From contig JBAZWG010000001.1 of NCBI GenBank assembly GCA_041660505.1, forward strand, positions 675,768 through 719,008: a DNA stretch of 43,241 bases, read 5' to 3'. Both the position numbers and the translations under genes were made by a program. Within the stretch, counting starts at the first letter, position 1, and each line of letters starts with the position of its first letter. Below are positions 1-43,241 of this stretch, piece by piece. The stretch comes from Minisyncoccota bacterium. Lineage in GTDB: Bacteria; Patescibacteriota; Minisyncoccia; Phycocordibacterales; JACRKE01. Under the pieces are notes generated by a model. The model was given only the letters and a program-made list of their open reading frames with translations, was not told where the DNA came from and did not search any database.

Positions 1-319
1 TTTTTTTTAATTCGCTCACGATGTTCTCTTGGTCATAGCCGAGGAATACTATATCGGGTTTATATTTCTTCAGAATCTCCCATGAGCCGAGATGTTTGTC
101 GCCCATGACGACTTTGGCCTCCGGCATACTCTCCTTCACGCCACGCATTCGTTCGCGGGCGGATTGTTTAGGAGAGTGATCTTTGAGTTCGCGGACGAGC
201 GTGTCGTGCGTAACGACGACAATAAGCTTCTGGCATTGGCCGGCCGCCTCGCGGAGGAAGTACTCGTGCCCCGGGTGCAAGTGGTCGAAGACCCCGAACA
301 GCATTCCTGTTTTTGGCAT
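1..319 (-). CDS. cytidylyltransferase-family nucleotidyltransferase (partial, 3' end runs off the window)
   Basis: Not in the ORF track because no stop lies in the window. Manual reverse translation from the ATG at 319..317 gives MPKTGMLFGVFDHLHPGHEYFLREAAGQCQKLIVVVTHD..., which carries the HxGH signature (FDHLHPGH). The + ORF 92..412 is its antisense shadow. Confidence 0.7.
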   Translation of the reverse strand, partial: MPKTGMLFGVFDHLHPGHEYFLREAAGQCQKLIVVVTHDTLVRELKDHSPKQSARERMRGVKESMPEAKVVMGDKHLGSWEILKKYKPDIVFLGYDQENIVSELKK

Positions 320-437
320 TATTATATAATATCACAGTTGTTCACAGATTGCTTTGGCCTGCAAGGCAGAAACTTCCAACATATATTAGTCTATAGTATA
401 CTGCGGGCATAAGCAGATAGCTTTTTATATTTGATAT

Positions 438-1754
438 ATGAACAAAATACAATCAATACACGCGCGGGAGATACTTGACTCGCGTGGCAATCCGACGGTG
501 GAGGTAGACCTTACGCTGGAAGGTGGCGCGATGGGGCGAGCCTCGGTGCCGTCCGGTGCATCGACCGGTACTTATGAAGCGCTGGAGCTCCGCGATGGCG
601 ACCCGAAACGATATGGAGGCAAAGGAGTATTGAAGGCGGTCAAGAATATTAATGAAGAGATCTCCTTTGCAATAATCGGCAAGACCGTTGACCAGACCCT
701 ATTAGACCAAACTCTCATAATGCTCGACGGTACGCCGAACAAGTCCAAACTCGGCGCCAACGCTATTCTCGGCGTCTCGCTGGCTTATGCTAAGACGTCT
801 AAGACGCTCGGCGTCTCAAAACAGGACCCGGACGCCGAGCGTCAAATTCTTTTACCGGTACCGATGATGAACGTGATAAACGGCGGAGCGCACGCAGCCG
901 GCTCGACCGATATTCAGGAATTTATGATCGTTCCGCATGGTTTGCCAACTTTTCATGATGCTTTACGCGCAGGTGCAGAAATATTTCATGCATTAGGGAA
1001 AATTCTTAATAAAGAAGGTTTTCAAACTACCGTCGGTGACGAAGGCGGTTACGCGCCAGCCTTGGGTGGCAACATGAGTGCGGCCAAATTTATTGTCGAA
1101 GCGATAAATGCGGTAGGTTACGTTCCGGGTAAAGATATAAGTATTGCGCTAGATATCGCAGCAAGCGAGCTCAAAGTCGTGTCCGAGGAGAGACCTCTCT
1201 CTGGAGGACTCACCTCGGACTCTATATACGAACTCAAGATTGCCAAGAAAAAAATGACAACAGAAGAGATGGTAGACTGGTATGCGGAGATGATTACGAA
1301 CTATCCGATAGTCTCTATAGAAGACCCGCTACACGAAGATGACTGGGAGGGCTATAGTAAACTCACAAAACGTCTGGGTGATAAAATACAAATAGTTGGC
1401 GACGATCTCTATGTTACCAATATGACCCGCCTAGAGCGCGGTCTAGTAGAGAAAAGCACGAACGCAATTTTGATAAAATTAAATCAGATCGGTACAGTAT
1501 CGGAGACGCTAAAAGTAATAGATAAAGCGAAGGCGGCCGGTTGGGGCACAATAATCTCGCATCGTTCCGGCGAGACGGAGGATACAGCAATAGCCGACCT
1601 GGCAGTAAGCACTGGAGCTGGCCAGATTAAAACCGGCTCACTCTGCCGAGGCGAGCGTACGGCGAAATATAATCAGCTTCTTAGATTGGAAGAATCGGCG
1701 GGCGACAAGGCGGTGTACGCCGGACTAAAATTATTTAAATCTCCTTCACGATAA
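438..1754 (+). CDS. eno: enolase (phosphopyruvate hydratase)
   Basis: 438 aa. Starts [23 protein letters not shown] and contains SHRSGETED and IKLNQIGT motifs; full-length enolase layout. Confidence 0.97.
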
Positions 1755-3150
1755 GCATATTGGTTGGAGTCCCCTTGGTGTCGAACGGAGCGCCGGCGGC
1801 TATCACAACCTTGCCACCTATTTCACAGATACCATGCTTAAGGCAGTGGCTACGGACGAGATCGAAGGCTTCATCAATAGTCTTGAAGCGGGGGATGATT
1901 AGCGGATAACAGCCAAAAGAGAGCATCACTTTCTCCGACGCGTGTTCATTCGGGGTCATGGCGACGATAAGCCTGTTGGGTTTGAAACGCGATATCATCC
2001 TGGCGGTAAAGCCAGACTCTGTCAGGGCGACAATGAGCTCGGCGTTAATATCATGAGCAAGTTTTACCGCAGAACTGGTGATCGCGTCCGGGATCTCGGT
2101 GTTGTCTGATTTATATTGGAGATCGCGCTCGGGATAATTCTGTTCTATCTGTAGCGCGACGCGCGACATTACTCGCACCGCTTCGGCCGGATATTTGCCG
2201 AGTGCGGTTTCTTCCGAAAGCATCACGGCGTCGGTGCCGTCTATGATGGCATTGGCGATGTCTGACACTTCAGCGCGCGTTGGTACTGGTGAATTTATCA
2301 TCGACTCGAGCATCTGAGTCGCAGTGATGACGGGCTTGCCGGCGTCATTACACTTTCTGATTATCATCTTCTGGATCATTGGCACCATCTCGGCTGGTAC
2401 TTCTATCGCCAGGTCGCCACGCGCGACCATGACGCCATCAGAGAGGGCAATTATCGCATCGATATTGTCGACGGCCTCCGGCGTTTCGATCTTGGCGATT
2501 ATTCCCGCATCACTGCCGGCCACGTCTAGGATAGCGCGCAACTCGGCAATGTCGTCGGCGTGGCGGACGAATGAGAGTGCGAAGTAGGTAACTTTGTTAT
2601 TCAGGCCGAATTGCAGGTCTTCTTTGTCTTTTTCTGTAAGCGCGCTTATAGACAGGTTGGCGCCCGGCAGATTCACTCCGCGTCGGCCCTTAATTTCTCC
2701 GCCGACTATCACTTTACAATGCACTTCTTTGCCTTTAATACTCGTTACTTCCAAGCGCTTCTTTCCGTCATCCAAGAGTATCTGTCCGCCAACCTTTACT
2801 TCTTTCGGTAAGAGGGGATAATTAACGTAAGCACGAGTGGTGTCGCCGGTTATTTGTTCGGTCGTAAGTGTAAAGGGCTCGCCAGAGACAAGTTGTACGT
2901 GTTCAGTACTAAAATCTCCAATACGTATTTTGGGCCCGCTCAAGTCTTGAATAACCGCTATTGTTTTACGGGTCTTACTTGCAGCGGCTTTAACTGCCTC
3001 CAGGCGAACTTGATGCTCTTCGTGAGAGCCATGAGAGAAATTAAAACGGGCGACGTCGAGCCCGGCTTCTATGAGATTCGTCAGAATTTCCGTCTTCTCT
3101 GTTGCCGGCCCGATAGTGGCGACTATCTTAGTTTTTTTTCTGAGTTCCAT
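1735..3150 (-). CDS. pyk: pyruvate kinase
   Basis: 471 aa. Contains [20 protein letters not shown] and ATQMLESM motifs. Its 3' end overlaps the eno 3' end by 20 nt (convergent genes). Confidence 0.95.
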
Positions 3151-3270
3151 GACTACTTTTGACTGTTATTTATACCGTCTTATTTTACACCATGTATCCG
3201 CTCGCGTCTATACTAATTGTCAAATTTAGTGTATACTTTAGGCGGTTCTTTTATATTAAATAGTTCGCCT

Positions 3271-3867
3271 ATGACCGCAGATTACATCCATCATGGGGGG
3301 CACATAGAATTACACGGCCATAAGACAGTACCGAAGCAATACCGTGGCGCCCTAGAAGTCTCCAACCGCACATTCCCAAGTGCGCCGAATTTCTTCGTCG
3401 TTCAACTCACCAGGATGTCTGTTGTTATACTTTTTATGTCGGCGGTGTTCGTTTTAGGACCGTTATTGTACATTAGGCGACTCATCGGCGGATGGGAAGT
3501 GTCACTCATTTGTGCTGGTCTTATCCTCGGTATTCTTGTCGTCTTGTATGCAATTTACCTCAATTTCTGGATGCAGAAATTTAAGTTCAAGTTCTTTCCA
3601 GATTATATCGATGTGACAGCCGGAGTATTTCGCAGAATCGAGAGAAGCGTGCCGTTCTCCGGCATTCGGAATATCCGCGTCAATCAAGATATGTTTGAGC
3701 GGATGGGCAACGTCGCCCATATTCGGGTAGAGAATGCCATCACGGGAGGAGTGCTGGAGGGCGACCAATCAACCACACTTACTCTTATGGGTTTTCCTGT
3801 AGACGAGGCGTATCGGTTAGCAGATATTATCAACTCTTGCATTCGTCCTGAGCACAAAAATAAATAA
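3271..3867 (+). CDS. membrane protein with bacterial PH (bPH_2/YdbT-like) domain
   Basis: Two predicted TM helices followed by a segment resembling bPH_2 (DYIDVTAGVFRRIERSVPFSGIRNIRVNQDMFERMGNVAHIRVE). The track ORF starts at a non-ATG codon at 3217; the first ATG is at 3271. Confidence 0.55.
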   Translation: MTADYIHHGGHIELHGHKTVPKQYRGALEVSNRTFPSAPNFFVVQLTRMSVVILFMSAVFVLGPLLYIRRLIGGWEVSLICAGLILGILVVLYAIYLNFWMQKFKFKFFPDYIDVTAGVFRRIERSVPFSGIRNIRVNQDMFERMGNVAHIRVENAITGGVLEGDQSTTLTLMGFPVDEAYRLADIINSCIRPEHKNK

Positions 3868-3875
3868 TAGATCGC

Positions 3876-5813
3876 ATGTTAAAAAAGGACAAAAAAGAAA
3901 AAAAGAAGAATAACGGATCGAGCCCCCTCGAGCAGCTTTCTGGTCAGATTCTGATCGCGATCGTGGTTCTAATGATCTTCACCAGTGCTTATTCGCTATT
4001 TTCTCCTGAAAAAAAGACTCAAACGGAAGTGCCGGTATCTGACGTTGCGAAAGAAATAACGCTTGGTAATGTAACGAAGATAGCAGTAGAAGGCGATCAG
4101 CTTAATATCACGTTAAGGGATGGTAAGACAGAGTTCGCCAAAAAGGAACCGGGGAGCACCGTGTACGAAACAATCCAGGCTTACGGCGTAAGTCCCGACA
4201 GATTATCCGCTGTGCAGATAGAAGTGCTCGGCCCTTCCGGCTGGGACTTTTTCTTCGGTCTTGTGTTGCCCTACATTCCGCTTATAGCACTGATTCTACT
4301 TTTCATCTGGTTTCTTTCTAGGCAGGTTAAGGTATCTTCGATGCAGGCATTCTCTTTCGGCCAGTCCAAGGCGCGCATGATTGATCCTAACGATGAGAAG
4401 CAAAAGGTTAGATTTTCTGATGTGGCCGGTGCCAAGGAGGCAAAAGAAGAATTGATGGAGATTGTCGACTTTCTCAAGAACCCAAAGAAATTTCTGGATA
4501 TTGGCGCGCGTATTCCGAAAGGCGTAATACTAATGGGACCACCGGGCTCGGGTAAGACTCTGCTAGCGCGCGCAGTTGCCGGCGAGGCTGGCGTGCCGTT
4601 TTTATATTTATCAGGATCCGAATTCGTCGAAATGTTTGTGGGTGTCGGAGCTTCACGCGTACGCGACCTCTTTAATATGGCGAAGAAAGCGGCGCCGGCA
4701 ATAATATTCATAGATGAGATTGACGCAGTTGGCAGACATCGTGGTGGGGGTGTCGGTGGTGGCAATGATGAACGCGAACAGACGTTGAACCAAATTCTCG
4801 TTGAGATGGACGGCTTCGAGCCGAACGATAAAGTTATCGTGATGGCGGCGACGAACAGGCCGGATGTGCTTGACGTGGCACTGCTCCGCCCGGGCCGATT
4901 CGACCGCCGCGTTACTATCGACTTGCCGGACATTAACGATCGTGAAGCGATACTAAAAATTCATGGCGCCAAGATGCCGTTTGCTGAAGATGTTAAGCTC
5001 CGCACAATCGCCGAACGCACCCCGGGATTCTCCGGCGCCGACCTTGCGAACTTGATGAACGAGGCATCAATCCTCGCCGCTCGCGAAGAACGTACTAAGG
5101 TTGGCCAATTCGATCTTATAAGATCGGTAGAGAAAGTCATGCTCGGTCCAGAGCGCAAGAGCCACGTTCTCGGCCCGAAAGAGAAAGAGATAACCGCTTA
5201 TCACGAGATGGGCCACGCTCTTATCGCTTCTGTATTGGAATATTCCGATCCTGTGCACAAGGTGTCAATCATTTCTCGCGGTCGGGCGGCAGGGTATACT
5301 CTTAAACTCCCACTTGAAGAAAAAAGGATGCACACCAAGAAGCAGTTTATGGACGACATCGCGGTTTCCTTGGGCGGCTATACGGCAGAGCAGATGATAT
5401 TCGGTGATGTCACGACCGGAGCATCGAATGATATTGCTGTCGCTTCGGCGCTCGCAAGAGATATGGTGACGCGTTACGGTATGTCGGACAAAGTTGGCCC
5501 GGTGGATGTGGCCGGCGACGATCATATGCTCATTGCCGGCGGTAGAATTTCCGGCACTGGCGTATCCGAGAATACTGCCGCGATTATCGATTCTGAAGTT
5601 TCTAAAATCATGAACGATGCAGGAACGCGCGCCAAGAGGATTCTTGCCGAACACGAGAAGGCGCTCCACAATATGTCGAACGAGCTTACCAAGGTAGAGA
5701 CGATAGAACGCAAAGAGTTCGAAGACCTGCTCATCTTGAACGGCATCAAGCCGAAGAAACTCCCTGATAATCTGCCCGTGTCAGAACCGGTGGTTATAAC
5801 GCCGGAAACATAA
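3876..5813 (+). CDS. ftsH: ATP-dependent zinc metalloprotease FtsH
   Basis: 645 aa. Walker [12 protein letters not shown] segment [19 protein letters not shown], zinc motif HEMGHA, and an N-terminal TM pair. Confidence 0.97.
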
Positions 5814-5817
5814 AGCG

Positions 5818-6765
5818 ATGCGCGTCCGTTACGTGTACGCTTTAGTGTTCGTACTCATTGCCTCAATAGGCTTTTTCGGTTTGCAAGATGCCGGTGTCGT
5901 AAATCTAAGTTCCGCCTATTCCTATCTTGCCGGCATTTTCTTCGCCGAGAAGATTACTCCCGACGCGATACGTTCCGAATACGCAAATAGCTCGCTTAAA
6001 GTTCTGATTGTACCAGGCCATGAAAAAGACACCGGCGGTACGGAATATAAAAATCTCAAAGAGCGCGAACTCGTGCTCCAGCTCGGGAAGTATCTCCAGG
6101 AGGAGTTGAATAAAGACACTCATCTCACGTCTCAAATTACCAGAGACGGATCCGGCGACTTCACTCAATGGTTCAAAGATTACATAGCGGAGGGCAGTAT
6201 TGACGTTAAGGTTTTTACCACCTCGGCAAAAGTTAAGACTGCGCAAGCTATAATTCAAGGACTTTTCACGCCGACTACAGGGGTCGAACATAACACCGCG
6301 CCCGGTCCGACCGCGCTTGTTCTCTACGGCATCAATAAATATGCGAACGAACATGCTGTCGATTTGGTACTACACTTACATCTGAACGATTACCCGAGAC
6401 GATATACAAATCAGCCCGGTAAATATACCGGATTCGCGATTTATATACCAGAAAGTCAGCTTCCGAACACCCGTTCGAGTAAGGCCATAGGAGATAGTAT
6501 TGCCAGAGAATTGGCGCATATCGAGCCTAGGAGCAGTTATAAAAAAGAGCAGCCGGCCTTGGTCGAAGACCAAGAGCTCATCGCCATCGGCTCCTATGGT
6601 ACGCGCGATGGCGCGTCATTGCTTATCGAGTACGGCTATATTTATGAGAAGAAATTTACAGATCTCAAACTCCGGGACAAAACTTTGCGCGACCTGGCCC
6701 ACGCTACCTACCTCGGAATCGAAGATTACTTTAATCAAAAGGTCGCATTGTCTACGACGCGATAG
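5818..6765 (+). CDS. N-acetylmuramoyl-L-alanine amidase-like (Amidase_3) protein
   Basis: N-terminal TM/signal segment, then LIVPGHEKDTGG...ERELVLQLGKYL...LHLHLND...GFAIY, which resembles the Amidase_3 zinc-ligand layout. Confidence 0.6.
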   Translation: MRVRYVYALVFVLIASIGFFGLQDAGVVNLSSAYSYLAGIFFAEKITPDAIRSEYANSSLKVLIVPGHEKDTGGTEYKNLKERELVLQLGKYLQEELNKDTHLTSQITRDGSGDFTQWFKDYIAEGSIDVKVFTTSAKVKTAQAIIQGLFTPTTGVEHNTAPGPTALVLYGINKYANEHAVDLVLHLHLNDYPRRYTNQPGKYTGFAIYIPESQLPNTRSSKAIGDSIARELAHIEPRSSYKKEQPALVEDQELIAIGSYGTRDGASLLIEYGYIYEKKFTDLKLRDKTLRDLAHATYLGIEDYFNQKVALSTTR

Positions 6766-6786
6766 TTTGATAAGCTTACATCCTAA

Positions 6787-6859
6787 CCGCCCTTAGCTCA
6801 GTTGGTAGAGCAAGCGTCTTATACACGCTGGGTCCTTGGTTCGAGTCCAAGAGGGCGGA
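6787..6859 (+). tRNA. tRNA-Ile (anticodon UAU)
   Basis: Manual cloverleaf of 73 nt. Acceptor CCGCCCT/AGGGCGG, D arm GCTC..GAGC, anticodon stem AGCGT/ACGCT with loop CTTATAC, T arm CTTGG-TTCGAGT-CCAAG, discriminator A. No encoded CCA. Confidence 0.85.
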
Positions 6860-6875
6860 CTGATTTATTAAAGAA

Positions 6876-7460
6876 ATGAAGAAAATATTTCTGATACACG
6901 GATTTGAAGGTGAGCCGAACGGAGGATGGAGACCATGGCTCATGGGCGAACTTGCCAAATACGGCGTGTACGCTTGCGCTTTACCAATGCCATCGCCAGA
7001 AAAGCCTATCTGTAAAGACTGGCTTGCAATGATTGATTACTGCATCGGTAAACCGAATAAAGATACGTATTTAGTCGGCCACAGTCTGGGTGTGCCGGCG
7101 ATTCTAAGATATTTGGAAAAAACAAAAGTAAAAATAGGCGGTGCCGTTCTGGTCTCCGGACCTATTAAAACAAAAAAAGGATACAGGAACGGTAAACTCG
7201 ATACATTCTTTGCGCAACCTTTTGATTTAAAATTGATAAAAAGGAAAGCGAGCAAGTTCACTGTAATTCACGGAGACAACGATCAGCTTGTGGATATTAC
7301 GCAAGATGAGGAGCTAGCAAAATTGCTTTCGTGTGAATTGATAAAAGTGAAGAACGGAGGACACCTGAACGGATCAAGCGGCTTTCGTGAATTACCCCAG
7401 GCGCTTGTTGCTCTCAAAAAAATCGCGTCATTAAAACCGTTCAAGGGAACAATCTACTGA
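6876..7460 (+). CDS. alpha/beta hydrolase, YdeN/RBBP9-like serine hydrolase
   Basis: 194 aa. IFLIHGFEGEPNGGW, nucleophile elbow GHSLG, and a late HGDND..GH segment. Confidence 0.65.
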   Translation: MKKIFLIHGFEGEPNGGWRPWLMGELAKYGVYACALPMPSPEKPICKDWLAMIDYCIGKPNKDTYLVGHSLGVPAILRYLEKTKVKIGGAVLVSGPIKTKKGYRNGKLDTFFAQPFDLKLIKRKASKFTVIHGDNDQLVDITQDEELAKLLSCELIKVKNGGHLNGSSGFRELPQALVALKKIASLKPFKGTIY

Positions 7461-7466
7461 TATATT

Positions 7467-8204
7467 ATGAATGTAGTTGTATTGGCGGCGGGTGAGGGTA
7501 AACGCATGGCGGCAGACGGGATGCCGAAGGTTTTGGTACCCTTGAAGGGCAAGCCGCTTATTTCGTACGTGCTCGAGGCGATACGCGCTTCGGGCGCCGA
7601 TGCTCATCCGACATTGGTTATCGGTGTCCACGCCGAGCTCGTCGAAAAAACTCTAGGCACGCAATATAATTATGTCATCCAAGCAGAACGTCTCGGCACC
7701 GGCCACGCGGTACAATGCGCGCAGGCCTTGCTTGAGCCGGAGGCCGATGACGTGCTCGTGCTCTACGGCGATCATCCGCTTGTGTCGGCGAAGATGATAA
7801 AAGATTTGGTGCGTGCACATAAGTCCGGCAATAACACGCTCACAATGGCGACGACAACCGTCCCTGATTTTAAAGATTGGTACGCCGGCTTTTACGACTT
7901 CGGCAGGATTATTCGCGCCGAGGACGGCACTTTGGAAAAGATTATAGAGAAAAAAGACGCAACGACAGAAGAACTTGAAATAAAAGAAGTGAACCCAGGC
8001 TATTATTGTTTCAAGTCTGCCTGGCTCTGGCCGGCTCTCAAAAGCATAAAGAACGACAATGCGCAGAAAGAATATTATCTCACCGATTTATTGGCGCTTG
8101 CGGTAAAAGATGAAGAAAAAATCGGCAGTGTCGAGATAGACCCCGAAGAAGCGCTCGGTGTTAATACTAGAGAACAGCTTGCCCTTGTCGAGACCTTACT
8201 TTAG
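7467..8204 (+). CDS. sugar-phosphate nucleotidyltransferase (GlmU N-terminal-domain-like)
   Basis: 245 aa. Starts MNVVVLAAGEGKRM..PKVLVPLKGKP (the LAAGxGxR signature). No acetyltransferase hexapeptide domain is present. Confidence 0.75.
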   Translation: MNVVVLAAGEGKRMAADGMPKVLVPLKGKPLISYVLEAIRASGADAHPTLVIGVHAELVEKTLGTQYNYVIQAERLGTGHAVQCAQALLEPEADDVLVLYGDHPLVSAKMIKDLVRAHKSGNNTLTMATTTVPDFKDWYAGFYDFGRIIRAEDGTLEKIIEKKDATTEELEIKEVNPGYYCFKSAWLWPALKSIKNDNAQKEYYLTDLLALAVKDEEKIGSVEIDPEEALGVNTREQLALVETLL

Positions 8205-8211
8205 CCTCACT

Positions 8212-9324
8212 CTAACTTTTGTAAACTCCGAGCAGTTTATCGGTGCAGGATTCTATGCTGAAATCATTTGCTCTTAACTTAGCTTCTTTAGATTTCGCTG
8301 TGCGAATCTCCGAGTTATTCAAAAGCAGAGAAACTTTTTCCGCGAATTTCTCGAGATCCTCTGGGACAAGATAACCGCCATTGTCTCCAGCCAAGGTGTC
8401 TTCGACGCCGCTTGCTTTGACGGCCACGACCGGCGTACCGCAAGCGAGCGCTTCGAGTGTGGTTAAGCCTTGAGTCTCTGTCGTCGAGGCGGAGAGAAAT
8501 ACTTTGGCACCCGCGACCAGAGGGAAGAGTTCGCCATGCTTGATGAATCCTGTCAGATGAATCCGGTCATGTACAGGAGAAGCTTTGACTATCTCGCGCA
8601 ACTCATCTTCATACGGCCCGCCGCCGGCTATTATGAAATGAATGTCGGGGTGAGATTTCGAAACAAGCACAAAGGCCTTTACCAAAAACGCAAGATTCTT
8701 TTCTCTGCCTATCCGACTCATACTCATAATATAAGGGTAGGCTTTTGGTTGTGGTTGCAAATTATCGAAATCATCAAAATTGACCCCCGATGGCAAGACA
8801 TGCACAGGAACACTCACGCCATAATCCGTAAGCAGGCGTTTGACGGCGGTTGAGGGAGCGATGCAGGCATCGTGGCGGTTCATATAGATAGCCACGAACT
8901 TCTTTACGCCGTACTTGCTGATTATCTCCGGCGCAGGGAAGTAGTGCAGATATTCCTCAAGATTTGTGTGATAAGTGTGCACAGAACGGATACCGAAGAG
9001 TCGGGCCGCGCCGATACCAAGCAGGCCGATAGAACCCGGCGTATGGGTATGAATAACATCGAACTTCTCTTTCCTGATATTATTGACGAGTCGCGGGTCG
9101 TAAGGCAAGCTTAGTCTGAAGTCGGGGTAGGCGTAGTATGATAAAGAGGGAATGCGCGTGTTGTCCGGATGTGCAGTATGTTCTTCTCTAAAAAAAGCAT
9201 TCTTGGGCGAATATATCTTTACCGTGTGTCCGCGCTTCTCCAACTCGGCCGTGTAAGTCTTAATGGAGCTGACGATGCCGTCGATCTTGGGCTCGTAAGT
9301 GTCCGTGAACATCCCGATATGCAT
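8212..9324 (-). CDS. glycosyltransferase family 4
   Basis: The track ORF extends to 9426, but the homologous N-terminus begins at MHIGMFTDTYEPKIDGIV (ATG at 9324). The C-terminal part has an E-x7-E-like GT4 region (TETQGLTTLEALACGTPVV). Confidence 0.85.
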   Translation of the reverse strand: MHIGMFTDTYEPKIDGIVSSIKTYTAELEKRGHTVKIYSPKNAFFREEHTAHPDNTRIPSLSYYAYPDFRLSLPYDPRLVNNIRKEKFDVIHTHTPGSIGLLGIGAARLFGIRSVHTYHTNLEEYLHYFPAPEIISKYGVKKFVAIYMNRHDACIAPSTAVKRLLTDYGVSVPVHVLPSGVNFDDFDNLQPQPKAYPYIMSMSRIGREKNLAFLVKAFVLVSKSHPDIHFIIAGGGPYEDELREIVKASPVHDRIHLTGFIKHGELFPLVAGAKVFLSASTTETQGLTTLEALACGTPVVAVKASGVEDTLAGDNGGYLVPEDLEKFAEKVSLLLNNSEIRTAKSKEAKLRANDFSIESCTDKLLGVYKS

Positions 9325-9389
9325 GGGGTAATAATACCATAAAATCAGTGCCTTTTCTCGCCAATAGAATTCATGGTAGGATATACCAT

Positions 9390-9761
9390 ATGGCCAATAT
9401 AGAAGGCAATAATCAATCAGAAACAAAGTGGGCTATTTGGGGCCCGCTAGTGAATGGCGTAGAAACCTTTATAAGAGACGGCCATCTTGATGACATTAAG
9501 CCAGAATTACCAAAAGAACAACAAGGGTATTTGTCACATATCGGGCTACTGATGTTGGACTATCAGCCAGTTGTCGACAAAGGCGAGACAGAAGAAGAAA
9601 AAAGAGCTTCCGCAAGCATGCAGAGATATACGAAAGTCATTGCTGACATTTTCCAAAAAGAAAATCATAAAATCAGCGCAGAGGAACTCTCAGAATTAAA
9701 AACCGCTCTGGCCGAACTCCGCGAATCACTACGAGAGCTTGTTTCTACTCCAAATGGGTAA
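9390..9761 (+). CDS. hypothetical protein
   Basis: Open frame only; I recognise no motif. Likely ATG at 9390 (MANIEGNN...). Its last codons lie in the duplicated recG-tail segment 9745..9774. Confidence 0.45.
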   Translation: MANIEGNNQSETKWAIWGPLVNGVETFIRDGHLDDIKPELPKEQQGYLSHIGLLMLDYQPVVDKGETEEEKRASASMQRYTKVIADIFQKENHKISAEELSELKTALAELRESLRELVSTPNG

Positions 9762-9778
9762 GTTTTGAGTTTTTCCCC

Positions 9779-9805
9779 AATTTCGGAGGTCCGACCTCCG
9801 AAATT
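9779..9805. repeat. REP-A palindrome copy 1 (AATTTCGGAGGTC-C-GACCTCCGAAATT)
   Basis: Perfect 27-bp palindrome around a central C, 9 nt upstream of the RAYT-1 start codon. Confidence 0.95.
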
Positions 9806-9814
9806 CGTGTTATC

Positions 9815-10495
9815 ATGATGGATATGGAGCGCATATTGGAAACCGACTGTTTTTACCATATCTATAACCGAGGCACGAACAAGCAGGAAATTTTTCACGA
9901 CGAAAGTGACTATCTTCGGTTTGTTCACTATCTTTATGTTTGTAACGACCGCGCATTGATGGAGAAGGTCTTCGCCGAATCAATAATCGGAGGTCCGACC
10001 TCCGAAAATTCTCATAAACGGGAATTGTTGGTTGATGTTGTCTGTTTCGCTCTTATGCCGAACCACTTTCATCTCATGCTGAATCAGAGGAAAGATGGCG
10101 GAGTAAGCAAGTTCATGCAAAAGCTTTGCACTGCGTACACCATGTACTATAATCATCGTTATAAACGCACCGGCGTATTATTCCAGGGAAAGTACAAAAG
10201 CATACCCGTACTTGATGAGCAGTACCTGCCAATCCTAGTGCGATACATTCACTTAAATCCTGTCGAGCTTGATGTGTCAGCAACAAAAACCGAAGGCGGA
10301 ATGATCTCATATCTGAAAAATTATCGCTGGTCAAGTTGCCCAGATTACCTTGGTCAGGCAAACTTTCCCTCAATCATATCAACGGACCAGTTTGCGGAGA
10401 TATTTGAAGATTATGAAGAACACCAGGAATTTTTGGTCGAGAATATTGGAGATGGGTTTATGAGTTCAGAAAAGAGGCTGTTTATCGATTTATAA
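9815..10495 (+). CDS. IS200/IS605-type Y1 (HUH) transposase-like protein, REP-associated (RAYT-like) 1
   Basis: 226 aa. YHIYNRG N-terminal motif, HUH motif NHFHLML, and YRTGVLFQGKYKS...YIHLNPV with the candidate catalytic Tyr. Flanked by REP-A palindromes in inverted orientation. Confidence 0.8.
   Translation: MMDMERILETDCFYHIYNRGTNKQEIFHDESDYLRFVHYLYVCNDRALMEKVFAESIIGGPTSENSHKRELLVDVVCFALMPNHFHLMLNQRKDGGVSKFMQKLCTAYTMYYNHRYKRTGVLFQGKYKSIPVLDEQYLPILVRYIHLNPVELDVSATKTEGGMISYLKNYRWSSCPDYLGQANFPSIISTDQFAEIFEDYEEHQEFLVENIGDGFMSSEKRLFIDL
9987..10005. repeat. REP-A palindrome copy 2, inside the RAYT-1 ORF
   Basis: TCGGAGGTC-C-GACCTCCGA. Read in frame it gives IIGGPTSEN. Confidence 0.95.
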
Positions 10496-10501
10496 GAATA
10501 A

Positions 10502-10520
10502 TCGGAGGTCGGACCTCCGA
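10502..10520. repeat. REP-A palindrome copy 3 (central G, opposite orientation)
   Basis: TCGGAGGTC-G-GACCTCCGA, 6 nt after the RAYT-1 stop codon. Confidence 0.95.
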
Positions 10521-10641
10521 CAATTGGGCACAAGGGTTGTTGTAAGGACAAAAAGCGTGCGATTGCGTAAATTTTCACTTGTGATAGCCTTTTGTTAATA
10601 CTGTACCAATCACCCGCAACGAAAGAGAGGGAAAAGGTCTC

Positions 10642-11082
10642 ATGGTTGACATCAACAAACGACTGAAGGCCGAGGGCGTTGACCTGACTGGAGGAAACGC
10701 CACATTACTTGTGGAGCTTGCCAAGGATCTGGCTGTAATCGAACGCCAAATGAATGGCTTGTTCTGCAAGTTTCGTGAAGAGTTTCACGGCTCAAGCTTC
10801 GACCTATCGTTTCGGCCGATTACCAAGGGCAGACTCTTCGACAGTTTCAAGATTGAGGGTGTCCAGGTGGACATTCTCCTCTCGTCAGACATAGGCAGCT
10901 CGGATGCCAAGAGTATTTTCTGGGCTTTTGGCAAGCGAGTCGATTGCGAATGGAAGGATGGGCGACTCACGCTGCCGAAGATGCACTACTGGGTCCACGG
11001 GGGGAAAGACGACTTCGATCTCGCTGGCTGGGCCGAGAATCTCGAGAAGATCAACGGGCCTGCGAACGGAAAAAAGGAGTGA
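10642..11082 (+). CDS. hypothetical protein (orphan ORF inside the REP-bounded cassette)
   Basis: 146-aa open frame with no recognisable motif. By eye it is more GC-rich than its neighbours. It lies between REP-A copies 3 and 4. Confidence 0.45.
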   Translation: MVDINKRLKAEGVDLTGGNATLLVELAKDLAVIERQMNGLFCKFREEFHGSSFDLSFRPITKGRLFDSFKIEGVQVDILLSSDIGSSDAKSIFWAFGKRVDCEWKDGRLTLPKMHYWVHGGKDDFDLAGWAENLEKINGPANGKKE

Positions 11083-11140
11083 TTGGAAGCGGTGGCCGCG
11101 GGCAGAGCAATCTCCCGCGGCCGAAGCATTTCTACAGTGA

Positions 11141-11169
11141 ATAATTCGGAGGTCGGACCTCCGAATTAT
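11141..11169. repeat. REP-A palindrome copy 4 (29 bp, central G)
   Basis: ATAATTCGGAGGTC-G-GACCTCCGAATTAT, a perfect palindrome. The recG stop codon (11166..11168) lies in its right arm. Confidence 0.95.
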
Positions 11170-13388
11170 TCCAGATGGGTAAGTTTTGAATTTTGGATGT
11201 GGGTCGCTAACGCGGGATACTTTCTGAGTTCGGGGTCTTTGAAGATAAGCGCTTTGGCTTCGGCTCTGGCGGCTTCGACCATCTTTATATTTTTTATTGC
11301 TTCCATACCTAGATCAGAAATGCCCCATTGTTTACTGCCGGAGAGCTCGCCGCCGCCTCTTAACATCAGGTCTTGCTCGGCTAACTCAAAGCCATTTTTG
11401 GCATCTTTAAGCGCCAGCAGGCGCAATAGAGATTTTTCTGATTTAGAATCGGTGAAGACATAGCAATACGGCTGATAACTGCTTCTTTGCACCCGGCCTC
11501 TTAATTGGTGGAGTTGGGCTAGACCGAATCTTTCCGCACCTTCTATAATAATTATTGTGGCATTCGGTACGTTCACGCCGACTTCAACGACCGATGTTGC
11601 GACTAATATATCCAACTTGTGTTCAGAAAAATCATGCATTATTTTTTCTTTCTCTTTCGGGTTCAATTTGCCGTGCATGACGCCTACTGCATATTCTTGA
11701 AATATAGTTTTTTGCAATCGTTCTGCCTCGGCAGTCACCGACTTGGCCAGTATCGCCATTTCTTTGGTCGGATCAGGCTCGTTAATTCTCGGGCAGATTA
11801 TGTAGAGTTGGCGTCCGGTCTTCATTTCTTTCTTTATCTTCTCGTAAACTTCATCTCTTTGCGCTGGCAAGACGATGTCGGTGACGATTTGTTTGCGGCC
11901 AGCAGGGAGTTCGTCGAGTAAAGTTAAATCTAAATCGCCGTAGATTGTTAAAGCAAGCGTGCGCGGGATGGGCGTTGCTGTCATGGAAAGTAAATGCGGA
12001 ACAGGAGATAGGAGATGGGAGTTTGGAGATGGGGTGGATTCCCTAACTCCTAACTCCAAACTCCTAACTTCTGCGCGCTTGTTTGCAAGCGCGCGTCTCT
12101 GCATGACACCGAAGCGGTGCTGTTCATCTATAACGACAAATGCTAGATGCTTAAATTTTACTGATTTTTGTATTAACGCGTGCGTGCCGACGAGGATTGC
12201 GATCTCGCCGTTCGCCACCCACTTGAGGAGTTGGGTGCGTGAGATATCGGTCCAACCGTCGGGATTAATTTTCGACGGGAATTTTTTACAACCACTGCCG
12301 GTGATGAGGGCGATGTTTACCGGCAGATGTTTAAAGTAAGAGATGAAAGATTCGAAGTGTTGCTTGGCCAGAATCTCCGTTGGTGCCATATAGGCTGTTT
12401 GCAGAGTGCCGAAGTCTTGCTTCCCGGGCTTGGTGTTCATTGCGGCATACGCTGTTGTAGCCGCCACAGCTGTCTTTCCCGAGCCGACATCACCTTCCAA
12501 GAGACGCAACATCGGCTTACCGGATTTGAAGTCAGAAAGTATTGTTTCTATTGCCGAAATTTGTGCCACTGTAGGTTTGAACGGGAAACGACTCATGAAT
12601 TCTTTTACGACCTCTGTCCTCGGGCTGATTTGAAAAGTTGGATTAGCTTCATATGCTTGACGCATCATCTGGCGCGAGAGTTGAATGAAGAAAATTTCTT
12701 CAAAGGCGAAGCGTTTGCGCGCAGCAATAGCGTCTTCGTCGCGTTTGGGAGTGTGTATCCAGACGAGCGCGGTTTTATATGACGGTAAATTGTAACGCGC
12801 AAGTATCTCTTTCGGAATCGGATCTTGTAAAAGTTCATGGACTTTGGCGCGAAGTAATTTCTGAACGCTATGCTGAAGCCAAAGCGAAGTAACACCTGAC
12901 GTCTCTGGATAAACTGGTGTTGCAGTAATTTCTCCTTTCTCGAAGAGCGATCCCTCGCTACCCAGATCAATTCCTGATATTGACTCAAGCTCCGGGTTGG
13001 CTAGATATAGTTCTCCGTTCCTATCCTGCACTGTGCCGGTCAGGCGGGCATAAGCGCCTTCCGGAACCTTCTTGGCCATGTAGGCTTGATGGAACCAGAT
13101 TGCTTTGATCTTGCCAGTGTTGTCCGCGACATGGAGTTCGGCCATCGGGATTTTACTTCTGTATCCCTTTAGAGTTTTGGAACTTATAATTTGTGCGGTG
13201 ATGCTTGCGTAGTCACCGGCTTTGAGGTCTTGAATTTTCTTGAGCTCCGCCTTTTCTCCATAATGCGCGGGGAAGTGGCGCAATAAGTCTGACGCGGTTG
13301 CAATACGCAATTTTGTAAGCCCCGCGCGTTGGGGCGGGGTGAGGCGAAATATCTCTGCAAGTGGAGTATTAGGCTGTACTATCGCCAT
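11166..13388 (-). CDS. recG: ATP-dependent DNA helicase RecG
   Basis: 740 aa. Wedge/OB N-terminal region, Walker A GDVGSGKT, VIDEQHRFG, MTATPIPRT and QLHQLRGRV. Confidence 0.93.
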   Translation of the reverse strand: MAIVQPNTPLAEIFRLTPPQRAGLTKLRIATASDLLRHFPAHYGEKAELKKIQDLKAGDYASITAQIISSKTLKGYRSKIPMAELHVADNTGKIKAIWFHQAYMAKKVPEGAYARLTGTVQDRNGELYLANPELESISGIDLGSEGSLFEKGEITATPVYPETSGVTSLWLQHSVQKLLRAKVHELLQDPIPKEILARYNLPSYKTALVWIHTPKRDEDAIAARKRFAFEEIFFIQLSRQMMRQAYEANPTFQISPRTEVVKEFMSRFPFKPTVAQISAIETILSDFKSGKPMLRLLEGDVGSGKTAVAATTAYAAMNTKPGKQDFGTLQTAYMAPTEILAKQHFESFISYFKHLPVNIALITGSGCKKFPSKINPDGWTDISRTQLLKWVANGEIAILVGTHALIQKSVKFKHLAFVVIDEQHRFGVMQRRALANKRAEVRSLELGVRESTPSPNSHLLSPVPHLLSMTATPIPRTLALTIYGDLDLTLLDELPAGRKQIVTDIVLPAQRDEVYEKIKKEMKTGRQLYIICPRINEPDPTKEMAILAKSVTAEAERLQKTIFQEYAVGVMHGKLNPKEKEKIMHDFSEHKLDILVATSVVEVGVNVPNATIIIIEGAERFGLAQLHQLRGRVQRSSYQPYCYVFTDSKSEKSLLRLLALKDAKNGFELAEQDLMLRGGGELSGSKQWGISDLGMEAIKNIKMVEAARAEAKALIFKDPELRKYPALATHIQNSKLTHLE
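12004..12071. repeat. inverted pair of heptamer arrays (GGAGNTN)x4 / (CTCCNAN)x4 inside recG
   Basis: GGAG recurs at 12004, 12011, 12018 and 12025. CTCC recurs at 12047, 12054 and 12061, with CTTC at 12068. A 6-9 nt spacer separates the arms. Confidence 0.9.
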
Positions 13389-14034
13389 GTACGGTATGTC
13401 CTTTGTGTATCAGTTCATAATCGGTTTTGAAAAGGTATTGCGCGATACGGAAGATGCTGTATGTGATGAAGAACGCGGCGAAGACGTCGATGGAATAATG
13501 TTTGTGCCCGAGGATAGCGGCTGTGCCGAAAATAACCGAAAGAAAGAAAAAGAAAGAACGTGCGTACTTATTCCGCCAAAAAACCAGACCGACCAAGAAT
13601 GGCCCGCCGGTGTGGCCGGAAAAAAATAGATCACCACCGAATGTCAGCTTGCTCGCAAAGAAATTCGCGGCAGGTATTATCTCATGCTGTGGTGCGATAT
13701 GAGTCAGAATTATAAAGAAAGAACGTATCAGAATAAAAAGACTCATACTTTTCGCGAAGAATGGGAAATAGCGCGGTTTATATAGAAGCAACATTGTCAC
13801 GACTGTCCACATTATAACTGCGCCCTGCACATAAAGAAGTTCCACATCCCAAGCCGGTATCCGATCAAGGAGAAGGTCGCTGACTTGATTGCTGATAGAT
13901 TCGGTTGCATAGGTACCTGCGAAATAGTTGATACAGAAGCTTAAAGTCAGCATTAGAAGGCCTACTGCCGAAGAGGCCAAGAAAGCACGGTCGCGTATAC
14001 GAGTGTGCAAGTCGAGTTGTTTAAGCTTGTCCAT
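13369..14034 (-). CDS. PAP2_C / sphingomyelin-synthase-like integral membrane phosphotransferase
   Basis: 221 aa and multi-TM. Contains GGDLFFSGHTGG and HKHYSIDV motifs, which correspond to the SGHT and HYxxDV boxes of the PAP2_C family. Overlaps the recG start by 20 nt. Confidence 0.65.
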   Translation of the reverse strand: MDKLKQLDLHTRIRDRAFLASSAVGLLMLTLSFCINYFAGTYATESISNQVSDLLLDRIPAWDVELLYVQGAVIMWTVVTMLLLYKPRYFPFFAKSMSLFILIRSFFIILTHIAPQHEIIPAANFFASKLTFGGDLFFSGHTGGPFLVGLVFWRNKYARSFFFFLSVIFGTAAILGHKHYSIDVFAAFFITYSIFRIAQYLFKTDYELIHKGHTVHGDSTA

Positions 14035-14053
14035 ACGTGTTACTATTGGCTAT

Positions 14054-14656
14054 ATGTTCTTCGGTACGGCTTCGATTATAGCATTGATTGAGCACTATGG
14101 GTATACCATTATTTTCCCGATTTCGATCGTCGAAGGGCCGGTCGTCACGCTTATTTCCGGCTTTTTGGTTTCGCTCGGGCTGTTGAACGCCTTCGGTGTC
14201 TTCTGTGTTCTTGTTGCCGGTGACTTGGTTGGTGACACATTATATTATTTCATCGGCCGATGGGGCAGAGAGGGATTCGTTCGCCGTTGGGGTAAGTACT
14301 TTGGCCTCACGCCAGAACGCGTTGCCCACGTGCGGGAATATTTCCACACACGAGGGTGGAAGCTACTTTTACTTTCGAAGGCGCATGGTGCCGGCTCTCT
14401 CGTTCTTTTCTCCGCAGGTGCGGCCGAGATGCCATATCCCAAATTCTTATTTTATAATTTTGTCGGTACCGTTCCGCGCGTGTTCATTCTGGAAACAATC
14501 GGCATTTACGGTGGCGCGAGCTTCGCTCTCATTAATCAGTATGTGAACGGTGTTGCGGCGGTATTATCTGTTGTCTTCATTCTCGCAGTTGCTTGGTGGT
14601 TTTATAAACGGTCAGGAGGTGAGTCCTCCGGCAGAGGCGGAGGTCTCACCTCCTGA
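14054..14656 (+). CDS. DedA/SNARE-associated family membrane protein
   Basis: From the ATG at 14054: MFFGTASIIALIEHYGYTIIFPISIVEGPVVTLISGFL..., a typical DedA N-terminus. The track ORF start at 13928 overlaps the divergent upstream gene. Confidence 0.8.
   Translation: MFFGTASIIALIEHYGYTIIFPISIVEGPVVTLISGFLVSLGLLNAFGVFCVLVAGDLVGDTLYYFIGRWGREGFVRRWGKYFGLTPERVAHVREYFHTRGWKLLLLSKAHGAGSLVLFSAGAAEMPYPKFLFYNFVGTVPRVFILETIGIYGGASFALINQYVNGVAAVLSVVFILAVAWWFYKRSGGESSGRGGGLTS
14612..14656. repeat. family-C palindrome (GGAGGTGAGTCCTCC ... GGAGGTCTCACCTCC)
   Basis: Outer arms TCAGGAGGTGAG / CTCACCTCCTGA and inner arms CCTCCG / CGGAGG. It encodes the DedA tail SGGESSGRGGGLTS and contains the TGA stop. 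Confidence 0.9.
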
Positions 14657-14663
14657 GAGTAAT

Positions 14664-15842
14664 ATGAAGATCCTCATTGCGACCGAAAGTTACTGGCCGA
14701 ATGCCGATGGGGGTGCCTTGTTTGAGAGACGGCTCGTGAATGGTTTGATAGACAGAGGCCACACAGTGACTGTCTGGGCGCCCTCGCCATCATTTAAAAA
14801 CTTCGACGAAATAGACGGTCGTTATACTATCCATCGTGAACGCAGTATTGTCTTCTGGGCGAATAAGAAATATCGTTTCAGTCTCGCACCTTTTCTTTCT
14901 GCTCGACGTATTATTCTGCGAGATAAACCGGACGTGATTCATACCCACACGGCGTATTTCATCGGTCTGTCGATAATGTTCTGGGCGCGGAGATATAAAA
15001 TCCCGGTAGTCGCCACTAACCACTTCATGCCGGAAAACCTAATAGGCAATCTTCGTTGGCCGAAAATATTCGATGGTATGCTGACAAAATTAACTTGGGA
15101 ATTTTTGATCTGGTTCCATAACAAAGCCAGCTTCGTGACTTCGCCAACGCCGACGGCGGTTGATTTGCTTGTTGCGCACGGCTTACGCATGCCGCATCGC
15201 GCGGTGACTAACGGCATAGACATGGCAGTATTCAAACCGAATCAAGATGTAAACAGTGTGATAAAGAAATATAATATTGCGACAGATCGTCCAGTCATAT
15301 TATATCTTGGCAGGCTTGATGGCGAGAAGCGCGTAGACGTAATCGTTTCTGCTGTTGCCGAACTTTTGAAAATACAAAAAGTCCAACTCGTACTTTCCGG
15401 ATTCGGTCCTATGATGAAGGAATTACAGAAACAAGTATCGGAATTGGGGATTACCGACCAGGTAATATTTACCGGGTACATCGATGATCAGGATAAGCCG
15501 CTTTTATATAATGGCGCGACAGTCTTCGTCATCGCCTCACCGGCCGAGCTCCAAAGTATCGTCACGCTTGAGGCTATGGCGTCGGGACTGCCAATTATTG
15601 CAGTGGACGTTGCCGCGTTGCACGAGTTATGTCATGACGGCGAAAACGGATATCTCTTCCCGAACGGTAATGTCAGCGCCCTGACTGAAAATCTAAAGAA
15701 ACTTATTACCGACAAAGATCTGCAAAAAAAGTTCGGCGCAGAAAGCATAAAAATAGTAAAAGAAAGTCATTCGTCAGAACATATGCTGGACGAGTATGAA
15801 TCTGTATATAAGACTATTGTCTCCGAGGTTCAACCTTTTTGA
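14664..15842 (+). CDS. glycosyltransferase family 4
   Basis: Starts at the ATG at 14664 (MKILIATESYWPNADGG). The C-terminal half has a GT4 region (SPAELQSIVTLEAMASGLPIIAVD). Confidence 0.85.
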   Translation: MKILIATESYWPNADGGALFERRLVNGLIDRGHTVTVWAPSPSFKNFDEIDGRYTIHRERSIVFWANKKYRFSLAPFLSARRIILRDKPDVIHTHTAYFIGLSIMFWARRYKIPVVATNHFMPENLIGNLRWPKIFDGMLTKLTWEFLIWFHNKASFVTSPTPTAVDLLVAHGLRMPHRAVTNGIDMAVFKPNQDVNSVIKKYNIATDRPVILYLGRLDGEKRVDVIVSAVAELLKIQKVQLVLSGFGPMMKELQKQVSELGITDQVIFTGYIDDQDKPLLYNGATVFVIASPAELQSIVTLEAMASGLPIIAVDVAALHELCHDGENGYLFPNGNVSALTENLKKLITDKDLQKKFGAESIKIVKESHSSEHMLDEYESVYKTIVSEVQPF

Positions 15843-15864
15843 TGCTTAAGGTTGAACCTCGGAG
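15821..15864. repeat. family-E hairpin copy E1 (17-bp stem, loop TTTGATGCTT)
   Basis: CTCCGAGGTTCAACCTT / AAGGTTGAACCTCGGAG. The left arm encodes the GT4 C-terminus SEVQPF, and the stop codon lies in the loop. It sits between convergent genes. Confidence 0.95.
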
Positions 15865-15870
15865 CCGGCA

Positions 15871-16614
15871 TTATTGCATATCGCCCAGAATAGACTGAAT
15901 GATTGAGATTGCGACGGGGGCGGCTGTGGAGGCACGGAGAGTACGTGGGCCGAGATGTGCCATAATGGCGTTGGTTGACTTGGCAAACTGCGCGAGTTCT
16001 TCTTCCGATAAGCCGCCTTCCGGGCCGATACAGATGCCAACAGAGAGACCGAGCAGTTTCGGAATTTCCGAGGCCATATGCGAAAGCGATTTCTTGCCTT
16101 TTGCATCTATTATATAGAAATGATCCATGGCGAGGACTTGCTTCTCTAATTCTTCCTCGTCTTTAATTATCTCGATGGCGGGCCAGACAACACGATCGCA
16201 CTGCTTAGCGGATTCAAGCGCAATATTTGCCCAACGTTCCAGTTTGTCATTTGCTCCGTCCAAGAGCTGTTGCGGAGAATTACTGCTTTGGAAGAAGTGA
16301 ATCTGCTCGACGCCGAGCTCCGTGCCTTTTTGCAGAATAACATCGATAGTCTTTTCCTTCGTACAAGCTTGGAAGAGATGTATATGGATTCGTGGCTCGC
16401 GCGGGACTTTTATTTCCTCGTCGACGTGTACGGTAATGTTCCTGCGTCCGATTTCTGATATCACTGCGCGGAAACGGCGTTTGTCCGGTCCCTGCAGTTT
16501 AATAGCTTCACCGATACGGATGCGCCTGGCGTGCATCAGATGGTGAGCTTCCTCGCCGGCGATAATCGCTTCTTCTCCGGCCATTAAATTTTGCGAGGCG
16601 AAAAAATATGACAT
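15871..16614 (-). CDS. rsmE: 16S rRNA (uracil1498-N3)-methyltransferase
   Basis: 247 aa. The RsmE-type C-terminal motif IGPEGGLSEEEL is present. Confidence 0.85.
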   Translation of the reverse strand: MSYFFASQNLMAGEEAIIAGEEAHHLMHARRIRIGEAIKLQGPDKRRFRAVISEIGRRNITVHVDEEIKVPREPRIHIHLFQACTKEKTIDVILQKGTELGVEQIHFFQSSNSPQQLLDGANDKLERWANIALESAKQCDRVVWPAIEIIKDEEELEKQVLAMDHFYIIDAKGKKSLSHMASEIPKLLGLSVGICIGPEGGLSEEELAQFAKSTNAIMAHLGPRTLRASTAAPVAISIIQSILGDMQ

Positions 16615-16616
16615 AC

Positions 16617-17627
16617 CTAGAAGCTGATTAAGCTGTTTTTGATTGCCGAAGCAAGTTCAGCCGGACTCTTCTCTGCAATGGCGGCAAGGAATGAGGCACG
16701 TTCAGCCTTCGACATCAATACCGACTGGCTCTTAGTGATATTAATGGGGAAGAGGCCTAGCTCAGTGGTTGTCGAATTCAACTGAACGCCAAGCATCAAG
16801 CCTCGCCTAGTCTCGTCAGAAAAGTTCTGGTCGAAGATGAAGTTGCCGAGCGAGTAAAAGATCAATTTATTTTTATAGCGCTCTATATCTTGGACGACAT
16901 GCGGATGCGATCCGAGGACGATATCCGCGCCCCTGTCTACGAAAGCGCGACCAAGCGATTCTTGCCTCGAATTATGCTCTGGCGCGTATTCATCACCCCA
17001 GTGCGCCAACACAACAAGCAAAGATCCTGGATTTTCTGTTCGCGCTTTCGCTATCAGATCGCCAGCCTTGGCGGTGTCGAATACAGGCACAGTGGCGTTG
17101 AACGCCATAAAGGTTATTTTTTTATCTCTAAGCTCGACGGTTGTAACAATACCTTTCGAAAGGTCGTAAGGATGGCCAATGGGGCTTATGCCTGACGCTT
17201 GTAAATTGGTTTTCGTTTCGTCGAAGCCGGGAGCCCCGTAGTCGAAGGCATGATTATTGGCGATAGAAACCACGCCGAAGTTCGCATCGATAAGCTGGGC
17301 AATCGACTTGGGCGAGAAAGAAAACTTCATCGCCAGACCGTCGCGATAATTATATTTTTCTCGGACCGTGCCCCCGAAGTTGCCGACCGACAAATCGAAA
17401 TTCTTCAAAAATGATGAGATATTTTTTAGCGGGTAATCATAGCCGTTGGTATCCATAAGCGTGCCGACTTGGCGCCCCAGCATAATGTCGCCGACAACAG
17501 CAAATTTCACCGGAGGAATAATCACCGCCTCCGTGTTTTTTTTGGTGGCGTTTTGTTTGGCACTTACTACCGCCAAGCCAGCCATAAGACATATCGCCAA
17601 AATTCCCGCTAATGCCGCGTTACGCAT
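16617..17627 (-). CDS. CapA-family (PGA_cap) metallophosphoesterase-like protein
   Basis: Signal/TM N-terminus, then VVGDIMLGR, ANNHAFDYG, HWGDEY and GSHPHV motifs. Confidence 0.8.
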   Translation of the reverse strand: MRNAALAGILAICLMAGLAVVSAKQNATKKNTEAVIIPPVKFAVVGDIMLGRQVGTLMDTNGYDYPLKNISSFLKNFDLSVGNFGGTVREKYNYRDGLAMKFSFSPKSIAQLIDANFGVVSIANNHAFDYGAPGFDETKTNLQASGISPIGHPYDLSKGIVTTVELRDKKITFMAFNATVPVFDTAKAGDLIAKARTENPGSLLVVLAHWGDEYAPEHNSRQESLGRAFVDRGADIVLGSHPHVVQDIERYKNKLIFYSLGNFIFDQNFSDETRRGLMLGVQLNSTTTELGLFPINITKSQSVLMSKAERASFLAAIAEKSPAELASAIKNSLISF

Positions 17628-18453
17628 GATTCGTATATGATAGCGTAAGCCAGGATTTTATCAAATCAGCGACATGTTCCGGTTCCTCGAACGGCAGAAC
17701 GTGGCCGGTATTGGGTATAAGGCGCCACGAACTATTTGGTATTTTAGAAGTCAGTTTTCGCAGGCTTTTGGTTGTAGCTATCTCGTCCGACCCTCCGGCC
17801 ACGACAAGCGTCGGTATTGCGACCTGCGAGGCAAGCGACGATATATCTTTAGTCAGCACCTCATCAGAAATTTCTGTGAATGCTCGCGGTTCGAGATGGG
17901 ACACTTCTTTCATGTTCGCATCATACAGTTCGTGGCGTTTGGTACTGTTACTTGATTTAATTAGTAGGTGGCTTAGAAAATATTGATATGTCTTGCTTTT
18001 GGCTATCTTAACTCTCAAGCTGTTTGGGAGAACCCCAGCAATATTCAAACCGACCTTCGTGACTAGACCGTCTGCGGCGATGACCGGCATAAGCAGGATT
18101 AATCTTTCCACCGCCTGCGGATATTTGACAGCGAATTGCATCGCCACTCGCCCGCCGAATGAATGGCCGACGATTATCGGATGCTCTATTTTATTTTCGC
18201 GCAGGAATTCATTAAGCCAATCGGCATAGTTTATAATACAATGTTTTGTGGCCAGTGCTTCTGATTCGCCGCAGGCCGGCAGGTCGATGAGTATTACATG
18301 ATAGCCGTCCAGGTGCCGCGCCACATCAATAAGCCCCGAGTGATTACCGGGGAAGCCATGGATGATAACGATAGTTTGCGCCTGATCAACCCCTTTTTCC
18401 CAATAAGCGGCGCGGAACCCTTCGATTACTATATCTTTTCGTTCAAAAGTCAC
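17620..18453 (-). CDS. alpha/beta-fold hydrolase
   Basis: 277 aa. IIHGFPGN, nucleophile elbow GHSFGG, and a C-terminal GH. Confidence 0.75.
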   Translation of the reverse strand: MTFERKDIVIEGFRAAYWEKGVDQAQTIVIIHGFPGNHSGLIDVARHLDGYHVILIDLPACGESEALATKHCIINYADWLNEFLRENKIEHPIIVGHSFGGRVAMQFAVKYPQAVERLILLMPVIAADGLVTKVGLNIAGVLPNSLRVKIAKSKTYQYFLSHLLIKSSNSTKRHELYDANMKEVSHLEPRAFTEISDEVLTKDISSLASQVAIPTLVVAGGSDEIATTKSLRKLTSKIPNSSWRLIPNTGHVLPFEEPEHVADLIKSWLTLSYTNHA

Positions 18454-18517
18454 GACTCGTGTATCATAGCTTTTGTGTGGCCAATTGTCTATTTTCGTGG
18501 TATCGTATCTAGACTAT

Positions 18518-19921
18518 ATGTCAAACCCGCACAGCCATTTCGCTGCCAAAAAGACTCAATATATAGAGAAGCTTAAGGAGCTGGCGCAGATTCCGAGTAT
18601 CTCGAGCTCTGATGATAATAGAGAGGACGTGGCCGCTTGCGCCGCCAAAGTGGCTGGCTATATGCAAGAGGTCGGCCTTTCGAATGTTGAACTTATTAAT
18701 ATAGAAGGGGCTTTGCCGTATGTGTACGGCGAGTGGATTGGCGGCAAGGACTCACCTCTCTCTGGAGGAGAGACCTTGCCGACTGTTTTACTTTATTCGC
18801 ACTATGACGTCCAGCCTGTTGGCGATGAACAGCTCTGGGAGTCGGCACCGTTCATGCCAGAAGAAAGAAAGGGGAGACTGTATGGGCGTGGCACGTCGGA
18901 CGACAAAGCGGGCATCATTGCACACTTGGCCGCGATAGACTCATATTTAAAAACAACAGGCAAATTGCCGGTCAATATTAAATGCATCTTCGAAGGCGAA
19001 GAGGAGATCGGGTCTGTAAATCTCGAAAAACTCCTGGCGAAATATTCTAAGAAATTGCAGGCCGACTATATCGTGATTGCCGACACCGAGAACTTCGGCG
19101 ACGGCATCCCGGGCATCACCACCCAGCTCCGCGGTCTCGTTGATTGCGAAATCGAACTCCATGCTCTTTCCCAGCCTCTCCACTCCGGTCAATTCGGCGG
19201 GCCGATACCAGACCCTGTTCAAGAACTCGTCAAGCTGATTTCTAAACTTACCGACAAAGACGGCAAAATTGCAGTGCCCGGTATCTACGCCGACATTAAG
19301 AAACTTTCTGCATCAGAACGTGCGGCGTTAAAGAAATTGCCTTTTAACGAGAAGCAGTATCGTGCTCATGCGCATATGTTGTCCGGCACCAAGTTTGCCG
19401 GCGAGAAGGGCTACACAGTATACGAACAGATCTGGCACAGGCCGGCCTTAAGTGTGAATGCTATCCAAGCTTCCTCGCGCGCGCAGGTGTCTAATATTAT
19501 TACAGCATCGGCCTGGGCACATCTTGGTATTCGCCTTGTGCCGAATATGAATCCGAAGAAGACCCTGAACCAACTTATTAAATTCTTGAAGGCGAACGCG
19601 CCGAAGAATATGAAGCTCGAAATTATGCCGGGCCACAGTGTGTCATGGTGGAGTGCTAATACGAAAAGCCCGGCCCTCCAAGCGGCAGCCCGCGCAATGA
19701 AGAAAGGTTTCGGCAAAGATGCAGTCATGATGGGTTCCGGCGGGTCAATAGGATTCGTCGAACCGTTCTCTAGGGCGTTGAATAATGCACCTGCCCTCCT
19801 TATGGGGATAGAAGATCCAGAATGCAATGCCCATTCATATAATGAATCTTTACACATCGCCAACTGGTACAAAACAGTCGATTCTATGATATATTTATAT
19901 GAAGAATTAGCTAAAAATTAA
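18518..19921 (+). CDS. M20-family metallopeptidase (dipeptidase/ArgE-DapE-like)
   Basis: From the ATG at 18518. Contains HYDVQP, GRGTSDDKAG and EGEEEIGS motifs. Confidence 0.85.
   Translation: MSNPHSHFAAKKTQYIEKLKELAQIPSISSSDDNREDVAACAAKVAGYMQEVGLSNVELINIEGALPYVYGEWIGGKDSPLSGGETLPTVLLYSHYDVQPVGDEQLWESAPFMPEERKGRLYGRGTSDDKAGIIAHLAAIDSYLKTTGKLPVNIKCIFEGEEEIGSVNLEKLLAKYSKKLQADYIVIADTENFGDGIPGITTQLRGLVDCEIELHALSQPLHSGQFGGPIPDPVQELVKLISKLTDKDGKIAVPGIYADIKKLSASERAALKKLPFNEKQYRAHAHMLSGTKFAGEKGYTVYEQIWHRPALSVNAIQASSRAQVSNIITASAWAHLGIRLVPNMNPKKTLNQLIKFLKANAPKNMKLEIMPGHSVSWWSANTKSPALQAAARAMKKGFGKDAVMMGSGGSIGFVEPFSRALNNAPALLMGIEDPECNAHSYNESLHIANWYKTVDSMIYLYEELAKN
18744..18780. repeat. family-C palindrome inside the M20 peptidase ORF
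   Basis: GGCAAGG-ACTCACCTCTCTCTGGAGGAGAGA-CCTTGCC. Translated as KDSPLSGGETL. Confidence 0.85.
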
Positions 19922-19929
19922 TTTATAAC

Positions 19930-20769
19930 ATGCTCAAATTTTTTAAGAATATCAAGAACAGTGTCTATAACCCGGAGTTCTATAAAGAGCTCGAAGGGCG
20001 ATCGATTTGGTTGTCGTTGCGTTACTACTTCGGGCTTATCGTTCTGGTCGCCTTACTGCTCGGGCTGGGTTACACCGCAATTTTAGGCCCGATGATCGTC
20101 GGATTCTTGGGCAAGGCGGATCCGGTAATCAGGAATGTCTATCCGAAGGAGCTCGTGGTAACCATCAAGTCGGGGAGCGCGGCGTCGAACGTTGCCGAAC
20201 CCTACTTTATTAAAATGCCGAAGGAGATGCAGGAATTCTTCGGCGCCACTACGACGCAAAATTTGGTCGTCGTCGATACTCATGAGAAGGCCGACCCGGA
20301 CAAATTCCGTTCGTTCGATACTTGGGCTCTCATTGCCAAGGATGGGCTGATGGTGATAAAGAATAACGATAAAGCCGGCGCTCTTGAATTCCAAGCATAT
20401 TCGAGCGATTTGGTCTTGACGCAAGAAACCTACCTTTCGTTCATTGATAAAATGATGAGTTATGGCGACAAACTTCCTATCGTCATCTTTGTCATCTTGC
20501 TTGCTGTAATATTGCTCTGGGGAGTCGCTCGTCTCGGTTACTTCTTGATTGCAGCCGTGCTCGTCTACCTCCTCCTTAAGGCGCGCAAATTGCCGGCAAA
20601 TTATGCGCATGCCTACCGCTTAACAGTCCATGCGGCAACATTGCCGATACTCATAAACCTAGTACTCGCAGCAGTCACTGGTGATCCGCGCACATTGGCA
20701 ACAGTGCCATTCGTCTTTACTATAATACTATTGGGTGTTGTGTGGGTAAACTTGCGAGAAGCGAAGTAA
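19930..20769 (+). CDS. polytopic membrane protein (DUF1189-like)
   Basis: 279 aa. The MLKFFKNIKNSVYNPEFYKEL N-terminus and TM layout resemble DUF1189. This is a weak call made from memory. Confidence 0.45.
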   Translation: MLKFFKNIKNSVYNPEFYKELEGRSIWLSLRYYFGLIVLVALLLGLGYTAILGPMIVGFLGKADPVIRNVYPKELVVTIKSGSAASNVAEPYFIKMPKEMQEFFGATTTQNLVVVDTHEKADPDKFRSFDTWALIAKDGLMVIKNNDKAGALEFQAYSSDLVLTQETYLSFIDKMMSYGDKLPIVIFVILLAVILLWGVARLGYFLIAAVLVYLLLKARKLPANYAHAYRLTVHAATLPILINLVLAAVTGDPRTLATVPFVFTIILLGVVWVNLREAK

Positions 20770-20774
20770 AAAAA

Positions 20775-20861
20775 CGGAGGGTGAGAGATTCGAACTCTCG
20801 GGGCGGTTTCCCACCCACAGTCTTTCCAGGACTGCGCACTAGACCACTATGCGAACCCTCC
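20775..20861 (-). tRNA. tRNA-Ser (anticodon GGA)
   Basis: 87 nt on the minus strand. Acceptor GGAGGGT/ACCCTCC, anticodon stem CAGTC/GACTG with loop CTGGAAA, a long variable arm, and T arm GAGAG-TTCGAAT-CTCTC. Confidence 0.9.
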
Positions 20862-20911
20862 TAATGAAGCGTCAGCATAGCAAAAAAAACTGCTAAAATC
20901 TACTTTCTCTT

Positions 20912-22249
20912 TTACTTATCAAGTTGTTCGAAATACTGGCGGGTCAGATTGCGGTGGCCTTCTTTGGTCACCAACACGTTGTCTTCTATTCTGATTCCGC
21001 CGGATGGGGTAAGTGCTTCTACCAATTCCCAATTTACAAATTTGCTTGCCGAGCTTTCTTTTAGTTTTTTAAGTAGCATCGGGATAAAGTAAATGCCCGG
21101 TTCTATTGTAATCACATTTCCCGGTTCCAATTTGCGCATGGTGCGGAGCTTAGGGAAGAGTTCGGCAAGCTTGTCATCTTTATTTTCTGCATTGCTCGAG
21201 CCGACGTCGTGTACTTGGATGCCAAGGAAGTGGCCGATACCGTGGGGGAAGAATGTAGAAGTCAGGCCAGCACTTATCGCCTCATCGCCCTCTTTATATA
21301 TAATGTCATGCGATTTGAGAATATGCGCGATGCTGAAATGCGCATGATAATGCAACTCGAGCGTGTGTACGCCGGGTCTAACTTTCTCACACAGTTCTTT
21401 TTGTAACGTATCTAATGCCGAGATTATGCTTACGAATCTACCGTCGGCTTTGGGTGATGCCCATGTACGCGTTACGTCAGACGCAAAGCCGAGGTGTGAT
21501 ACGCCAGCATCGAGCAGACAGATCGCACCACTTCTTTCTTCGCGCTTGTTCTGATAATGCAGAATGGCGGACTTGCTATCAAGTGCGGTAATAATGGGGT
21601 AGGGTAGATCAGCCTCTGCCTGTTTCGTGCCAATGAGATAGGCATGATGAATGTCGAGTTCAGAACCACCCGCAAAGAACGCATCGTAAGCCCGTGCATG
21701 GCCAAGCGCGGCGATTTTGTTTGCCTTCTCGATACAAGCCACTTCATATTCGGATTTTACCGTGCGGAGTTCGTCAAGTTTCTCCAGTAATTCTTTCGGA
21801 TTCCTGTTTTGTGGCAATATCCCGTGGCCCGTTGCTGTCCCCGAGGCAGTCTCGTCGCCAATAAACGCGCTATTTCTGCCGGTGACTTTCCCCGCTAAAA
21901 TATCCCACGCCGCTTTAGTGTTGCCAACGTGCGTGATATTGAATTCATTTGCCCAAAACGGATCGTCCCACATAGTGTGTTCATACCAATAATCCTCCGG
22001 TGCCACGATGATAAGTTCCGGCCTAGCATCCGGCGTAATAATCAAAATATGATTTGGTCCGAGTAATGGAGTCCAGTGGCGAAAGTGAGGAAGCGTATGA
22101 AAAGTAATTTCCTGATCGTCAGAATGGTAGAACGCCGGCGTACCGGAATGAATTGCAAGAGCGCCATAATTATAGTTGCGCAAAATCCCGCCGACTTTTT
22201 GCGTAAGAGGCCCGATATGAGCAGGGAATAAAGATTCAATAGAATTCAT
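20912..22249 (-). CDS. pepQ: Xaa-Pro dipeptidase (M24B)
   Basis: From the ATG at 22249 (MNSIESLFPAHIG...). Metal-ligand segments DAGV..., HGIGHFLGIQVHD, EPGIYF and IRIEDN are present. Confidence 0.85.
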   Translation of the reverse strand: MNSIESLFPAHIGPLTQKVGGILRNYNYGALAIHSGTPAFYHSDDQEITFHTLPHFRHWTPLLGPNHILIITPDARPELIIVAPEDYWYEHTMWDDPFWANEFNITHVGNTKAAWDILAGKVTGRNSAFIGDETASGTATGHGILPQNRNPKELLEKLDELRTVKSEYEVACIEKANKIAALGHARAYDAFFAGGSELDIHHAYLIGTKQAEADLPYPIITALDSKSAILHYQNKREERSGAICLLDAGVSHLGFASDVTRTWASPKADGRFVSIISALDTLQKELCEKVRPGVHTLELHYHAHFSIAHILKSHDIIYKEGDEAISAGLTSTFFPHGIGHFLGIQVHDVGSSNAENKDDKLAELFPKLRTMRKLEPGNVITIEPGIYFIPMLLKKLKESSASKFVNWELVEALTPSGGIRIEDNVLVTKEGHRNLTRQYFEQLDK

Positions 22250-22353
22250 ATTCGGGATTATAACATATCTGATTATGGTCTGATATTGCAATTAGTATGA
22301 CAGATGTGTATCATGAGCATGGATACAGAGGCCGATCTTAGGAGGTGGCTCTC

Positions 22354-22530
22354 GTGTTGAGAAATGAAGATCCGTGGATTGCAGGGTATGAGGATGGGCT
22401 CGAAGACTTTCGTCCTGTGAGTGCGGGAGTCTTGTATCTAGAGGGCTGGCGTGCGGGGAGAGCAAACAGAATACTCGGCGAAACCTCAATAAAATGGTTT
22501 CCTAATTCCCACGATCCAGCCCGGAGCTAG
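22354..22530 (+). CDS. small protein, possibly Rmf/CrpP-like
   Basis: AGGAGG at 22340..22345 lies 8 nt before an in-frame GTG at 22354. The peptide contains WIAGYEDG and YLEGWRAGR, which is reminiscent of the GYxxG / GWRxG pair of the ribosome-modulation-factor/CrpP fold. A hairpin terminator follows. Confidence 0.4.
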   Translation: MLRNEDPWIAGYEDGLEDFRPVSAGVLYLEGWRAGRANRILGETSIKWFPNSHDPARS

Positions 22531-22552
22531 GTTGTCATAGGTATTGGCGTTT

Positions 22553-22578
22553 AGGCCCTCGGAACATATCGAGGGCCT
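22553..22578 (+). terminator. hairpin terminator candidate
   Basis: AGGCCCTCG-GAACATAT-CGAGGGCCT followed by GACGTTTTATT. Confidence 0.5.
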
Positions 22579-22589
22579 GACGTTTTATT

Positions 22590-22614
22590 CACTTGGAAGC
22601 TTAGCTTCCAAGTG
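22590..22614. repeat. REP-B palindrome copy 1 (CACTTGGAAGCT-T-AGCTTCCAAGTG)
   Basis: Perfect 25-bp palindrome, 13 nt upstream of the RAYT-2 start. Confidence 0.95.
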
Positions 22615-22627
22615 CTAGAATTAGTGT

Positions 22628-23305
22628 GTGAGAAATATCGAATTTGCCGAAGACGAGTATTATCATATATTTAATCGGGGCGTAGAAAAACGTAGGATTG
22701 TTTCCGATGCGTACGATGTAATCAGGTTCATGGAGAGCCTGACACAATTTAATGTAGAGGACCCGATAGGAAGTATCTTTGAAAACCAGTTCGGAAATCA
22801 GGCTACACAATCGACACAAAAGCCACGCAAGCTTGTTGATATAGTGGCGTATTGTTTGAATCCGAATCATTTCCATTTGCTTTTGCAACAAAAGTTGGAA
22901 AATGGTATTCCGAAATTTCTGCACCGTTTTGGTACGGGGTACACGAAATACTTCAATCACAAATACAAACGAACAGGGTCATTATTTCAAGGCACTTTTA
23001 AAGCAAAATACATAGATGATAATGACTACCTACTGCACGTAAGCGCGTATGTTAACTTGAACTTTAAGGTTCATCGGTATAACAAAGAAGATGTTAGAAA
23101 TTTTGTGCGAACCAGCTTGGAACAGTATACGACAGCGCGGAAAGGCATTGCTGTACCCAAGACAATTCTTGAACAATTTGCGAACAAAAAAGAATATGAA
23201 GCTTTTGCGGAAGATTCGCTCGACCTCATGTTAGACCACAAACAAGAATCAAAAGAATTAGAAATGCTGATAAAGGAAGACTCGGATACTGACTTGGAAG
23301 CTTAG
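22628..23305 (+). CDS. IS200/IS605-type Y1 (HUH) transposase-like protein, REP-associated (RAYT-like) 2
   Basis: 225 aa with a GTG start. YHIFNRG, HUH motif NHFHLLL, and KRTGSLFQGTFKAK...YVNLN. It is a paralogue of the 9815..10495 gene, with its own flanking palindromes. Confidence 0.75.
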   Translation: MRNIEFAEDEYYHIFNRGVEKRRIVSDAYDVIRFMESLTQFNVEDPIGSIFENQFGNQATQSTQKPRKLVDIVAYCLNPNHFHLLLQQKLENGIPKFLHRFGTGYTKYFNHKYKRTGSLFQGTFKAKYIDDNDYLLHVSAYVNLNFKVHRYNKEDVRNFVRTSLEQYTTARKGIAVPKTILEQFANKKEYEAFAEDSLDLMLDHKQESKELEMLIKEDSDTDLEA

Positions 23306-23314
23306 CTTCCAAGT
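23292..23314. repeat. REP-B palindrome copy 2
   Basis: ACTTGGAAGCT-T-AGCTTCCAAGT. The RAYT-2 TAG stop (23303..23305) sits at the palindrome centre. Confidence 0.95.
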
Positions 23315-23317
23315 GAC

Positions 23318-23971
23318 TCAATGCGCGACGGTGATGGCGAAGACTTCTCTTGCGCCTGATTTTTTTAAGACCTTTCTGCACTCGGCAAGGGTTGCGCCGG
23401 TCGTGGTAACGTCATCAATCAGAATACAGCACTTGTCAAGTATCTTCTCTTTATTTTTTATTTCGAAAGCTCCGATTATATTTCGCAAACGTTTGCCCCT
23501 GTCCTTTACGGACACTTGCGATGCGGTATCGCGATTTTTATATAAGACATCATTAAGGACACTAAAGGACATAGAGTTGTCGAGCCTTATAAATGCTTCT
23601 GCTATAAGCTCGGCTTGGTTGTAACCGCGCTCGGCAAAGCGGCTCGCCGATAGAGGCACCGGGATTATAATTATCTTCTCTCCCTGCCCCAGGCCCCACG
23701 ATAGGCGCTTCTCACCAATCGTCTCCAGGGCGCGGTCATAGAGTGCCTCGGCCAGCGACTCCGCTACTATCTTCTTGCCATGATACTTCAACTTCTGAAG
23801 AGACTTCTTGATGACCGGGTCATGGAAGGCGTAGGCGCTCCAGACATCCGTGTCGTTCGGCTCTGTCGCCGGCTCGGCGCTTGATGCGCACGCGACGCAG
23901 AGCGGTGAGCCGGACTTTTTACAACCGACGCAACGCTCTTCAAATAAAATATTCAGTAAAAAATTTAGCAT
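23318..23971 (-). CDS. comFC: ComF-family phosphoribosyltransferase-like competence protein
   Basis: An N-terminal CxxC...CxxC cysteine cluster (CVGCKK..CVAC) and a PRT motif ILIDDVTTTGATL. Confidence 0.85.
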   Translation of the reverse strand: MLNFLLNILFEERCVGCKKSGSPLCVACASSAEPATEPNDTDVWSAYAFHDPVIKKSLQKLKYHGKKIVAESLAEALYDRALETIGEKRLSWGLGQGEKIIIIPVPLSASRFAERGYNQAELIAEAFIRLDNSMSFSVLNDVLYKNRDTASQVSVKDRGKRLRNIIGAFEIKNKEKILDKCCILIDDVTTTGATLAECRKVLKKSGAREVFAITVAH

Positions 23972-23976
23972 ATGAC

Positions 23977-24020
23977 TTTTCCCGCCTCTTCGGCGGAAGT
24001 CGCCAGTGAGGCGACTGTGG
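23977..24020. repeat. double-hairpin motif H copy 1
   Basis: CCGCC-TCTTC-GGCGG followed by AGTCGCC-AGTGA-GGCGACT, in the divergent comFC/pilM spacer. It is about 80% identical to 32395..32437. Confidence 0.8.
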
Positions 24021-24075
24021 ATAACAGTATAAGAGTTCTATCGTATTTTTGCTACAATGATGTAAAATAGTCCGC

Positions 24076-25206
24076 ATGGCGAATTTCTTCAGCGATCTCT
24101 TTAAGAATATCTCCGGCGGCAACAAGATAGCTCTTTTCAAACAAGAGAATTCAAGTGTTGTCGGTATCGATATCGGCGGCTCCAGTATCAAGGCTGTCCA
24201 GCTCCGCAAAGAGCATGGCAAAGCATTGCTTGAGACATACGGTGAGATTGCCCTCGGCCCTTACGCCGGGCTCGAGATTGGTCAAGCGACCAATCTCCCG
24301 ACGAGCAAAATTATCGAAGCGCTCAAAGATCTTTTTCGCGAGGCGAATATCACGACGAATCGCGCCGCGTTCGCCATCCCGCTCAAGTCGAGCATGATTA
24401 CCTTGATCGAGATACCCGTCCAGAGCGAAGGTATTCTTGACCAGGTGGTGCCTATCGAAGCGCGCAAATATATTCCCGTACCAATATCGGAAGTTGCGCT
24501 CGATTGGTGGGCAATCCCCCCGCGAGAAATTGATGAGCCGGGCGTATTATCGGAGAAGCCGAAGGAGGCAAAGAGCGTAGAGGTCTTGCTCGCAGCGATT
24601 CATAATACGACGATCTCGCAGTATCAAGAGATTATGAAGGGAGCAAGTCTGGAGTCGAAGATCTTCGAAGTCGAGACCTTCAGCGCTGTGCGGTCGGCAT
24701 TCGTGCAGAGCCCTGCTCCGCAAGTAATCCTTGACTTCGGTGCCGGATCAACCAAGGTCTACATCATCGACATGGGTATTGTGCGAGTGTCACAGCTTAT
24801 CAACAAAGGCTCGCAAGATATCACCCTCGCCATCTCCAAGTCGCTCAATCTCTCTTTCGTAAAAGCCGAGGAGCTTAAGCGCAAGGTAGGCATATTGGGG
24901 AGAGATACAGAGAACATCAGCCCGGTGGTTAATCCGATACTTGAATATATATTTTATGAAGTCAATCGGATTATTTCCGGATTTCATAAAAAGTATGGCC
25001 GAGTCGTATCCAATATGTTTCTGATTGGCAACGGAGCTTCGCTTAAAGGCCTTGTCGAGCTTGCCGCCAGCCAATTCGACAACAGTCTTGTTCCGGCCAA
25101 TCCCTTCGCCAAGGTCCAAGCGCCGGCCTTCCTTGATCCGATGCTGGCTGCAGCAGGACCATCATTCGCAGTCGCTGTCGGAGTCGCTTTAAAAGAATTG
25201 CAGTAA
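24076..25206 (+). CDS. pilM: type IV pilus assembly protein PilM (actin-like ATPase fold)
   Basis: 376 aa. Contains VVGIDIGGSSIKAV, shows the ASKHA-fold layout, and sits first in a pilMNO-like gene order. Confidence 0.85.
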   Translation: MANFFSDLFKNISGGNKIALFKQENSSVVGIDIGGSSIKAVQLRKEHGKALLETYGEIALGPYAGLEIGQATNLPTSKIIEALKDLFREANITTNRAAFAIPLKSSMITLIEIPVQSEGILDQVVPIEARKYIPVPISEVALDWWAIPPREIDEPGVLSEKPKEAKSVEVLLAAIHNTTISQYQEIMKGASLESKIFEVETFSAVRSAFVQSPAPQVILDFGAGSTKVYIIDMGIVRVSQLINKGSQDITLAISKSLNLSFVKAEELKRKVGILGRDTENISPVVNPILEYIFYEVNRIISGFHKKYGRVVSNMFLIGNGASLKGLVELAASQFDNSLVPANPFAKVQAPAFLDPMLAAAGPSFAVAVGVALKELQ

Positions 25207-25255
25207 TTTTAAATTAAAACTTAAAATTCGAAAGTCGAAACTAGAAATTTTTAAC
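25207..25255. repeat. 7 x 7-bp tandem array (TNNAAAN) filling the pilM-pilN spacer
   Basis: Units are ttttaaa ttaaaac ttaaaat tcgaaag tcgaaac tagaaat ttttaac. The array ends 3 nt before the ATG at 25259. Confidence 0.9.
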
Positions 25256-25258
25256 CCC

Positions 25259-25879
25259 ATGGATTTCCAAGCACCACAACAATCTTCTCAAGCCCCTTCA
25301 TTTTTGCCCAAGCGCAGCCCGTACGCGCCCACCCAGCCTTCGACAGCGCCAGTCGGCATCTTTATGTTCATCGGGGTTATCGTTTTCTTGGCGTCGGCTA
25401 TCGCCTTCGGCGGCGTCTTGCTCTACACCAATAACGTCCAGACCAATATCGACACCTCCAAGGCCCAGCTCGCAGATGTGCGAAAAGATTTTGGCAACGC
25501 CTTGAACGAGATAAGCCGATTCGACCTCAAGCTCCGCACCGCCCAGCATCTCCTGAATCAGCATGTGAGCTTACTTAATCTCTATGCCGACCTAGAAATA
25601 GCAACATATCAGACAGTCCGCTTCACTTCATTTAAATATGGCCTGGCTGATGACGGTAAAATAGCAGTAAAAATGGCTGGCCAAGCTCGGAGCTACACCG
25701 ACCTCAACAATTACGTTCCGGTCGCACTCCAGTCGAAGAAGTTCGCCGGTATTCCTAATGTAAAGAACGTTTTATTTTCGGACTTGAATCTCGACCAAAC
25801 AGGTAATGTTGTATTTAACTTCTCCGCTAATCTAGATCCGAAGTTCATTTCATACAGAGAAAATCGATTGCTCCAATAA
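25259..25879 (+). CDS. pilN: PilN-like pilus assembly protein
   Basis: A single TM helix followed by a coiled-coil and an alpha/beta domain. Called from its position after pilM. Confidence 0.55.
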   Translation: MDFQAPQQSSQAPSFLPKRSPYAPTQPSTAPVGIFMFIGVIVFLASAIAFGGVLLYTNNVQTNIDTSKAQLADVRKDFGNALNEISRFDLKLRTAQHLLNQHVSLLNLYADLEIATYQTVRFTSFKYGLADDGKIAVKMAGQARSYTDLNNYVPVALQSKKFAGIPNVKNVLFSDLNLDQTGNVVFNFSANLDPKFISYRENRLLQ

Positions 25880-25889
25880 TAATGACTCA

Positions 25890-25925
25890 AAGGTTCAACC
25901 TTAGGCATCCAAAAGGTTGAACCTT
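25890..25925. repeat. family-E hairpin copy E2 (13-bp stem, loop AGGCATCCAA)
   Basis: AAGGTTCAACCTT / AAGGTTGAACCTT. The loop is the reverse complement of the E1/E3 loop consensus. Confidence 0.95.
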
Positions 25926-25940
25926 CAAGACAAAAACATA

Positions 25941-26489
25941 ATGATAACCAGACTTGTAATACCAATAGCCCTAGTCATTGCCGCGATAGCGCTTTTCTTC
26001 GCGTTGACACAGCCCGCAATGGGTGTGCTTCAGACGAAGCAGGAAGAAAAGAAAACCATTGACGATGCCCTCGATAACGCAAAAAAAATTAAAAAGATCC
26101 AGGACAATCTCCTTGCGGCCAAGCAAGCCATTCCGAGTGACAAGATAGACAATCTGAATAAGCTTCTCCCCGACACTATCGACAACGTCCAGCTTATTAT
26201 CGACGTGAACAATATCGCGCTTAAGTACGGTTCGAACATGGCATTGCGCAATATCAAAGTGCGCACCGACGACGGAATGACCGGCGGCAAGATAGGCCCG
26301 AACACCAAGAAGTATGGCACAGTCTTTCTCAACTTCACCGTCACTGGCCCATATTCCGCGCTCAAGCAGTTCTTGAATGATTTGGAGGTCAGCCTCCGCC
26401 TCATCGATATTACCGGTCTTACCTTCACTGCCGGAGAAAAGGAGTCGTACGAGTATAATTTCGAGATTAAAACCTACTGGCTAAAATAA
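25941..26489 (+). CDS. pilO: PilO-like pilus assembly protein
   Basis: ATG at 25941. TM helix plus a coiled coil (LQTKQEEKKTIDDALDNAKKI) and a C-terminal alpha/beta domain. The track start at 25917 lies inside hairpin E2. Confidence 0.6.
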   Translation: MITRLVIPIALVIAAIALFFALTQPAMGVLQTKQEEKKTIDDALDNAKKIKKIQDNLLAAKQAIPSDKIDNLNKLLPDTIDNVQLIIDVNNIALKYGSNMALRNIKVRTDDGMTGGKIGPNTKKYGTVFLNFTVTGPYSALKQFLNDLEVSLRLIDITGLTFTAGEKESYEYNFEIKTYWLK

Positions 26490-26495
26490 GGGTTC

Positions 26496-26533
26496 CGAGG
26501 TTCGACCTTTTGGATGCTCAAGGTCGAACCTCG
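26496..26533. repeat. family-E hairpin copy E3 (14-bp stem, loop TTGGATGCTC)
   Basis: CGAGGTTCGACCTT / AAGGTCGAACCTCG. Confidence 0.95.
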
Positions 26534-26552
26534 AAAACAAAATTTTAAAAAC

Positions 26553-26888
26553 ATGCAAAGCAACAAGATAATCACCGGAGTCATAGTAGTATTCATCATC
26601 GCCGCTCTCGGTTTCGCGATTTATTACTTTGTCGGCGGGAGCAGTACCGGCGATGTGTCAATCCCCGGGCCTAGCGCGACAGATACACCAGAGATGATTG
26701 CGAGCCGCGACTTCTTGGTTGTTCTCGGTAAGTTCCAGAACATCAGTCTTTCTACTTCGACGCTTGATGATCGTGTTTTCAACAGCTTGATAGATGAAAG
26801 CGTGACTTTACCTCAAGAACCTCTTGGACGCTCGAATCCGTTCGCGCCTATCGGGAATGAAGTCGGCACGACGTCGATACGCAGATGA
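26553..26888 (+). CDS. small membrane-anchored pilus-cluster protein (sits in the PilP position)
   Basis: ATG at 26553. One TM helix and a C-terminal RSNPFAPIG motif. The stop overlaps the pilB start (ATGA). Confidence 0.5.
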   Translation: MQSNKIITGVIVVFIIAALGFAIYYFVGGSSTGDVSIPGPSATDTPEMIASRDFLVVLGKFQNISLSTSTLDDRVFNSLIDESVTLPQEPLGRSNPFAPIGNEVGTTSIRR

Positions 26889-28444
26889 ACAGCGATGTAC
26901 CTACAATCAGTCTGAAGGGCGTTAAGGTGTCTTTCGATGTTCTTAAATACATCCCTGAAGAATCGGCGGCTTTTTACGCATTTGTGCCGATAGGGCTTAA
27001 GGACAATGTTTTGGAGATTGGTATGGTGGATCCGGAGAATCTAGAGGCAAGGAACGCCATTGTTTTCATCGCCTCAAAAATAGGTTTGCCGTATAAATTA
27101 TATCGCATCAATAAAGAGGATTATGAATCGGTACTCAAGAATTACAAAGGCATCTCCGGCGAAATAGACAAGGCGCTTGGCGAGCTTGGTTCCGAGTTCG
27201 GGGACAGAGAGAAGCTCTCGCATGAGCTTGACCAGAGCATGTCGGATAAGGTTACCGTAGACATTATCGAAGACGCCCCGGTAACGAAAATTGTCGCTTC
27301 CATAATCCAACATGCCACCGACGGCAACGCTTCCGACGTGCATATAGAGCCATTGGGTGAGAAGGTGCGCGTTCGCTTCCGTGTTGATGGTGTGATGTAT
27401 ACCAGTCTTTTCTTGCCAAAGGTGGTGCACGAAGCAGTCATCGCTCGTATAAAAATACTTTCGAACATCAAACTTGACGAAAAGCGCAAACCGCAAGACG
27501 GCCGTTTCTCCGCAAAGATTGAGGGGCGCAAAGTGGACTTCCGCGTCTCGACCCTCCCCACGTTCTTCGGCGAGAAGGTGGTGTTGCGTATTCTGGACAC
27601 GGATAAGGGAGTGCGCACATTGGACCAGATAGCGTTGCGCCCGAACGACCTCAAGAAAGTTCAAAGCGCCCTCGAGCGGCCATACGGCATGATACTTATT
27701 ACCGGTCCGACGGGCTCCGGTAAATCGACGACTCTCTACGCGATGCTTAACTCGCTCGATAAAGAGGGGAGTAATATCGTTAGTCTCGAAGATCCTATCG
27801 AGTACAACGTGGCGGGGATTAACCAATCGCAAGTCTTCCCCGAGATTGAATACACTTTCGCCTCCGGCCTCCGCTCTATTTTGCGCCAAGACCCGGACGT
27901 TATCATGGTGGGTGAAATCCGCGATAAAGAGACGGCCGAGCTCGCCGTGCAGGCGGCCTTGACCGGCCACCTTGTGCTCTCTACGTTGCACACCAACACT
28001 TCTGTCGGCGCTATCTCGCGCCTTATGGATATGGGCGTAGACCCCTACCTTATTGCGCCGACTCTTATTCTCGTGATGGGTCAGCGTCTCGTCCGTACAT
28101 TGTGTGAAGAAAAGGATAAGCGTGTGATAGACGAAGCATCGCGAATGATAATAGACAAACAGCTATCCGACCTGCCGGCCGAATATCGCGCCGAATTTAT
28201 GAAATACGACTCTATATATAAGGCGAAGCCGTCCAATACCTGTGCAAACGGTACCAAAGGCCGTTTGGCGGCTTTTGAAGTGCTCGAAATTGATCAGGAT
28301 ATTCAAACTTCAATACTCAAGAACAGCGGTGAGGAGATTATTTATAAATCGGCAAGAGCGAAGGGCTACACTACCATGCGCGAGGACGCCTTGCTTAAAA
28401 TGCTTCAGGGGATTGTCCCCTTTGAGGAAGCAATGAGACTGTAG
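26885..28444 (+). CDS. pilB: type IV pilus assembly ATPase PilB (GspE family)
   Basis: 519 aa. Walker A GPTGSGKSTT, an Asp box, DPDVIMVGEIRD and GHLVLSTLHTN. Confidence 0.93.
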   Translation: MNSDVPTISLKGVKVSFDVLKYIPEESAAFYAFVPIGLKDNVLEIGMVDPENLEARNAIVFIASKIGLPYKLYRINKEDYESVLKNYKGISGEIDKALGELGSEFGDREKLSHELDQSMSDKVTVDIIEDAPVTKIVASIIQHATDGNASDVHIEPLGEKVRVRFRVDGVMYTSLFLPKVVHEAVIARIKILSNIKLDEKRKPQDGRFSAKIEGRKVDFRVSTLPTFFGEKVVLRILDTDKGVRTLDQIALRPNDLKKVQSALERPYGMILITGPTGSGKSTTLYAMLNSLDKEGSNIVSLEDPIEYNVAGINQSQVFPEIEYTFASGLRSILRQDPDVIMVGEIRDKETAELAVQAALTGHLVLSTLHTNTSVGAISRLMDMGVDPYLIAPTLILVMGQRLVRTLCEEKDKRVIDEASRMIIDKQLSDLPAEYRAEFMKYDSIYKAKPSNTCANGTKGRLAAFEVLEIDQDIQTSILKNSGEEIIYKSARAKGYTTMREDALLKMLQGIVPFEEAMRL

Positions 28445-28448
28445 TAGA

Positions 28449-28475
28449 ATAGGACTTATAAGACTAATAAGACTT
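28449..28475. repeat. 3 x 9-bp tandem repeat (ATARGACTW) abutting the receiver-gene ATG
   Basis: Units are ataggactt ataagacta ataagactt, followed directly by the ATG at 28476. Confidence 0.85.
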
Positions 28476-28853
28476 ATGCCTAATAAAAAAATTCTGATCA
28501 TCGACGACGACAAGTTCCTTTTGGATATGTACGCGATGAAGTTCTCCGGCAAAGACTTCGACATCGAGACAAGTCAGAACGCCTCTGACTCTCTTTCTAA
28601 TATTGTCGGTGGCTATCATCCGGATGTGATCTTGCTCGACCTCGTCATGCCGGGCATGGACGGCTTCGGCTTTCTCGAAGAGATGAAAAAGAAGAATCTG
28701 GCAAACGGCACCAAAATAATAGTCTTCTCCAATCTCGGCCAGAAAGATGATATAGAGAAGGGGATGGCGCTCGGCGCCGCCGGATACATTATTAAAGCAA
28801 GCTCAACACCGTCAGAAGTGGTGCAGAAGGTTAACCAGATTCTGGGCAAATAG
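28476..28853 (+). CDS. stand-alone response-regulator receiver (CheY-like) protein
   Basis: 125 aa. Acidic pocket IIDDD, phospho-acceptor context ILLDLVMPGMDG, and conserved S and K (FSN.., IIKA). Confidence 0.85.
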   Translation: MPNKKILIIDDDKFLLDMYAMKFSGKDFDIETSQNASDSLSNIVGGYHPDVILLDLVMPGMDGFGFLEEMKKKNLANGTKIIVFSNLGQKDDIEKGMALGAAGYIIKASSTPSEVVQKVNQILGK

Positions 28854-28859
28854 CTAAAT

Positions 28860-28894
28860 TTTGATATTTGATATTAGATTTTTAATCTAACTAC
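28860..28894. repeat. 5 x 7-bp tandem array upstream of pilT
   Basis: Units are tttgata tttgata ttagatt tttaatc taactac. The array ends 1 nt before the GTG at 28896. Confidence 0.8.
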
Positions 28895-28895
28895 C

Positions 28896-29960
28896 GTGGA
28901 CTATAAAAAAGAACTCCTAGATCTCATCCAGATAGTGATAACCCAAGGCGCTTCCGATTTGCACATTTCGGCACTCCGCCATCCGACCATCCGTGTCTCG
29001 GGCGAACTGGTGCCATTGGTCCAGAAGCCGGAATTGACGGCGCAGGACTCTGCCGGGCTCGTCATGGAGCTTATCCCCACGGACGACAAAGAGCATTTCT
29101 TGAAAGATAAAGACATCGACTTCTCCTACAGCACCGCGAGTGGTGAACGCTTCCGCTGTAACGCATTTTTCCAAAAAGGAATGATCGGCGCGGCTCTACG
29201 CCTCATCCCGTCCAAGATTAAGACAATGGACGAGCTATTTTTACCTCAATCGCTTAAAGATTTCGCGTTCAAAGAGCAAGGATTCTTTTTGGTTGTGGGC
29301 TCTGTCGGGCAAGGCAAGTCTACGACTCTCGCCTCGATGGTGCAGATAATCAACACCGAGCGCGCCGAGCATATTATCACCATCGAAGACCCTATCGAGT
29401 ACGTCTTCACTGAAGACAAGTCCATAATAGACCAGCGCGAAATCAGATTCGACACCAAGGATTTCAAAACGGGCTTGCGCTCCATGTTCCGCGAGGATGT
29501 GAACGTGGCGATGATCGCCGAGATGCGTGATGCCGAGACGATTGCCACGGCCGTGACGGCCGCCGAGACCGGCCACCTTGTGCTCTCTACGTTGCACACC
29601 AACAGTGCCGCCCAGACCATCGACCGTATCATAGACTCCTTCCCCGGCGACCAGCAGGCGCAGATTCGCATGCAACTTTCGAGCTCGCTCATCGCTATCT
29701 TTTCTCAGCGCTTAATCCCGCGCGTATCAGGCGGGCTTGTACCGGCTTATGAGCTTATGATCAACAACAGCGCCACCTCCAATCTTATCCGCGAGGCGCG
29801 CACGAATGAAGTGAATCTCGTCATCGAGACCAGTGCCGAGCAAGGCATGGTATCAATGAACCAATCCTTGGCCGAGCTTGTCCGCCGAGGGGAGATAACT
29901 ATCGAGAACGCGTATAAACATTCACTTAACACGCAAGGATTACAGCAAAGATTAGGTTGA
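28896..29960 (+). CDS. pilT: twitching-motility retraction ATPase PilT
   Basis: 354 aa. Walker A GSVGQGKSTT, GHLVLSTLHTN, and an AIRNLIRE-like motif (ATSNLIREART). Confidence 0.92.
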   Translation: MDYKKELLDLIQIVITQGASDLHISALRHPTIRVSGELVPLVQKPELTAQDSAGLVMELIPTDDKEHFLKDKDIDFSYSTASGERFRCNAFFQKGMIGAALRLIPSKIKTMDELFLPQSLKDFAFKEQGFFLVVGSVGQGKSTTLASMVQIINTERAEHIITIEDPIEYVFTEDKSIIDQREIRFDTKDFKTGLRSMFREDVNVAMIAEMRDAETIATAVTAAETGHLVLSTLHTNSAAQTIDRIIDSFPGDQQAQIRMQLSSSLIAIFSQRLIPRVSGGLVPAYELMINNSATSNLIREARTNEVNLVIETSAEQGMVSMNQSLAELVRRGEITIENAYKHSLNTQGLQQRLG

Positions 29961-30006
29961 ACAAGAGAGTTCAACTCTCTGTATACAGAAAGTTGAACTC
30001 TCTTGT
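29961..30006. repeat. hairpin E5 (16-bp stem, GTTCAAC core) between pilT and pilC
   Basis: ACAAGAGAGTTCAACT / AGTTGAACTCTCTTGT, with an internally palindromic loop TCTGTATACAGA. Confidence 0.9.
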
Positions 30007-30014
30007 ACAAAATT

Positions 30015-31223
30015 ATGTTATTCACCTACAAAGCATCTGATCAACAAGGCAGTGAGCAGACCGGCAACATCGAGGCGGGGAGTATGGATAGCGCCATCGC
30101 CACACTACAACAGCGCAATCTGCTGGTTATAGATATCAAGCCAGCCAATCAGGCCGGCTTCTTGGCGAAGTTGATCCCATCCTTCGATCGCGTGGCACTC
30201 AAGGATATCGTCATTCTCTCCCGCCAGCTCTCCACGCTATTCGAGGCCAAGGTCCCCGTCGGCAATATCTTCAAGCTCCTCGCCGCCGAATCCGAGAGCC
30301 GCCCTTTGCGTGCCAAGCTTTCCGAGATGACAGACGACATCCAGGGCGGTATGTCAATATCCGCCGCGATGAGTCGCCACCCCGATGTCTTCACCGCCTT
30401 TTACGTCAGCATGATCCGTGCCGGCGAGGAGTCGGGCAAGCTTTCAGAGACCTTCGAATATCTCGCAGACTATCTCGAGCGCAACTATGCCATAGTGTCC
30501 AAGACGCGTAATGCTCTTTTATATCCCGCGTTCGTTATCCTCTCTTTTATTATAGTGATGCTCCTCATGTTTATTGTGGTCGTCCCGCAACTCGCATCTA
30601 TATTGAAGGACTCCGGCCAAGAGTTGCCGTTCTACACCCAAATGGTCATCTGGATGAGCGATCTACTCGTTAACGACGGGTTAATCCTGCTAGTCATAGT
30701 CATTATCTCCGGCCTTGGCCTCTGGTACTATACTCGCTCGCCGGCTGGCAAAACGGCTTATGGATACTTCAAGATGAACATCCCGTACTTGGGCGATTTG
30801 TACCGCAAGCTCTACGTCTCACGCATTGCCGACAACATGGACACAATGCTATCTTCCGGCATTTCTATGGTGCGCGCGATGGAGATTACGGCGGACGTGG
30901 TGGGGGATGATGTGTATAAAAAAGTTTTGCTCGACACGATGGAGGATGTTAAGGGCGGTAGCCCGCTCTCGGAAGCCTTCTCGCGCCATCCGGAGATACC
31001 GTCTATCATCATCCAGATGTCGCGCATCGGTGAAGAGACCGGCAAGCTCGGCTTCGTTCTTAAGACGATGGCGCGCTTTTATAAGCGCGAGGTAGATACC
31101 GCCATAGACACGCTCGTCGGCCTTATCGAGCCGATTATGATTATAGCGCTCGGCCTTGGCGTCGGCTTCCTCCTTATCTCCGTATTGGGTCCGATTTATA
31201 ACATTACGTCTAGTATCAGTTAA
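30015..31223 (+). CDS. pilC: type IV pilus platform protein PilC (T2SS F family)
   Basis: Two T2SSF repeats and three TM segments. ATG at 30015; the track start at 30003 lies inside hairpin E5. Confidence 0.92.
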   Translation: MLFTYKASDQQGSEQTGNIEAGSMDSAIATLQQRNLLVIDIKPANQAGFLAKLIPSFDRVALKDIVILSRQLSTLFEAKVPVGNIFKLLAAESESRPLRAKLSEMTDDIQGGMSISAAMSRHPDVFTAFYVSMIRAGEESGKLSETFEYLADYLERNYAIVSKTRNALLYPAFVILSFIIVMLLMFIVVVPQLASILKDSGQELPFYTQMVIWMSDLLVNDGLILLVIVIISGLGLWYYTRSPAGKTAYGYFKMNIPYLGDLYRKLYVSRIADNMDTMLSSGISMVRAMEITADVVGDDVYKKVLLDTMEDVKGGSPLSEAFSRHPEIPSIIIQMSRIGEETGKLGFVLKTMARFYKREVDTAIDTLVGLIEPIMIIALGLGVGFLLISVLGPIYNITSSIS

Positions 31224-31224
31224 C

Positions 31225-31292
31225 AGAATTAAAGAATTTAGGAATTATAGAATTAAAGAATCATTCTCAAATTCTAAAATTCCCTAATTCTG
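31225..31292. repeat. inverted octamer arrays (AGAATTNN)x5 / (NNAATTCT)x3-4
   Basis: GAATT recurs every 8 nt at 31226, 31234, 31242, 31250 and 31258. AATTCT/AATTCC recurs every 8 nt at 31270, 31278 and 31286. Confidence 0.9.
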
Positions 31293-31359
31293 TCCGAAAC
31301 CAGTTATCCCCGCGCCCTCCTTGCATTTTTAAACATTAGCCCTATAATCAAGCACATAT

Positions 31360-31833
31360 ATGAAGAAAGGTTTTACACTTATTGAGCTTCTCGTTGTAAT
31401 AGCGATAATAGGCATTTTGTCATCAGTGGTGTTGGCATCGTTGACTAGCGCTAGGACGAAAGGAGCTGACGGTGCAATTAAATCTGCACTTCAACAGTTT
31501 CGTGCCCAGGCGGAACTTGATGCCGATACGATCGGTGCGGCGACTAGCAATAAGCTTTATAGCACGGCGACAATAGTGACGTGTGGTGCAGCTGCCGCAA
31601 CAAATGTGTTTGGAACTACTAAAGGTGCCAAGATTTTGGCCAATGCCTTTAGTAACTCGAACACTACCGCTTCAGGGTCAAAGTGCGGGGCTGACGCTGA
31701 TTCCTATGTAATTGCAGTGCCGCTGCGCTCAAAATCAACTGACTTTTGGTGTGTTGACAGTGAAGGAAATTCTAATGTGATAGTTGGGGCAAATTTTACT
31801 CCGGCGAGCCCTTTTGCCTGTCCCGCATCATAA
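31360..31833 (+). CDS. type IV pilin (prepilin, class III signal peptide)
   Basis: MKK-GFTLIELLVVIAIIGIL prepilin cleavage/methylation motif. A C-terminal Cys pair is present. Confidence 0.9.
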   Translation: MKKGFTLIELLVVIAIIGILSSVVLASLTSARTKGADGAIKSALQQFRAQAELDADTIGAATSNKLYSTATIVTCGAAAATNVFGTTKGAKILANAFSNSNTTASGSKCGADADSYVIAVPLRSKSTDFWCVDSEGNSNVIVGANFTPASPFACPAS

Positions 31834-31886
31834 ATTTCATAGTCGAAAATATTATTAACAATTATTATTAAGTTTTAACAGATTCT

Positions 31887-32342
31887 ATGCAGAACAAAAA
31901 AGGTTTTACATTGATCGAGCTCCTCGTGGTCATCGCCATCATCGGCATCTTGACCTCGGTGGTTCTAGCGTCGCTCAACAGTGCGCGATCGAAAGGTGGT
32001 GATGCGGGCGTCAAGGACAACTTGGCATCTATCCGCACGCAAGCAGAAGTGTACTACGATGGTCCGAAGAACTACGGCACAGCTTTTGCTCCGGCGCTGT
32101 GTTCTACGGCCGGCGCAGGCACAATGTTCGTTGATGACTCAAGCGTCAAGAACGCAATAGCCTCTGCAGCTTCCTCGGGTGGCGGTACGGTAAACTGTGC
32201 ATCGGTAACCTCTCCGGCAGCGGCGTGGGCAATCTCGGCACAGCTCAAGGCCGATACGACCAAGTATTGGTGTGTTGACAGCACTGGTAATGCGACCTCA
32301 ACCTCGACAGCATTGCCGACAACAGGAGCTGTTTGTCAGTAA
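31887..32342 (+). CDS. type IV pilin (prepilin)
   Basis: MQNKK-GFTLIELLVVIAIIGIL. A canonical terminator follows. Confidence 0.9.
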   Translation: MQNKKGFTLIELLVVIAIIGILTSVVLASLNSARSKGGDAGVKDNLASIRTQAEVYYDGPKNYGTAFAPALCSTAGAGTMFVDDSSVKNAIASAASSGGGTVNCASVTSPAAAWAISAQLKADTTKYWCVDSTGNATSTSTALPTTGAVCQ

Positions 32343-32365
32343 TCCGGTATAATTAGATATTCCAA

Positions 32366-32392
32366 CAAAAAAGTCCCGAGAGGGACTTTTTT
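32366..32392 (+). terminator. Rho-independent terminator
   Basis: AAAAAAGTCCC-GAGA-GGGACTTTTTT followed by a T tract. Confidence 0.8.
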
Positions 32393-32394
32393 GT

Positions 32395-32437
32395 TTTCCA
32401 CCCGCCTCCCCGGCGGGTCGCCGAGGAGGCGACTGTT
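32395..32437. repeat. double-hairpin motif H copy 2
   Basis: CCCGCC-TCCCC-GGCGGG followed by GTCGCC-GAGGA-GGCGAC, upstream of the atypical pilin paralogue. Confidence 0.8.
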
Positions 32438-32445
32438 TTTCCACT

Positions 32446-32904
32446 ATGAAATTAACGTGCATACGGTATGATATGGCTATGACTGCACCTAAATTATTCT
32501 TGGCTATCGTTGTTATTATAATCGTCGGCGGAGTATTGTTGGCGCTCGTGGGTGGCCGGCGCGGAGACGCCGGCGTGATAAAAAATCTTAACACTATCCG
32601 TACGGCGGCAGAGCTCTATTATGATATGAACAAGAACTATGGCACGGCGTTTGTCGGTTCGTGTCCGGACGCCGGTGCCGGCACGATATTTAAAGACGAC
32701 AAGAGCGTAAAGATTGCGCTCAAAGGAGCATTATCTGCCGGCGGAGGTGAGGGAGATTGTGTCGTGACAGACGGGCCGTCTCAAGTCTGGGCGGTACGCG
32801 TACAGCTCAAGTCGAGGAGTGAATATTGGTGCGTCGATAGCACCGGTGCGACGGCCAAGACGGGCTCTGCCATAAATGGCGCCGGTGCTTGCGTATTCCC
32901 CTAA
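32446..32904 (+). CDS. pilin-domain paralogue lacking the prepilin cleavage motif
   Basis: The globular part aligns by eye with pilin 31887..32342 (GDAGV..N..IRT.AE.YYD..KNYGTAF....AGAGT.F.DD.SVK.A.......GGG...C......W.....LK....YWCVDSTG). The N-terminus is PKLFLAIVVIIIVGGVLLAL, with no G-F-T-L-I-E. The start codon is uncertain. Confidence 0.7.
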   Translation: MKLTCIRYDMAMTAPKLFLAIVVIIIVGGVLLALVGGRRGDAGVIKNLNTIRTAAELYYDMNKNYGTAFVGSCPDAGAGTIFKDDKSVKIALKGALSAGGGEGDCVVTDGPSQVWAVRVQLKSRSEYWCVDSTGATAKTGSAINGAGACVFP

Positions 32905-32940
32905 GGTCTTTTTAATTTTGTGATATAATCTTGATATCGT

Positions 32941-33786
32941 ATGGACGGCTTACTGCTCATATTTCTCTTCGCTTTCGGCCTGGTCATGGGTAGCTTTCTT
33001 AACGTTGTCATTCTCCGTTACAACACTGGTAAGAGTTTGCAAGGCCGTTCGGCCTGCTTCTCTTGCGGCACGACGCTCGCTTGGCATCACCTCGTCCCGC
33101 TTATCTCCTTCATCGCCCAGCGTGGCCACTGTGCCTTCTGTGGCAGTAAGATCTCTCCCCAGTATCCGCTGGTCGAACTCGCCACCGGCATTTTATTCGT
33201 ATGTTCCTACCTGTCTGCCGGCGAGGCAGGTCTCCTATCTCCTAACTCCCAACTCCTGTTAGTATTCAATCTCATCGCCACTTGTCTCTTGATAATCATC
33301 TTCGTCTACGATCTTCGCCATAAGATTATCCCTGACGGCATTGCCTATGCCTTTATTGGCCTTGGCTTCATTATGCTTATTTTGCGCAATAGCACGCCCT
33401 TCGATACAGCCGGCGCAATAGCAGACATTGTCTCTGCCATTCTGATTTTCTTCTTCTTCTTTTCGCTGTGGTATTTCTCTAAAGGCACCTGGATGGGTCT
33501 GGGCGATGGCAAGCTTGCGCTTGCTATGAGCCTCTTCTTGCCTTGGGCAGAGAACTTATCGGCCATAATCATCTCGTTCTGGGTAGGTGCCGGCTTCGGC
33601 CTGCTCCTCATGGCGTACGAACGCATAAGGGCACACAAGGCAGTCTTCTGGGGCCCGCAGAAGACTGCCTTGTGTGGCAAGTTTCACTCAATGAAAAGCG
33701 AGCTCCCATTCGCGCCGTTTATGATAATCGCATTCTTCTTGGTGCTATTCTCCCAACTTAATTTGTTCTATTTGCTGATTGTATGA
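32941..33786 (+). CDS. pilD: prepilin peptidase / N-methyltransferase PilD (A24 family)
   Basis: N-terminal CFSCG...CAFCG zinc-binding pairs. Catalytic Asp contexts YDLRHKIIPD and GLGDGKL. Confidence 0.9.
   Translation: MDGLLLIFLFAFGLVMGSFLNVVILRYNTGKSLQGRSACFSCGTTLAWHHLVPLISFIAQRGHCAFCGSKISPQYPLVELATGILFVCSYLSAGEAGLLSPNSQLLLVFNLIATCLLIIIFVYDLRHKIIPDGIAYAFIGLGFIMLILRNSTPFDTAGAIADIVSAILIFFFFFSLWYFSKGTWMGLGDGKLALAMSLFLPWAENLSAIIISFWVGAGFGLLLMAYERIRAHKAVFWGPQKTALCGKFHSMKSELPFAPFMIIAFFLVLFSQLNLFYLLIV
33232..33259. repeat. CTCC-heptamer array (4 units) inside pilD
   Basis: Units are ctcctat ctcctaa ctcccaa ctcctgt. Translated as LLSPNSQLL. Confidence 0.9.
33632..33676. repeat. perfect 19-bp inverted repeat inside pilD
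   Basis: CACACAAGGCAGTCTTCTG-GGGCCCG-CAGAAGACTGCCTTGTGTG. Translated as HKAVFWGPQKTALCG. Confidence 0.95.
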
Positions 33787-34481
33787 AACTTTCAACTTTC
33801 AACTTTCAACTTTCAACTCGCTCGGGCTTCACCCTCATCGAGCTCATGGTCACCCTCGCTATCTTTACTATCATGACAGGCATCGTCCTCGCGAACTATC
33901 CGGACTTTAACACCAAGATAAGCCGTGATGTGCTGGTGCAGAACGTCGCCTTGGCTATCCGTGAAGCGCAAGTGCATGGTATAAGTATCAGATCTCAAGA
34001 CATAGGCACGCTGGCAACAGCCTATGGGGTTTATATTAATGATACTCAAAGCTATCCGCTCTTCTCTGATAACGATTCAGACAATATTTACGATTCTGGC
34101 GATTTAATAGTGCCAGGGAATAACAATTTAATCCAAGGAGGTAAAAATAAAATTCTACTTGTATGCGGAAATTATCACTACACAAATAATAGCGGTCCCG
34201 CAGTACGCACAGATTGTGAAGATGCGGCAAAACATCCAGAGAATCTAGCTACAGCTAATACTTCGAAAGAGTTAAATATCGTATTTCATCGTCCAAATCC
34301 TGAGGCTATTATTACCGGTACGCTTAAAGAAGGTATTAACCAGTGCGACTCTAGTGGAGACGTGCTGCCCGATTTAGACGGGTTTTGCAGATACAACAAT
34401 GCCGCGATATTCATTGGTGACGGGTTGGGGACGTATAAAAAGGTGATAATTTGGAATACGGGTCAAATAGCGACAGAGTAA
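33783..34481 (+). CDS. minor pseudopilin (prepilin-type N-terminal cleavage domain)
   Basis: MKLSTFNFQLSTRS-GFTLIELMVTLAIFTI. Its start overlaps the pilD stop (ATGA). Confidence 0.85.
   Translation: MKLSTFNFQLSTRSGFTLIELMVTLAIFTIMTGIVLANYPDFNTKISRDVLVQNVALAIREAQVHGISIRSQDIGTLATAYGVYINDTQSYPLFSDNDSDNIYDSGDLIVPGNNNLIQGGKNKILLVCGNYHYTNNSGPAVRTDCEDAAKHPENLATANTSKELNIVFHRPNPEAIITGTLKEGINQCDSSGDVLPDLDGFCRYNNAAIFIGDGLGTYKKVIIWNTGQIATE
33787..33821. repeat. (AACTTTC)x4 plus a degenerate fifth unit, encoding a pseudopilin leader
   Basis: Four perfect heptamers at 33787..33814, then AACTCGC. Confidence 0.95.
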
Positions 34482-35152
34482 TGCTAAAAACTACAAACTA
34501 CAAACTAAAAACTGCCCGCGGCTTCACACTCGTCGAAGTGCTTGTTTCTTCGGCTATCATCACCGTCGTGATGCTTGTTGCTATCGGCGCTATTATTACC
34601 ATCCAGGATGCAAGCCGCAAGGCGCAGGCAGTGCGCGCCATTATCGACAACCTGCACGGCGCGGTAGAGAACATGTCGCGCAAAATTCGCACCGGCAATA
34701 CCTACTACTGCGGCGATGCAACGAGCAACCTTCCTTATTTCCAAACACGGCCATGCGACAGTTCCGGATTCGCAACCGCCATGTCTTTTATGGCAACCGA
34801 CGATGTCAGCACCGGTGAAGGTGTGCCGACTATATATCGCATGGAATGCAGTCCCGCTTTAAATGGCGAGAATATAGAGCCGGTTTCGACTACGGGCATG
34901 TGTCGAGAAGGTCAGAAGGGGACCATCATGTATTATAAAGACAACACGAACGGCCGAGGATTCAGCGGCTTCGAGCCTCTTACCGACCCCAAGATTGATG
35001 TAAAGAGCCTGCGTTTCTATGTCCATAACGCCGAAGGTGTTAACGGCTATCCGTCGGTCCTTATTACTATTAACGGTACGATTAAAATAGAGAGAATAAA
35101 CATCAATACGCCGTTCAATATCGAGACGACTATTTCGCAATATATAAAATGA
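34481..35152 (+). CDS. minor pseudopilin
   Basis: ATG at 34481 overlaps the upstream stop (TAATG). MLKTTNYKLKTAR-GFTLVEVLVSSAII. Confidence 0.85.
   Translation: MLKTTNYKLKTARGFTLVEVLVSSAIITVVMLVAIGAIITIQDASRKAQAVRAIIDNLHGAVENMSRKIRTGNTYYCGDATSNLPYFQTRPCDSSGFATAMSFMATDDVSTGEGVPTIYRMECSPALNGENIEPVSTTGMCREGQKGTIMYYKDNTNGRGFSGFEPLTDPKIDVKSLRFYVHNAEGVNGYPSVLITINGTIKIERININTPFNIETTISQYIK
34484..34518. repeat. (CTAMAAA)x4 plus a degenerate fifth unit, encoding a pseudopilin leader
   Basis: Units are ctaaaaa ctacaaa ctacaaa ctaaaaa ctgcccg. Confidence 0.9.
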
Positions 35153-35708
35153 AGAAAGGATTTTCACTCATAGAAACATTGGTGGCTACTGCTATTATCG
35201 TGATGGCGTCGGTCGGCCCGCTTGCTTTGGCCGGCCAGAGCTTGGCGCAGGCGAATTATATTAAAGACCAAATCGTCGCGACATTCCTAGCACAAGAAGG
35301 TCTGGAAATCATGCGCAATTATCGTGATACTCTTGGCATTGCCGAAATCGCGCTCCTATATACGGGTATTAATGGCACTCATTGTGTTACCGGTGATCCC
35401 TGCTCAGTGAGCGGCATCGACATGATAACAACACCCGCTACGAATAATTACTTCGTTGCTAATTGCGATAATGATCCCTGTTTGGCGCTTAACTATGATT
35501 CCGAAAACAGCCTTTACTGTTATCCAAGTACTGGCGGGACTGCCGAAGCTTATTGCTCTGGAACAAACGCCCCATCTATTTTCACGCGCTCGATAACCGT
35601 TGAACAAATTGTGGCTGACAAAGAATATAAAATCCACTCTATAGTCACTTGGCGCCGCGGATATGGTCCGCGTACAATAGAACTGACAGAAAATTTATTT
35701 GAACGAAC

Positions 35709-35715
<7 letters not shown>
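35149..35715 (+). CDS. minor pseudopilin (PilV/GspI-like)
   Basis: MKK-GFSLIETLVATAIIVMA. Confidence 0.8.
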
Positions 35716-38332
<2,617 letters not shown>

Positions 38333-38345
38333 TATAGTGACTGGA

Positions 38346-38383
38346 AGAGGTTGAACCTTAAGCACCCAAAAGGTTCAACCTCT
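38346..38383. repeat. family-E hairpin copy E4 (14-bp stem, loop AAGCACCCAA)
   Basis: AGAGGTTGAACCTT / AAGGTTCAACCTCT, between ligA and gatC. Confidence 0.95.
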
Positions 38384-38397
38384 GGAATCAAATACCC

Positions 38398-38691
38398 ATG
38401 CTTACAATAGACGATATAAATAACCTTGCGAGGCTTGCCCGCATCGAGATATCTGAAGATGAAAAGGCTAAGCTCCAAAAAGATATGGAGTCTATATTGG
38501 GTTATGTAAGCCAAATAACCAGCTTGGCCACAAAAGAAGAAGGCGCTACCCCAAATACCGATCTTATCAACGTAATGCGCGAGGATGTGGCTACGCACGA
38601 ATCCGGTGAATATAAAGACGCTATCCTTGCCAATGCGCCCAAGCGCGAGGGCGATTACTTTTCTGTAAAACCTATATTCGAAGACAGATAG
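38398..38691 (+). CDS. gatC: Asp/Glu-tRNA amidotransferase subunit C
   Basis: 97 aa. LARLARIEISEDEKAKL, which is typical of GatC, and it lies immediately upstream of gatA. Confidence 0.88.
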   Translation: MLTIDDINNLARLARIEISEDEKAKLQKDMESILGYVSQITSLATKEEGATPNTDLINVMREDVATHESGEYKDAILANAPKREGDYFSVKPIFEDR

Positions 38692-38693
38692 AT

Positions 38694-40145
38694 ATGATAG
38701 ATCTAAAATCTCTCACAATTAAAAAAGCGCACGAATCTTTACTAAAAAAAGACTTTTCGGCCGTTGAGCTTCTTTCCGCCTATCGCGAGAATATAGAGAA
38801 GAGGAATAAAAAACTGAATGCTTATCTCGAAGTTTTCGACGATGCGACAGACCAAGCCAAATCGGTTGATGTCAAGATCGGGCGAGGCGACAAAATTTCT
38901 GATCTCGCCGGTATCCCGCTCGCCATTAAAGATATTATTTTATACAAAGGCCATCTGGCCACCGCGGCATCGAAAATATTGGCAGGTCATCACGCTGTAT
39001 ATGACTCAACGGTGGTAACGAAATTAAAAAATCAAGACGTAGTTATCACCGGCCGTACCAACATGGACGAGTTCGCCCACGGATCATCCGGCGAACATTC
39101 CGCCTATGGGCCAACACTTAATCCACTTGATGAGACGCGCGTACCGGGTGGGTCATCCAGTGGCTCCGGCGCGACTGTTGCCGCAGATATGGCACTTGTC
39201 TCGCTTGGGACAGACACGGGCGGGTCGGTGCGTTTACCGGCAAGTTATTGCGGGTTGGTCGGGCTCAAGCCGACATATGGTGCAGTTTCGCGCTATGGCA
39301 TCATCGCTATGGGGAGCTCGTTCGATCAAGTCGGACCAATAGGCAAGACTGTTGGCGACGCAGAGATTTTATTCAATGCGATAAAGGGTAAAGATTCGCT
39401 CGATTCTACAACGTATGATTATAATAATGTCGCAGTAAAGAATGACAAAAAGAAAATGCGCATCGGTATCCCTCGCGCATTCGTCGGCCCGCCTGCCGGC
39501 GAGGCAGGCAAGGGCGTCGAGCCAGATGTTATAGAAAAATTTAACGAAGCAGAGAAAAAGCTTCGCGAACTCGGACACGAGATAATAGATATAGACCTGC
39601 CGAATATCGACAAAGCGTTAGCAGTGTATTATATACTGATACCCGCAGAAATTTCGGCAAATCTCGCACGTTTCGACGGCGTGCGCTTCGGCTTGCGCGC
39701 AGACGGCAAGAACGGTATTGAAGATTATTTTAAGACGCGCGGAGCAGGCTTTGGTGCAGAAGCCAGAAGGAGAATTATGCTCGGAACTTATATACTCTCC
39801 CATGGTTATTACGACGCCTATTACAATAAAGCCGTTGCAGTAAGACAGATTATCAAGCAAGAATTCATCAACGTTTTTAAACAAGTAGACGCTTTCATTA
39901 CGCCTACCGGTATTTCGCCGGCTCCCAAACTCGGTGCCAATGCTAATGACCCGCTTGCCGAGTATCTCCTGGATATTTTTACCGTCTCCGCAAATGTCGC
40001 CCAAGTTTGCGCGATGTCTGTCCCGATGGGAACGGTTAAGCGAGAAGATAAAGATTTGCCGGTAGGACTGCATCTCACCGCTCCGCACTTCGCCGAATCA
40101 ACCTTATTCACACTCGGTAAGCAATTTTTGGGCGAAGTGGTATAA
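38694..40145 (+). CDS. gatA: Asp/Glu-tRNA amidotransferase subunit A
   Basis: 483 aa. Amidase signature GGSSSGSGATVA, and KDII...TNMDEFAHGSS. Confidence 0.95.
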   Translation: MIDLKSLTIKKAHESLLKKDFSAVELLSAYRENIEKRNKKLNAYLEVFDDATDQAKSVDVKIGRGDKISDLAGIPLAIKDIILYKGHLATAASKILAGHHAVYDSTVVTKLKNQDVVITGRTNMDEFAHGSSGEHSAYGPTLNPLDETRVPGGSSSGSGATVAADMALVSLGTDTGGSVRLPASYCGLVGLKPTYGAVSRYGIIAMGSSFDQVGPIGKTVGDAEILFNAIKGKDSLDSTTYDYNNVAVKNDKKKMRIGIPRAFVGPPAGEAGKGVEPDVIEKFNEAEKKLRELGHEIIDIDLPNIDKALAVYYILIPAEISANLARFDGVRFGLRADGKNGIEDYFKTRGAGFGAEARRRIMLGTYILSHGYYDAYYNKAVAVRQIIKQEFINVFKQVDAFITPTGISPAPKLGANANDPLAEYLLDIFTVSANVAQVCAMSVPMGTVKREDKDLPVGLHLTAPHFAESTLFTLGKQFLGEVV

Positions 40146-40152
40146 TTAGAGA

Positions 40153-40737
40153 ATGCCGGAATTTGTTTCGCTCAACCTCGAGTATCTGTTTTATCAGATC
40201 TATAAGTTTTTTTATTCGTTCACGCATAATACCCCAAGTTTGCCGGTCGTGCCGGCCCACACTTTTTCTTATTCTTCTGTATTTATTCTCGCTTCCATAT
40301 TAATTTCCGCATTGCTTATCTGGGCGATTGCTTATCTGCTGATCAAGACACGGCAGTATCATATCGAATACGAGTGGGCACTCTATAATCAATCGCAAGA
40401 GAATAAGGCGGCAACAACCAAAGAAGAAAATCCGAAGTGGAAGTCGGTCTTGTCTTTTGCCGAGTCGGATAATCCATCAGACAGGAAGGTGGCGATAATA
40501 GAAGCGGATAAATTACTCGACGATGCTTTGCAGGCGGGGAATATCCCGGGTGAGAACCTTGGCGAGAGACTTAAGAATTTCGATGCCAAAACCACTCCGT
40601 GGCTTGATGACGCCTGGGAGGCTCATAAAATCCGCAACCGCATAGCGCATGAGGCCGAGTTCGACCCGAACGTTCATGATATAAAGAAGACAATCGCAAG
40701 ATACGAAAGAGTCTTGCATGAACTCCGGGCGATATAG
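40153..40737 (+). CDS. hypothetical membrane-anchored protein
   Basis: One TM helix and a helical C-terminal domain containing AHKIRNRIAHE (an Rx4H pattern). Confidence 0.5.
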   Translation: MPEFVSLNLEYLFYQIYKFFYSFTHNTPSLPVVPAHTFSYSSVFILASILISALLIWAIAYLLIKTRQYHIEYEWALYNQSQENKAATTKEENPKWKSVLSFAESDNPSDRKVAIIEADKLLDDALQAGNIPGENLGERLKNFDAKTTPWLDDAWEAHKIRNRIAHEAEFDPNVHDIKKTIARYERVLHELRAI

Positions 40738-40904
40738 AATAGACCTTGCTCTTACTATTGCGGGGGCGGGAATTTCCTTCAACTAAAACTTTGCCGTCGC
40801 AAAGTTTTGTCTAGGCACCGCCTCGCAGAACTTTCTACTGAAAGTTCTAAGCTCCGGCGTTCAATTCCGCCACGAGCAAAGCAGTTTGCTCGTTCCCCGC
40901 AAAA

Positions 40905-40938
40905 AGCCAAAAACCGCCCAGAGGCGGTGTGGCTTTTT
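40905..40938. terminator. bidirectional hairpin terminator candidate downstream of tRNA(CAU)
   Basis: AGCC..CCGCC-CAGA-GGCGG..GGCT, flanked by an A run on one side and a T run on the other. Confidence 0.5.
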
Positions 40939-40939
40939 G

Positions 40940-41010
40940 TTGCGGGGGCGGGAATTGAACCCGCTTCTTCAGGTTATGAGCCTGACATGTTACCGTTTCA
41001 CTTCCCCGCT
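40940..41010 (-). tRNA. tRNA with anticodon CAU (Met or Ile2; identity not resolvable by eye)
   Basis: 71 nt on the minus strand. T arm GCGGG-TTCAATT-CCCGC and anticodon stem TCAGG/CCTGA with loop CTCATAA. The acceptor is 6 bp plus an A1:A72 mismatch. The D stem is weak (3 bp plus a mismatch) and position 8 is A. Confidence 0.65.
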
Positions 41011-41082
41011 GATGCGAATTCTAGCACAGATTGAGAAATTGTTCAAAACGTAGTAGAATAGCCAGACGTTCTTTTATAACAA

Positions 41083-41155
41083 GCCGTTGTAGCTCAGTTG
41101 GTAGAGCACGTCATTGGTAATGACGAGGTCAGCAGTTCAATCCTGCTCAACGGCT
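41083..41155 (+). tRNA. tRNA-Thr (anticodon GGU)
   Basis: 73 nt. Acceptor GCCGTTG/CAACGGC, anticodon stem CGTCA/TGACG with loop TTGGTAA, and T arm AGCAG-TTCAATC-CTGCT. Confidence 0.9.
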
Positions 41156-41289
41156 CCCGCAGGGAGTAGCGAAGCGTCCAGCAGGATTGAAGGCCGGACT
41201 GCGGCGGCAGGAGGCGGGGTCGCACAAATTTTCAGCAGAAAATTATGCGTGACCTATCCTGCTCAACGGCTCCCGTTTCTTGAAAATAA

Positions 41290-41365
41290 GCCATCTTAGC
41301 TCAGTTGGTAGAGCGACGGTATCGTAAACCGTAGGTCCCCGGTTCAAACCCGGGAGATGGCTCCA
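41290..41365 (+). tRNA. tRNA-Thr (anticodon CGU), CCA encoded
   Basis: Acceptor GCCATCT/AGATGGC, anticodon stem ACGGT/ACCGT with loop ATCGTAA, T arm CCCGG-TTCAAAC-CCGGG, discriminator T, then CCA. Confidence 0.9.
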
Positions 41366-42905
41366 GTTTTGTAGAAAAAGATACAGAAGCACCCAAAGCG
41401 TGGGCGGCACGAAGTGCCGCCCATTGGTTTTCGCCTGATTTTGTGGGGGGATTCGGAAAATTCGGCGCGCTTGCGCGCACTAATTTGTTTTGGAGGAGGA
41501 GGTTCGAGCCAAAGATTTCTTTGGCAGCAACCTTTTTAGCAAAAAGGTTGCTATCCAATGCAATTTTTTCCATATTTCCCGCGTCCTTTATCCACTTTTC
41601 CATCGGTTCGAGCCAATGTTTCTGCTTTTGTTGATTACGAGATATTTCCTCCTCCAGCGACTTTTTTTCGGATAGTAATTTTGATTTTTCAGCACGATAT
41701 ACTTCCTTGTCTATGTCTTGGTCTAAATAGCCGTCTAAAAGTCGCTGGAGCTTCGCTGTGATATCCGTAATCATTTTTTCGTTCTTTTCAACAAAAGCAG
41801 AAACGGATTGGGCGGATTCCACTTTGTCTTTTTCAAGTCTTCCGTTTAGATAGTCCGCCCAATCTTGTGGCAAAGAAACTTTTTGAAGAAGTGATGAAAT
41901 TTGCGCATCCAAAGATTCTTGGCGAATACAGGGTTCAGGACATTTTTGCGTTTTCGATTTCTTGGTGCAGTGATAGTAAGTGTAGAAATGTTGCATGCCG
42001 TTGAGCTGGGTCTTCACCCTGTATTCGCCAGTGATTTGCATTCCACATGACGCGCAAGAAAGGAGTCCGCAATATGCTTGCGGTTCATTTTTCTGTTTGT
42101 GTCGCGGACGACTTCTTCTTTTCATCACTTCTTGCACAAGGTCCCAAAGTTTCTTTGCCACTATTGGCTCGTACCTGCCTTCGTATATTTCGCTGTTATA
42201 CCGAAAATGTCCGTAGTAGAACGGATTGGAAAGAATAAAGGTCGCGCGGGAAATGTGGATTCTCTTTCCATTTTTTGCAACGAGGTGGTTGCGCTCAAAA
42301 TATTCTCCGATACCTTGCAGTGTTTGGTTGCCTTGCGCGTACAGCTCAAACGCGTGGCGAATAATCGGCGCGGTCTTTTTATCCACTATCACAGTTTTTG
42401 TTCGAGAGTCGTTGATATATCCCACAGGAGCGAGACTTGGATATTCGCCGCGCCGTACCTTTTGGCGCAACCCTCGTTTCGTATTTTCGGAAAGAGAGTC
42501 CACATAATATTTGCTTTGCCCGAAAGCCATATTCAACATGAATTTTCCTTGCGATGTGCTATCGCACCAAAAAGTGGGAAACTTCAAGCTCGCAAGTTTT
42601 TCTGTGTCGAGGAGGTAAATTACTCGTCCACCATCAACAGAATTGCGAGCGAGACGATCCGGATGCCAAGCGAGAATATTTCCGCCGAGTTCTTCAATAT
42701 CGTCTAACATTTTATTAAACATCGGACGACCGGGAATTTTCGCAGATTGTTTTTCCACAATCTCGGCGGATATTTCAATATTCTCTCGCTTGGCATAGTC
42801 TCGCAATTCTTGGAGTTGTGCTTCAATCGAAAGAACCTGCTTGTCCTCAACATCAGTAGACTTGCGAGCATACAAAAAGAATTTTTTGGGAGAGACATTT
42901 TCCAT
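41301..42905 (-). CDS. large serine recombinase
   Basis: From the ATG at 42905 (MENVSPKKFFLYARKSTDVEDKQ..., with the catalytic Ser in YARKST). It also has HPDRLARN, a recombinase domain, a Zn ribbon (CASCG...HCTKK..C..C) and a coiled coil. The ORF stays open through IR-L and the antisense of the tRNA, so the true 3' end is uncertain. Confidence 0.85.
   Translation of the reverse strand: MENVSPKKFFLYARKSTDVEDKQVLSIEAQLQELRDYAKRENIEISAEIVEKQSAKIPGRPMFNKMLDDIEELGGNILAWHPDRLARNSVDGGRVIYLLDTEKLASLKFPTFWCDSTSQGKFMLNMAFGQSKYYVDSLSENTKRGLRQKVRRGEYPSLAPVGYINDSRTKTVIVDKKTAPIIRHAFELYAQGNQTLQGIGEYFERNHLVAKNGKRIHISRATFILSNPFYYGHFRYNSEIYEGRYEPIVAKKLWDLVQEVMKRRSRPRHKQKNEPQAYCGLLSCASCGMQITGEYRVKTQLNGMQHFYTYYHCTKKSKTQKCPEPCIRQESLDAQISSLLQKVSLPQDWADYLNGRLEKDKVESAQSVSAFVEKNEKMITDITAKLQRLLDGYLDQDIDKEVYRAEKSKLLSEKKSLEEEISRNQQKQKHWLEPMEKWIKDAGNMEKIALDSNLFAKKVAAKEIFGSNLLLQNKLVRASAPNFPNPPTKSGENQWAALRAAHALGASVSFSTKLEPSPGFEPGTYGLRYRRSTN
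41361..41507. repeat. IR-L, left copy of a perfect 147-bp inverted repeat
   Basis: Checked base by base against the reverse complement of 42973..43119 with 147/147 identity. It starts in the last 5 nt (CTCCA) of tRNA-Thr(CGU). Confidence 0.97.
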
Positions 42906-42911
42906 ATACGC

Positions 42912-42941
42912 ATTATAGCAAAAATTCTTTTTGTATGGCAA
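42912..42941 (-). promoter_or_regulatory. sigma70-like promoter candidate for the recombinase, possibly leaderless
   Basis: On the minus strand: TTGCCA, 18 nt, TATAAT, 6 nt, then ATG. It lies inside the IR-bounded core. Confidence 0.35.
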
Positions 42942-42972
42942 AGCAAATAATTAGGAAAAATTGCATTGGATT

Positions 42973-43119
42973 TCGAACCTCCTCCTCCAAAACAAATTAG
43001 TGCGCGCAAGCGCGCCGAATTTTCCGAATCCCCCCACAAAATCAGGCGAAAACCAATGGGCGGCACTTCGTGCCGCCCACGCTTTGGGTGCTTCTGTATC
43101 TTTTTCTACAAAACTGGAG
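42973..43119. repeat. IR-R, right copy of the 147-bp inverted repeat
   Basis: Exact reverse complement of 41361..41507. The track ORF 42961..43164 is merely the duplicated recombinase 3' coding sequence. Confidence 0.97.
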
Positions 43120-43241
43120 TGTCTTTATGACTTCGCTCGAACCTACTTTATCAAAAATTCCTAACCAATGGAAGCCCGCCCCGCCACCGCCTCGTAGAGC
43201 CTCGGCGGACACCAAAGAAAAATGTTCCTTGCTTTTCGGAT

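Follow-up and report, generated by a model that had tools for sequence, protein, structure and literature searches.

A 30-nt recG-tail repeat at a CPR RAYT/REP-A locus is probably a joining scar at a REP flank and not a target-site duplication

The 30-nt direct repeat that brackets a transposase-like gene and its palindromes in the window, as we call the whole 43,241-nucleotide stretch of Minisyncoccota DNA analysed here, is probably the scar of an illegitimate joining at a REP flank of a resident REPtron and not a target-site duplication, a reading to which we assign a probability of about 0.6 from the comparison of sequences. In the history that we propose, a vertically inherited REPtron of Paceibacteria (CPR), made up of a RAYT-type Y1/HUH gene and four REP-A hairpins, would sit between a GT4 glycosyltransferase gene and recG, with REP-A sites 5' of the RAYT gene, in frame inside it, at its stop and directly beside the stop of recG, which is convergent. 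The array would not be a recent arrival, and turnover would have been confined to two slots (GT4 to REP-A1 and REP-A3 to REP-A4), the REP flanks acting as recombination hot spots. In the window lineage slot 1 would have gained about 0.45 kb, namely an ORFan gene for a four-helix protein with a copy of the recG tail at its right-hand junction.

The left copy of the repeat, DR-L (9745..9774, minus strand; CTACTCCAAATGGGTAAGTTTTGAGTTTTT), lies 4 nt from REP-A1 and is an orphaned copy of the last nine codons and stop of recG (KNSKLTHLE-TAG); the right copy, DR-R (11166..11195, minus strand; TTATTCCAGATGGGTAAGTTTTGAATTTTG), is the functional recG terminus (QNSKLTHLE-TAA). The two agree at 25/30 positions, a figure above all of 200 dinucleotide shuffles of positions 9000-12000, which gave at most 23 matching positions for the best 30-mer (mean 20.6). 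Of the five differences, four are silent when read in the recG frame (chance probability 0.004-0.023), and the first-pass annotation, which had described the repeats, the minus-strand NSKLTHLE-stop in both copies and their mostly silent divergence, was borne out on each of these points. As recG ends in H-[FLW]-E-stop in all 79 GTDB relatives with a readable tail, DR-L and DR-R are both genuine recG termini, and DR-L, as had also been proposed, supplies the end (TAA 9759-9761) of the plus-strand ORF 9390..9761. That so short a repeat arose by chance or through an assembly error, an explanation with nothing but the shortness in its favour, is hardly conceivable given the shuffles, the position exactly at the recG terminus and a second assembly, made independently from other reads (Logan SRR18595301, L081), that agrees at 100% identity along 5.9 kb including both copies.

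The gene between the repeats, RAYT-1 (9824..10495, plus strand), is, judging from its sequence, a domesticated gene for a hairpin-recognising transposase and a permanent neighbour of recG in a small CPR clade. Its ORF is open from 9815, and the start of the orthologues (MERI) falls at 9824. It matches Pfam Y1_Tnp with 37 bits (cut-off 23; 4e-9) and NCBIfam REP_Tyr_transpos with 38 bits, under the cut-off of 80, and carries the HUH motif as NHFHL and the catalytic tyrosine in RYIHLNP, residues that are invariant in the family alignment; its homologues number more than 1650 and are mostly from CPR. The Y1_Tnp match and the four REP-A copies at the locus uphold the earlier identification of the gene as RAYT-like, encoding a Y1 transposase with palindromes of its own.

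The REP-A core, TCGGAGGTCSGACCTCCGA, occurs six times in the window, against zero expected. REP-A1 (9779..9805), 5' of the RAYT gene, is the perfect 27-nt palindrome with central C described at first; as a single-stranded hairpin it is predicted at -11.8 kcal/mol (z -5.5), and its left flank, TTATCCCCAATTTC, is conserved in the alignment with lineages L164 and L165. REP-A3 (10497..10525), with the central G already noted, lies directly 3' of the RAYT stop. Its left flank, GAATAAT, contains the RAYT stop codon in the orthologues of L162, L164 and L165, and the window ORF ends two codons before theirs, at TAA 10493-10495. REP-A4 (11139..11171) likewise has the central G first reported and is a perfect palindrome, though of 33 nt and not 29 (-15.1 kcal/mol). 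Its right arm contains GAA-TAA, the final codon of recG with its stop, which places that stop (11166-11168) inside the palindrome as had been claimed, and the recG stop is adjoined by a REP in L162 and L164 also. The first layout listed only real copies and omitted one, REP-A2 (9982..10010), a cognate palindrome in frame within the RAYT ORF, where it codes for IIGGPTSEN; it always has central C and is kept in L162, L164 and L165. The RAYT genes of L166 and L168 hold internal REP equivalents that match each gene's own flanking REPs, and across this CPR RAYT family the in-frame REP inside the gene co-varies with the flanking ones. REP-A was found nowhere in 1.6 Mb of other Paceibacteria recG loci, which makes it specific to this clade.

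We compared the window with three further lineages (L162/L163, L164 and L165), the closest genomes having about 76-80% nucleotide identity to it. RAYT identity to the window is 88% in L162/L163 and 76% in both L164 and L165, and REP-A1, the in-ORF REP-A2, REP-A3 and REP-A4 are kept in all three. The right anchor, recG (11166..13388, minus strand; Pfam RecG_wedge, DEAD, Helicase_C, RecG_dom3_C), is 86% identical in amino acids between the window and L162/L163 and abuts REP-A4 in L162/L163 and L164. The left anchor is the GT4 gene (8212..9324, minus strand; Pfam Glyco_transf_4 and Glycos_transf_1), whose orthologous N-terminus stands upstream of REP-A1 and the RAYT gene in L164 and L165; L162 has no GT4, so the ancestral left flank is known from L164 and L165 only. 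Homologous blocks between lineages (blastn) run up to 9324, from 9770/9779 to 10520/10524 and from 11138/11147 onwards. Thus the alignments show a conserved array with homology lost precisely at the REPs, and the genes found in the two REP-bounded slots change from one lineage to the next. Divergence along recG or RAYT shows no shift that would mark a crossover, which counts against our reading.

These comparisons bear directly on the history first suggested, in which a 1.4 kb RAYT/REP cassette running from REP-A1 to REP-A4 landed where the small gene and recG overlapped, and the 30-bp overlap was duplicated so that both ORFs stayed intact. The repeats do bracket exactly REP-A1 to REP-A4, and either ORF owes its end to one of the copies. 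However, the RAYT gene and four REPs occupy the same position in the three other lineages, adjoining recG or GT4, while the small gene and DR-L are in none of them. An empty site does exist in L165, where the GT4 start is followed by about 30 nt and then REP-A1; what it lacks is the small gene with DR-L and not the RAYT cassette. Furthermore, IS200/IS605-type Y1 enzymes are not known to produce target duplications, and the earlier doubt that the repeat is one of that style proved justified. RAYTs are published as vertically inherited, housekeeping-like genes, typically immobile and single-copy (PMC5581495), which also speaks against a landing. We consider it very unlikely, the more so as the array is older than the repeat.

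The order of events, array first and DR-L later, and the recG origin of DR-L are shown by the codons of the two copies. DR-L matches the recG tails of L162 and L164 at only 18-19/30 positions, against 25/30 for the window's own recG tail. It shares with DR-R the window-specific derived codons AAA (codon 4) and CAT (codon 7), where L162/L164 have GCC/CCC and CAC, respectively, and this indicates that copying took place only after the window's lineage had diverged from relatives in which the array was already present. Two of the differences between the copies can be polarised, and at both the derived state is that of DR-L; neither change alters the RecG protein, and each alters the product of the small ORF.

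Slot 1 (9325..9770, from the GT4 start to the conserved REP-A1 flank, its bounds taken from the ends of the blastn blocks) measures about 446 nt in the window. In L164 it extends over 689 nt and holds an unrelated 153-aa ORF, and in L165 it amounts to about 30 nt. The small gene of the window (9390..9761, plus strand; 123 aa, with an alternative GTG start possible at 9348) has its last 17 nt in DR-L. A search of 5.8 billion sequences returned no homologue except itself. Its codon-usage score is 0.24 in frame and -0.64 off frame (window genes 0.29 +/- 0.09), and its AF2 model (pLDDT 78.5) has four helices, a predicted four-helix bundle with generic matches only in a fold search. Slot 2 holds, depending on the lineage, a 239-aa membrane protein, His_Phos_1, NUDIX plus another ORF or, in the window, orphan146 (10642..11082, plus strand), the 146-aa orphan ORF of the first layout, between REP-A3 and REP-A4. 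Orphan146 has a codon score of 0.25, no match but itself among 1.84 billion representative proteins and none in Pfam, NCBIfam, PADLOC or PHROGs. Its GC content is 0.53, against 0.42 for RAYT-1, and slot contents are compositional outliers (0.53 and 0.61, against 0.37-0.42 for the RAYT). A GC-rich hairpin 3' of it, GGCCGCGGG-N11-CCCGCGGCC (11094..11122, plus strand), read from the sequence, is possibly its terminator; a terminator scan did not call it, because it has no T run.

Such slots could be REP-delimited single-strand gene cassettes, the RAYT protein having cleaved single-stranded DNA close to or at REP hairpins and attached the small gene, with 30 nt of recG from a pseudo-site cut, beside REP-A1. 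Every homology breakpoint is at REP flanks, the cargo genes are packed against REPs and take their stop codons from the REP flank, and slot contents differ by lineage and include ORFans of foreign composition. Cleavage and rejoining of single-stranded DNA at hairpin feet by Y1/HUH enzymes is established for IS608, ISDra2 and E. coli TnpA-REP (PMC3479197, PMC3733652). On the other hand, neither the left side of the small gene nor the stretch from it to the recG tail has a REP, no cleavage motif is repeated at the ends of the two repeats, no cargo was seen in a second copy elsewhere, RAYTs are not known to act on gene-sized segments, and the comparison covers four lineages only. On balance this is unlikely. 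Slot turnover could also come from ordinary insertions and deletions that are bounded by repeats through coincidence.

A purely local event would be a tandem duplication or template switch on this chromosome that joined recG, 30 nt inside its end, to the REP-A1 flank at T-run microhomology, most of the left copy being lost later by deletion or replacement and its tail left behind. A tandem duplication from REP-A1 to recG plus 30 nt would join DR-L directly to the REP-A1 flank just as seen, a T run stands at the joint (TTTTT, against TTTAT in L164/L165), and the nearest match of DR-L is the window's own recG tail. Positions 9353-9378 weakly resemble the REP-A1 flanks minus the REP core, a marginal likeness (p about 0.03, post hoc). 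We find such an event rather unlikely, since extra steps are needed to put an ORFan, and not a second RAYT with cargo, left of DR-L, and since both derived changes in DR-L are silent for recG though a relic is unconstrained, with a chance of roughly 0.06-0.1.

For the illegitimate joining that we prefer, we infer two mechanisms that seem about equally likely. One-sided homologous recombination with DNA of a close relative may have supplied the 30 nt from a second functional allele of recG, a source consistent with the silent-only differences in an allele argument based on 30 nt with five differences, two of them polarised; alternatively, a replication template switch may have taken the 30 nt as junction filler from a template at 1.4 kb distance, and purifying selection on the functional copy would explain most of the silent differences. 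The former would correspond to homology-facilitated illegitimate recombination, reportedly described on uptake of related DNA by de Vries and Wackernagel in 2002 and by Prudhomme et al. in 2002. Such recombination has, as proposed here, one homologous anchor and one illegitimate microhomology joint, adds foreign DNA and can leave a short duplication whose copies are different alleles; the present junction differs in adjoining a hairpin repeat.

Among known systems, the locus is most readily set beside the REPtrons (RAYT/TnpA-REP; E. coli YafM, Pseudomonas, Stenotrophomonas). It has in common with them a Y1/HUH protein with HUH motif and catalytic tyrosine, a gene flanked by oppositely oriented copies of its palindrome, a REP doublet elsewhere in the genome, a separate REP family per paralogue (here RAYT-2 with REP-B) and single-copy, syntenic, vertical inheritance without tnpB. 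It differs in its CPR host, its very divergent protein family (below the NCBIfam cut-off as given above, and with no more than marginal matches to 4er8 and 2xm3), a REP without GTAG-type tag, the co-varying in-frame REP within the RAYT ORF and the bounding of variable gene slots by REPs. With IS200/IS605 elements (IS608, ISDra2) it shares the catalytic fold family, subterminal hairpins recognised as single strands and the expectation of neither inverted terminal repeats nor target duplication. Unlike them, it has no TnpB, is not multi-copy or mobile as a whole but fixed in place across lineages 12-24% diverged in protein, and has a 30-bp repeat that is not a product of their chemistry. Integron attC hairpins recombine as single strands, and integron cassette arrays resemble the locus in layout only, a recombinase gene being followed by packed, unrelated and often ORFan genes that each end at an imperfect or perfect palindrome. 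Here, however, the enzyme is an HUH Y1 protein and not an integrase-family tyrosine recombinase, attI and Pc are lacking, and there are one or two putative cassettes per lineage, none found in two places.

In-frame palindromic repeats are also known within functional genes, notably those of replication and repair (PMC3733652). REP-A at the recG stop and in ligA resembles these intragenic REPs and the Rickettsia palindromic elements; the locus differs in that a copy lies inside the gene of the presumed acting enzyme, keeps one codon position throughout a large family and matches the REPs flanking that gene. The ligA copies form a REPIN-like doublet (38060..38100; central C then central G; -24.8 kcal/mol), the sole REP-A outside the locus within the window, in frame in the linker between the HhH and BRCT domains as placed by Pfam.

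The gene at the centre of the locus, RAYT-1 (9815/9824-10495), matched the Pfam family Y1_Tnp with 37.1 bits against a cut-off of 23, and the residues of its HUH motif (NHFHL) and tyrosine motif (RYIHLNP) were invariant or nearly so (at least 90%) in a 27-sequence alignment (A3). Its sole NCBIfam match was the REP-associated tyrosine transposase NF047646, an equivalog model whose cut-off of 80 was not reached (38.3 bits); the paralogue RAYT-2 (22628-23305), 41% identical to RAYT-1, scored 27.2 bits against the same model. A profile of the family gave a marginal match to PDB 4er8, the TnpA-REP of E. coli (E=0.22), and ISDra2 TnpA was also marginal. Judged by its sequence, RAYT-1 is RAYT-like and no equivalog of the E. 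coli type. We recovered more than 1650 homologues of about 225 aa each, usually annotated plainly as 'transposase', and members with a named source came nearly all from Patescibacteria (CPR). A scan of viral contigs found no RAYT relatives. It is a defining pattern of RAYT/REP systems that each enzyme has one palindrome family of its own. RAYT-2 is accompanied on either side by a palindrome different from that of RAYT-1, CACTTGGAAGCTTAGCTTCCAAGTG (22591-22615 and 23292-23316), the downstream copy of which overlaps the RAYT-2 stop codon, and no copy was present within the RAYT-2 ORF.

The palindromes of RAYT-1 are numbered REP-A1 to REP-A4 from left to right. The RAYT-1 ORF stands between REP-A1 (central C) and REP-A3 (central G), as do its orthologues in the related contigs L162-L165, and REP-A4 is a perfect palindrome of 33 nt (11139-11171). 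The first-pass annotation was right in calling a RAYT-like transposase with cognate palindromes, as the Y1_Tnp match, the HUH and tyrosine motifs and the REPs on both sides demonstrate, and the palindromes it described are real; it gave REP-A4 as 29 nt and left the in-frame copy, REP-A2 (9982-10010), out of its layout. The 19-nt REP-A core occurs six times in the 43-kb window against none expected, four times at the locus and once as a doublet in ligA, and was absent from 1.6 Mb of other Paceibacteria recG loci. Every copy forms a stable predicted hairpin in single-stranded DNA. The REP-A flanks, rich in A/T (GAATAAT ... ATTATTC), lack a GTAG or CGTC tag. These flanks supply stop codons to the adjoining genes (window 10491-10503 and 11160-11171; L164 2240-2250 and 2264-2278; L165 858-866 and 1322-1332). 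GAATAAT contributes the TAA of the RAYT orthologues and of a His_Phos_1 gene, the window RAYT ORF itself ending two codons earlier; the variant TAATAAT contributes the stop of a NUDIX gene in L165; and the mirror flank ATTATTC contributes the GAA-TAA of recG. In L164 a 5-nt repeat, TATTC, was noticed where REP-A4 meets recG. The ligA doublet (38060-38100; ligA 36251-38332) is an in-frame insertion in the linker that joins the HhH and BRCT domains of the NAD-dependent DNA ligase, adds about 14 residues, has a central C and then a central G, and folds as a single long hairpin at a computed -24.8 kcal/mol. Its place agrees with the reported tendency of intragenic REPs toward replication and repair genes (PMC3733652). 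One further palindrome, GGAGGTCTCACCTCC (14639-14653), at the 3' end of the ORF 13928-14656, shares the top of the REP-A stem, though not the flanks, and could be either a degenerate REP-A or coincidental.

The window belongs to a Paceibacteria genome. Among 160 recG loci compared, drawn from GTDB species representatives and JGI metagenomes, the best matches to its recG were only about 63% identical, and none of these shared neighbours with the window or carried REP-A; at this identity recG-based synteny was uninformative and its value was limited to the conserved C-terminus. A homologue search with the C-terminal 199 aa of recG gave nothing above 73% among the matches listed and did not recover L162. 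The closest homologues of RAYT-1, on the other hand, occupy the same locus as the window's, at 76-88% identity. L162/L163 (RAYT 88%, recG 86%) read, in order, NTP-transferase, REP-A1, RAYT with REP-A2, REP-A3, a 239-aa membrane protein, a REP variant and recG. L164 (RAYT 76%) has the glycosyltransferase gene GT4, an unrelated 153-aa ORF, REP-A1, RAYT with REP-A2, REP-A3, His_Phos_1, REP-A4 and recG, and L165 (RAYT 76%) has the GT4 start, about 30 nt, REP-A1, RAYT with REP-A2, REP-A3, NUDIX, a REP and another ORF. DNA homology to the window starts at 9770-9779, in the REP-A1 flank, runs to 10520-10524, the end of REP-A3, and resumes from 11138-11147, at REP-A4. These alignments show homology breakpoints falling at REPs in four lineages, and show both REP-bounded slots, slot 1 from the GT4 start to REP-A1 and slot 2 from REP-A3 to REP-A4, to differ lineage by lineage. 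GT4 is absent from L162, and the NTP-transferase (window 7467-8204, L162 538-1275) is only 64% identical between the two as against 86-88% for RAYT and recG, which could reflect different evolutionary rates or a separate history of the left flank.

The slot genes were unrelated across lineages and mostly without family assignment (window 10642-11082; L164 400-861; L162 2106-2825), and no second copy of any slot cargo was found in the 1.7 Mb compared. Two slot genes are compositional outliers, with a GC of 0.53 and 0.61 against 0.37-0.42 in the adjacent RAYT. The two slot genes of the window, the small plus-strand gene at 9390-9761 and the 146-aa gene at 10642-11082 (orphan146), are both true ORFans, yet their in-frame codon usage is genome-typical. 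No homologue of the small protein was found, and orphan146 had no relative among 1.84 billion representative proteins. For the small protein a four-helix bundle was predicted at fair confidence, and a fold search with it returned generic four-helix bundles only; the AF2 model for orphan146 had a pLDDT of 37 and could not be used. PADLOC, PHROGs and Rfam gave nothing at the locus, no tRNA was found there, and a promoter and terminator scan stayed at background level. Upstream of the small gene the stretch 9353-9378 (TTTCTCGCCAAT|AGAATTCATGGTA) loosely resembles the flanks of REP-A1 (9769-9812) minus the REP core; in this post hoc comparison the p value was 0.35 with the REP and about 0.03 without it, and the resemblance, whether due to an empty REP site or to chance, is marginal and was not relied on.

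Slot 1 of the window ends in one of two 30-nt direct repeats, DR-L (9745-9774) and DR-R (11166-11195), which are identical at 25 of 30 positions; the best direct 30-mer match in 200 dinucleotide-preserving shuffles of 9000-12000 did not exceed 23. On the minus strand they translate as KNSKLTHLE-TAG (DR-L) and QNSKLTHLE-TAA (DR-R), and in the recG frame all but one of the five differences are silent, counting TAG/TAA as silent, a pattern that random substitution would produce with a probability of 0.004 to 0.023 depending on the transition bias. DR-R is the true end of recG, which encodes 740 aa with RecG_wedge, DEAD, Helicase_C and RecG_dom3_C domains. Since the recG C-terminus reads H-[F/L/W]-E-stop in all 79 GTDB relatives with a readable tail, both repeats encode a proper recG terminus. 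The small gene, too, ends in DR-L, which gives it its final five codons and its stop. Thus the shuffles and the substitution test uphold the earlier claim of a repeat with a silent bias in the recG frame, and the translation together with the GTDB tails upholds the claim that its left copy is a second recG terminus which also ends a plus-strand gene. An independent second assembly, from another read set, was identical over the entire locus, and exact-protein look-ups with the window genes returned as their sole match a 100% identical Logan contig. A generic REP flank was rejected as an explanation of the repeat, as no other REP-A copy in the window or the relatives carries it.

The first-pass annotation had further proposed that a 1.4 kb RAYT/REP cassette landed between two overlapping genes and duplicated their overlap, and that syntenic loci would allow this to be checked. 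The comparison with L162/L163, L164 and L165 served this purpose and went against the proposal, because all of them carry the full RAYT/REP array and lack both the small gene and any second recG tail. Moreover, 25 of 30 positions of DR-L agree with the recG tail of the window itself, against only 18-19 of 30 for the tails of L162 and L164. Codons 4 and 7 are AAA and CAT in both DR-L and DR-R, but GCC/CCC and CAC in L162 and L164. These window-specific codons point to the recG of the window lineage, or of a very close relative, as the source of DR-L, which was therefore copied after the split from the array-bearing lineages; the landing of the array cannot have made the repeat, and a target-site duplication is rejected on the same ground. 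Inversion across REP-A1 and REP-A4, which are oppositely oriented, was also rejected, as it would not yield direct repeats outside the REPs. In slot 1 the window has about 446 nt of its own (9325-9770), namely the ORFan gene plus the recG tail, which stops 4 nt short of REP-A1 at the left edge of the conserved flank TTATCCCCAATTTC. This comparison shows the array as resident and the repeat as a recG-derived patch where a lineage-specific insert meets the REP flank. Only five codons of the small ORF lie in the tail, so that its seemingly preserved end may be incidental and need not reflect an ancestral overlap of genes.

How the patch reached this junction we can only infer. One route is recombination with DNA of a close relative, anchored by homology on one side and joined illegitimately on the other, at the T-run next to REP-A1. 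The two recG tails left behind would then be different alleles; this fits the silent-only differences and the derived state of DR-L at both polarisable sites, with changes silent for recG and not for the small ORF. This route, the import by recombination suggested in the first-pass annotation, is one of two live explanations; the databases contain no donor. The other is a local template switch or tandem duplication, in which the 30 nt would have been copied from 1.4 kb away; it fits with DR-L being closest to the window's own recG tail, but has to put the silent pattern down partly to selection on DR-R and partly to luck. Sliding identity along recG and RAYT against L163 revealed no breakpoint or crossover, and with neither a donor nor a crossover the two are not told apart. 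Strand transfer catalysed by RAYT is attractive as every breakpoint lies at REP feet, but the small gene has no REP on its left, nor is there one between this gene and the tail. In itself the 30-bp repeat is a single historical scar of modest interest, whose chief value is in dating the insertion relative to the array.

We argued that if RAYT-1 were an autonomous IS200/IS605 element, it should resemble elements which occur in several near-identical copies, at positions that vary between relatives and often with a tnpB partner. Unlike these, RAYT-1 is present once in the window (nearest paralogue 41%), its position is fixed across lineages and no tnpB-like ORF was found near it, and we rejected this assignment. 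A REPtron typically has its gene between inverted copies of one palindrome and its REP family dispersed through the genome in many copies, often as doublets (REPINs). The locus behaves like a REPtron and largely qualifies as one, with computed hairpin stability and with putative binding and cleavage of its REPs as ssDNA by the enzyme. In its favour are the Y1/HUH type of the enzyme, the cognate REPs that bracket the gene, the REP doublet elsewhere and vertical inheritance as a single copy (PMC5581495, PMC3733652). RAYTs are described as single-copy, syntenic, vertically inherited and housekeeping-like (PMC5581495), and three other lineages have a RAYT-1 orthologue, at 76-88% identity, at this GT4/recG locus. 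On the other side, the curated RAYT equivalog score is missed, and the REPs are without the GTAG-type tetranucleotide tag which classical GTAG REPs bear at one end (PMC3733652). For these two reasons, and as REPs were counted in 43 kb only, we regard the locus as a divergent CPR variant and no standard member.

Read as a whole, RAYT and its REP hairpins could form a single-strand gene-capture platform in CPR bacteria, a reading we consider unlikely, with a probability of roughly one in eight. The HUH enzyme would then insert, swap or lose gene-sized cassettes at REP feet, each cassette would end in a REP whose flank provides the stop codon, and off-target strand transfer would have produced the orphaned recG tail. 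Such a platform would be akin to integron attC recombination, with another class of enzyme. The hallmark of integron-like arrays is one cassette, a gene with its recombination site, in different positions or arrays, together with excised circles. RAYT/REP systems are known chiefly from Proteobacteria, and CPR genomes otherwise have few mobile elements. The locus reveals a large CPR-specific RAYT family and bears on the role of the domesticated enzyme; its REP-bounded slots offer a handle on whether REP feet recombine gene-sized DNA. These variable slots and the co-varying REP inside the gene deserve follow-up.

The in-frame REP within the RAYT ORF was retained in all four related lineages (window 9982-10010; L162 1503-1531; L164 1168-1196; L165 343-371). 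Two distant members, L166/L167 and L168/L169, have a REP at the same place (10162-10184 in both L166 and L168), about 161-165 nt past the start, in the loop preceding the HUH strand. Their hairpins, CTATAGAGG-TTTCG-CCTCTATAG in L166/L167 and TGAAAGAGG-TTTAG-CCTCTTTCA in L168/L169, have the stems of their own flanking REPs and differ from REP-A. Compensatory changes were observed at five of nine stem pairs, a covariation matched by none of 500 shuffles, and the peptide signature of the hairpin, [GR]-G-x-[TAPS]-S, was present in the loop of 43 of the 120 closest homologues and only 13 times elsewhere in those proteins. RAYT-like matches in L042, L094 and L148 were set aside as another subfamily without the loop. 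No account of a REP located within a RAYT gene came up in the RAYT/REP literature searched. On the gene-capture reading, an in-ORF REP identical to the flanking REPs family-wide would be a functional site, serving autoregulation or as one end of the unit acted on, and its covariation in frame gives a handle on whether the enzyme binds its own coding sequence. In L166 (Sungbacteria) we noticed an 88-nt module, made of a REP, a terminator-like hairpin and an inverted REP, in two copies (9905-9990 and 10797-10883; 91% identical) that flank RAYT and, by eye, an apparent tRNA-like sequence just 3' of it; the module looks REPIN-like. L166 and L167 are near-identical to about 11050 and divergent beyond.

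Follow-up and report, generated by a model that had tools for sequence, protein, structure and literature searches.

An integrase gene that probably holds its own attachment site in a tRNA-associated element of CPR bacteria

Introduction

What kind of locus places a large serine recombinase gene between the arms of a perfect inverted repeat that starts in the 3′ end of a tRNA gene? Such an arrangement lies at the end of a 43,241-nt stretch of the genome of a Minisyncoccota bacterium (GCA_041660505.1, contig JBAZWG010000001.1, 675,768–719,008, forward strand), hereafter the window. The genomes of CPR bacteria are tiny, and mobile elements have seldom been recognised in them. A preliminary description of the window had offered, as one of two possibilities, an element inserted at the tRNA with the two repeat copies (41361–43119, 1759 bp) as its termini. 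Here we compared the locus with 167 related loci of CPR bacteria (Patescibacteria) from independent MAGs and metagenomes produced with varied assemblers. The integrase family is large, with at least 596 matches in each of two collections, and is not described in the literature that we searched on CPR/Saccharibacteria serine recombinases, tRNA-targeting large-serine-recombinase elements and attP inside int. With a probability of roughly 0.7, the locus belongs to an integrated CPR element of 3.4–9 kb whose attachment site lies inside the 3′ end of its own integrase gene. The element would cross over at tRNA positions 72–73, and a further copy of its site would be present in inverted orientation.

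Results

The gene, its promoter and the surrounding repeat comprise the following features.

41290–41365, plus strand: tRNA-Thr(CGT), the putative host target (ARAGORN; Rfam tRNA, 67 bits)
41301–42905, minus strand: large serine recombinase ORF of 534 aa (ATG at 42905, stop at 41301–41303)
41361–41507, no strand assigned: left repeat copy, arm X, encoding residues 467–515 and joined to the tRNA in an attR-like junction
41400–41424, plus strand: G+C-rich hairpin and T-run, an apparent intrinsic terminator that closely follows the tRNA (mirror at 43080–43056, minus strand)
41508–41552, minus strand: 45-nt segment of the gene copy only, encoding part of an invariant block (…NLFAKKVAAKEIFG…) and missing from the promoter-side copy
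42912–42941, minus strand: recombinase promoter TTGCCA-18-(TG)TATAAT
42956–43119, no strand assigned: right (promoter-side) copy, a 16-nt inner piece and the 147-nt X arm, the putative inner arm of an intact internal attachment site

Profile searches confirmed the earlier assignment to the large serine recombinases, with matches to Resolvase (PF00239, E 1.8e-21, residues 10–154), Recombinase (PF07508, E 8.5e-15) and Zn_ribbon_recom (PF13408, E 1.7e-6, 28.7 bits against a cut-off of 25.3). Over 32 sequences, residues Y12, R14, K15, S16 and T17 in the region of the serine nucleophile motif are invariant, as are the cysteines C279, C284, C287, C313 and C322 of the alignment. The promoter, already recognised in the preliminary description, scores 11/12 with an extended −10 TG. 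Its −10 hexamer ends 6 nt before the ATG, a spacing shared by the closest relatives (L083, L085 and L086, 87%–91% identical), which suggests a leaderless mRNA.

The two repeat copies are exact reverse complements over 147 nt (41361–41507 and 42973–43119, 100% identity, also by blastn) with 1465 nt between the arms; nothing else in the 43-kb window matches them by blastn. A perfect inverted repeat of this length cannot have arisen by chance. Homology extends over a further 16 nt on the inner sides (41553–41568 and 42956–42971), interrupted by 45 nt (two small hairpins) in the left copy and by 1 nt in the right one; the resulting deletion junction, GGTTCGAAATCCAATGC, is common to L083, L085 and L086. 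The right arm duplicates recombinase residues 467–515 (blastn), ~49 codons at the 3′ end of the gene, in inverted orientation. The repeat, its inner extension with the indel and the duplicated gene end agree with the preliminary description. The same repeat pair is present in 122 of the 167 CPR loci, with arms of 46–219 nt that are 79%–100% identical. Among the 102 complete pairs, 40 are perfectly identical and 24 have diverged below 95%; the latter are therefore not being homogenised. The promoter-side copy, termed X′, immediately precedes the integrase promoter in every locus. Of 114 relatives, 80 have a perfect hairpin with a stem of 7 bp or more; the stems differ widely (38 sequences), and in most of those listed the distance to the edge of the repeat is ~59–66 nt.

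At its outer edge, the left copy overlaps the final 5 nt (CTCCA) of tRNA-Thr(CGT), the only one of the window's five tRNAs with an encoded CCA, as had been reported. An Rfam scan of 40000–43241 returned three tRNAs and nothing else. In 80 relatives a tRNA occupies the same position, the 3′ arm overlapping the last ~5 nt of the antisense tRNA. These tRNAs represent 13 amino-acid classes and 27 anticodons, and outside the left copy nothing but the tRNA is conserved. The earlier idea of a mobile element at a tRNA CCA end is supported. Given the tRNA in the same position in these relatives, among other evidence, the outer (attB-type) arm at this junction most probably consists of the T-arm and acceptor 3′ strand of tRNA-Thr. 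Its terminal CCA (41363–41365) is apparently supplied by the element, since it is the occupied tRNA alone that encodes it in the window.

In 46 of 69 loci the repeat extends exactly 2 nt beyond the antisense CCA; the remaining loci, among them 12 at +1 and 5 at +2, fit chance extension. It reads TGG followed by two nucleotides that co-vary with tRNA positions 72–73 in both copies: TGGTA in three loci, two of which were seen to be tRNA-Glu, and TGGCT with tRNA-Asn. From this junction anatomy, we infer a crossover at tRNA positions 72–73, placed in the window as follows.

41361–41362, no strand assigned: putative crossover dinucleotide CT, tRNA positions 72–73 (partner AG at 43118–43119)

By sequence, the three sites share only 3–7 nt, with the 2 nt at tRNA positions 72–73 co-varying. 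The remark that prophage att sites are short and non-identical, previously raised against a known serine-integrase architecture, still applies to the putative crossover site, whose centre is the dinucleotide at the outer end of the repeat.

The last 20 residues of the protein (EPSPGFEPGTYGLRYRRSTN) are encoded by antisense tRNA-Thr, and a TGA in the antisense D-loop serves as its stop codon. An antisense-tRNA tail of this kind, derived from different tRNAs, also ends most of the 31 homologues that were aligned (…GxEPxT…CSTN). Outside the right copy, in contrast to the left, conserved sequence continues.

43120–43164, plus strand: segment F, 14 codons and a stop (CLYDFARTYFIKNS, then stop), in frame with the right repeat copy; TCGAAC at 43137–43142
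43165–43241, plus strand: start of Z, putative element DNA running to the window end, which in relatives pairs with F as a second inverted repeat

At least 74 loci keep F in the pattern x[LIF]Y[ND]x[AV]RT[YHF]F. Its codon-position entropy is 0.81/0.48/1.04, and its Arg codons are CGA, AGA and CGC; this conservation at the protein level with synonymous codon changes indicates that F is coding. F also forms the real C-terminus of two proteins (P0099 and P0093). It is most likely the native C-terminal tail of the recombinase and, at the internal site, the outer arm (attP-type). The swap of the C-terminal tail by a flip of the core, as envisaged in the preliminary description, would follow as described, with CLYDFARTYFIKNS as the conserved, native alternative. 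In 43 of 64 loci the tRNA arm has the motif TCGAA at a distance of 13 nt from the edge, and in 46 of 64 the corresponding distance of xCGAAC in F is 17 nt. For LI integrase, the motif of the zinc-ribbon domain is shifted 5 bp inward in attB relative to attP (PMC3783163); the arm offset found here resembles that shift, though it is 4 nt rather than 5. A search of the X arm for a dyad-symmetric motif matching that of F revealed only a weak [GA]AC at positions 10–12 and TCG-like runs.

Between relatives at different tRNAs, homology runs from ~150–360 nt past F through X and ends at the tRNA. In 23 loci with enough flanking sequence, F and Z are repeated as a second inverted pair of 87–414 nt, which abuts the X repeat and encloses 1.0–6.9 kb. 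Among the 39 loci with >3 kb of flank whose integrase gene runs into a tRNA (state A), 19 have this second repeat. These findings contradict the terminal-repeat option of the preliminary description: the two copies are not the termini of a 1759-bp element, given F and Z beyond the right copy and the further repeat pair and 1–7 kb of cargo in relatives. The left copy is most probably the tRNA-side junction, and the right copy an arm of an internal, intact attachment site. Retention of an intact attP-type site within an integrated element is unusual for serine integrases, and should be hazardous because the genome is full of tRNA targets.

The insertion boundaries are delineated in L084, whose protein is 86% identical. 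Removing the 8.75 kb that separate the outer sites of this locus, up to a boundary 6.9 kb past the promoter-side repeat, rejoins tRNA-Thr(GGT) to a CCCGCATG trailer and tRNA-Thr(CGT), which reproduces the uninterrupted tRNA-Thr(GGT)–tRNA-Thr(CGT) tandem of L086. Removal of the insert thus restores the tRNA, its trailer and its neighbours, the behaviour anticipated for an integrated element at a tRNA gene, as judged from the assembled contigs. Moreover, the far flank starts with the complement of CCA in three of five loci inspected (L052, L078 and L028). Two elements that are ~83% identical, at tRNA-Val (L010) and tRNA-Lys (L013), both carry a HaeII restriction-modification system and Vsr, in opposite orientations. 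Since they share this cargo at different tRNAs, the cargo travels with the element. Across relatives the cargo comprises, among others, a restriction-modification system and an OLD-family nuclease, as well as a diversity-generating retroelement and genes for transporters and nucleotide metabolism, and it is unlike even between the close relatives L053 and L055. Some of it is housekeeping-like (HisRS, ProRS-like, GuaA-like and alanine-racemase-like), and in those loci the segment could be trapped host DNA. The 1–7 kb cargo of the relatives contains no virion genes, no candidate for a directionality factor was recognised in this variable cargo, and no replication gene was seen. Among 2.9 million IMG/VR viral contigs there is one match, at 42% identity.

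The gene points into the tRNA in 80 loci and the other way in only five contigs (L011, L012, L037, L048 and L099), which have the tRNA on the promoter side and all end inside X. Two loci (L081 and L082) show F-type arms on both sides. The 2.5-kb contig L095, each end of which has a perfect 476-nt repeat, was weighed as a candidate free form but discarded: its repeat runs on into membrane-protein-like sequence that is not F, which fits a palindromic mis-path. A free circular form, an empty site or an excision junction was found for no member of the family. For L078, L052, L053 and L055, a tblastx comparison of cargo and flanking DNA with all loci, made to find synteny around an empty site, yielded no match; the species representatives are too distant from one another. 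Past the window end, contigs encoding the neighbouring 194-aa protein amounted to a single 7-kb contig that stops in the tRNA cluster. L083, L085 and L086 have contig ends 0–135 nt outside the repeat; as all three break there, they allow no prediction of the cargo of the window's element.

Discussion

The anatomy and conservation of these loci enable us to propose a putative model. The attachment site would consist of X (~49 duplicated codons), the 2-nt crossover and F (14 conserved codons and a stop), in that order. Recombination of this X–crossover–F site with the 3′ end of a tRNA at positions 72–73 would integrate the element and fuse the gene end X to the antisense tRNA. The element would thereby give the tRNA its CCA and a terminator hairpin, and F with the rest of the element would come to lie at the far junction, beside the old trailer of the tRNA. 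A second, inverted X–crossover–F–Z block is placed by the model just upstream of the integrase promoter, so the integrated state would contain two abutting inverted-repeat pairs, with the X arms around promoter and core and the F+Z arms around the cargo. On this best reading the window covers no more than the junction with the tRNA, the core of the integrase gene and the first part of the internal site, and the element continues past the window end. Its free form would be a circle in which two unique segments are parted by two inverted copies, as in the yeast 2-micron plasmid. A free form with a single attP, from which the second copy arose later, was rejected, because conservative recombination cannot duplicate 100–400 nt and X′ lies directly upstream of the promoter in every locus. 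Finally, an exchange between the X arms, whether driven by the integrase or by RecA, would invert the core and return the native F tail to the gene. Such a reconnecting inversion is plausible, if faintly indicated.

Four other explanations were weighed. The best surviving of these, in our view an unlikely one, is a dedicated self-inverting switch similar to Hin/Gin, though built on a large serine recombinase, whose integrase mainly flips its own gene between the X arms and thereby selects the native F or the tRNA-derived tail, or toggles antisense transcription into the tRNA. Inverted sites with identical inner arms agree with this, since a flip would regenerate the same two sites, as do the 40 perfect repeat pairs, the cargo found in both orientations, the contigs with a tRNA on the promoter side, and the purifying selection on F, which is disconnected from the gene in most assemblies. 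Yet the orientation ratio is ~80:5 with every minority contig ending inside X, and 24 of the 102 pairs have diverged. Furthermore, canonical serine integrases do not recombine attP with attR (PMC3783163), and integration is needed anyway for the tRNA diversity, the cargo and the L084 boundaries.

It is quite improbable that the segment bracketed by F+Z is host DNA, the mobile unit being X′–promoter–core–X and one F–Z (~2.1 kb) and the second F–Z a solo remnant. What aligns between related loci does measure ~2.0–2.1 kb, about half of the long-flank loci are without a second F–Z copy within 3–4 kb, and the different cargo of L053 and L055 and the housekeeping-like genes in some cargo would fit host sequence. 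However, the tRNA tandem and its natural trailer are rebuilt in L084 by taking out the whole 8.75 kb, the CCA complement opens three of the five far flanks, L010 and L013 have cargo in common at different tRNAs, and a 100–400 nt F–Z duplication is impossible by conservative site-specific recombination. More improbable still, and already contradicted, is an autonomous 1.76-kb transposon (41361–43119) with 147-nt terminal inverted repeats that targets tRNA CCA ends. The repeats do enclose exactly one recombinase gene and its promoter, and many of the database contigs bearing homologues are just 1.7–2.5 kb long; such short contigs are to be expected, because assemblers break at repeats longer than k. 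Against the transposon, conserved coding F and then Z follow the right repeat in at least 74 loci while nothing conserved except the tRNA adjoins the left one, the L084 boundaries lie 6.9 kb beyond the promoter-side repeat, and a serine recombinase acting on inverted sites inverts DNA and cannot excise it.

Hardly credible at all is an assembly fold-back, the artefact feared in the preliminary description, in which the right copy and the following DNA were mis-joined at a contig end: the repeat is 122 nt from the window end, the repeats of the family do yield artefacts such as the palindromic L095, and, among four of the closest relatives, three have contig breaks 0–135 nt from the same place, but the sequence that follows the right copy does not mirror the tRNA flank and is instead the conserved F tail seen at this place in at least 74 other loci, contigs of 50–550 kb run straight through both copies, and copies that have diverged to 79%–95% identity, below 95% in 24 relatives, exclude such an origin.

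If the integrated element proposed above is correct, a serine integrase has a generic tRNA 3′ end as its host site and its own coding end as its attachment site, a natural case of integrase remodelling that depends on the integration state. Because the target is present in every genome, use in genome engineering is possible. The family is abundant and its cargo comprises defence, diversity-generating retroelement, transporter and nucleotide-salvage genes; it may therefore be a main route of gene exchange in CPR bacteria. For annotation, many database "recombinases" (most of the 31 aligned) carry a spurious antisense-tRNA peptide at the C-terminus, and CPR contigs often end at tRNA clusters because of these repeats. 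A wider proposal, which we offer tentatively and with more doubt than belief, is that CPR-wide mini-elements enter nearly any tRNA 3′ end with matching positions 72–73, using the T-loop and acceptor as the host site. The enzyme would then be self-regulating: integration would remove its conserved tail, a flip of the gene made possible by the spare inverted site would restore the tail and so re-arm excision or further moves, and a 2-micron-like circle would swap cargo cassettes between its inverted sites.

Among known systems, the large serine integrases of phages and other elements (phiC31, Bxb1, A118/LI, TP901-1; TnpX, CcrAB) are the closest. They share the Resolvase, Recombinase and zinc-ribbon domains and the logic by which attP and attB yield two hybrid junctions, here with an apparent 2-nt crossover. 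As with the 5-bp motif shift of LI integrase (PMC3783163), the motif here sits closer to the middle of the site on the host side than on the element side. Unlike these systems, the CPR element as modelled has its attachment site inside the 3′ coding region of the integrase, targets the 3′ end of almost any tRNA instead of one locus, and retains a second, inverted, intact copy of the site when integrated. The CPR elements are also without an evident directionality factor, tiny (3.4–9 kb) and almost absent from viral contigs. A temperate phage, for which virion or lysis genes or presence in viral contigs would be expected, is a poor match.

In Mx8 intP and the SSV1-type integrases, attP lies within the gene and integration occurs in tRNA genes. 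Mycobacteriophage BPs also has attP within a gene and couples immunity to integration (PMC4557955). In all three, as here, integration replaces the 3′ end of an element gene. In the CPR element a conserved 14-residue tail is exchanged for an arbitrary antisense-tRNA peptide, and this swap could make the activity or stability of the enzyme depend on the integration state. Those systems use tyrosine integrases, BPs also alters a repressor, and none is known to keep an inverted spare of the native 3′ end.

The yeast 2-micron plasmid carries FLP/FRT within 599-bp inverted repeats. It resembles the putative CPR circle in having two unique segments, two inverted repeats with sites and the recombinase in one segment, and isomers with either segment flipped are seen here (L010 versus L013). 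In contrast, the CPR enzyme is a serine rather than a tyrosine recombinase, the repeat overlaps the coding end of its gene, the element integrates into the chromosome, and its circle is a prediction. Hin/Gin/Cin/Pin and shufflons are alike in their inverted sites around a recombinase gene, exchangeable C-terminal coding ends and adjacent segments with abutting repeats. Hin/Gin-type invertases are, however, ~190 aa long with a C-terminal helix-turn-helix and act at 26-bp sites with an enhancer, whereas the CPR protein has 534 aa, its repeats measure 100–400 nt and one orientation of the core strongly dominates, so the locus does not qualify as a small invertase.

The IS607 type is likewise a poor match: these elements have no long repeats, little target specificity and an N-terminal DNA-binding domain, whereas the catalytic domain here begins at residue 10 and the family is strict for tRNA 3′ ends. 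In a terminal-inverted-repeat transposon host DNA should abut both repeats; here F and Z lie outside the promoter-side one. Tycheposons and other tRNA islands are small cargo-carrying elements at tRNA 3′ ends in streamlined genomes, with defence or nutrient cargo; in classical tRNA islands the flanking repeats are direct copies of the tRNA 3′ end, and the integrases are mostly of the tyrosine type. The CPR element, by comparison, shares just 2 nt (plus CCA) with its target, its repeats are inverted and its integrase gene spans the site.

Results

Re-examination of the window bore out the observations of the preliminary description and only part of its interpretation. As claimed there, the 147 nt of 41361-41507 recur as a perfect reverse complement at 42973-43119 (spacer 1465 nt), with extra 16-nt arms at 41553-41568 and 42956-42971 and a segment, 41508-41552, present in the left copy only. 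This 45-nt piece, which forms two small hairpins, codes for the invariant NLFAKKVAAKEIFG block; the promoter-side copy lacks precisely this piece in the window and in the three closest relatives (L083, L085 and L086), with a deletion junction common to all. Also as described, tRNA-Thr(CGT) at 41290-41365, the only one among the five window tRNAs with an encoded CCA, has its last five bases, CTCCA, inside the repeat, and a promoter, TTGCCA-18-TGnTATAAT, ends 6 nt before the ATG. The spacing from -10 hexamer to ATG is exactly 6 nt in the window (42906-42941) and the three closest relatives, which suggests a leaderless integrase mRNA; among more distant loci only 16 could be scored, and 9 of them have 6 nt. 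The domains of the product identify it as a large serine recombinase, as proposed; it is an ordinary member of that class.

Features of the window (X, arm of the 147-nt repeat; F, 14-codon tail and stop)
42905 (ATG) to 41301-41303 (stop), minus strand: recombinase gene, 534 aa, with Resolvase, Recombinase and zinc-ribbon domains
41400-41424 and 43056-43080: G+C-rich hairpin in the X arms, T-run on the tRNA strand
43120-43164: F, in frame with the right repeat copy, translation CLYDFARTYFIKNS and stop

A protein search returned thousands of homologues of ~530 aa with absent or generic names, one from a Ca. Nomurabacteria MAG and many on contigs of 1.7-2.5 kb; IMG/VR gave a single relative, a weak match. 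Among the matches listed (at least 600 each), we sampled 80 loci in each of two collections, GTDB species representatives and JGI metagenomes, to which exact-protein look-ups added a few, giving 167. The same inverted-repeat pair surrounds the gene in 122 of the 167 (median 126 nt, range 46-219 nt). Identity of the 102 pairs uncut by a contig end is 100% in 40, 95-99.9% in 38, 90-95% in 15 and lower in 9; diverged pairs cannot be fold-backs, which disposes of the assembly artefact feared initially. At both ends of one 2532-nt contig (L095, Ga0210051_1056745) lies a perfect 476-nt inverted repeat, in which X is followed by a membrane-protein-like flank other than F; this contig is most likely a palindromic mis-assembly arising from the X repeat, and a warning about the family's short contigs.

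In 80 loci the 3' arm extends over the end of a converging tRNA; these tRNAs represent 13 amino-acid classes and 27 anticodons. In the window, the reading frame has no stop within the repeat and continues across the antisense tRNA as far as a TGA of the antisense D-loop. Most of 31 aligned homologues end in ...LEPxxGxEPxTxxLxxxCSTN, which is translated antisense tRNA, from various tRNAs. Likewise, most annotated C-termini among the database entries (P0001-P0120, alignment A1) are really antisense tRNA (…GxEPxT…CSTN). Gene callers read into it because the gene's own stop codon is missing after integration.

Beyond the promoter-side repeat, at least 74 loci continue in frame as x-[LIF]-Y-[ND]-x-[AV]-R-T-[YHF]-F-x-x-x-stop, a sequence that is not host DNA. 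Its codon positions vary by 0.81, 0.48 and 1.04 bits (positions 1, 2 and 3), and the codons used are CGA, AGA or CGC for Arg and ACC, ACT or ACA for Thr; it follows that F encodes a protein tail maintained by purifying selection. In P0099 and P0093, two proteins from the databases whose contigs measure 49 and 58 kb, it forms the true C-terminus.

Of 114 loci, 80 have a perfect hairpin (7 bp or longer) in the X arms; its distance to the repeat edge, about 59-66 nt, is conserved. Its 38 different stem sequences, usually with a UUCG loop on the mRNA-sense strand, are indicative of compensatory change. It probably ends the tRNA transcript and guards the core (promoter and integrase gene) against read-in from both sides. 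Since the hairpin codes for W495 and L498, the only conserved residues of that recombinase region, the apparent protein conservation there is probably nucleic-acid conservation.

The element is larger than the repeat-bounded unit first proposed. Relatives at different tRNAs align over about 2.0-2.1 kb, from 150-360 nt past F (conserved DNA termed Z) to the tRNA-side repeat edge. A second inverted repeat, F+Z (87-414 nt), adjoins the X repeat in 23 loci and encloses a further 1.0-6.9 kb of cargo, giving a unit of 3.4-9.1 kb between the outermost sites.

Sites and cargo of related elements (NN, the putative 2-nt crossover)
S1: flank-NN-F-Z
S2: X-NN-F-Z, inverted, intact
S3: X-NN-tRNA
L084, 2976-9466: diversity-generating retroelement (RVT_1, bAvd, Lcl_C target)
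L010, 551-3132: HaeII-type restriction-modification system with Vsr
L013, 330-3470: HaeII-type restriction-modification with Vsr; OLD-family nuclease

The S1 flank and X have 3-7 nt in common, no more; in L052, L078 and L028 this flank starts with the complement of CCA. L084 (86% identical protein, 93-kb contig) is the decisive case. Its order is tRNA-Thr(CGT), about 35 nt, S1, 6.5 kb of cargo, S2, integrase and S3 on tRNA-Thr(GGT). Deleting S1 through S3 in silico yields ...GGCT-CCCGCATG... followed by tRNA-Thr(CGT), matching both the uninterrupted L086 tandem (...GGCT-CCCGATG...) and the window's tRNA-Thr(GGT) trailer. The whole S1-S3 block is therefore an insertion at a tRNA 3' end.

The elements of L010, at tRNA-Val(CAC), and L013, at tRNA-Lys(UUU), are about 83% identical. 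They have in common a HaeII-type restriction endonuclease and Vsr, in opposite orientations, and thus cargo moves with the integrase and can flip. Extras are a C5 methylase fragment in L010 and an OLD-family (AAA_15 + TOPRIM) nuclease in L013. Cargo elsewhere includes ABC transporter, radical SAM, NUDIX/CYTH and nucleoside hydrolase genes, guanylate-kinase fusions, and HisRS-, ProRS-, GuaA- and Alr-like genes. Some genomes carry two or more serial cassettes (L082, 3642-8355; L079; L053, 2-402). In L082, two recombinase genes are joined by a common F+Z repeat, all outer sides are F-type arms and a reverse transcriptase gene lies nearby; such cassettes suggest insertion of elements into each other's sites.

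Towards the tRNA, the two copies cease to be identical 2 nt past the antisense CCA at 46 of the 69 loci, and at +1 in 12 and +2 in 5, as expected from chance extension. These two edge nucleotides are tRNA positions 73 and 72 and vary with the tRNA in both copies (TGGTG, TGGAG, TGGTA, TGGCT), pointing to positions 72-73 as the probable place of crossover.

Other traces lie in the window's tRNA cluster. A 116-nt insert (41159-41289) separates tRNA-Thr(GGT) from tRNA-Thr(CGT); on either side of it stands one copy of a perfect 20-nt direct repeat (41140-41159, 41256-41275) of the tRNA-Thr(GGT) 3' end and trailer. The insert holds an inverted T-arm fragment (41175-41191), and 42 nt of it are 90% identical to a Z-like stretch lying upstream of the L082 recombinase. 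It was possibly left behind by an earlier element at tRNA-Thr(GGT), a site occupied in L084 and L041. The 3' end of the minus-strand tRNA-Met is duplicated 182 nt away (40751-40774, 40933-40956), with a stray T-arm/acceptor-like fragment, GTTCAATTCCGCCACGAGCAA, between the copies at 40859-40879. The cluster looks like an integration hot spot, used repeatedly.

Discussion

These structures enable us to propose a model of integration. Since conservative recombination is unable to make duplications of 100-400 nt, both X-NN-F-Z copies must already be present in the free element. In its simplest form this would be a circle, [X-NN-F-Z] - cargo - [Z'-F'-NN'-X'] - promoter - core, and integration via the site copy downstream of the gene into tRNA positions 72-73 would give exactly the observed order. 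In the window, 41361-41507 with the tRNA would be an attR-like junction and 42973-43164 and beyond the internal site, with cargo and the attL-like junction right of 43241. The contigs of L083, L085 and L086 break 0-135 nt outside the same repeat, as expected if F+Z is repeated. We put the probability of this integrated anatomy at roughly 0.8; for the circular two-repeat free form the chances are about even.

The tail swap envisaged earlier is anatomically sound, in that a core flip between the X arms would rejoin the gene to F. Evidence that it occurs is thin: the tRNA is on the promoter side in five contigs, all ending inside X, and in L081 and L082 the arms of both sides are of F type, with no tRNA. 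The resulting 80:5 orientation bias possibly reflects which site copy served integration, or rare flipping; it may also stem from selection, if an F-tailed active enzyme beside an intact internal site is unstable. A functional switch seems rather unlikely. Speculatively, the tail swap might couple enzyme activity or stability to integration state, by analogy with the integration-dependent immunity of mycobacteriophage BPs (PMC4557955).

This element is of clear interest to researchers of mobile elements and of CPR genomes. Integration at tRNA genes and an attP inside a gene are established ideas. In the literature, we found no description combining an attachment site inside the coding end of the serine integrase itself, crossover at tRNA positions 72-73 with the element donating CCA, use of many tRNA species, and retention of an inverted second site copy, yielding two abutting repeat pairs.

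The distance to the repeat edge is 17 nt for the motif xCGAAC in F (46 of 64 loci) and 13 nt for the T-loop TCGAA in the tRNA arm (43 of 64). This 4-nt offset suggests that the tRNA arm acts as a host-type half-site and F as an element-type one. It is reminiscent of LI integrase, in which the zinc-ribbon-domain motif is closer to the centre in attB than in attP, by 5 bp (PMC3783163) as against 4 nt in the tRNA-targeting family.
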